Shown: one piece after another, positions 1 through 34,139 of the stretch
How the letters are laid out: every line of letters begins with the position of its first letter
Numbering within the stretch: the stretch's first letter is position 1
From: Azoarcus sp.
GTDB lineage: Bacteria > Pseudomonadota > Gammaproteobacteria > Burkholderiales > Rhodocyclaceae
Assembly: GCA_041595655.1 (NCBI GenBank)
Contig: JBFHJY010000001.1
Location: forward strand, 1 to 34,139
Length of the DNA: 34,139 nt
Direction of reading: 5' to 3'
The notes under the pieces: generated by a model
Told to the model about the DNA's origin: nothing
Database searches by the model: none
Seen by the model: the letters and a program-made list of their open reading frames with translations, nothing else
Position numbers and translations under genes: made by a program

Positions 1-1
1 C

Positions 2-286
2 GAGGTCGAGGGCGAGATCGGCTATGCGCTGGAAGAGCCGACCAGCCTGTCCGTGCTGTCGATGCTGCCGGATCTGCTGGCAGCCGGTGTCAGTGCGATC
101 AAGGTGGAGGGGCGTCAGCGCAGCCCGGCCTATGTCGCGCAGGTCACGCGCGTCCTGCGCGAGGCACTGGATGCCTGTGTCGCCGGGCCGGACCGCTTCG
201 CGCCGCGCACGGCCTGGGTCGATGCGCTTGACCGCGTCTCGGAAGGTCACATCCATACGCTCGGCGCACTCGACCGGGCCTGGTAA
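2..286 (+). CDS. ubiU: U32-family O2-independent ubiquinone biosynthesis protein UbiU, 5'-truncated at the window edge
   Basis: Frame 2 reads EVEGEIGYALEEPTSL...AIKVEGRQRSPAYV...EGHIHTLGALDRAW, the UbiU/YhbU C-terminus. Its TAA overlaps the next ATG (TAATG). Confidence 0.9.
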   Translation, partial: EVEGEIGYALEEPTSLSVLSMLPDLLAAGVSAIKVEGRQRSPAYVAQVTRVLREALDACVAGPDRFAPRTAWVDALDRVSEGHIHTLGALDRAW

Positions 287-1221
287 TGAGGACGGATGAC
301 ATGAGGATTTCCCTGGGCCCGCTGCTGTACTTCTGGCCACGTGAAAAGACGCTGGCGTTCTATGACGAGGTCGCGCAGCTGCCGGTCGATGTCGTTTATC
401 TGGGCGAGACGGTGTGCTCCAAGCGCCGGGCACTGCGGCTCGACGACTGGGTCGGGATCGGTGCACGGCTGGCCGATGCGGGAAAGGAAGTGGTGCTGTC
501 CTCACTGGCGCTGGTCGAGGCCGAGTCGGAACTGGCAGGGCTGCGCCACATCGCGGCGAACGGCCGTTTCGCGGTCGAAGCCAACGACATGGCAATGGTC
601 GCGCTGGCAAGCGAGGCCGGAGTGCCCTTTGTCGCCGGCCCGCACCTGAATACCTACAACCCCGCCACGCTGGACTGGCTGACCGGTCTCGGCGCCAGCC
701 GATGGGTGATGCCGGTGGAGCTGTCGCGCGAGACCCTCGGGGACATACAGCGTGCCAGGCCGGATGGCGTCGAGACGGAGGTGTTCGGCTTCGGTCGTCT
801 GCCGCTCGCATTTTCGGCGCGCTGCTTCACGGCGCGCACGCGCGGTCGGCCGAAGGACGAATGCGGCTTGTGCTGCGGGGATGATCCGGAAGGGCGGCTG
901 ATGCGGACGCGTGAGGGCGCATCCTTCCTGACCATCAACGGCATACAGACGCAGTCCGCGAGCCTTGCCAACCTGGTTGCGGAAGTGCCGCAGATGCGTG
1001 AGCTTGGCGTCGATGTGGTACGGATCTCGCCGCACTCGCCGGCACTGACGGCCGATGCCGTGCGTGCCTTCCGGGCCGCTGTCGACGGCATTGCCGACGG
1101 CGATGCGCTTGCCACCCTGCAGGCGGCACAACCCGATGGCCAGTGGTGCAACGGCTACTGGTACGGTCGTCCGGGCATGGAGTGGCATGCGCTGGCCGAT
1201 GGCGGTGCGACCTTCGCGTGA
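286..1221 (+). CDS. ubiV: O2-independent ubiquinone biosynthesis protein UbiV (U32 family, Fe-S); alternative start at 301
   Basis: Motifs SLGPLLYFW, YLGETVCSKRR, LAFSARCFTAR, ECGLCC, INGIQTQS and CNGYWYGRPGM; directly follows ubiU. Confidence 0.92.
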   Translation: MRTDDMRISLGPLLYFWPREKTLAFYDEVAQLPVDVVYLGETVCSKRRALRLDDWVGIGARLADAGKEVVLSSLALVEAESELAGLRHIAANGRFAVEANDMAMVALASEAGVPFVAGPHLNTYNPATLDWLTGLGASRWVMPVELSRETLGDIQRARPDGVETEVFGFGRLPLAFSARCFTARTRGRPKDECGLCCGDDPEGRLMRTREGASFLTINGIQTQSASLANLVAEVPQMRELGVDVVRISPHSPALTADAVRAFRAAVDGIADGDALATLQAAQPDGQWCNGYWYGRPGMEWHALADGGATFA

Positions 1222-1348
1222 CTCAGCGAGGATAGGCGGAGCGGCTGGAGCGCAGGGGGGGTAGTACCGAAGCCGCAATCATGGCAATCAAGCCCGATGG
1301 CGGCACTGCAGGTGCCCGTCAGGATCTCCGGCGCTGCAGTGCTCGCCG

Positions 1349-1849
1349 TTACGAAAAGCGGATGGCTGGAAGCCGGGCGTGGACGCCGCGCGCCAGGGCG
1401 GCGGCCACGTTGCCTGCGCGCGGGCCGAGTACGGCTTCGCAGTGTCCGTCCAGATCGAACTCCAGTGCGTCGAGCAGGTTCTTCAGGTGCAGCCCGGTCG
1501 CGGTGTCCCCTTCGATTGACAGCCGACGCTGGAAGAACAGGGTGTCGGGGTCCTCGCGACGGCTCGCCAGCAAGGCAAAATCCTCCAGCCGTCCGGCGAT
1601 TCGGACGTCCCAGCCGGGCTCGCCGCTGGCCACCACATGGCCGTTGCGAACCAGGAAGACCGGCGCACGGCCAGCGTCGGTGACGGCGAGGCAGATACGC
1701 TGCCCTTCGAGTTCAAGCAGCCCGACCGCAAACTGCTGGCCTTGCATCAGGTGATTGAGCGTGGCGCTGAGCAGGCGGGCATGGGCCTGATCGGGCAGTG
1801 CGCGCAGCAGGGCGGAAACGGGGGCGAGCGGCAGCAGCATGATCGACAT
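1349..1849 (-). CDS. ubiT: SCP2-domain ubiquinone biosynthesis accessory factor UbiT
   Basis: Signature LLASRREDPDTLFFQRRLSIEGDTATGLHLKNLLD; adjacent to ubiUV. Confidence 0.9.
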   Translation of the reverse strand: MSIMLLPLAPVSALLRALPDQAHARLLSATLNHLMQGQQFAVGLLELEGQRICLAVTDAGRAPVFLVRNGHVVASGEPGWDVRIAGRLEDFALLASRREDPDTLFFQRRLSIEGDTATGLHLKNLLDALEFDLDGHCEAVLGPRAGNVAAALARGVHARLPAIRFS

Positions 1850-1870
1850 CCGGATGATTGCGTGTCCGGC

Positions 1871-1912
1871 ATTGTTCCATCACGGGAAGCAGCGGTATTT
1901 GATCTGGATGAA
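1871..1912 (-). promoter_or_regulatory. FNR/Anr/Dnr box with class II promoter for ubiT
   Basis: TTGAT-CTGG-ATGAA at 1899-1912 (9/10 match to TTGAT-N4-ATCAA). An extended -10 TGgAACAAT (minus, 1879-1871) places the box centre near -41.5. Confidence 0.7.
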
Positions 1913-1938
1913 AAAAAAGGCGGCCACAAGGGCCGCCT
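1911..1938 (-). terminator. Rho-independent terminator
   Basis: Minus strand reads aGGCGGCC-cttgt-GGCCGCC followed by T8. Confidence 0.85.
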
Positions 1939-2072
1939 GAACAATCCTTCCCATGGAGGCTAGCGGCCGGGGGTGGGGAATTGGGCCGTAGCGGGAAGGA
2001 GAGAGAGCCGGTACGGGCAGGTTGTCCAGGTGCGGGAGGAGGTCGCACAAGAACAGCCAGCCAAGCCGTCTT
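1911..2072 (-). ncRNA. Candidate ~160-nt structured sRNA with C/U-rich anti-SD loops
   Basis: Upstream TTGCGG-N18-GATAAT. Hairpin GTGCG[ACCTCCTCC]CGCAC, second stem TCCTTCCC/GGGAAGGA enclosing CGGCC[CAATTCCCCACCCCC]GGCCG, then an intrinsic terminator. No credible ORF. Confidence 0.55.
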
Positions 2073-2079
2073 GGAGGCC

Positions 2080-2109
2080 ATTATCTATTACTTTAGATAT
2101 AGTCCGCAA
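2080..2109 (-). promoter_or_regulatory. Sigma70-like promoter with an overlapping palindrome, upstream of the candidate sRNA
   Basis: TTGCGG (2109-2104), 18-nt spacer, GATAAT (2085-2080). Inverted repeat TATCTA-N6-TAGATA at 2082-2099 in an AT-rich patch. Confidence 0.5.
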
Positions 2110-2128
2110 GAGGGTGCGGAGGAAGGCA

Positions 2129-2213
2129 TGGTGCGCCGGAAGGGACTCGAACCCCCACGCCTTGCGGCACTGGAACCTAAATCCAGCGTGTCTACCAATT
2201 CCACCACCGGCGC
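2129..2213 (-). tRNA. tRNA-Leu (anticodon TAG), 85 nt, CCA encoded
   Basis: GCGCCGG acceptor, GGAATTGGTAGACAC D-arm, CTGGA-TTTAGGT-TCCAG anticodon arm, long variable arm, GGTTCGAGTCC T-arm, ends CCGGCGCACCA. Confidence 0.97.
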
Positions 2214-2231
2214 GCGGCGCGAAGCATAGCA
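2214..2231 (-). promoter_or_regulatory. Putative extended -10 promoter with GC-rich discriminator for the tRNA
   Basis: Minus strand TGcTATGCT followed by TCGCGCCGC just before the tRNA 5' end. Confidence 0.45.
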
Positions 2232-2265
2232 TGGCGCCGCGCGCCGCCGCCGCCGGGGCAGCTTG

Positions 2266-2712
2266 TCAGAGCTTCTCGATCAGCGCCTCGGTGCGGCCGA
2301 TATTGTCGCGGTGAGTTTCGAGCATTTCCTGCAGGCCTTCGCGCATGTGGGCATACGGCACGCGCGGCAGGGCCTTGGCCACTTCGCGGGCCACCCAGCC
2401 CTGCCCGCGGTTGAGGAAGGCCAGGCGTTCGGCCTTGCCCTCGACGGCCAGCGCCTTCTCGGCGAAGGAGCCGGTGTTCTTGCTGATGTCGGCGCCGAGT
2501 TCGCGCAGGTAGTCGAACATCAGCCGGCAGTACTTGCCCTCGTCGTGGCGCGAGGCGACGACCAGCTCGACGGCCTGCTCGTTGCCGGTGAAGTCCTTCT
2601 CGTACTCGGTCAGTACCTTGACGCCGGCGCGCTCGCATTCGAGCAGCGTGTTGAACAGCTCGGCCAGCTCGGCATCGGTCATCGGGGTGGTGTTGGCTTC
2701 TTCGTGGCTCAT
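2266..2712 (-). CDS. Small ferritin-like four-helix protein (DUF6306-like)
   Basis: LLECERAG...HDEGKYC...FLNRGQGWV...MLETHRDNI pattern. Strong RBS AAGGAGGA. Last gene of the nsrR-hmp run. Confidence 0.7.
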   Translation of the reverse strand: MSHEEANTTPMTDAELAELFNTLLECERAGVKVLTEYEKDFTGNEQAVELVVASRHDEGKYCRLMFDYLRELGADISKNTGSFAEKALAVEGKAERLAFLNRGQGWVAREVAKALPRVPYAHMREGLQEMLETHRDNIGRTEALIEKL

Positions 2713-2734
2713 GGTGTCCTCCTTGTGGGGATGT

Positions 2735-3892
2735 TCAGCCTTGTGGGGTCTCGCCGTGATAGAGCGCGGCGACGAGGTCGGTCTGGGTCACGATGCCGAC
2801 CAGATGTCTGCCTTCATCTACGACCGGAATGTGATGCCGCCCGCCGCCGGCGAGCTTGGGAACCAGCACCGCGATGTGATCGTCGGCGTGGGCGGTTTCG
2901 ACCGGGCTGGTCATGATGTCGCCGACGCAACCGGCGCCCGGCACGCCGCTGCGTTCGAGCAGGCCGTTGAGCTTGGCATGTACGTCGGGCGATCCGTCCA
3001 GGCCCGCGTGTTCGAGCAGATCGACCTGCGTCACGATGCCGATGATGTCTCCCGCCTCATCGACTACCGGCAGGGCCTGGATGCGGTGCTCGTGCATGTG
3101 CGACCAAGCTTCCACCAGCGGCATGTCGGTGCCTGCGGTGACGAGGTCGCGCGACATGATGTCGCGGCACAGGATCTCGCCCATGCGCCGGCGCCAGGAT
3201 TCCAGCTCGGTCTGCTGGAGGATGGTCTTGAGGTCGCTTGGGCTGACGTCAAGGACCTGCTTGTAGCGTTCCAGCACCTTCTCCAGATCGCCCTGGGTGA
3301 AGCCCAGCCGTTCGTCTGGTGCCGCATCGGCGGTCTTGTGCGGGTTGGGACGCGGACCAGCCGGCAACGGCGGATAACGACGTCCGGTCAGATTGTTGTA
3401 GACCAGGCCGACCAGGAGCAGCAAGGACGACTCGAGACCGACCGGCACCAATGCCCAGTAATAGCCCTGTTGCAGCACCGCATCGCCGCCCAGCACCGTC
3501 GCCAGTGCCACCGCGCCGCCCGGCGGATGCAGGCTGCGGGTCAGGAACATCACGCCTATTGCCCCTCCGACCCCCAAGGCGGCTGCCACGGCGAGGTCGT
3601 CGAACAGCATCAGCGCGGTCACGCCCACCACCGCTGACAGCGTGTTGCCGCCGACGATGGACCAGGGCTGGGCGAGCGGACCGCTGGGCACGGCGAACAG
3701 CAGCACGGCCGAGGCGCCGAGTGGCGCGATCAGCATCGGCAGCTGGGGCGTGTTGCCGATCAGCCAGTAGCTGGTGATGCCGGTCACGAAGATGCCGAGC
3801 AGTGCGCCGAAGCATGCACGGATCCGTTCGCTGCGATCGGCCGTGCTGCGGGCGGGAAGAAAGGCGGTGAACCAGTCTCTCAATGCATTCAT
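2735..3892 (-). CDS. HPP-family membrane protein with a C-terminal CBS pair
   Basis: APLGASAVLLF, PLAQPW and LHPPGGA motifs in a hydrophobic N-terminus; two CBS repeats (DIMSRD...GIVTQVDL; DIMTSP...GIVTQTDL). Confidence 0.9.
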   Translation of the reverse strand: MNALRDWFTAFLPARSTADRSERIRACFGALLGIFVTGITSYWLIGNTPQLPMLIAPLGASAVLLFAVPSGPLAQPWSIVGGNTLSAVVGVTALMLFDDLAVAAALGVGGAIGVMFLTRSLHPPGGAVALATVLGGDAVLQQGYYWALVPVGLESSLLLLVGLVYNNLTGRRYPPLPAGPRPNPHKTADAAPDERLGFTQGDLEKVLERYKQVLDVSPSDLKTILQQTELESWRRRMGEILCRDIMSRDLVTAGTDMPLVEAWSHMHEHRIQALPVVDEAGDIIGIVTQVDLLEHAGLDGSPDVHAKLNGLLERSGVPGAGCVGDIMTSPVETAHADDHIAVLVPKLAGGGRHHIPVVDEGRHLVGIVTQTDLVAALYHGETPQG

Positions 3893-3910
3893 GGCGTGTC
3901 CCGCGACCGC

Positions 3911-5107
3911 TCAGTTCAGATGGCCGACCAGCGAGGGGCCGAACACCTCGCACTGGATGCGCGCACCGTCGATGCCTCGCGCACGCAATGCCGCGCGCTG
4001 TTGCTGCATGAATGCCTCGGGGCCGCACACGTAGTAGCGGCCGTCAGCCGGCAGCAGCGTGCCATCGACGGCACCGAGTTCGATGCGTCCGGTGTGCGTG
4101 AAATCGGTACCCGGACGGTCCTCCGCCCGCGGTGCTTCGTACCAGACCACCGTACGGATGGACGGGTTGTCACGGGCAAGCGTGTCGATCTCGTCCTTCA
4201 TCGGGTGGTGATCGCCGTCACGCGTGGCGTAGAGCAGCGTGACCGGGCGTTGCGGCCAGCGATCCTGGCTGGTGTGCAGCATCGACAGCAGGGGAGTGAT
4301 GCCGATCCCGGCAGCGATCAGCACCAGACGCTCTTCGGCGTGCTCGTCGAGCACGAAGTCGCCGCACGGCACGCTCACTTCGAGGAGGTCGCCGACTTCT
4401 ACTTCGTCGTGCAGCACGCCGGAGACCGAGCCGGCTGCCTCGCGTTTGACGCTGATGCGCCAGCTGTCGTTGCGTGAGGATTGCGACAGACTGTACTGGC
4501 GCGCCTGGCGCAGGCCGAGCGCATCAACGTGGAGCGCAACACTGATGTACTGCCCGGGCTGGAACGGCGGCAGGCTGCCACCGTCGAGCGCTTCGAGCCA
4601 GAAGGAAGTCACGGTGGCGCTCTCGGTCACCTTGCGTGCCACGCGCAACGGGATGAACTGTCCGGGCTCGATGCCGTTGTCGCGGTACATGCGTGCTTCC
4701 TCGGCGATCAGCGCACCAGCCAGCAGTCCGTAGGCCTCGCCCCAGGCATCGATCAGTTCAGGAGTGGCGGCGTCGCCCAGCGTTTCGCCGATGGCCGCGA
4801 GGAGGTTCTCACCCACGATCGGGTAGTGTTCGGCGCGCACGCCGAGGCTGACATGCTTGTGCACGATGCGACTCACCACCGGTGCCAGCGCAGCCTGATT
4901 GTCGATGTTGGCGGCGTAGGCATACAGCGCGCTGGCGAGCGACTGCTGCTGTGCGCCGGATTGCTGATTACCCATGTTGAACAGGTTGCGCAGGTCCGGG
5001 TGGCGATCGAACAGACGGCTGTAGAAGCAGCGGGTGATGGCTTCACCGTGTTGGCGCAGCACCGGTACCGAGGCATGAATGAGATCGCGGGAGGAGGGGG
5101 AAAGCAT
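3911..5107 (-). CDS. hmp: Flavohemoglobin (NO dioxygenase)
   Basis: Globin motifs FYSRLF, QQQSLA and KHVSLGVRAEHYPIVGE; FAD motif RQYSL; NAD motifs AGIGITP, YVCGP and EVFGP. ATG at 5107 has a GGAG RBS (the ORF-track start at 5206 overlaps nsrR). Confidence 0.95.
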   Translation of the reverse strand: MLSPSSRDLIHASVPVLRQHGEAITRCFYSRLFDRHPDLRNLFNMGNQQSGAQQQSLASALYAYAANIDNQAALAPVVSRIVHKHVSLGVRAEHYPIVGENLLAAIGETLGDAATPELIDAWGEAYGLLAGALIAEEARMYRDNGIEPGQFIPLRVARKVTESATVTSFWLEALDGGSLPPFQPGQYISVALHVDALGLRQARQYSLSQSSRNDSWRISVKREAAGSVSGVLHDEVEVGDLLEVSVPCGDFVLDEHAEERLVLIAAGIGITPLLSMLHTSQDRWPQRPVTLLYATRDGDHHPMKDEIDTLARDNPSIRTVVWYEAPRAEDRPGTDFTHTGRIELGAVDGTLLPADGRYYVCGPEAFMQQQRAALRARGIDGARIQCEVFGPSLVGHLN

Positions 5108-5138
5108 CTGGACTCCGTGTGTGAGGTTGAGGGAGGGG

Positions 5139-5597
5139 TCAGCCGTGCAGGCCGAGCGGGAGGGGCCTGAACTGGTGCATCTCGCGGAGGCGTGTGGCGG
5201 TTGCACCGGCAGCCAGTTCGGGCAGGCTGTGGCGGTTCATGTTGCGATAGAACTCGTCGCGGCCTTGGTCGAGGGCGGCTTTCAGGCGGCATGCGCCAAT
5301 CAGCCCGCAGGGCGGTTCGGCGCAGTTGATCAGGGAAGGGTGTCCTTCGAGCTCGCGCAACACGTCGCCAAGCAGCAGCGGTTGCGCCTGCTCGGCCATG
5401 CGGATACCGCCGTTGCGTCCGGAGCGGGCCGAGATCCAGCCAAGGCTGGCCAGCCGGGCGACGACCTTGTTGAGATGATTGACGGGGATTTCGAAGCGAT
5501 CGGCGATGTGCTGGGTGGTCACGCGTTCTGCGGGTCCAAGTGCGTGCAGGTACATCAGCACGCGCAGTCCGTAGTCGGTGAAACGGTTCAGTTGCAT
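5139..5597 (-). CDS. nsrR: Rrf2-family NO-sensing repressor NsrR
   Basis: MQLNRFTDYGLRVLMYL, NHLNKVV, GRNGG and the three-Cys motif CAEPPCGLIGAC; directly upstream of hmp. Confidence 0.9.
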   Translation of the reverse strand: MQLNRFTDYGLRVLMYLHALGPAERVTTQHIADRFEIPVNHLNKVVARLASLGWISARSGRNGGIRMAEQAQPLLLGDVLRELEGHPSLINCAEPPCGLIGACRLKAALDQGRDEFYRNMNRHSLPELAAGATATRLREMHQFRPLPLGLHG

Positions 5598-5630
5598 GGC
5601 TGCTCGCGTCGGGAAGAATGCGTTTAGCGT

Positions 5631-5659
5631 ATCATGATTCGTGGTATCTGAGATGCAAC
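5631..5659 (-). promoter_or_regulatory. nsrR operon promoter with an NsrR box over the -35
   Basis: Minus strand GTTGCAT-CTCAG-ATACCAC (5659-5641) resembles gATGYAT-N5-ATRCATc. TTGCAT-N16-CATGAT promoter. Confidence 0.6.
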
Positions 5660-5733
5660 GATTCGTTGGCGGGCCGAACCGCCGCGCACAGGGCGCTATA
5701 ATCGCCGCCCGATACATGTTTCCGGAGCTGTCC

Positions 5734-6603
5734 TTGTCCGACCGTCTTGCCGTCCTGCCGCAGTACCTGTTGCCCAAGCGCGCCCTTACCGTCCTCGCCG
5801 GCCGTCTGGCCGGTCTGCGCGGCGGGCGGGCCACGGCGGCCGTGATCGACTGGTTCGTGCGTCGCTACGGCGTCAACATGCAGGAGGCGGCAGAGCCGGA
5901 CATCCACAGCTATGCGACCTTCAACGACTTCTTCACCCGTCCCTTGCGCGACGGTGCGCGACCGCTCGCGCCGCAGGGCCTGGTATGTCCGGTCGATGGC
6001 GCGATCAGCCAGTGCGGCCCGCTCGATGGCGAACGCCTGATCCAGGCCAAGGGGCACGACTACACCGCCACTGCGCTGCTGGCCGGGCGTCGCGAGCTGG
6101 CCGAGATCTTTGCCGGCGGAAGCTTCGCGACGCTGTATCTGAGTCCGCGCGACTACCATCGCATCCACATGCCGTGCGACGGCGAACTGCGTCGCATGAT
6201 CCATGTGCCGGGCGAGCTGTTTTCGGTCAATCCGCTCACCGCGCGCGCGGTGCCGGGACTGTTCGCGCGCAACGAGCGCGTGGTGTGCATCTTCGAAGGT
6301 GAGGCCGGGCCGTTCGCGATGGTGCTGGTCGGTGCCACCATCGTCGGCAGCATGGCGACGGCATGGCATGGCGTGGTCAATCCGCCACGCACCGGGACGC
6401 TGCGTGAGTGGCAGTACGGCGAGGGCGAAGTGGTGCTGCGCCGTGGCGAGGAGATGGGCCGCTTCCTGCTCGGCTCGACGGTGGTGATGCTGTTCCCGCG
6501 CGATGCGATGGTGTTCTCGGCCGACTGGAGCGCCGGCCGGTCGGTCTGCGTGGGCGAAGTGATGGGGCATCCGCTGCCGGTGGGCTTGCGCGCCGACGCC
6601 TGA
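5734..6603 (+). CDS. psd: Phosphatidylserine decarboxylase proenzyme
   Basis: [25 protein letters not shown] and autocleavage motif LGST. TTG start after GGAG; TATAAT at 5697-5702; ATG at 5716 is an alternative start. Confidence 0.93.
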
Positions 6604-6636
6604 GACGGACCGGCCATCAACTGCTGGCTCTGAGGA

Positions 6637-8835
6637 TCAGTGCTCGATCCGCAACGGCGTGAACTCGGCCATGAAGTGCAGGATTTCTTCGCTGGGCAGG
6701 GGCTGACTGATCAGGAAGCCCTGAATGATGTCGCATTGCAGCGCATGCAGATGCCGGGCCTGCCCGATGGTCTCGACGCCCTCGGCCACGATCGACAGGC
6801 CGAGGCTGTGGCCCAGGGCGATGATGGCCTTCACGATGGAGGCCTTGCCGGCGTTGCTGGTCATGTCGGCGACGAACGACATGTCCACCTTGAGCTTGTC
6901 GACGGCCAGCTGCTGCAGGTAGCCGAGCGAGGAGTAGCCCGTTCCGAAGTCATCGATGGCGATGTGCAGGCCGAGCGACTTCAGCCTGCTGAGTGTCTCG
7001 AAGGAGTGCGCGCGATCGGCGATGACGGCGGTTTCGGTCAGTTCCAGTTCGACGCATTCGGCCGGTACGCCGAATTCGTCCAGCATCGCACTCCAGGTGT
7101 CGAACAGCCGGCCGCGCGTCAGTTCGATGGCCGAGACGTTAACGGCTACGCGCGGCACCTCGATCCCGCTGTCGATCCAGGCCCGCACCTGGCGACAGGC
7201 TTCACGCACGACCCACGCTCCGATCGGTACGATCATGCCGTTCTCTTCGGCAAACGGGATGAACTCGGACGGCGCAATCAGCCCGCGCTCCGGATGTGTC
7301 CAGCGCACCAGCGCTTCGAGGCCGGTGATGCGGCCGGTCGCCAGTTCGATCTGCGGTTGATAGTGCAGGCGCAGGTCGCCGCGTTCGATGGCCTGGCGCA
7401 GGTCTGCTTCCAGCGCCAAACGCGTGCGTGCGCGCACCGACATGTCGGGTGAGAAGTAGCGCATGATGCCGCGGCCCTGCACCTTGGCCTGATGCAGGGC
7501 CGCGTTGGCATTGCTTTGCAGCGTTTCCGCGTCGGTGGCGTCGCTGGGGTAGATCGCAATGCCGATGCTGGCGTTGGCGTAGATCGTCTTGCCGCCGACG
7601 GAGAACGGCTCGCGCAGTGCATCGAGAAGTTGCTGGGCGCGCAGATCGGGCAATGGTGTGCCTTCGTGCAATTCGATCAGTACGTCGAATTCGTCGCCAC
7701 CGACACGCGCCAGCATGTCGCCACCCGGCACGACTGCCTCGAGGCGACGCGCCACCTCGATCAGCAGCTGGTCGCCGACGCTGTGGCCGAGGCTCTCGTT
7801 GATGGTCGTGAAGTTGTCCAGGTCGAGCAGCAGCAGTGCGAACTTCAAACCCTTGCGCTCGGCATGGCGCACGGCATGTTGCAGCAGTTCGGCAAACAGC
7901 ACGCGATTGGCCAGGCCGGTGAGGGCGTCGCGGTGCACGAGGTTACGGTATTTCTCCTCGCTGACCTGCAGCATGGCGGTACGCTGCGACAGCAGGTCTT
8001 CGAGGAAGCGGCGCAGCCGGGACAGTTCGAGATGGTGACGGATGCGTGCCCGTACTTCATCGATGTCGAAGGGCTTGGTGATGTAGTCGGCTGCGCCCAG
8101 TTCGAAACCACGCACCTTGTGCTGCGCGGCGTCTATGACGGTGACGAAGATCACCGGAAGTCTCGACCCCAGCGGGGTTTCCTTGATGCGCCGGCATACC
8201 TCGTAACCGTCCATGCCGGGCATGACGACATCAAGCAGGACCAGATCGGGCGGCGTCGGGCCGGTGACGATTTCCAGCGCACGCTCGCCGTTGCAGGCAA
8301 CCTGCACACGGTATTCATCCCGCAGCGCCCCGAGAAGCTCGTGCACGTTCTCCGGCACGTCGTCGACGACCAGTACCAGCGGGGATTCGTCACGATAGGC
8401 GGGTGTGCTGATATCGAACAGCACCGGGTTGCGGCGGAAGTTGCGCAGCTCCAGATGGTTGCGCACGCGCAGGCGAAGCAGGTCGGGATTGACCGGCTTG
8501 CTGATGTAGTCCGCCGCACCCATGGCGATGCCGCGCGATTCGTCGACGGCTTCGGACAGGGAGGTGACGAAAATCACCGGTATGTCGGCGGTGCCCGGAT
8601 CGAGCCTGAGCGCGGACAGCACCGCATGGCCATCCATGCCTGGCATGCGAATGTCGAGCAGCACGAGATCAGGCTGCGGCTGTCGCTTTGCCAGCTCGAG
8701 CGCCTTTTCGCCGCTGGTGGCGGCAAGAATGGCGTAGTCGTCGCGCAGCACGGTCATCAGCGCGTGCAGGTTCTCGGGCACGTCGTCGACGATGAGGAGG
8801 CGAGGCCGGCTATCGGGAGGCGTTGGAGTCATCAT
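6637..8835 (-). CDS. REC-REC-GGDEF-EAL response regulator (diguanylate cyclase/phosphodiesterase)
   Basis: Two receiver domains (DD...LLD.MPGMDG...FVT...KP), [40 protein letters not shown]. Start chosen at MMTP (8835/8832). Confidence 0.9.
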
Positions 8836-11800
8836 GCTCGGGGCTTGTCCGACCGTTGTCGTGAAGCTCGGCGAGCGCCGAGAGTGCGCCGTCGATGTCG
8901 AAAACGTCAAGGCGTTCGTGCAGCGCTTCGGCTGCGTCCGCGAAGGGGGTGCCACGCAGCCCGGCACAAAGTTCGGCGACGATGGGTTCGGCAGCCCCCA
9001 GGTCGTTCTCGAGAGCGGATCGCAGCCTTTCAAGCAAAGCTACCCGTGCATCGGCCGAGAGCGGCTTGCCGTGCGCTGATGCGGGCGGTGCGTGCGTGGC
9101 GAGCAGGGCGTCGATTTCGTCCATCGTTTCGCGCAGACAGGATTCCGCATGCTCCAGCAGCGCAGGTGCCGGCGTGTGACCCTGCCTCAGGAGGGAGTCG
9201 ATCTCGTCCAGGTGCTGGTGCAGTGCCGTCGCGCCGACGTTGCCGCTGACCCCCTTCGATGCGTGGCAGAAGGCTTCGGCCTGGCGTGGTCCTTGCGACA
9301 GGAGCTGACGCAGTTCGGCGATGGCATTGGCGTAATGCTCGCGGAAACGCTGCAGCTGGCGCAGGTAGGCCTCAGGCTTCCCGCCGATGCGTCGCAGGCC
9401 TTCCCGCGCGTCGAGGGTCTGCAGCCTTAGAAATTCGGCGGGGATCGTGCTGCCGCCACGCGGGCTGCCGGCAAGACTGGGGGCGGCCTCCGCATCGGGG
9501 CATATCCAGTGCTGCAGGACGGTCATCAGACGGTCTGGCGAAATCGGCTTCGTGACATGGTCATTCATGCCGGCCGCACTGGAGACCTCGGCATCGCTGC
9601 TCATCGCCAGTGCGGTCATGGCGATGATGGGCAGGCGGGACAGATGTTCCAGGCCGGGTTCCCGGCCGAGTGAGCGGATCTTGCGCGTGGCCTCGAGACC
9701 GCTCATGAGCGGCATCTGGATGTCCATCAGTACGGCGTCGTAGTCATGCTTCCTGACCTTCTCGACTGCAACCGCACCGTCGGGCGCTGCATCGACTTCG
9801 ATGCCTTCGCTGCGCAACAGTTCAGTGGCGAATTCGCGGTTGATGGCGTTGTCCTCGACGAGCAGGATACGCGCGCCCGCCAGCCGGCCCGGCGCGCTCA
9901 GCTCGGGGGGGCGTGGCGAGCCATCCGGGGGGCGGGTGATGCGGCCGCGACCGGTCACGCTGAGGATGGTGTCGAGCAGTGTCGAAGGAGATGCCGGCTT
10001 GATCAGGAAACCGTCCACGCCGGGCTGTTCGGACAGCCGGATGACTTCCTCGCGTCCGTGGGCGGCCATCATCACGATGCGCGGACGCGATTCGACCCGC
10101 ATGTCCGTCAGGATGCGGCGTGCCGCCTCGTCACCCTGCATGTCGGGCATGTGCGAGTCCATCAGGATCAGATCCCATGGCAGGGTTGCGTCCCGAACTG
10201 CGGAGACGGCTTCTGCGCCGCTGCTGGCGGTACCGACATCGAGCCGGAAGAAACTCAGCAACTCGCTGAGGATCTTGCGTGATGCATCGTTGTCGTCAAC
10301 CACCAGCACACGGACGCCACGCAACTGCGGACCAATCTGGTCGAACAGTTGTCGCTGGAGTGGTTCGGCCGCAGGAGCAAAACCGAGCTCCACCGTGAAG
10401 CACATCGTCGTGCCTGCGCCCGGCGCGGAATCCTCGACCCAGATGCGCCCTCCCATCATTTCCACCAGCGTGCGACTGATGGCCAGCCCCAGACCGGTAC
10501 CGCCAAAACGGCGGGTGGTGCTCTGGTCTGCCTGTGAGAATTTCTCGAACAGATGCTGCTGGGCCTCCCGGCTCATGCCGATGCCGGAATCCCGCACGCT
10601 GACCCGCAGCGTGAGACTTCTGCCGTGATTGCCGAGGCGCTGGAAAGCCAATTCGACCTCGCCGCGCTCGGTGAACTTGATTGCATTGCTGCACAGGTTG
10701 AGCAGGACCTGTCCGAGTCGCAACGGGTCACCCAGAAGTCGCTGCGGGATGGACGGGTCACAGTGAATGAGGAATTCGATCCCTTTCTGCCCTGCCTGGA
10801 AGCCGACGGTGTCGACGAGTTGTTCGAGGATGTGCTCGAGTGTGAACTCCACTTGTTCGAGTTCAAGCTTGCCGGACTCGATCTTGGAGATGTCGAGAAT
10901 GTCGTTGATGATGCCCAGCATCGATTGCGCCGCCCCTTGAGCCTTGTTCAGGTAGCTGCGAATTTGTGGAGCCATTTCGCCTTTCAATGCCAGATGCTGC
11001 ATGCCCAGGATGGCGTTCATGGGCGTGCGGATCTCATGGCTCATGTTGGCGAGGAAGTCGCTCTTGATGCGGCTGGCGCGTTCGGCTTCATCCTTGGCCT
11101 GCTGAAGTTCGGCCGTGCGTTCCGTCACCTGACGTTCCAGATTGGCGCGCTCGAACCGGAGTGCTTCGGCCGTTTCGCTCAGTTGGCGCGTACGCAGTTC
11201 GACCTGACGCCGCAACAACATGCTTGCCGCAGCCAGCAACAGCAGTCCGCCCACCAGCGCTGCGAGCGACATCTGCACCCAGCGCGGAATCAGTACCTCG
11301 GGAGGAGGGATCATGGCGGACTGCAGCGCGCGGTAATAGACCGAATCGCTGTCCCGCCGCCAGCGCGCCAGATGGAAATCTATGCGTTCAAGCAGATCCG
11401 GGTGTGCGTTGCGGGCGGTGGCGAAATACAGCATGGTCGGCAGGAACACGATCGGTGTCTCCACCAGCCGATAATGCGAGCCGTTGCGCGCTGCAAAGAA
11501 GCTGTTGGTGACAACGACGTCGGCTTCGCCACCCTCGACGGCCATGTAGGCCTGTTCCAGCGAATCGACCGTAACCGGTTGGAAGCGGATGTTGGCGCTG
11601 CCCAGCAATTGCTCCAGGAAGGTGAATTGCACACCGCCCCGCAGCAGCGCGATGCGCGAACCGTCCAGATCGGACAGGTCCATGACGTGACGCGAGGGGT
11701 GGGCGTAGATCTGTGACCAGCTGCTTGCCACGGAAATGCGGTGGAAATCGAAGCGTTTTGCGCGTTCCGCGGTAAACGCGACATCCGGCATCAGATCCAG

Positions 11801-12070
11801 TTCGCCGTTCTCGAGCAGCTCGAGGCAACGTGACCAGTCGCAGGAGCGGTAATCGAGCTTCCAGCCTTCAGCCTTGGCGATGGCGTCCAGCAGCTCGCCG
11901 AACAGCCCCGCAGGATCGCCGTTGGCATCGGTGTAGAGCTTTGGGGCGTTCTCGTAGAGTCCGACGGTGACGACGCGCCGTGAGCCGCTGGAATACGGCA
12001 CATCCCATGCCGGTGCCAGCAGTGCAGCGGCAATGATCAGCAGGAAGAGGACCCCGGCGCCTTTTTTCAT
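8810..12070 (-). CDS. Hybrid sensor histidine kinase (periplasmic solute-binding sensor, HisKA, HATPase, 2 REC, HPt)
   Basis: N-terminal hydrophobic segment, PBP-type domain, [34 protein letters not shown], two REC domains and HPt HASKG. Start chosen at MKKG (12070). Confidence 0.9.
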
Positions 12071-12298
12071 GCTGAAACATTTGCGTTCAAGGTCATGGCG
12101 GCATCCGGTGCGGGCGTGCCGAAGGCATCGTGTCACGTCCGCGACATGACGTCCGGCAGCTGTTTGGCGCATTCGAGGCACACCCAGTCATGCACACTGG
12201 ATGCGATTGCAGCTTAAGTGTTCGGCGACGCGATGGAAAGCGTCAGGTGCTTGTGAGCGTTCGAAAGTGCCTGACCGCACGTGTATCTGCGGGAAGGT

Positions 12299-13243
12299 TC
12301 AGGCTGCCTGTTCGATACGGTTGCGGCCATCCCTTTTTGCGCGGTAGAGCAACTGGTCAACCTGCCGCAGCAGTTGATGTGGATCATCATCTTTGCTGTC
12401 GGGGATGATGGATCCAAGCCCCAGACTGACGGTTACGAACGGATCGGTGGACGAGCCTGCGTGCGGAATGCCCAGTTCCACTACTGCGGAGCGCAAGCGC
12501 TCTGCCAGAGTCTGCGCTGCAGCCGCATCGGTTTCAGGCAGGATCAGTACGAATTCCTCACCGCCGAAACGCGCGAGGAAGTCGCGTGGGCGTTGGGCCG
12601 TGTTGGCGAGCGTTTGTGCCACGCGACGCAGGCAGTCGTCACCGGCCAGGTGGCCGTAACAATCGTTGTATTCCTTGAAGTGATCGATGTCGATCATCAC
12701 CAGGGTCAGTGGCTGGGCGTTGCGATGTGCGCTGGCCCACTCCCGTGCAAGCACGGTATCGAACATGCGGCGATTGAATACGCCGGTCAGTCCGTCCCTG
12801 AACGAGAGGTCCTCGAGTTCGCGTTGCAGCCGCAGCAATTGCTCCTCCGTGCGTTTGCGTTCGCTGATGTCGAACATGAAGCCGATCAGCGCTTCGACCG
12901 CGTCGTCTGCCGCACGCACGACGTGCACCACGTCACGTATCCACACGTACTCGCCGTCTGCGCGCAGCGCCCGATAGTCCGCTTCATGATCGGTGCCGGC
13001 CTGCGACTGAGCGACACAGAACCCGACAACGCGGTCGCGATCCTCAGGGTGCATGCGTGCGGCCCAGTCATCGACGCTGATCCAGCTCTCCGGCGTCCAT
13101 CCGAGCAGCTCCTCGATCTGCGGGCCGATATAGGTGAACCTCAGAGTCTGCCAGTCGATGCGCCATGGAATGGCCTTGGTCGATTCGAGCAGGGCCTTGT
13201 AGACCAGACTGTCCTCTTGCAGCCGCGGGGAGCTTTCGGTCAT
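12299..13243 (-). CDS. PAS-domain diguanylate cyclase
   Basis: PAS (MHPEDR...DYR...GEYVWIRD), DGLTGVFNRR, DIDHFK, RPRD I-site and GGEEF. Confidence 0.9.
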   Translation of the reverse strand: MTESSPRLQEDSLVYKALLESTKAIPWRIDWQTLRFTYIGPQIEELLGWTPESWISVDDWAARMHPEDRDRVVGFCVAQSQAGTDHEADYRALRADGEYVWIRDVVHVVRAADDAVEALIGFMFDISERKRTEEQLLRLQRELEDLSFRDGLTGVFNRRMFDTVLAREWASAHRNAQPLTLVMIDIDHFKEYNDCYGHLAGDDCLRRVAQTLANTAQRPRDFLARFGGEEFVLILPETDAAAAQTLAERLRSAVVELGIPHAGSSTDPFVTVSLGLGSIIPDSKDDDPHQLLRQVDQLLYRAKRDGRNRIEQAA

Positions 13244-13355
13244 CGGAGTCTCGTGCCGGATCCCGCATGAAGGATCGTGAGGCCTGGTTGGTGTGAGGCG
13301 CGGCGGCGGCCGTGCACCCGAAAGGGATGAAATGGGACCGACGTGTGCACTACCT

Positions 13356-13556
13356 CTACCAGTGAGGAGGAATCTCGTCCTCCGGCCGGCTCGAGCCGGT
13401 CGGCTGCAGTGTCTTCACCTGCTGGGCGAGCTGGCGCAACTGCTGACGCAGCTGGTCGATCTCCTGTTGCTGGCGCCAGACCGTGCGGTTGAGCTCGTCG
13501 AGCTGGTCCTCCGTGCCCATCAGTTTGGTTTCGATATTCTCGATGCGTTCCTGCAT
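13356..13556 (-). CDS. slyX: SlyX family protein (start 13556 or 13562)
   Basis: Coiled coil ERIENIETKL...LDELN...QQQEIDQL with C-terminal DEIPPHW. Confidence 0.85.
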   Translation of the reverse strand: MQERIENIETKLMGTEDQLDELNRTVWRQQQEIDQLRQQLRQLAQQVKTLQPTGSSRPEDEIPPHW

Positions 13557-13667
13557 GACCATGTCGTCCGTGATGTGGCTGCCATGCTACGCCATCCGCG
13601 CAGCGGCCGCAGTCCGTGATTGCCCGTGTTCTAATCCGGGCTGTAAACCGTTCCGGAGTCACGCGTC

Positions 13668-15527
13668 ATGACCGCAGATCAGATCCTGATCCTGATCATT
13701 CTCGTCGCCACCGTCGGCATGTTCCTGTGGGGGCGCTGGCGGCATGACATGGTGGCGGTGGGCGCGCTGCTGGCCTGCGTGCTGGGGGGGCTGGTGGCGC
13801 CGGCCGAAGCGTTTGCCGGCTTTGGCCATCCGGCAGTGGTGACTGTGGCCTGCGTGCTGGTGCTGAGCCGCGCATTGCAGGTGTCCGGAGCGGTAGACGT
13901 CCTGACGCGCCGCGTGCTGCCGGCAAGCGCCGGACCGACCCTGAGCATCGGCGCCCTGGCGCTGCTGGCGGCGGTACTGTCGGGCTTCATGAACAACGTC
14001 GGTGCGCTGGCACTGCTGATGCCCGTGGCGCTGCAGATCGCGGGCCGGCTGGAACTGCCCCCGGGCAAGGTTCTGATGCCGTTGGCCTTTGCCTCCATCC
14101 TGGGAGGAACGACTACCCTCATCGGTACGCCGCCCAACCTCATCGTCTCCGGTTTTCGTGCCAACCAGCCTGCTATGGAGGGCTTCGGCATGTTCGCCTT
14201 CAGCGGGGTCGGCGTGCCCCTGACGCTGGTCGGGGTGCTGTTCATCGCGCTGGTCGGCTGGCGTCTGGTGCCGAGGCGCGAGCATGCTGGCGCGGAAGGC
14301 TTCGACACGGCGGCCTATTTCACCGAAGCCCGCGTACCCGCCAGCAGCAAGGCTGACGGCATGCGTCTGCGCGAGATCGAGCGCGAGCTGGACGAAGCCG
14401 ATGCGCAGATCGTCGGTCTGGTGCGCAACGAGGTTCGCATGACGGCGCCCAGCGGTGGTCGTGTCGTGCAAGCCGGCGATATCCTGGTGATCGAGGCGGA
14501 TGCCGATGATCTGCCGGACGTGCTGTCCCGGCTCGGGCTGGAGCTGGAAGAGGCACGAACTCCCGATAACGGGGATGCAGAGCAGGCCGCCGAGGGGGGC
14601 GACGGCAAGGGGGCGGACGACCTCTCTGCCGCCGACGGGGAGGAAGAGGACAAGCCACGCAGTGACGACATCGTGCTGCAGGAACTGGTGGTGCGCCAAG
14701 AGTCGGCCTTCATCGGACGCAGTGCGAGTGACATCCAGCTGCGTTCGCGCTACGGCATCAACCTGCTCGCCGTATCGCGCGAAGGTCGCGACGCCCGCAC
14801 CCGCTTGCGCAGCCTGCGCATACGGCAGGGTGACGTGCTGCTGATGCAGGGGGCGCCCGAATCGATCGCGGAATTCGCGGCCGACTTCGGCTGCGTGCCA
14901 CTGGCCAGCCGTGATCTGCACATCCCGAACCGCCGCAAGGCCATCGCTGCGTCGCTGGTGATGCTGGTATCGGTACTGGTCGCCGCGCTGGGCTGGTTGC
15001 CGGCGGCGGTGGCCTTTGCCGGCGGCGTGCTGGCGACGATGATCCTGCGCACGGTCTCGCCGGCACAGGTCTATCACGCCGTGGACTGGCCGGTGGTGGT
15101 CTTGCTCGCCGCTCTGCTGCCGGTGGCCGGCGCGATGCAGGATGCCGGCGCAGCCGATCTGGTCGCCCGTCTGCTGCTCGACAACCTCGCGCGCGGTGAC
15201 GCGGTGATCGGTCTGGTCGTGATTCTGGTGACCACCATGGTGCTGACCGATCTGATGAACAACGCCGCGACCGCCGCCGTGATGGCGCCGATCGCGCTGG
15301 GCGCTGCGCTGCAGCTGGGTGTGAATCCGGACACCTTCCTGATGGCGGTTGCTGTCGGCGCCTCCTGCGCCTTTCTGACCCCGATCGGCCACCAGAACAA
15401 TACGCTCATCCTTGGCCCGGGCGGTTTCCGCTTCGGCGATTACTGGCGCATGGGGCTGCCGGTGGACGTCATCGTCATCGCGCTGGGTGTGCCTATGCTG
15501 TTGATGGTCTGGCCGCTTGGAGGGTGA
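13668..15527 (+). CDS. SLC13/CitM-type permease with two TrkA-C (RCK_C) domains
   Basis: SGFMNNVG, TLIGTPPNL, MNNAAT, FLTPIGHQNN and GGFRFGDYWR; central soluble TrkA-C pair with an acidic linker. Confidence 0.88.
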   Translation: MTADQILILIILVATVGMFLWGRWRHDMVAVGALLACVLGGLVAPAEAFAGFGHPAVVTVACVLVLSRALQVSGAVDVLTRRVLPASAGPTLSIGALALLAAVLSGFMNNVGALALLMPVALQIAGRLELPPGKVLMPLAFASILGGTTTLIGTPPNLIVSGFRANQPAMEGFGMFAFSGVGVPLTLVGVLFIALVGWRLVPRREHAGAEGFDTAAYFTEARVPASSKADGMRLREIERELDEADAQIVGLVRNEVRMTAPSGGRVVQAGDILVIEADADDLPDVLSRLGLELEEARTPDNGDAEQAAEGGDGKGADDLSAADGEEEDKPRSDDIVLQELVVRQESAFIGRSASDIQLRSRYGINLLAVSREGRDARTRLRSLRIRQGDVLLMQGAPESIAEFAADFGCVPLASRDLHIPNRRKAIAASLVMLVSVLVAALGWLPAAVAFAGGVLATMILRTVSPAQVYHAVDWPVVVLLAALLPVAGAMQDAGAADLVARLLLDNLARGDAVIGLVVILVTTMVLTDLMNNAATAAVMAPIALGAALQLGVNPDTFLMAVAVGASCAFLTPIGHQNNTLILGPGGFRFGDYWRMGLPVDVIVIALGVPMLLMVWPLGG

Positions 15528-15585
15528 GCGTTGCCGGCGGTGTATGGGGCGGGGCGCAGAGGGTGCGCGTCAGCGCAAGATTGAA

Positions 15586-15625
15586 AACACAAGGCCCAAC
15601 TCCTTTCGGAGTTGGGCCTTGTGTT
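15586..15625. terminator. Long hairpin terminator between the convergent permease and nrdJ genes
   Basis: Perfect 18-bp stem AACACAAGGCCCAACTCC-tttc-GGAGTTGGGCCTTGTGTT (GAAA loop on the minus strand). Confidence 0.75.
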
Positions 15626-15688
15626 GTAAACCCCCAGTCGCAGCTTATGGGGTGTCCGATACGGTCCGGCTGAGGGCGCTGCTGCGGG

Positions 15689-18586
15689 TCAGCCGCAGGT
15701 CCCTACCGCCCCGCAGGCAGTGCAGAAGTCGCAGCCGTCCTTGCGGATCACGGAGTGGTTGCCGCATTCGGAACACAGGCCGCCCTGCATCACCTCCGGG
15801 TCGCTGCCCTTGTGCGGGGCTTCGAGGATGCCCATTTCGCGGGTCGGGAAGCCTTCCTCGTCGAGCACGCCGAGCATGGCGTAGCGGTGGATGATCAGGC
15901 GAGCCATGTAGGCGACCGTGCTCGGGAAGTTCTGCTGACGACGGGTGCCCGGGACGAAGGCCATGAAGTCGCCGAGCGGTTCCGGATAGCTCAGTAGCTT
16001 GCGCAGCTTCATGCCGATCCAGGCCGGGTCCATCACCCGCATGTCCAGCGCGAGGATGCGCGTGAGGCCGTCGAGCGCACGCGGGTAGTTGCCGGACAGC
16101 CACACCGAGTAGGGGCGGGTGACGCCGTCGGGCAGGGTGATTTCCTTCAGGCCCAGCACGAAGTCTTCATTGGTGGCCGGGTTGGAAATGTCGACCGTCC
16201 AGGACAGCGTGCCGTCGGTGCCGGTCTTGGGTTCCTGCAGGCTGAACAGCGTGTCGAGCACCGGCGTCGGGGCGTCGCCGTCAAGCGCCTTGAGCTTCTC
16301 GCAGCGGTAGCGCACGACCTGGGCGAAGGCCGAGACCACGCCCGGGAACATCTTCTTCTCGCCGTGCGGCGGGAAGGGCATCTCGAAGGACTTCTCGCCA
16401 ATGGTCTGGGCCAGCGTATCGAGCTTGAGCTTGAGCCAGCCACGGTCGTTGGCGCGCATGTCCATCGACAACGTCTTGGCCACTGCACCGAGACCGCGCG
16501 GCTGGTCGGCGCCGTTCACCCACACTTCGAACGGGAAGGCGTCGTGGCCCTTGGCATCGGTCGTGAAGTTGCCTTCGGCGTCGCGCTCGATGTGGCCGAC
16601 GAACAGCGCGAACTCGCCCTGCGGGCTGTTGAGCATGTAGGTCCACGCCATGTTGCCGTCCGGCATGTCGGGGCGGCCGGGCCAGCGCAGGCTGGACAGC
16701 ACCGGGGCCGGCAGGCTCTTGATCGACAGACGGCGGTTGGCGTCGGTGATCTCGACGTCCTGCGGCTGTTTCTGCTCTTCGGTCGGGGTCACCGACAGGA
16801 CCGAGCCCAGCACGCTGTTCGGGCGATAGGTGGCAAGCCCCTTGAGACCGGCCTTCCAGGCGCTCATGTAGAGGTCCTCGAAGTCGGCGTAGGGGTAGTC
16901 GGCAGGCACGTTGACCGTCTTCGAGATGGACGTGTCAACGTAGGGTGCGACGGCCGCGACGATGTTCTTGTGTGCCTCGGCCGAGATTTCCAGCGCGGTG
17001 ACGAAGTAGGGCGGCAGATTGTTCACGTCGCCGCCGCCGTGTTTGTACAGGCGCCAGGCATAGTCCTCGACGGCGTACTCCTTGAAGGTGCCGTCGGCCA
17101 TGCGTTTGCGGCGCGTGTAGGTGTAGGAGAACGGCGGCTCGATGCCGTTGGAGGCATTGTCCGCAAAGGCCAGCGAGATGGTGCCGGTCGGCGCGATCGA
17201 CAGCAGGTGCGAGTTACGGATGCCGTGCTTGCGGATCTTGTCCTTGATGTCGTGGGGCAGACGAGAGGCGAAATTGCCGCCGGACAGGTACATGTCGGCA
17301 TTGAACAGCGGGAAGGCGCCACGCTCTTCGGCCAGAGCGGCGGAGGCCAGATAGGAACGGTTGCGCATGAACTCGGCGATCTTCGTCGCCATGGCGCAGG
17401 CCTCGGCAGTGTCGTAGCGCAGGCACAGCATGATCAGCGCGTCACCCAGACCGGTGAAGCCGAGACCGACGCGACGCTTGTTCTGCGCCTCGCGATGCTG
17501 CTCTTCGAGCGGCCAGTGAGTGGCTTCGAGCACGTTGTCGAGCATGCGGACCGAGACGTCGACGACCCGGCCGAAGCCTTCGAAATCGAAGCTGGCCTTG
17601 TCGGTGAACGGATTCTTGACGAACGGGGTGAGGTTGATCGAGCCCAGGCAGCAGCAACCATAAGGCGGCAGCGGCTGTTCGGCGCAGGGATTGGTCGCCT
17701 CGATGGTTTCGCAGTAGTACAGGTTGTTGTCCTGGTTCATGCGGTCGAGGAACAGGATGCCCGGTTCGGCGTGGTCATAGGTCGAGCGCATGACCTGGTC
17801 CCACAGGTCGCGTGCGCGTACCTTGCGGTACACCCACATGCCGTCGTCGCGCTGGTAGGCGCCTGCCTCGCGCAGTTCGGCGGTGGGTTCTGCCTTGTGC
17901 ACCAGTTCGACGAGGGTGTCCTTCTCTACCGCCTTCATGAACGGGTCGGTGACACCCAGCGAGATGTTGAAATTGGTGAGGTCACCGTGGTCCTTGGCGT
18001 GGATGAAGTCCTCGATGTCCGGGTGGTCGCAGCGCAGCACGCCCATCTGCGCACCGCGGCGGGCGCCGGCCGATTCGACCGTCTCGCACGAGCGGTCGAA
18101 CACGCGCATGTAGGACACCGGGCCGGAGGCGTTGGACTGGGTGCCCTTGACCATTGCGCCCTTCGGGCGGATCGACGAGAAGTCGTAGCCGACGCCGCCG
18201 CCGCGCCGCATGGTCTCGGCGGCTTCGGCCAGCGCGGTGTAGATGCCCGGGCGACCATCGACGGACTCGGTGACGGAGTCGCCAACCGGTTGGACGAAGC
18301 AGTTGATCAGGGTTGCGGCGAGGGTGGTACCGGCGGCGCTGTTGATGCGTCCGGCCGGCACGAAGCCATGCTCCTGCGCTTCCAAGAACTTCGCTTCCCA
18401 GAAGGCGCGTTTGTCTTCGGCCTCGACTGCTGCGAGGGCGCGTGCGACGCGAGCGCGCACTTCGGCGATCGTGGTCTCATCATTCTTGGCGTACTTCTCG
18501 ACCAGGACCTCGGCGCAGATTTCCTGCTCTTTCAAGGTGCTGGCGTCGGCTCGGATCGCGGCGGGGGCGGAGTTCTTGGCGCTCAT
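15689..18586 (-). CDS. nrdJ: Adenosylcobalamin-dependent (class II) ribonucleotide reductase
   Basis: [52 protein letters not shown] and C-terminal CSECG...CDFCTAC Zn ribbon. Start MSAK follows GGAG. Confidence 0.93.
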
Positions 18587-18652
18587 GATCTCGGGGGGCT
18601 CCATGTTTGTTTCGGGACAGCCGCAAGCATAGCTGCAGACGGCGTATTTCGC

Positions 18653-18685
18653 AAAAATTTAAATACTTTTAAAAACAATAACTTG
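18653..18685. promoter_or_regulatory. Putative IHF site upstream of nrdJ
   Basis: AAACAA-TAAC-TTG (18673-18685), one mismatch to WATCAA-N4-TTR, preceded by an A/T tract. Confidence 0.4.
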
Positions 18686-18717
18686 GTTCTTCCGTCGGTA
18701 TGTTACAAAGCTTTTGC

Positions 18718-18733
18718 GCACTATATCTAGTAG
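18718..18733. promoter_or_regulatory. NrdR box
   Basis: GCACTATATCTAGTAG resembles acaCwAtATaTwGtgt and lies about 130 bp upstream of nrdJ. Confidence 0.7.
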
Positions 18734-18907
18734 TACTTTTGTCGTGCTTTTCAGGCTTCGAACGTAGCAAAATCAAGGTGATCGGTGTGTAGAGGACGTA
18801 CAGGAGGCACGCCTTTCCGGCGCAGGAAATTTTTCGCCGGAAGAGGTGCCCGGGTGTGTCTGCGGTGCAACGCCGATCATTGCCGGGCCATGCGCGATGG
18901 CTCGTCC

Positions 18908-19843
18908 TCAGTCCGCCGCCCGACGCGGCGCGAAATGGACGATCTGGCGGGGCGCCAGCTCCGGCTGCAAAGTGATGTGGCCGATGCCGAAACGCTCGGC
19001 GAGCAGGGACTGCAGGCGTGGCAGTACCACAGGCCAGTCTTCGGCGCGCATCAGGACGACGTGCGCCGACAGTGCCGTTTCGCGCGAATCCAGATTCCAG
19101 ATATGCAGGTCGTGCACCGAAGTGACGCCCTCGACGGAAGCCATGGTCGTGCCGACTTCGGGCAGGGTGATGCGAGGCGGTACGCCGTCGAGCAGGGTGT
19201 GTACCGCCTGGCGCAGCAGGCGCAGCGTGGCGGCAAGGATCAGGCCGCAGATCAGCATCGACAGCAGCGGATCGATGGGCGTCCATCCGGTGAAATGGAT
19301 GACCATCCCTGCCACCAGCGCCGCGACGGAGCCGAGCAGGTCGCCCATGACGTGCAGCAGGGCGGCACGTGTGTTGAGGTTGGCCTCGCCGCGCGACAGC
19401 ATCCACGCGACGACGAGGTTCACGCCGAGGCCGATGGCGGCCACCACCATCACTGCCATGCCCTGGATGGCGCGTGGCTCGAGCAGGCGCTCGACGGCAT
19501 GCCACACGATGATGGCGACCACCGCCAGCATGGCCAGTCCGTTGAGCAGGCCGGCAAGCGTCTCGACACGCCGCAGGCCATAGCTGTGGGTTGCGCTCGC
19601 CGGAAGTGCCGACAGCCGCGCCGCGACCGCTGCGAGTGCGAGCGACATGCTGTCGGTGACCATGTGGCCCGCATCCGACAGCAAGGCCAGCGACCCCGAC
19701 CACCAGCCCGCGAGCGCTTCCACTGCAGCGAAGCCGAGCGTGAACATCAGTGCGACAGTCAGCACCCGGGCGGACGCGGACGCGCCGTGGTGATGGTGGG
19801 CATGATCGTGATCGTGGTGGTCGTGTGCGTGGTGCTGCGCCAT
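18908..19843 (-). CDS. Cation diffusion facilitator (ZitB/CzcD-like Zn/Co/Cd efflux)
   Basis: His-rich N-terminus, SLALLSDAGHMVTD, LHVMGDLLGS, VHDLHIW, HITLQPE. Confidence 0.92.
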   Translation of the reverse strand: MAQHHAHDHHDHDHAHHHHGASASARVLTVALMFTLGFAAVEALAGWWSGSLALLSDAGHMVTDSMSLALAAVAARLSALPASATHSYGLRRVETLAGLLNGLAMLAVVAIIVWHAVERLLEPRAIQGMAVMVVAAIGLGVNLVVAWMLSRGEANLNTRAALLHVMGDLLGSVAALVAGMVIHFTGWTPIDPLLSMLICGLILAATLRLLRQAVHTLLDGVPPRITLPEVGTTMASVEGVTSVHDLHIWNLDSRETALSAHVVLMRAEDWPVVLPRLQSLLAERFGIGHITLQPELAPRQIVHFAPRRAAD

Positions 19844-19896
19844 CGGGGTATCGTTCTCGGCAGGCGGGTCGGAGGATTCATGCAGGAGGCTACATC

Positions 19897-20787
19897 ATGC
19901 GCATCATCAGCTGGAACATTCAATGGGGGCGGGGTGCGGACGGCCGCGTCGACCTGTCGCGCACGGTCCAGGCACTCGATGCGCTGGGGCCGGCGGAAGT
20001 GATCTGCCTGCAGGAGGTGGCGCGCGGCTTCCCCTCGCTGTCGGGTTCTCCCGCGGACGAAGTGGCGACGCTCGCGGGCGCCTTCCCGCAGCATGAGGCG
20101 GTATTCGCTGCCGCAGTCGACGTTCCGGGCGAGGCCGGAGACCGTGGGCAGTTCGGCAACCTGCTGCTGACAACGCTGCCGGTCCTGCAGATACTGCGTC
20201 ATGCCCTGCCGTTTCCGGCCGATCCGACGGTTCCGGGCATGCCGCGTTGCTGTCTGGAAGTGGTGCTGGATTCTCCGCTTGGTCCCTTGCGCGTGCTGAC
20301 CACCCATCTGGAGTACTACTCGGCATGCCAGCGCCGGGCGCAGATTGCCGCGTTGCAGGCATTGCAACTGGAGGCTGCGGAGCATGCCGGAGCGAGGCCG
20401 CGAACCGCAGACGGAAATCCGGTGTTTGCGCCGCGCCCGCGTCCGGAGCGGGCCGTGCTGTGCGGCGACTTCAATTTCGAGCCGTCATCGGCTGATTACG
20501 CCAGGATGAGTGCAGCGGGATCGCCCTGGCTGGATGGCTGGCAGGTCGTGCATGGTGGTCTTCCTCACGCGCCGAGTGTCGGCCTGCACGGCGCGGAGTG
20601 GCCGGGAAGGGAGTATTGCTGCGACTATTTCTGGGTGTCGGGGCCGCTGACCGCGCGTGTCGTCGATGTGCGTGTAGATTCGGCTACGGCAGCATCCGAT
20701 CATCAGCCGGTGGTCCTCGATCTTGCCGGAGGGGCTCAGGCAACGGACGGGTGTGACGCGTCGAGCGGCTCGATCAGTTCGCGGTAG
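19897..20787 (+). CDS. Endonuclease/exonuclease/phosphatase family protein
   Basis: ISWNIQ, CLQEV, TTHL, CGDFN, DYFW and SDHQP; AGGAGG RBS before ATG 19897. Confidence 0.88.
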   Translation: MRIISWNIQWGRGADGRVDLSRTVQALDALGPAEVICLQEVARGFPSLSGSPADEVATLAGAFPQHEAVFAAAVDVPGEAGDRGQFGNLLLTTLPVLQILRHALPFPADPTVPGMPRCCLEVVLDSPLGPLRVLTTHLEYYSACQRRAQIAALQALQLEAAEHAGARPRTADGNPVFAPRPRPERAVLCGDFNFEPSSADYARMSAAGSPWLDGWQVVHGGLPHAPSVGLHGAEWPGREYCCDYFWVSGPLTARVVDVRVDSATAASDHQPVVLDLAGGAQATDGCDASSGSISSR

Positions 20788-21545
20788 GCGTGCCAGGTGG
20801 CGTGGCCGACAATGGGCATCAGGACGACCAGTCCGAGGTGGAAGGTGAGGAAGCCGACGACCGTGAAACTGACTATGATGGCCGCCCACACGATCATCGC
20901 GAGCGGGTTGATGAGCAGCGAACCGACGCTGCCGAGCATCGACGACACGGCGTCCTGGTTGCGGTCGAGCATCAGCGGCAGCGAGCAGACGCTGAAGGCG
21001 AAGGCCACGGTGGCGAAGATCAGGCCCACGCCGGCGTAGATCGCAAGGAACTGCAGGTTGTCCATGACCAGTAGTTGCTTGAGGAAGCCGGAGAGGTTAG
21101 GCATCTCGCTGGTGTAGAACAGCGCGAAGATGACCAGCGAGGCCCGCGCCCAGACGATGAACACGATACCGAGCACCACGGCGAAGATGCCGATGTTGCC
21201 GGCATTGCGTTTCCAGACCGTGAGCGTGGGTGTGAGCGAACAGCCCTCGTTGCGTTCGTGACGGCGGCTGATTTCGTACAGGCCCATCGCGAGGAACGGG
21301 CCCAGCAGGAGGAAGCCCGAGGTCACTGCCATTGCGTACTCGTAGGCATGCTCGAAGACGAAAGTCATCAGCAGGCCCATACCGGCAAAGCAGAACCCGT
21401 AGAACAGGCTTGGCAGCGGGCAGCTTTTCAGGTCGCCGATGCCGCGGGCGATCCAGCGGAAAGGGGCGGTGGCCGGAATGTTTCTGGGACGCGGGAAGGG
21501 AAGACCTTCATCCCCGCCATTGGCAGCGTTGCCGGTATGCGACAT
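20736..21545 (-). CDS. DUF2189-like integral membrane protein
   Basis: GFLLLGPFLAMGLYEISRR and PIVGHATWHAYRELI; several TM helices; AGGAGG RBS. Confidence 0.8.
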   Translation of the reverse strand: MSHTGNAANGGDEGLPFPRPRNIPATAPFRWIARGIGDLKSCPLPSLFYGFCFAGMGLLMTFVFEHAYEYAMAVTSGFLLLGPFLAMGLYEISRRHERNEGCSLTPTLTVWKRNAGNIGIFAVVLGIVFIVWARASLVIFALFYTSEMPNLSGFLKQLLVMDNLQFLAIYAGVGLIFATVAFAFSVCSLPLMLDRNQDAVSSMLGSVGSLLINPLAMIVWAAIIVSFTVVGFLTFHLGLVVLMPIVGHATWHAYRELIEPLDASHPSVA

Positions 21546-21612
21546 CTCTCCCTCCTGTTGGCGTCGAACCTTTTTTGTTTTTGGTGTTCTTCTAGATGCC
21601 AGCCTGGTGCGC

Positions 21613-21825
21613 TCAGGCGATATCGCCCGGTTCGACGATGCGCTCCAGTGCCGCGATGCGATCCTTCAATGCGAGCTTCCTTTTTTTGAGCCGCCGGATC
21701 AGCAGGGCATCGTCCACAGGCGTGGTTTCGAGCCGTTCGATGGCGGCATCCAGATCACGGTGCTCGATACGCAATTCCTCGAGTTGGTCGCGCAGTACGT
21801 CGAGTTGGGATTCTTGCCCGGGCAT
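21613..21825 (-). CDS. DUF465/YdcH family small coiled-coil protein
   Basis: LRIEHRDLDAAI...RRLKKRKLALKDRI...PGDIA. Confidence 0.85.
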   Translation of the reverse strand: MPGQESQLDVLRDQLEELRIEHRDLDAAIERLETTPVDDALLIRRLKKRKLALKDRIAALERIVEPGDIA

Positions 21826-21993
21826 GCTGCGACGGTCCGGCTGGCCTTGATGCCTGCTATGGTAGGCGTGCCACTGATTGATGACAACATGCTTGTTGAC
21901 GCGTGTCGCGGCCTTGAAATCGGATTGGCCGGCGCCACCTGTAACATCGGAGAAGCTGCAGTTCCACCTGACCACAGTGAAAGGAGTACGAAC

Positions 21994-22227
21994 ATGATGA
22001 AGATCGTATGCAACAGTCCGGATCTGTATGTGGTCGATTATCCCGCCATCGACGCCGTCGAAGTCATCGACAAGCGCGTCGGCAGGGGGGCCTTGATGCG
22101 CAATGAGACCGCACAGCGTTTTCGCGTGGAGCTGGAGGAGTGGGCCGAGTCCGAAGATCCCGATACGCTCGAGGCCTTCATCGGTCACTATGGCGCGTTG
22201 ATGACACAGAACGCGATCTATCATTGA
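21994..22227 (+). CDS. DUF3567-like (BTH_I0359 family) small protein
   Basis: NS..YVV..., EVIDK, AQRFR and LMTQ...H pattern of this betaproteobacterial family; AAGGAG RBS. Confidence 0.7.
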   Translation: MMKIVCNSPDLYVVDYPAIDAVEVIDKRVGRGALMRNETAQRFRVELEEWAESEDPDTLEAFIGHYGALMTQNAIYH

Positions 22228-22255
22228 TGCCCTCTTCACGGCATTACGGCAGCAG

Positions 22256-22804
22256 ATGAGCAAGGCATTCACCCGGGAAGGCGACGGCGACGAGGACGAG
22301 CAGGACGTCCCTGTCGCCGTGCGCCTGCCGCCCGGTACCAAGAACTACATCACCCGAAGGGGTTATGACGCCTTGCGCGTCGAACTCGAGCAGCTCGTCA
22401 AGCGCGAACGTCCCAAGCTGGTCGAGACCGTCGCCTGGGCAGCCGGCAACGGCGATCGCTCGGAGAACGGCGACTACATCTACGGCAAGAAGCGATTGCG
22501 CGAGATCGATCGCCGCATCCGCTTCCTGATCAAGCGCATCGAGAACGCCGAGGTCGTTGATCCGGAGTTGCAGGCGGGCAACGATCAGGTGTTTTTCGGC
22601 GCTACCGTCACCATCCATGACGGCGAGGCCGAGCAGACCTGGCAGATCGTCGGCGTGGACGAGGCCGACGCCAGCAATGGTCGTATCAGCTGGATCGCTC
22701 CGCTGTCGCGCGCGCTGATCAAGGCGCGCGAGGGTGACGTGGTGCGCTTCATGAGCCCGGCCGGGCCGCGCGAGATCGAAGTGGTCGAAGTGCGCTACAT
22801 CTAG
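22256..22804 (+). CDS. greB: Transcription elongation factor GreB
   Basis: [55 protein letters not shown]. Confidence 0.95.
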
Positions 22805-22861
22805 GGCCCGTTCGCATTTGCCATGGTGTTCCGCCGGCGCAATTGTGTGCAGGCCGCAGGG

Positions 22862-22889
22862 CTTGAAATCCGCGAGGCAGCGTCCATAT
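22862..22889 (+). promoter_or_regulatory. Sigma32 (RpoH) heat-shock promoter of htpG
   Basis: CTTGAAA-N13-GTCCATAT versus consensus CTTGAAA-N13/14-CCCCATNT. Confidence 0.75.
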
Positions 22890-22922
22890 CCCTTCCGTTC
22901 ATCAACCTACGGAGTCGAAGGG

Positions 22923-24851
<1,929 letters not shown>

Positions 24852-24865
24852 TCCGCAGCAATCGC

Positions 24866-24891
24866 AAAAGGCCGCGCGAGCGGCCTTTTTT
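24866..24891. terminator. Bidirectional intrinsic terminator
   Basis: AAAAGGCCGC-gcga-GCGGCCTTTTTT between convergent htpG and ClC genes. Confidence 0.85.
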
Positions 24892-26330
24892 CATTTGCGG
24901 GGCTCGGTGCCCGGAGCGTCCGGCGGCGCCGCCGGTGCGGTGTCTGGCGTCGGTGGCGCGGAAGGCGGCGCATGCTCACGGTGCACTTCGGCCTCGGTGC
25001 GGCGCAGCAGCGGATAGGCCAGCGCCTGGTACAGCGGCACGGGCGAGACCGTACGTGCGATGGCGTGCGCGATCACCGACGTCGCCATCAGCGGCAGCAG
25101 CATGTGATGGTTGTCCGTCATTTCCATGACGATCACGAAGGAGGTGATCGGCGTCTGCGTCATCGCCGACAGAAAGGCCACCATGCCCAGCGCTAGCACG
25201 GCCGCCGCCTGATCGGGCGGCAGGAGCCACGCGACGTTGGCGCCCAGACCTGCGCCCACGGCCAACGATGGCGCGAAGATGCCGCCCGGGATGCGGCTGG
25301 CAAAGACGAGCCAGATCACGAACATCTTGACCAGCATGAAATACATCGGCAGTGCTGTTTCGCCTTCGAGCGCGGCCTTGGTCTCATCGTAACCGGGGCC
25401 GTACGACAGACCGCCGGTGGCGAGCCCCGCAACGGCCGTCGCCAGCCCGCAGCCTGCGGCGAACAGCACCGGGCGTTGTGCGGCGAGCCGGCCGATGCTT
25501 CCCGGCAGGCCGCGCGAGGAGGCGATCAGCATGCGGCTGAAGAGCCCCCCGAACAATCCACCGAAGGCGCCGCACAGGATGATCGGCCAGACGCCGTCGG
25601 GCCAGCTGAGCGTGGCCGGCGTGGAGCCGAAGTATGTGTAGCCGCCCAGTACCGCGACCGACATCAGACCGGCGAAGATGACGCTGGTCAGCGTCGTGTT
25701 GTTGGCCTGGAAGGCCCGGTAGCGGCACATCTCTTCGATGGCGAACATGATTCCGCCAAGCGGGGTGTTGAAGGCCGCGGCCACGCCCGCGCCACTGCCG
25801 GCCACGATCAGGTCGCGGCTCGATGCGATGCGGTTCTTGCGCCGTCGGCCATACAGCGCGTGCATGACCGAAGCGCCGATCTGCACCGACGGCCCCTCGC
25901 GGCCGGCCGAGGCGCCGCACAGCATGGCGCCCAGAGTTAGGATGATCTTGGCGATGGCAATGCGGATCGACAACAGCCTGTGGCGGATCCGGCGATTGTC
26001 CGTGAGCGAGGCGGCGATTGCCTGGGGAATGCCGCTGCCCAGCGTTGCCGGCACGAAGCGGCGCGCAATCCACACGATCAAGGCGAAGCCGGCCGGGGCC
26101 ACGATGAGCGTCAGCCACGGATGTTCCTGCATGACATCGCGATGTATGGCGATGGCGAATTCGGCCCCGATCGCGAACAGGATGCAGAGCAGGCCGGCCA
26201 GCAGTGCGCCGACCACCAGCAACAGGCGCTGTCGCCAGCGATGCAGGGACAGCCACGGCATCGCATAGCGGAAACCGCTGCGCCGGAATTGGCGCCAGGC
26301 ACGGGTCGACGTGATGCGTAGGGATTTCAT
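24891..26330 (-). CDS. ClC-family Cl-/H+ antiporter (ClcA-like)
   Basis: GSGIP, GREGP (gating Glu), AAFNTPLGG, FAIEEM (proton Glu), GIFAP and PLY. Confidence 0.9.
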   Translation of the reverse strand: MKSLRITSTRAWRQFRRSGFRYAMPWLSLHRWRQRLLLVVGALLAGLLCILFAIGAEFAIAIHRDVMQEHPWLTLIVAPAGFALIVWIARRFVPATLGSGIPQAIAASLTDNRRIRHRLLSIRIAIAKIILTLGAMLCGASAGREGPSVQIGASVMHALYGRRRKNRIASSRDLIVAGSGAGVAAAFNTPLGGIMFAIEEMCRYRAFQANNTTLTSVIFAGLMSVAVLGGYTYFGSTPATLSWPDGVWPIILCGAFGGLFGGLFSRMLIASSRGLPGSIGRLAAQRPVLFAAGCGLATAVAGLATGGLSYGPGYDETKAALEGETALPMYFMLVKMFVIWLVFASRIPGGIFAPSLAVGAGLGANVAWLLPPDQAAAVLALGMVAFLSAMTQTPITSFVIVMEMTDNHHMLLPLMATSVIAHAIARTVSPVPLYQALAYPLLRRTEAEVHREHAPPSAPPTPDTAPAAPPDAPGTEPRK

Positions 26331-26449
26331 CGGGTCGGTGTTGACGGTTGCGGGGGGCGCAAGACACTTGCGTTACGATACGCGGAATGTCGCACGGCGC
26401 AATGCACGCGCCATTTTTACCTTCTGATGATCCTTTCGGAGTGTCTTTC

Positions 26450-26968
26450 ATGCCACGCAAGAGCACGCCCCGGTCTCCTGTCCCGGAGAATGATGCGCCG
26501 GCCGTACCGTCGCCGCTGTCCGTATTGCAGCGCTTTCGTGTGATCGTGCGCACGGCGCAACGGCACTCGCAGTGGATCGAACGGCAGAGTGGCGTCACCG
26601 GAGCACAGCTGTGGGCCTTGCAGGAGCTGTCCGAGCGTCCCGGCCTGCGGGTCGGCGAGCTGGCCAATCTGATGGCACTGCATCAATCCACCGCATCGAA
26701 CATGGTTGACCGCCTCGAGGGGGGCGGTCTGGTGAGCAAGGAGCGCACCCGGACGGATCAGCGCGTCGTACGCCTGTATCTCACCGACAAGGGCAGCAGC
26801 CTGCTCGCCGCGGCGCCTTCGCCTGCGCGCGGTGTCCTGCCCGAAGCGCTGCGTCTGTTGCCGGCCGAAGAGCTGTCCCGGCTGCAGCATGACCTGGACG
26901 GGCTGTTGTCGCGGATCAGGGACATGGACGAAGGCTTCGGGATGCAGCCCTTGCCTTTCACGGAATGA
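26450..26968 (+). CDS. MarR-family transcriptional regulator
   Basis: GVTGAQLWAL, HTH ELANLMALHQSTASNMVDRLE and wing DQRVVRLYLTDKG; GGAG upstream of ATG 26450. Confidence 0.9.
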   Translation: MPRKSTPRSPVPENDAPAVPSPLSVLQRFRVIVRTAQRHSQWIERQSGVTGAQLWALQELSERPGLRVGELANLMALHQSTASNMVDRLEGGGLVSKERTRTDQRVVRLYLTDKGSSLLAAAPSPARGVLPEALRLLPAEELSRLQHDLDGLLSRIRDMDEGFGMQPLPFTE

Positions 26969-27193
26969 CGGCGCGTGGTTCCGACCGCGCCTGGAGCGTC
27001 AGCCGTCATGCATGTCGGGCGATATCGGTCGGGGAATTGAAGCCGCTTCCGCAGGACACTTGGGGGTGATGCCGATGTCCTTGCGCCGGCCGGGCCGGAT
27101 GGGGGCGTGATGCGTCCCGGGCGAACGGTGCAGAGGCGTTCTGCGTCATGCGCTTGGGATCGGCCATGGGTGTGGAATACGGGCAACAAGCGT

Positions 27194-27223
27194 TTGCAAT
27201 CGTTCTTGCACGCGACGTATCAT
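27194..27223 (+). promoter_or_regulatory. Sigma70-like promoter for the cytochrome c pair
   Basis: TTGCAA-N18-TATCAT. Confidence 0.45.
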
Positions 27224-27317
27224 CCGAACGGATTCGTGGGTATTACAAGAGAAAGAAAGAGAGAGGAATCAAGGCTCGAGCACCAATAAGAACCAATCCA
27301 CAACCGAGGGAGATCGT

Positions 27318-27641
27318 ATGGTGGGGAAACGCATATTGATTGCCGTGGGATTCGCACTGGCTTGCGGCTCGGCCGCTGCGGTGGAAGGAAATCCGGAGGC
27401 TGCGAAGGACAAGCTCTCGATGTGTCAGGGCTGTCATGGCATCCCCGGCTATCGTACGGCATATCCTGAAGTCTACCCGGTGCCTCTGCTCGGAGGTCAG
27501 CACGCGCAGTACATCGTCAAGTCGCTGCAGGCCTATCGCGATGGAACACGTAAGCATCCGAGCATGCAGGCGATCGCCAGCAGTCTGAGCGATCAGGACA
27601 TGGCCGATCTTGCGGCCTACTACGCCCAACCGGAGAAGTGA
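27318..27641 (+). CDS. Periplasmic monoheme class I cytochrome c (c4/c553-like)
   Basis: Signal peptide, CQGCH, P.LGGQHAQYI and distal Met in HPSMQ. Confidence 0.9.
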   Translation: MVGKRILIAVGFALACGSAAAVEGNPEAAKDKLSMCQGCHGIPGYRTAYPEVYPVPLLGGQHAQYIVKSLQAYRDGTRKHPSMQAIASSLSDQDMADLAAYYAQPEK

Positions 27642-27645
27642 GACG

Positions 27646-27972
27646 ATGAAGGCTTTCGGCAAACTTTCCTGCCTCGCGGCGCTGATGCTCGCCGTGTCCC
27701 TTACAGCCCATGCCGGTGATGCTGCACGCGGCAAGACCCTTTCAACGACCTGTGCTGCCTGCCATGGCCCCGAAGGCAAGAGCGCGGCACCGGACTTTCC
27801 CAACATCGGTGGCCAGATTCCGGAATACCTCTACCGTGCCTTGCTCGACTACAAGCTCGGTAACCGTGAAGATCCCATCATGGCCGGACAGGTCGCCAAT
27901 CTGAGCAAGCAGGACATGCTTGATCTGGCAGCCTTCTTTGGAGCGCAGAGCGGCCTGACGCTGAAGCGCTGA
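27646..27972 (+). CDS. Periplasmic monoheme class I cytochrome c (c4/c553-like)
   Basis: Signal peptide ending AHA, CAACH, PNIGGQ and distal Met in DPIMAG. Confidence 0.9.
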   Translation: MKAFGKLSCLAALMLAVSLTAHAGDAARGKTLSTTCAACHGPEGKSAAPDFPNIGGQIPEYLYRALLDYKLGNREDPIMAGQVANLSKQDMLDLAAFFGAQSGLTLKR

Positions 27973-27987
27973 CCGGCTCCGGCATTC

Positions 27988-28031
27988 TGAAAAACGCCGT
28001 GTCCCGTGATTGCGGGGCACGGCGTTTTTCA
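27988..28031. terminator. Bidirectional intrinsic terminator
   Basis: TGAAAAACGCCGTGTCCCG...CGGGGCACGGCGTTTTTCA between convergent genes. Confidence 0.8.
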
Positions 28032-29879
28032 TGAACGGTTGCTGACCAGGAGCGGAAGCGGACAGTCCAGTGCCTGACATACGGCGCGCAACAATTCCAG
28101 TTCGGTCGCAGTGACGGTGCCGTCGTGCAGCACGGCCGTCGTGCATGCTTCCACCAGCTTGCGGCGGAAAACGGGCTGGGTGGCGGCCAGCGCTTCCAGA
28201 ATGCCGTCCAGTTCCCGGGTCGAGAAGCGCGGCGGGTGATCGTCGAAATGCCACTCGCCGTCGAAGGGCGCGCGCTGTGCTGCTACGGCAAAGGCGGCGC
28301 GTGCAGTCGTGACGGAATTCTGGCCGGCATGCGCGAGCAGCGCCAGAAGGCGCATCGTTCCGTTGCGCAACGTTGCTGCGTCGGGACGGGGCGGCTGGTT
28401 GCTGTTCACGGCCGGTTGCAGTGCTGCATTGAGCAGCCTGCGCAGGACATATTCGAACGGCGAGGTGCGTTTGTCGGCGGCGATCAGGGTATCGACCAGT
28501 TCGAGGACGATGTTGCGATCCGGTCCGCGCAGTTCGCGCAGGGAAGGCAGCGCCAGATCGAGCAGCGGCAGGCGTTCGCCGGCAGGCAGGCTGTCGAGGC
28601 GGGCGGCCACTTCCTGGCAATGTGTGGCGGCGTCCTCGCCCAGGCGCTCGCCGATGGCGGCCAGCTGAGTTGTGCGGATCCCCGCAACATCTGACAGCAG
28701 CAAGGCAAACACCACGGAGCGTGCGCCGCGTGGTGTGTGCAGGACTTCCATCAGGCCGTCCGGCATTGCGGCAATGAGTGTGTGCGCCAGTTCCACGTCT
28801 TGCGGTGTGACCGTACCTACGGCCGCAGCGACACCGCCTGCGCTGAGACCCGAAACCGACTCCGGCAGCACGCCCGAGGAGCGTGCCGCGTTGCGTTCGC
28901 GGATGCGCTGGCGTGTCGCGAAGATCGGGTCGATGCGGCGGATGCGCTCTTCGATGGGTGGATGGGTGGCGAGCAGTTTCGAGAAGTGTGCGCTGCTCCC
29001 GAAGAACATGTGGCTGGCTTCTTCGGCACGCGGGTGGTGGACATCCGAACCGATGCCGGCGATGCGCGCCAACGCCCCGGCGATGCCCTGCGGATTCCGG
29101 GTGAACTGGACGGCCGATGCGTCGGCGAGGTATTCGCGCTGGCGCGAGACGCCGGCTTTTATGAGCTTGCCGAAGAAGGTGCCGATATAGCCGGCGATCA
29201 CCATCATGAGGCCGGCCACGACGAAGGCGCCGCCATTGCGTCCGCCGCCGCGTCCGCCACGCAGCAGCGTACGGCCCGCCAGGGTCAGCAGCAGGATGCC
29301 ATGCAGAACGCCGATCAGGCGCAGGTTGAGTCGCATGTCCCCGTTGAGGATGTGACTGAACTCGTGCGCAATGACGCCCTGCAGTTCATCGCGAGGCAGC
29401 TGTTCGAGCGCGCCGCGCGTGACCGCGACGATGGCTGCGTCGCTGCTCGCGCCTGCCGCGAAGGCGTTGATGTTGTCTTCCTGGTCGAGCACATACACCG
29501 GCGGGGCAGGGATACCCGAGGCAATGGCCATTTCCTCGACGATGTTGACCAGGCGGCGTTCGAGCGGGTGGCTCGTGGCACGTTCGACCAGTCGGCCGCC
29601 AAGTTCTTCGGCGATGCGCGCCCCTCCCTGTCGGGCGAGCACTGCGATCTTGTAGAGCGAGCCGCCCGCGATCAGGCCGCCCACGCCAAGCAGCACGGCC
29701 GCGAACAGTTCGGGGTTCCAGGGTGAGCGCGGAGTCAGCGCATCGTTGGTGAAGGCATGCAGTGCGAGCGCGACGGCAAGATATACCGTGGCGACGATGC
29801 CGACCACCGCCACGGCAAACCACACGATCAGCCAGCGCGAGCCGCGGCGCGCCTGGTCCTGGGCCGAGAAGAAGTCCAC
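28029..29879 (-). CDS. M48 (HtpX-like) membrane Zn metalloprotease with a long C-terminal extension
   Basis: INAFAAG, HEFSH, REYLAD and THPP; GTG start 7 nt after the lemA stop. Confidence 0.88.
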   Translation of the reverse strand: MDFFSAQDQARRGSRWLIVWFAVAVVGIVATVYLAVALALHAFTNDALTPRSPWNPELFAAVLLGVGGLIAGGSLYKIAVLARQGGARIAEELGGRLVERATSHPLERRLVNIVEEMAIASGIPAPPVYVLDQEDNINAFAAGASSDAAIVAVTRGALEQLPRDELQGVIAHEFSHILNGDMRLNLRLIGVLHGILLLTLAGRTLLRGGRGGGRNGGAFVVAGLMMVIAGYIGTFFGKLIKAGVSRQREYLADASAVQFTRNPQGIAGALARIAGIGSDVHHPRAEEASHMFFGSSAHFSKLLATHPPIEERIRRIDPIFATRQRIRERNAARSSGVLPESVSGLSAGGVAAAVGTVTPQDVELAHTLIAAMPDGLMEVLHTPRGARSVVFALLLSDVAGIRTTQLAAIGERLGEDAATHCQEVAARLDSLPAGERLPLLDLALPSLRELRGPDRNIVLELVDTLIAADKRTSPFEYVLRRLLNAALQPAVNSNQPPRPDAATLRNGTMRLLALLAHAGQNSVTTARAAFAVAAQRAPFDGEWHFDDHPPRFSTRELDGILEALAATQPVFRRKLVEACTTAVLHDGTVTATELELLRAVCQALDCPLPLLVSNRS

Positions 29880-29886
29880 GCGCGGA

Positions 29887-30477
29887 TCAGGCGCCGAAGT
29901 TCACCTTGACGTTCTCGCGCGCCGAGACGTCGTCCATCTGCCATTGCTGGGCCGGCTGGAAACCGAAGGTGTTGGCGATGATGCCGTCCGGGAAGGATTC
30001 ACGCTTGATGTTGTAGGACATCACGCCGTCGTTGTACGCCTGACGGGCGAAGGAGATGCGGTTCTCGGTGCTGGCGAGTTCTTCCTGGAGAAGCGCCATG
30101 TTCTCGTTGGCCTTGAGGTCCGGGTAGGCCTCGGCCAGTGCGAAGAACCGTCCGAGCGCTCCGCCGAGTGCGGTTTCCGCGCCGATCAGCGCGCGCATCG
30201 CGCCGCCGTCGGAGGGATCGGCGCCGGCCTGGCTGGCGGCGGTGCTGGCGGCGTTGCGGGCCTGAATCACTGCTTCGAGGGTCTCCCGCTCATGCTGCAT
30301 GTAAGCCTTGGCGGTTTCGACCAGATTCGGGATCAGGTCGTAGCGGCGCTGCAGTTGCACGTCGATCTGCGAGAAGGCATTGCGCACACGGTTGCGCAGG
30401 GCGACGAGGCCGTTGTAGATGGCGACGACGTAGACGGCAAGCGCGGCAACGAGGGCAAGGACGATCCAGGTGGTCAT
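29887..30477 (-). CDS. lemA: LemA family protein
   Basis: N-terminal TM, YNGLV, IDVQLQRRYDLIPNLVE, EAYPDLKAN, TENRISFARQAYN. Confidence 0.93.
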   Translation of the reverse strand: MTTWIVLALVAALAVYVVAIYNGLVALRNRVRNAFSQIDVQLQRRYDLIPNLVETAKAYMQHERETLEAVIQARNAASTAASQAGADPSDGGAMRALIGAETALGGALGRFFALAEAYPDLKANENMALLQEELASTENRISFARQAYNDGVMSYNIKRESFPDGIIANTFGFQPAQQWQMDDVSARENVKVNFGA

Positions 30478-30553
30478 GCGCGGACTCCCGCTGAGATGGA
30501 CTGAGTCCGAATCCTAACCCGGAAAGCGCGACGGCGGCTGGCTGGCTGCCGGC

Positions 30554-31186
30554 TCAATCGAGCTTGTCGCGGAAGTCGCACAGGTCCCGCACGATGCATG
30601 TTCCGCAGGCCGGCTTGCGCGCGGTGCAGACGTAGCGTCCGTGCAGGATCAGCCAGTGATGCGCGTCCTTCAGGTACTCCCTGGGGATGCGTCGCATCAG
30701 GGCGTCCTCGACGGCACGTACGTCCTTGCCGGGTGCCAGCCCGGTCCGGTTCGACAGACGAAAGATGTGCGTGTCCACGGCCATCACCGGATCGCCGAAG
30801 ACGGTGTTCAGCACCACGTTTGCAGTCTTGCGGCCGACACCGGGCAGGGCTTCGAGGGCGGCGCGGTCATGCGGCACCTCGCCACCGTGGCGCTCGAGCA
30901 GCAGGCGGGACAGGGCGACCGTGTTCCTCGCCTTGTTGCGGAACAGGCCGATGGTCCGGATGCATTCGGCCACGCCTTCCTCGCCCAGAGTGAGGATGTC
31001 TTCCGGGCCGGGCGCCAGCGAGAACAGTTTGCGGGTACAGATATTCACGCTGCGGTCGGTGGCCTGTGCTGACAGCACCACCGCCACCAGCAGCTGGAAA
31101 GGCGAGCCGTACTCGAGCTCGGTGGTGGGGTTCGGGTTGGCCGCGGCCAGCCGCCGGAAGAACTCGCGGATTGCCTCGCGCTTCAT
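30554..31186 (-). CDS. nth: Endonuclease III
   Basis: LSAQATD, HhH LPGVGRKTA, VDTH and 4Fe-4S motif CTARKPACGTCIVRDLC; usual position after rnfE. Confidence 0.96.
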   Translation of the reverse strand: MKREAIREFFRRLAAANPNPTTELEYGSPFQLLVAVVLSAQATDRSVNICTRKLFSLAPGPEDILTLGEEGVAECIRTIGLFRNKARNTVALSRLLLERHGGEVPHDRAALEALPGVGRKTANVVLNTVFGDPVMAVDTHIFRLSNRTGLAPGKDVRAVEDALMRRIPREYLKDAHHWLILHGRYVCTARKPACGTCIVRDLCDFRDKLD

Positions 31187-31890
31187 CAGCTTGTGGCGGC
31201 TTCGGTTCCCGCTTCAGCAGCCGGCGCTGCGGGCTTGGGCCGACGAGCGGCCCGCGCATTGGCACGGGCGTTGATCCAGTTGAACAGCGCGATCAGGCAG
31301 CCGAGCGTGAAAAAGGCTCCCGGCGGCAGGATGGAGACGAGAAAGCCGGTGTAGTCGGCGCCGAAGACCTCGATGTGCGACAGCGACGGAAAGATCATGT
31401 CGATGCCGGCGAACAGCGTGCCGGCGCCGAGAAGCTCGCGCGCGCCTCCGAGCACGGCCAGTACCCACACCAGGCCCAGCCCCATCATCACGCCGTCGAT
31501 GGTCGAGGAGAGGGCATCGTTCTTGGCGGCGTAGGCTTCGACACGGGCGAGCACGATGCAGTTGGTGACGATCAGTGGAATGAAGATGCCGAGCACCAGA
31601 TACAACTCGTGGAACCAGGCGTTGAAGGCCAGATCGACCATCGTCACCAGCGCGGCAATGACGAGAATGAACACCGGGATACGGATTTCGTACGGAATGA
31701 AGTTGCGCAGGCCGGCAATGGCGAGGTTGGCCACGGCCATGACGAGCACGGTGGCAAGGCCCAGGCTGACGGCATTGACCATGGTGGTGCTCACCGCCAG
31801 GATGGGGCACAGGCCGAGCAGCTGCACCAGGCCGGGGTTCTGCTTCCACAGGCCGTTGTAGCTGGTTTCGCGGAATCGTTGCCAGTCCAT
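31186..31890 (-). CDS. rnfE: Rnf/Rsx electron transport complex subunit E
   Basis: QLLGLCPILAV, EIRIP, FIPLIVTNC, LPPGAF; start MDWQR after AAGGA. Confidence 0.93.
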   Translation of the reverse strand: MDWQRFRETSYNGLWKQNPGLVQLLGLCPILAVSTTMVNAVSLGLATVLVMAVANLAIAGLRNFIPYEIRIPVFILVIAALVTMVDLAFNAWFHELYLVLGIFIPLIVTNCIVLARVEAYAAKNDALSSTIDGVMMGLGLVWVLAVLGGARELLGAGTLFAGIDMIFPSLSHIEVFGADYTGFLVSILPPGAFFTLGCLIALFNWINARANARAARRPKPAAPAAEAGTEAATS

Positions 31891-31904
31891 GTCGCTTTCC
31901 TTGC

Positions 31905-32573
31905 TCACAGCGTGCTGCCGGCGGGCGCGTCGAACAGGCGCTCGCGGTTGCTGACCGTCCACGCCAGAGCGCGCCCGGTGGCCTCGGTCACGGCACGTGC
32001 GCTGATGGTTGCACCGATACGGTAGTCGAACTCTCCGCCGTCGCGACCGACCTTCCAGCGTTCGAGCGGCACATCTTCGAGGCTGAGGCCGTTGAACTGG
32101 GTGATCCATGGACGGTCGCGATTGCGATCCTTCTTGGGGTCGATGTAGTCGCCCAGTCCCGGGGTCTCGCCATGGGCCGTCACGCGCACCCCGGAAATGC
32201 GGCCATCGGCGGTCACCGCGATGGCCAGATGGATGGGTCGCCCGTAGCCGTCCGGTGCAATGGCCTCGACCACCAGGGCGACCGGCTGGCCGTCCAGTCG
32301 CGCACGCCAGACGGTGCCGCCACGCGGCAGGCCGAGTTCTGGGATCCGGCCGAGCAGCACGTAATCGGACAACAGGTCGTTGTCATAGGCGTCGCGCGGC
32401 AGGATCTCGTCGATCAGGCGCATTTTTTCCGCTTCCTGCGAGGCCGCAATGGCCGGCGAGGTGAGCTGGTAGGTGAGTGACATCAGCGCGGTGAACACGA
32501 GCGTGAATACCAGCATGATGCCGGCCGTGCGCAGTGCCGTGCGGCCGGCGCTGTAGCGGTTGTCGTTGCTCAT
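31905..32573 (-). CDS. rnfG: Rnf/Rsx subunit G (FMN-binding)
   Basis: APDGY, HGETPGLGD, WITQF, GATIS; ATGA overlap with the rnfD stop. Confidence 0.92.
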   Translation of the reverse strand: MSNDNRYSAGRTALRTAGIMLVFTLVFTALMSLTYQLTSPAIAASQEAEKMRLIDEILPRDAYDNDLLSDYVLLGRIPELGLPRGGTVWRARLDGQPVALVVEAIAPDGYGRPIHLAIAVTADGRISGVRVTAHGETPGLGDYIDPKKDRNRDRPWITQFNGLSLEDVPLERWKVGRDGGEFDYRIGATISARAVTEATGRALAWTVSNRERLFDAPAGSTL

Positions 32574-33574
32574 TTGCTGCCGCCCTTGTGACCGAATACG
32601 GCCGGTTGGGTCTTCATGTCGATCAACGGTACGCACATGTTCATCAGCAGCACACCGAAGGCGATGCCTTCAGGAAAAGCGCCGAAGCTGCGGATCAGGT
32701 AGGCGATGACGGCGATGCCCGCCGCGAAGATCAGTTTTCCGCGCGGCGTGGTCGCGCCGGATACGGGATCCGTCACGATGAAAAAGGCTGCCAGCAGGGC
32801 GCCACCGCTGGCCAGATGGAACAGCGGGTCGGCGAAGCGCGTCGGATCGATTGCCCAGAAAGCGCTTGCCACAAGCGTCAGGGCGACGAGGAAGGCGGTG
32901 GGCAAGTGCCAGCTGATGACGCGTTGCTGCAACAGCCACAGTCCCCCGGCGAGATAGCCCAGTCCGATCCATTCCCAGCCGCGCCCGCCGAACAGGCCGA
33001 AGGTCTCGCGCTGCATCACGCTGGCCACCGTTGCGTCGGCGATGCGCAGTCCGGTGCGCAGGGAATCGAGCGCGGTGGCGCCGGTGACGGCATCCAGATC
33101 ACGGGCGCCGCCGAGAATCAGCGAGAGCTGGCTTGAAAAGTCCAGGCTGCCGGCCGGCGGCCACTGCGACATCAGGGACGGATAGGCCACGATCATCACG
33201 CAATACGACACCATCGCCGGATTGAACGGATTCTGGCCGAGCCCGCCGTACAGGTGCTTGACGGCGATGATGGCGATGAGCGCCCCCATCACCGTGATCC
33301 ACCACGGCGCGATGGGCGGGAAGCACAGCACCATCAGCCAGGCGGTCACCACTGCTGAAAGGTCGCCGATGGTGGGCAGCAGGGGGCGGTTGCGCAGTCT
33401 GAGCACGGTGGCTTCGGCCGCAACGGCGACGAACGTCGCGATGGCCAGATTGACGAGGATGCCGGCCCCGACCTGCCAGACATAGATCGCGATGCCGGGC
33501 ATCAGGGCAAGCAGCACCTTCAGCATCACGCGCTGCACGCTGACGTTGCTGCGGATGTAGGGTGAGTGGATCAT
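32570..33574 (-). CDS. rnfD: Rnf/Rsx subunit D
   Basis: KHLYGGLGQNPFNPAM, FMN site DAVTGAT, FFIVTDPVS. Confidence 0.94.
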   Translation of the reverse strand: MIHSPYIRSNVSVQRVMLKVLLALMPGIAIYVWQVGAGILVNLAIATFVAVAAEATVLRLRNRPLLPTIGDLSAVVTAWLMVLCFPPIAPWWITVMGALIAIIAVKHLYGGLGQNPFNPAMVSYCVMIVAYPSLMSQWPPAGSLDFSSQLSLILGGARDLDAVTGATALDSLRTGLRIADATVASVMQRETFGLFGGRGWEWIGLGYLAGGLWLLQQRVISWHLPTAFLVALTLVASAFWAIDPTRFADPLFHLASGGALLAAFFIVTDPVSGATTPRGKLIFAAGIAVIAYLIRSFGAFPEGIAFGVLLMNMCVPLIDMKTQPAVFGHKGGSK

Positions 33575-34139
33575 GATTCTTCCTGCTCCCCCTCGGCCTT
33601 GCGCTGGGCGGCGCGCTCCAGTGCGGCGGCGACAGGGTTTTTGCTTGTGTCGTCACTGGCGAGGCTGGTGGTGACAGCGTTTGCCCCATCGTCCGTTTCG
33701 CCCGTGAGATTCTTGCGACGCTGCTCAATCTCGGCAATTTCCGACTGAACGGCGGGCGGCAGGTTGTCGGTGTTCTTTGCCTCGACCTCGGCCTTCTGTG
33801 CCTTTGCGCGTGCCAGCGCTGCGGCGACAAGTGCCTTCTTGGGGTCGTCTTCGGTTTTCGTTGCCGGCGTATCCGCGCCAGTCGCCGCGAGTTTGGCCTT
33901 GGTTTCGGCAGCCTTGGCGGCAAGCCTGGCGGCCTTCTCGGCCTTTTCACGTTCCTGGCGGTAGTTGCGGAATTCGAAGCGCTCCCGCGCCTGATCGGCC
34001 GCGTTCTGGTCGCGCTCGCGGGCCCAGATCTCGCTCTTGGCAAAGCGGTAGTAATCGACGAGCGGAATGTGCGACGGACACACGAAGGCGCAGCAGCCGC
34101 ATTCGATGCAGTCGAACAGGTGGTACTCCTGGGCCTTGC
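33571..34139 (-). CDS. rnfC: Rnf/Rsx subunit C, C-terminal part (5'-truncated by the window)
   Basis: LFDCIECGCCAFVCPSHIPLVDYYR 4Fe-4S motif and an Ala-rich tail with AAAL.RA repeats. Confidence 0.93.
   Translation of the reverse strand, partial: KAQEYHLFDCIECGCCAFVCPSHIPLVDYYRFAKSEIWARERDQNAADQARERFEFRNYRQEREKAEKAARLAAKAAETKAKLAATGADTPATKTEDDPKKALVAAALARAKAQKAEVEAKNTDNLPPAVQSEIAEIEQRRKNLTGETDDGANAVTTSLASDDTSKNPVAAALERAAQRKAEGEQEES

What the first reader, a model, noticed from the sequence alone, without database searches (positions are those of the whole stretch)
1911..2072. Unannotated structured sRNA with anti-Shine-Dalgarno loops between tRNA-Leu and ubiT
Seen (minus strand): a promoter (TTGCGG-N18-GATAAT); hairpin 1 TGTTC-TT-GTGCG[ACCTCCTCC]CGCAC-CT-GGACA; a CTCTCTCT linker; hairpin 2 TCCTTCCC-GCTA-CGGCC[CAATTCCCCACCCCC]GGCCG-C-TAGC-CTCCAT-GGGAAGGA; and a GC stem with T8. 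Known: CCUCCUCC-in-loop modules occur in alphaproteobacterial cuckoo sRNAs, and RBS-complementary motifs occur in Burkholderia toxic sRNAs. Inference: this is a trans-acting multi-seed translational regulator in an anaerobiosis/NO locus. I do not recognise it as a named family.
Basis: partly seen in the sequence, partly recalled or inferred. Interest (0 to 1): 0.8.

Follow-up and report, generated by a model that had tools for sequence, protein, structure and literature searches.

The report
Small RNA with one matched target
One genus of denitrifier-type betaproteobacteria keeps a conserved, uncatalogued gene for a predicted small RNA whose unchanging 14-base stretch is the exact complement of a conserved site in front of one distant, unknown protein gene, so it likely switches that gene down, although no transcript has been seen.

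Summary
The sequence is as described (minus strand, folding z = -4.1, no Rfam family at its cut-off). Homologues were found only in the window's own genus (4 of 5 other genomes plus metagenome contigs). The promoter and the 3' ~105 nt (CU linker, hairpin 2, terminator) are conserved. The link to ubiT is not obligatory, because ubiT has its own FNR-type promoter and two lineages have another gene downstream. The invariant CUCUCUCUCCUUCC has one perfect complement elsewhere in the genome, 50 nt upstream of an unlinked 74-aa unknown gene. The same site sits in the same leader in 3 of the 4 other genus genomes that carry that gene, and ranks first of 635 orthologue pairs (14 nt against 9 for the next). 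Best reading: a genus-specific, likely Hfq-type sRNA built like the RF02278/S17 double-hairpin RNAs but not a member, which likely represses this one target from upstream of its ribosome site. Expression, pairing and the sign of regulation are untested; G003 lacks the full site.

The parts
2129..2213 (-). tRNA-Leu(TAG), upstream neighbour and integration site in relatives; not part of the sRNA
   Evidence: ARAGORN, Rfam; insertions separate it from the sRNA in G001 and G002
2080..2109 (-). Predicted sigma70-type promoter TTGCGG-N18-GATAAT
   Evidence: Same spacing and TTGC..[GC]ATAAT in G001, G002, G005, L172/L178, L179; absent in G003. Not called by the consensus scan
1911..2073 (-). Predicted sRNA, about 163 nt (start inferred from the -10 element)
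   Evidence: Fold z -4.07; predicted length 163 nt also in G005 and L178, 243/232/132 nt in G001/G002/G003
2012..2068 (-). Variable 5' domain including hairpin 1; stem kept in G000/G005/L178, loop ACCUCCUCC (2043-2035) not conserved
   Evidence: 6 pairs with changes on both sides among 3 sequences
1994..2007 (-). Conserved seed CUCUCUCUCCUUCC: 7-nt single-stranded toehold plus 5' arm of hairpin 2; exact complement of the site at G000:C9:7327-7340
   Evidence: 13 of 14 positions invariant in 5 of 5 aligned genomes; complement found
1945..2000 (-). Hairpin 2 with C-rich loop (1983-1969); role of the loop unexplained
   Evidence: 17 pairs, 1 with a change on both sides among 7 sequences
1911..1938 (-). 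Intrinsic terminator with U8 tail
   Evidence: 4 of 9 pairs with compensatory change among 7 sequences
1899..1912 (-). FNR-like box TTCAT-N4-ATCAA of the downstream ubiT promoter, overlapping the U tail; belongs to ubiT, not to the sRNA
   Evidence: Conserved before ubiT in G001, G002, G003, each with a TAnnnT element 21-22 nt on; FNR consensus recalled

Best explanation
This is a conserved, genus-specific gene for a predicted small RNA that likely represses one unlinked 74-aa protein gene by pairing its invariant CU-rich seed with a perfectly complementary 14-15 nt site about 50 nt upstream of that gene's start codon. Shown: sequence, conservation, complementarity, position. Inferred steps: (1) transcription from the conserved promoter to the intrinsic terminator, perhaps with trimming of the variable 5' domain as in Bordetella S17; (2) the U tail loads Hfq (hfq is present in 5 of 5 genus genomes searched); (3) the unpaired CUCUCUC toehold nucleates on the predicted single-stranded GGAAGGAGAGAGAG loop of the target leader and opens the base of hairpin 2 (net about -18 to -20 kcal/mol); (4) the duplex blocks a ribosome standby or enhancer site or triggers decay, and the same seed could also cover the target's SD (GAAGGAG, 7-8 nt). 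Weaker SD matches (acpP-like, sodB-like genes) may be secondary targets.
For: Promoter, core and terminator conserved while neighbours change; retained after insertions at the tRNA. One perfect >=12-nt complement of the seed in G000 outside the gene itself. In G001, G002 and G004 the only other exact 13-mer lies in the leader of the same orthologous gene. It is the longest block shared by the four leaders downstream of their promoter. A further homologue's annotated N-terminal extension back-translates to a sequence compatible with the site at -49 (P0003). First of 635 G000/G001 orthologue pairs, 14 nt against 9 for the next. Controls: 2.25% of 400 shuffled seeds have any >=14-nt complement in G000; 478 of 12025 (4.0%) leader 14-mers are conserved in G001. 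Site predicted open, opening energy 0.0-2.6 kcal/mol. Genus g74 has the protein but not the site (5 of 5 leaders), and no sRNA match was found in the 4 genomes searched.
Against: No transcript: none of 8 runs laid had an RNA contig over the gene (contigs cannot show absence). Seed and site are both invariant, so there is no compensatory co-change. G003 has both genes but only an 8-nt match, at -191. G005 has the RNA but the target gene was not found (80% complete); G004 has the site but no RNA was found (76% complete). Half of the seed is buried in a stem (opening 8.5-9.9 kcal/mol). Blocking the site leaves the modelled RBS opening energy almost unchanged, so the sign of regulation is a default, not a result. 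G001, G002 and G004 are close kin. I tested three segments before finding this match. The conserved hairpin-2 loop remains unexplained.
Confidence: 0.5

Rival explanations
1. A broad anti-SD regulator like S17/RF02278 that represses many mRNAs at their ribosome-binding sites, the 74-aa gene being only one target or a chance best match.
For: Same skeleton as RF02278: 5' CU-rich segment, UCC...GGA stem, GGAUU, terminator; G001 and G002 homologues score 24 bits on RF02278. AAGGAGAG occurs in 7 start regions against 0.28 expected if uniform. Conserved 8-9 nt SD matches in acpP-like and sodB-like genes (gene names recalled from the translations).
Against: Any anti-SD word is enriched at starts. Duplex energies over 1785 start regions (-40..+20) were no better than shuffled segments. 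The genome already has a true RF02278 member.
Confidence: 0.2
2. The pairing is real but works differently: the long LysR-controlled leader is a decoy that titrates the sRNA, or binding stabilises the mRNA or changes termination at the leader hairpin.
For: The site is displayed in a loop 37-52 nt from the start, away from the RBS; predicted leaders are long (138-230 nt); the leader stem is followed by a short U tract (U7 in G003); modelled RBS access does not change on binding.
Against: No direct evidence; perfect duplexes upstream of the RBS are known to repress (PMC7534054, first of three parts read).
Confidence: 0.15
3. The element is the 3' trailer and terminator of the tRNA-Leu transcript with no role of its own, and the complement is a coincidence between two purine/pyrimidine tracts.
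For: No terminator lies between the tRNA and the element in G000; always found near tRNA-Leu(TAG); narrow range; no RNA evidence.
Against: Own conserved promoter; kept intact about 9.7 kb (G001) and 4.4 kb (G002) from the intact tRNA; core far more conserved than flanks; only 84 of 16384 possible purine-only 14-mers exist in G000.
Confidence: 0.1
4. A cis-acting leader or attenuator of ubiT, or a dedicated anaerobic/NO regulator.
For: ubiT follows in G000, G001, G002, G003; G003 has a perfect FNR-like box before the RNA.
Against: ubiT has its own FNR-like promoter after the terminator; G005 and L172/L178 have another gene downstream; no FNR-like box at the sRNA promoter in the other lineages; no match at 27 ubiT loci of other genera.
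Confidence: 0.04

Closest known systems
Betaproteobacterial 'toxic' double-hairpin sRNAs, Rfam RF02278 (Burkholderia ncS03/05/27/62; Bordetella S17)
   Same: Unpaired 5' CU-rich segment, hairpin closed by UCC...GGA, GGAUU, then terminator; C-rich loop; S17 also has a long variable 5' part from a TTGC-type promoter and a conserved 3' part (PMC11722255, first of eight parts and passages; PMC5688073, passages).
   Different: Scores 24 bits against a cut-off of 50 in G001/G002 and is not among the 12 listed hits in G000; hairpin about 56 nt instead of about 23; different seed; genus-restricted; a true RF02278 member exists separately at G000:C46:10373-10441 (56.6 bits); best target site lies upstream of the RBS and is 14-15 nt.
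Cuckoo RNAs (RSs0680/CcsR, ar14) of Alphaproteobacteria
   Same: Hairpin 1 of this genome reads CCUCCUCCC (last C pairs in the stem).
   Different: Cuckoo RNAs carry the motif in each of 2-4 hairpin loops and were found in alphaproteobacteria (PMC4615179, first of six parts and passages). Here it is in one loop of one genome and absent from homologues.
sRNAs that repress from upstream of the RBS: IstR-1/tisB standby site, GcvB and SgrS enhancer masking
   Same: Predicted perfect duplex at a single-stranded site in a long structured leader of a small protein gene (mechanisms as reviewed in PMC7534054, first of three parts).
   Different: The two genes are unlinked (about 1.49 Mb apart in G001); the protein is a soluble all-beta fold, not a hydrophobic peptide; toxicity untested.

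Membership tests
RF02278 toxic/double-hairpin sRNA | Covariance-model score at or above the gathering cut-off (50 bits) | tested here: not met
   24 bits in G001 and G002; not listed for G000
RF02278 toxic/double-hairpin sRNA | Double hairpin with unpaired CU-rich 5' end and loop, GGAUU before terminator | tested here: met
   compare the true member
RF02278 toxic/double-hairpin sRNA | UGUCUCCUCCACC-type 5' seed as in the genome's own member | tested here: not met
   Seed here is CUCUCUCUCCUUCC
RF02278 toxic/double-hairpin sRNA | Hfq binding, RNase E processing, repression of RBS-overlapping targets | not testable with these tools
   hfq present in 5 of 5 genomes; no transcript data
Cuckoo RNAs | CCUCCUCCC in each of 2-4 adjacent hairpin loops | tested here: not met
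   One loop only; hairpin 2 loop differs
Cuckoo RNAs | Loop motif conserved while stems vary | tested here: not met
   The reverse holds: stem covaries, loop varies
Type I toxin-antitoxin (tisB/IstR-1 kind) | Long perfect complementarity to a site in the leader of a small protein gene | tested here: met
   14-15 nt in 4 of 5 genus leaders
Type I toxin-antitoxin (tisB/IstR-1 kind) | Antitoxin gene adjacent to the toxin gene | tested here: not met
   G001 positions 1781090 and 294276 on one contig
Type I toxin-antitoxin (tisB/IstR-1 kind) | Small hydrophobic membrane peptide | tested here: not met
   74 aa, hydrophilic, all-beta model, pLDDT 85
Type I toxin-antitoxin (tisB/IstR-1 kind) | Protein inhibits growth, relieved by the RNA | not testable with these tools
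   Needs expression in a laboratory strain

The most novel reading that the evidence does not exclude
A genus-born, unlinked sRNA-small-protein switch: a paralogue-like offshoot of the RF02278 double-hairpin class has specialised on one target, a LysR-controlled 74-aa beta protein of no known family whose level must be tightly held (an antitoxin-like relation across 1.5 Mb), using toehold strand displacement at a displayed leader loop.
Probability: 0.15. Interest if true: 0.75.

Novelty: new variant of a known kind. Interest (0 to 1): 0.5.

Why it matters
Almost no base-pairing sRNAs with targets are described for this family of denitrifying betaproteobacteria in the papers my searches listed. 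This gives a new sRNA family with an unusually specific, mutation-testable target prediction and gives a handle on an unannotated protein family. It is also a possible case of how a broad anti-SD sRNA design narrows to a single target within one genus. It does not point to a new class of mechanism unless the target proves toxic or the leader proves to be a decoy or attenuator.

Tried and rejected
Rfam: no family at cut-off besides the tRNA; best over the element SorX 18.4 of 46.6 bits. Homologues outside the genus: BLAST over 301 family genomes gave only short weak matches; the covariance model over 150 genomes gave at most 32.3 bits outside the genus, and of 27 of the 28 such hits inspected 7 were RF02278-type RNAs and the rest terminators or other 3' ends (only 25 candidates scored per genome); a GTDB-wide and a metagenome pattern scan gave 70 + 13 stretches, 8 of 83 real, the rest at most 19 bits; 57 syntenic loci of other genera (tRNA-Leu, ubiT, DUF6306) gave nothing above 10.8 bits. 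Homologues with a changed seed would be missed. Single copy in G000, so not a repeat. No conserved small ORF with an SD in the RNA. Target scan limited to -40..+20 gave no signal over shuffles and excluded the real site. Complements of hairpin-1 and hairpin-2 loops: no excess over reversed-pattern controls or no conserved partner. A second pairing in G000 between the hairpin-2 loop and a GGGGAA loop in the target leader is not kept in G001/G002/G004. An in-frame GTG at -27 in four leaders could use the site as SD, but P0003's extension has no Val or Met at that codon. Expression: 8 runs laid as contigs, no RNA contig over the gene; uninformative. Target protein: no Pfam, NCBIfam or PDB sequence hit, Atlas feature hits under 0.9 and unnamed, Foldseek no hit at E<=0.001, VIA best Z 5.5 to phage Bas11 Gp54, below the level that means kinship. 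Literature searches (listings only unless named) showed no description of this RNA; supplements were not read and sRNA tables there could list it.

Full report
Observation. The strand folds into the three hairpins with z = -4.07. The terminator is called, the promoter is below the scan's threshold. Rfam has nothing at cut-off over the element. Neighbours are tRNA-Leu(TAG), a DUF6306 gene upstream of it, and ubiT, ubiV, a flavohaemoglobin and an Rrf2/NsrR-like gene nearby.

Range. Homologues occur in 4 of the 5 other genomes of the genus (G001, G002, G003, G005 at 101-129 bits; none found in G004, 76% complete) and on five metagenome contigs. Record titles name Pseudazoarcus pumilus and Azoarcus sp. 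Nothing credible was found outside the genus by BLAST in 301 family genomes, by covariance model in 150, by a pattern scan of the GTDB species set or at 57 syntenic loci. In other genera the tRNA is often followed directly by what looks like the trigger-factor gene (about 13 of 23 loci by eye, motif recalled).

What is conserved. The 3' ~105 nt are about 80% identical by column, with TCTCTCTCCTTCC and GGAAGGATT invariant; the 5' part is 48%. The promoter TTGC-N20-[GC]ATAAT is kept in five of six lineages; G003 instead has a perfect TTGAT-N4-ATCAA box 22 nt before TAAGCT (FNR consensus recalled). G000, G005 and L178 all predict 163 nt. Among these three, the 5' stem including hairpin 1 shows 6 pairs changed on both sides (the structure was derived from these sequences), but the loop reads differently in each and no other lineage has a CCTCC word there. 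In the core, 98.3% of cells pair across 7 sequences, with 1 compensatory pair in hairpin 2 and 4 in the terminator. So structure is supported; the anti-SD loop of hairpin 1 is a private feature of this species.

Independence from neighbours. In G001 a phage-like element of about 9.7 kb and in G002 about 4.4 kb of other DNA lie between the intact tRNA and the element, which keeps its promoter. G005 and L172/L178 have a different gene downstream, and where ubiT follows it has its own FNR-like box after the terminator. The element is therefore best read as its own transcription unit.

Family. The genome has a true RF02278 member elsewhere (56.6 bits; sequence). The homologues in G001 and G002 are the second-best RF02278 hits in their genomes at 24 bits, aligning the 5' UCUCUCC, the GGAUU and the terminator with a 40-nt insertion. 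Bordetella S17 is made as a 190-nt RNA from a TTGCAT promoter and trimmed by RNase E to a conserved C/U-rich 67-nt form that represses at RBSs with Hfq (PMC11722255); Burkholderia double-hairpin RNAs are described alike (PMC5688073). This RNA is built like them but fails the score and seed tests. Cuckoo RNAs need the motif in each loop (PMC4615179), which fails.

Target. A scan of start regions (-40..+20) gave no signal. A genome-wide search for long complements found one 14-nt perfect match to the invariant seed, at G000:C9:7327, 50 nt before a 74-aa ORF that lies divergent from a LysR gene. In G001, G002 and G004 the only exact 13-mer besides the RNA gene itself lies in the leader of the same gene, extended to 15 nt. 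P0003's N-terminal extension is compatible with the site at -49. Among 635 G000/G001 orthologue pairs, drawn from the first 1.6 of 3.2 Mb of G001, it ranks first with 14 nt against 9. Chance rates are 2.25% for a shuffled seed to have any such complement and 4.0% for a leader 14-mer to be conserved; I had tested three segments. The site is predicted unpaired in a leader hairpin, and the net energy after opening both RNAs is -18 to -20.5 kcal/mol. The protein was found in 10 of 401 family genomes, 5 in this genus and 5 in genus g74; g74 leaders lack the site and 4 g74 genomes gave no sRNA match. It has 14 close homologues and 8 cluster representatives, a confident all-beta model and no named relative.

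Against. G003 has both genes and only an 8-nt match at -191. There is no compensatory change between seed and site. Modelled RBS access hardly changes when the site is bound, so repression is inferred from precedent for upstream-acting sRNAs (PMC7534054). The hairpin-2 loop has no conserved partner. No RNA contig covers the gene in 8 runs, which neither supports nor excludes expression. hfq is present in 5 of 5 genomes but binding is untested.

Verdict. A real, conserved, uncatalogued sRNA gene (about 0.85 likely expressed as such), pairing with the 74-aa gene's leader at about 0.65, repressing it at about 0.5. It is a new variant of the known CU-rich double-hairpin class. Earlier scan notes held nothing at this place or like this sequence; one word match describes a C-rich sRNA beside tRNA-Leu in another group, which I did not test. 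Six literature searches listed no description; supplements were not read.

Noticed in passing
G000:C46:10373-10441 (L058): A true RF02278/S17-type sRNA (56.6 bits), also over cut-off in 4 of 5 other genus genomes; its GGAGACA complement is at 15 start regions in G000.
   Followed up: partly
G000:C9:7377-7601 (L235:2878-3102): 74-aa all-beta protein of no known family, divergent from a LysR gene, with a conserved promoter block AGCATACTACAT; found only in genera g1 and g74 among 401 family genomes.
   Followed up: yes
window 2080-2103 (-): The promoter spacer is more conserved than the transcribed 5' part and carries a dyad TAT.T-N10-A.ATA overlapping the -10 element (perfect TATGT-N10-ACATA in G002 and L172/L178), a possible repressor site.
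   Followed up: no
L033:1440-1490 (G003): Promoter swap: G003 has a perfect FNR-like box and -10 before a shorter (about 132 nt) version of the RNA, so it may be anaerobically induced in that lineage only.
   Followed up: partly
L031:450-9880 (G001): Integrase-bearing phage-like element inserted at tRNA-Leu(TAG) with a duplicated tRNA 3' part at its far end, just before the sRNA promoter.
   Followed up: no
L074 and L087: 3' ends of a flagellar switch-like gene (name recalled from sequence) in two other genera carry CTCCTCC, a hairpin, GGAT and a terminator, resembling 3'UTR-derived CU-rich sRNAs.
   Followed up: no
window 2266-2712 (-): DUF6306 gene upstream of tRNA-Leu; present in all 3 other genus genomes searched (two copies in G001) but in only 6 of 197 other family genomes.
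   Followed up: no
L249 (G003 target leader): G003's leader has GGGUGGGUG, which could pair with that genome's altered hairpin-2 loop UACCCACCU, and a U7 run just before the SD; other genomes' loops pair there about as well.
   Followed up: partly
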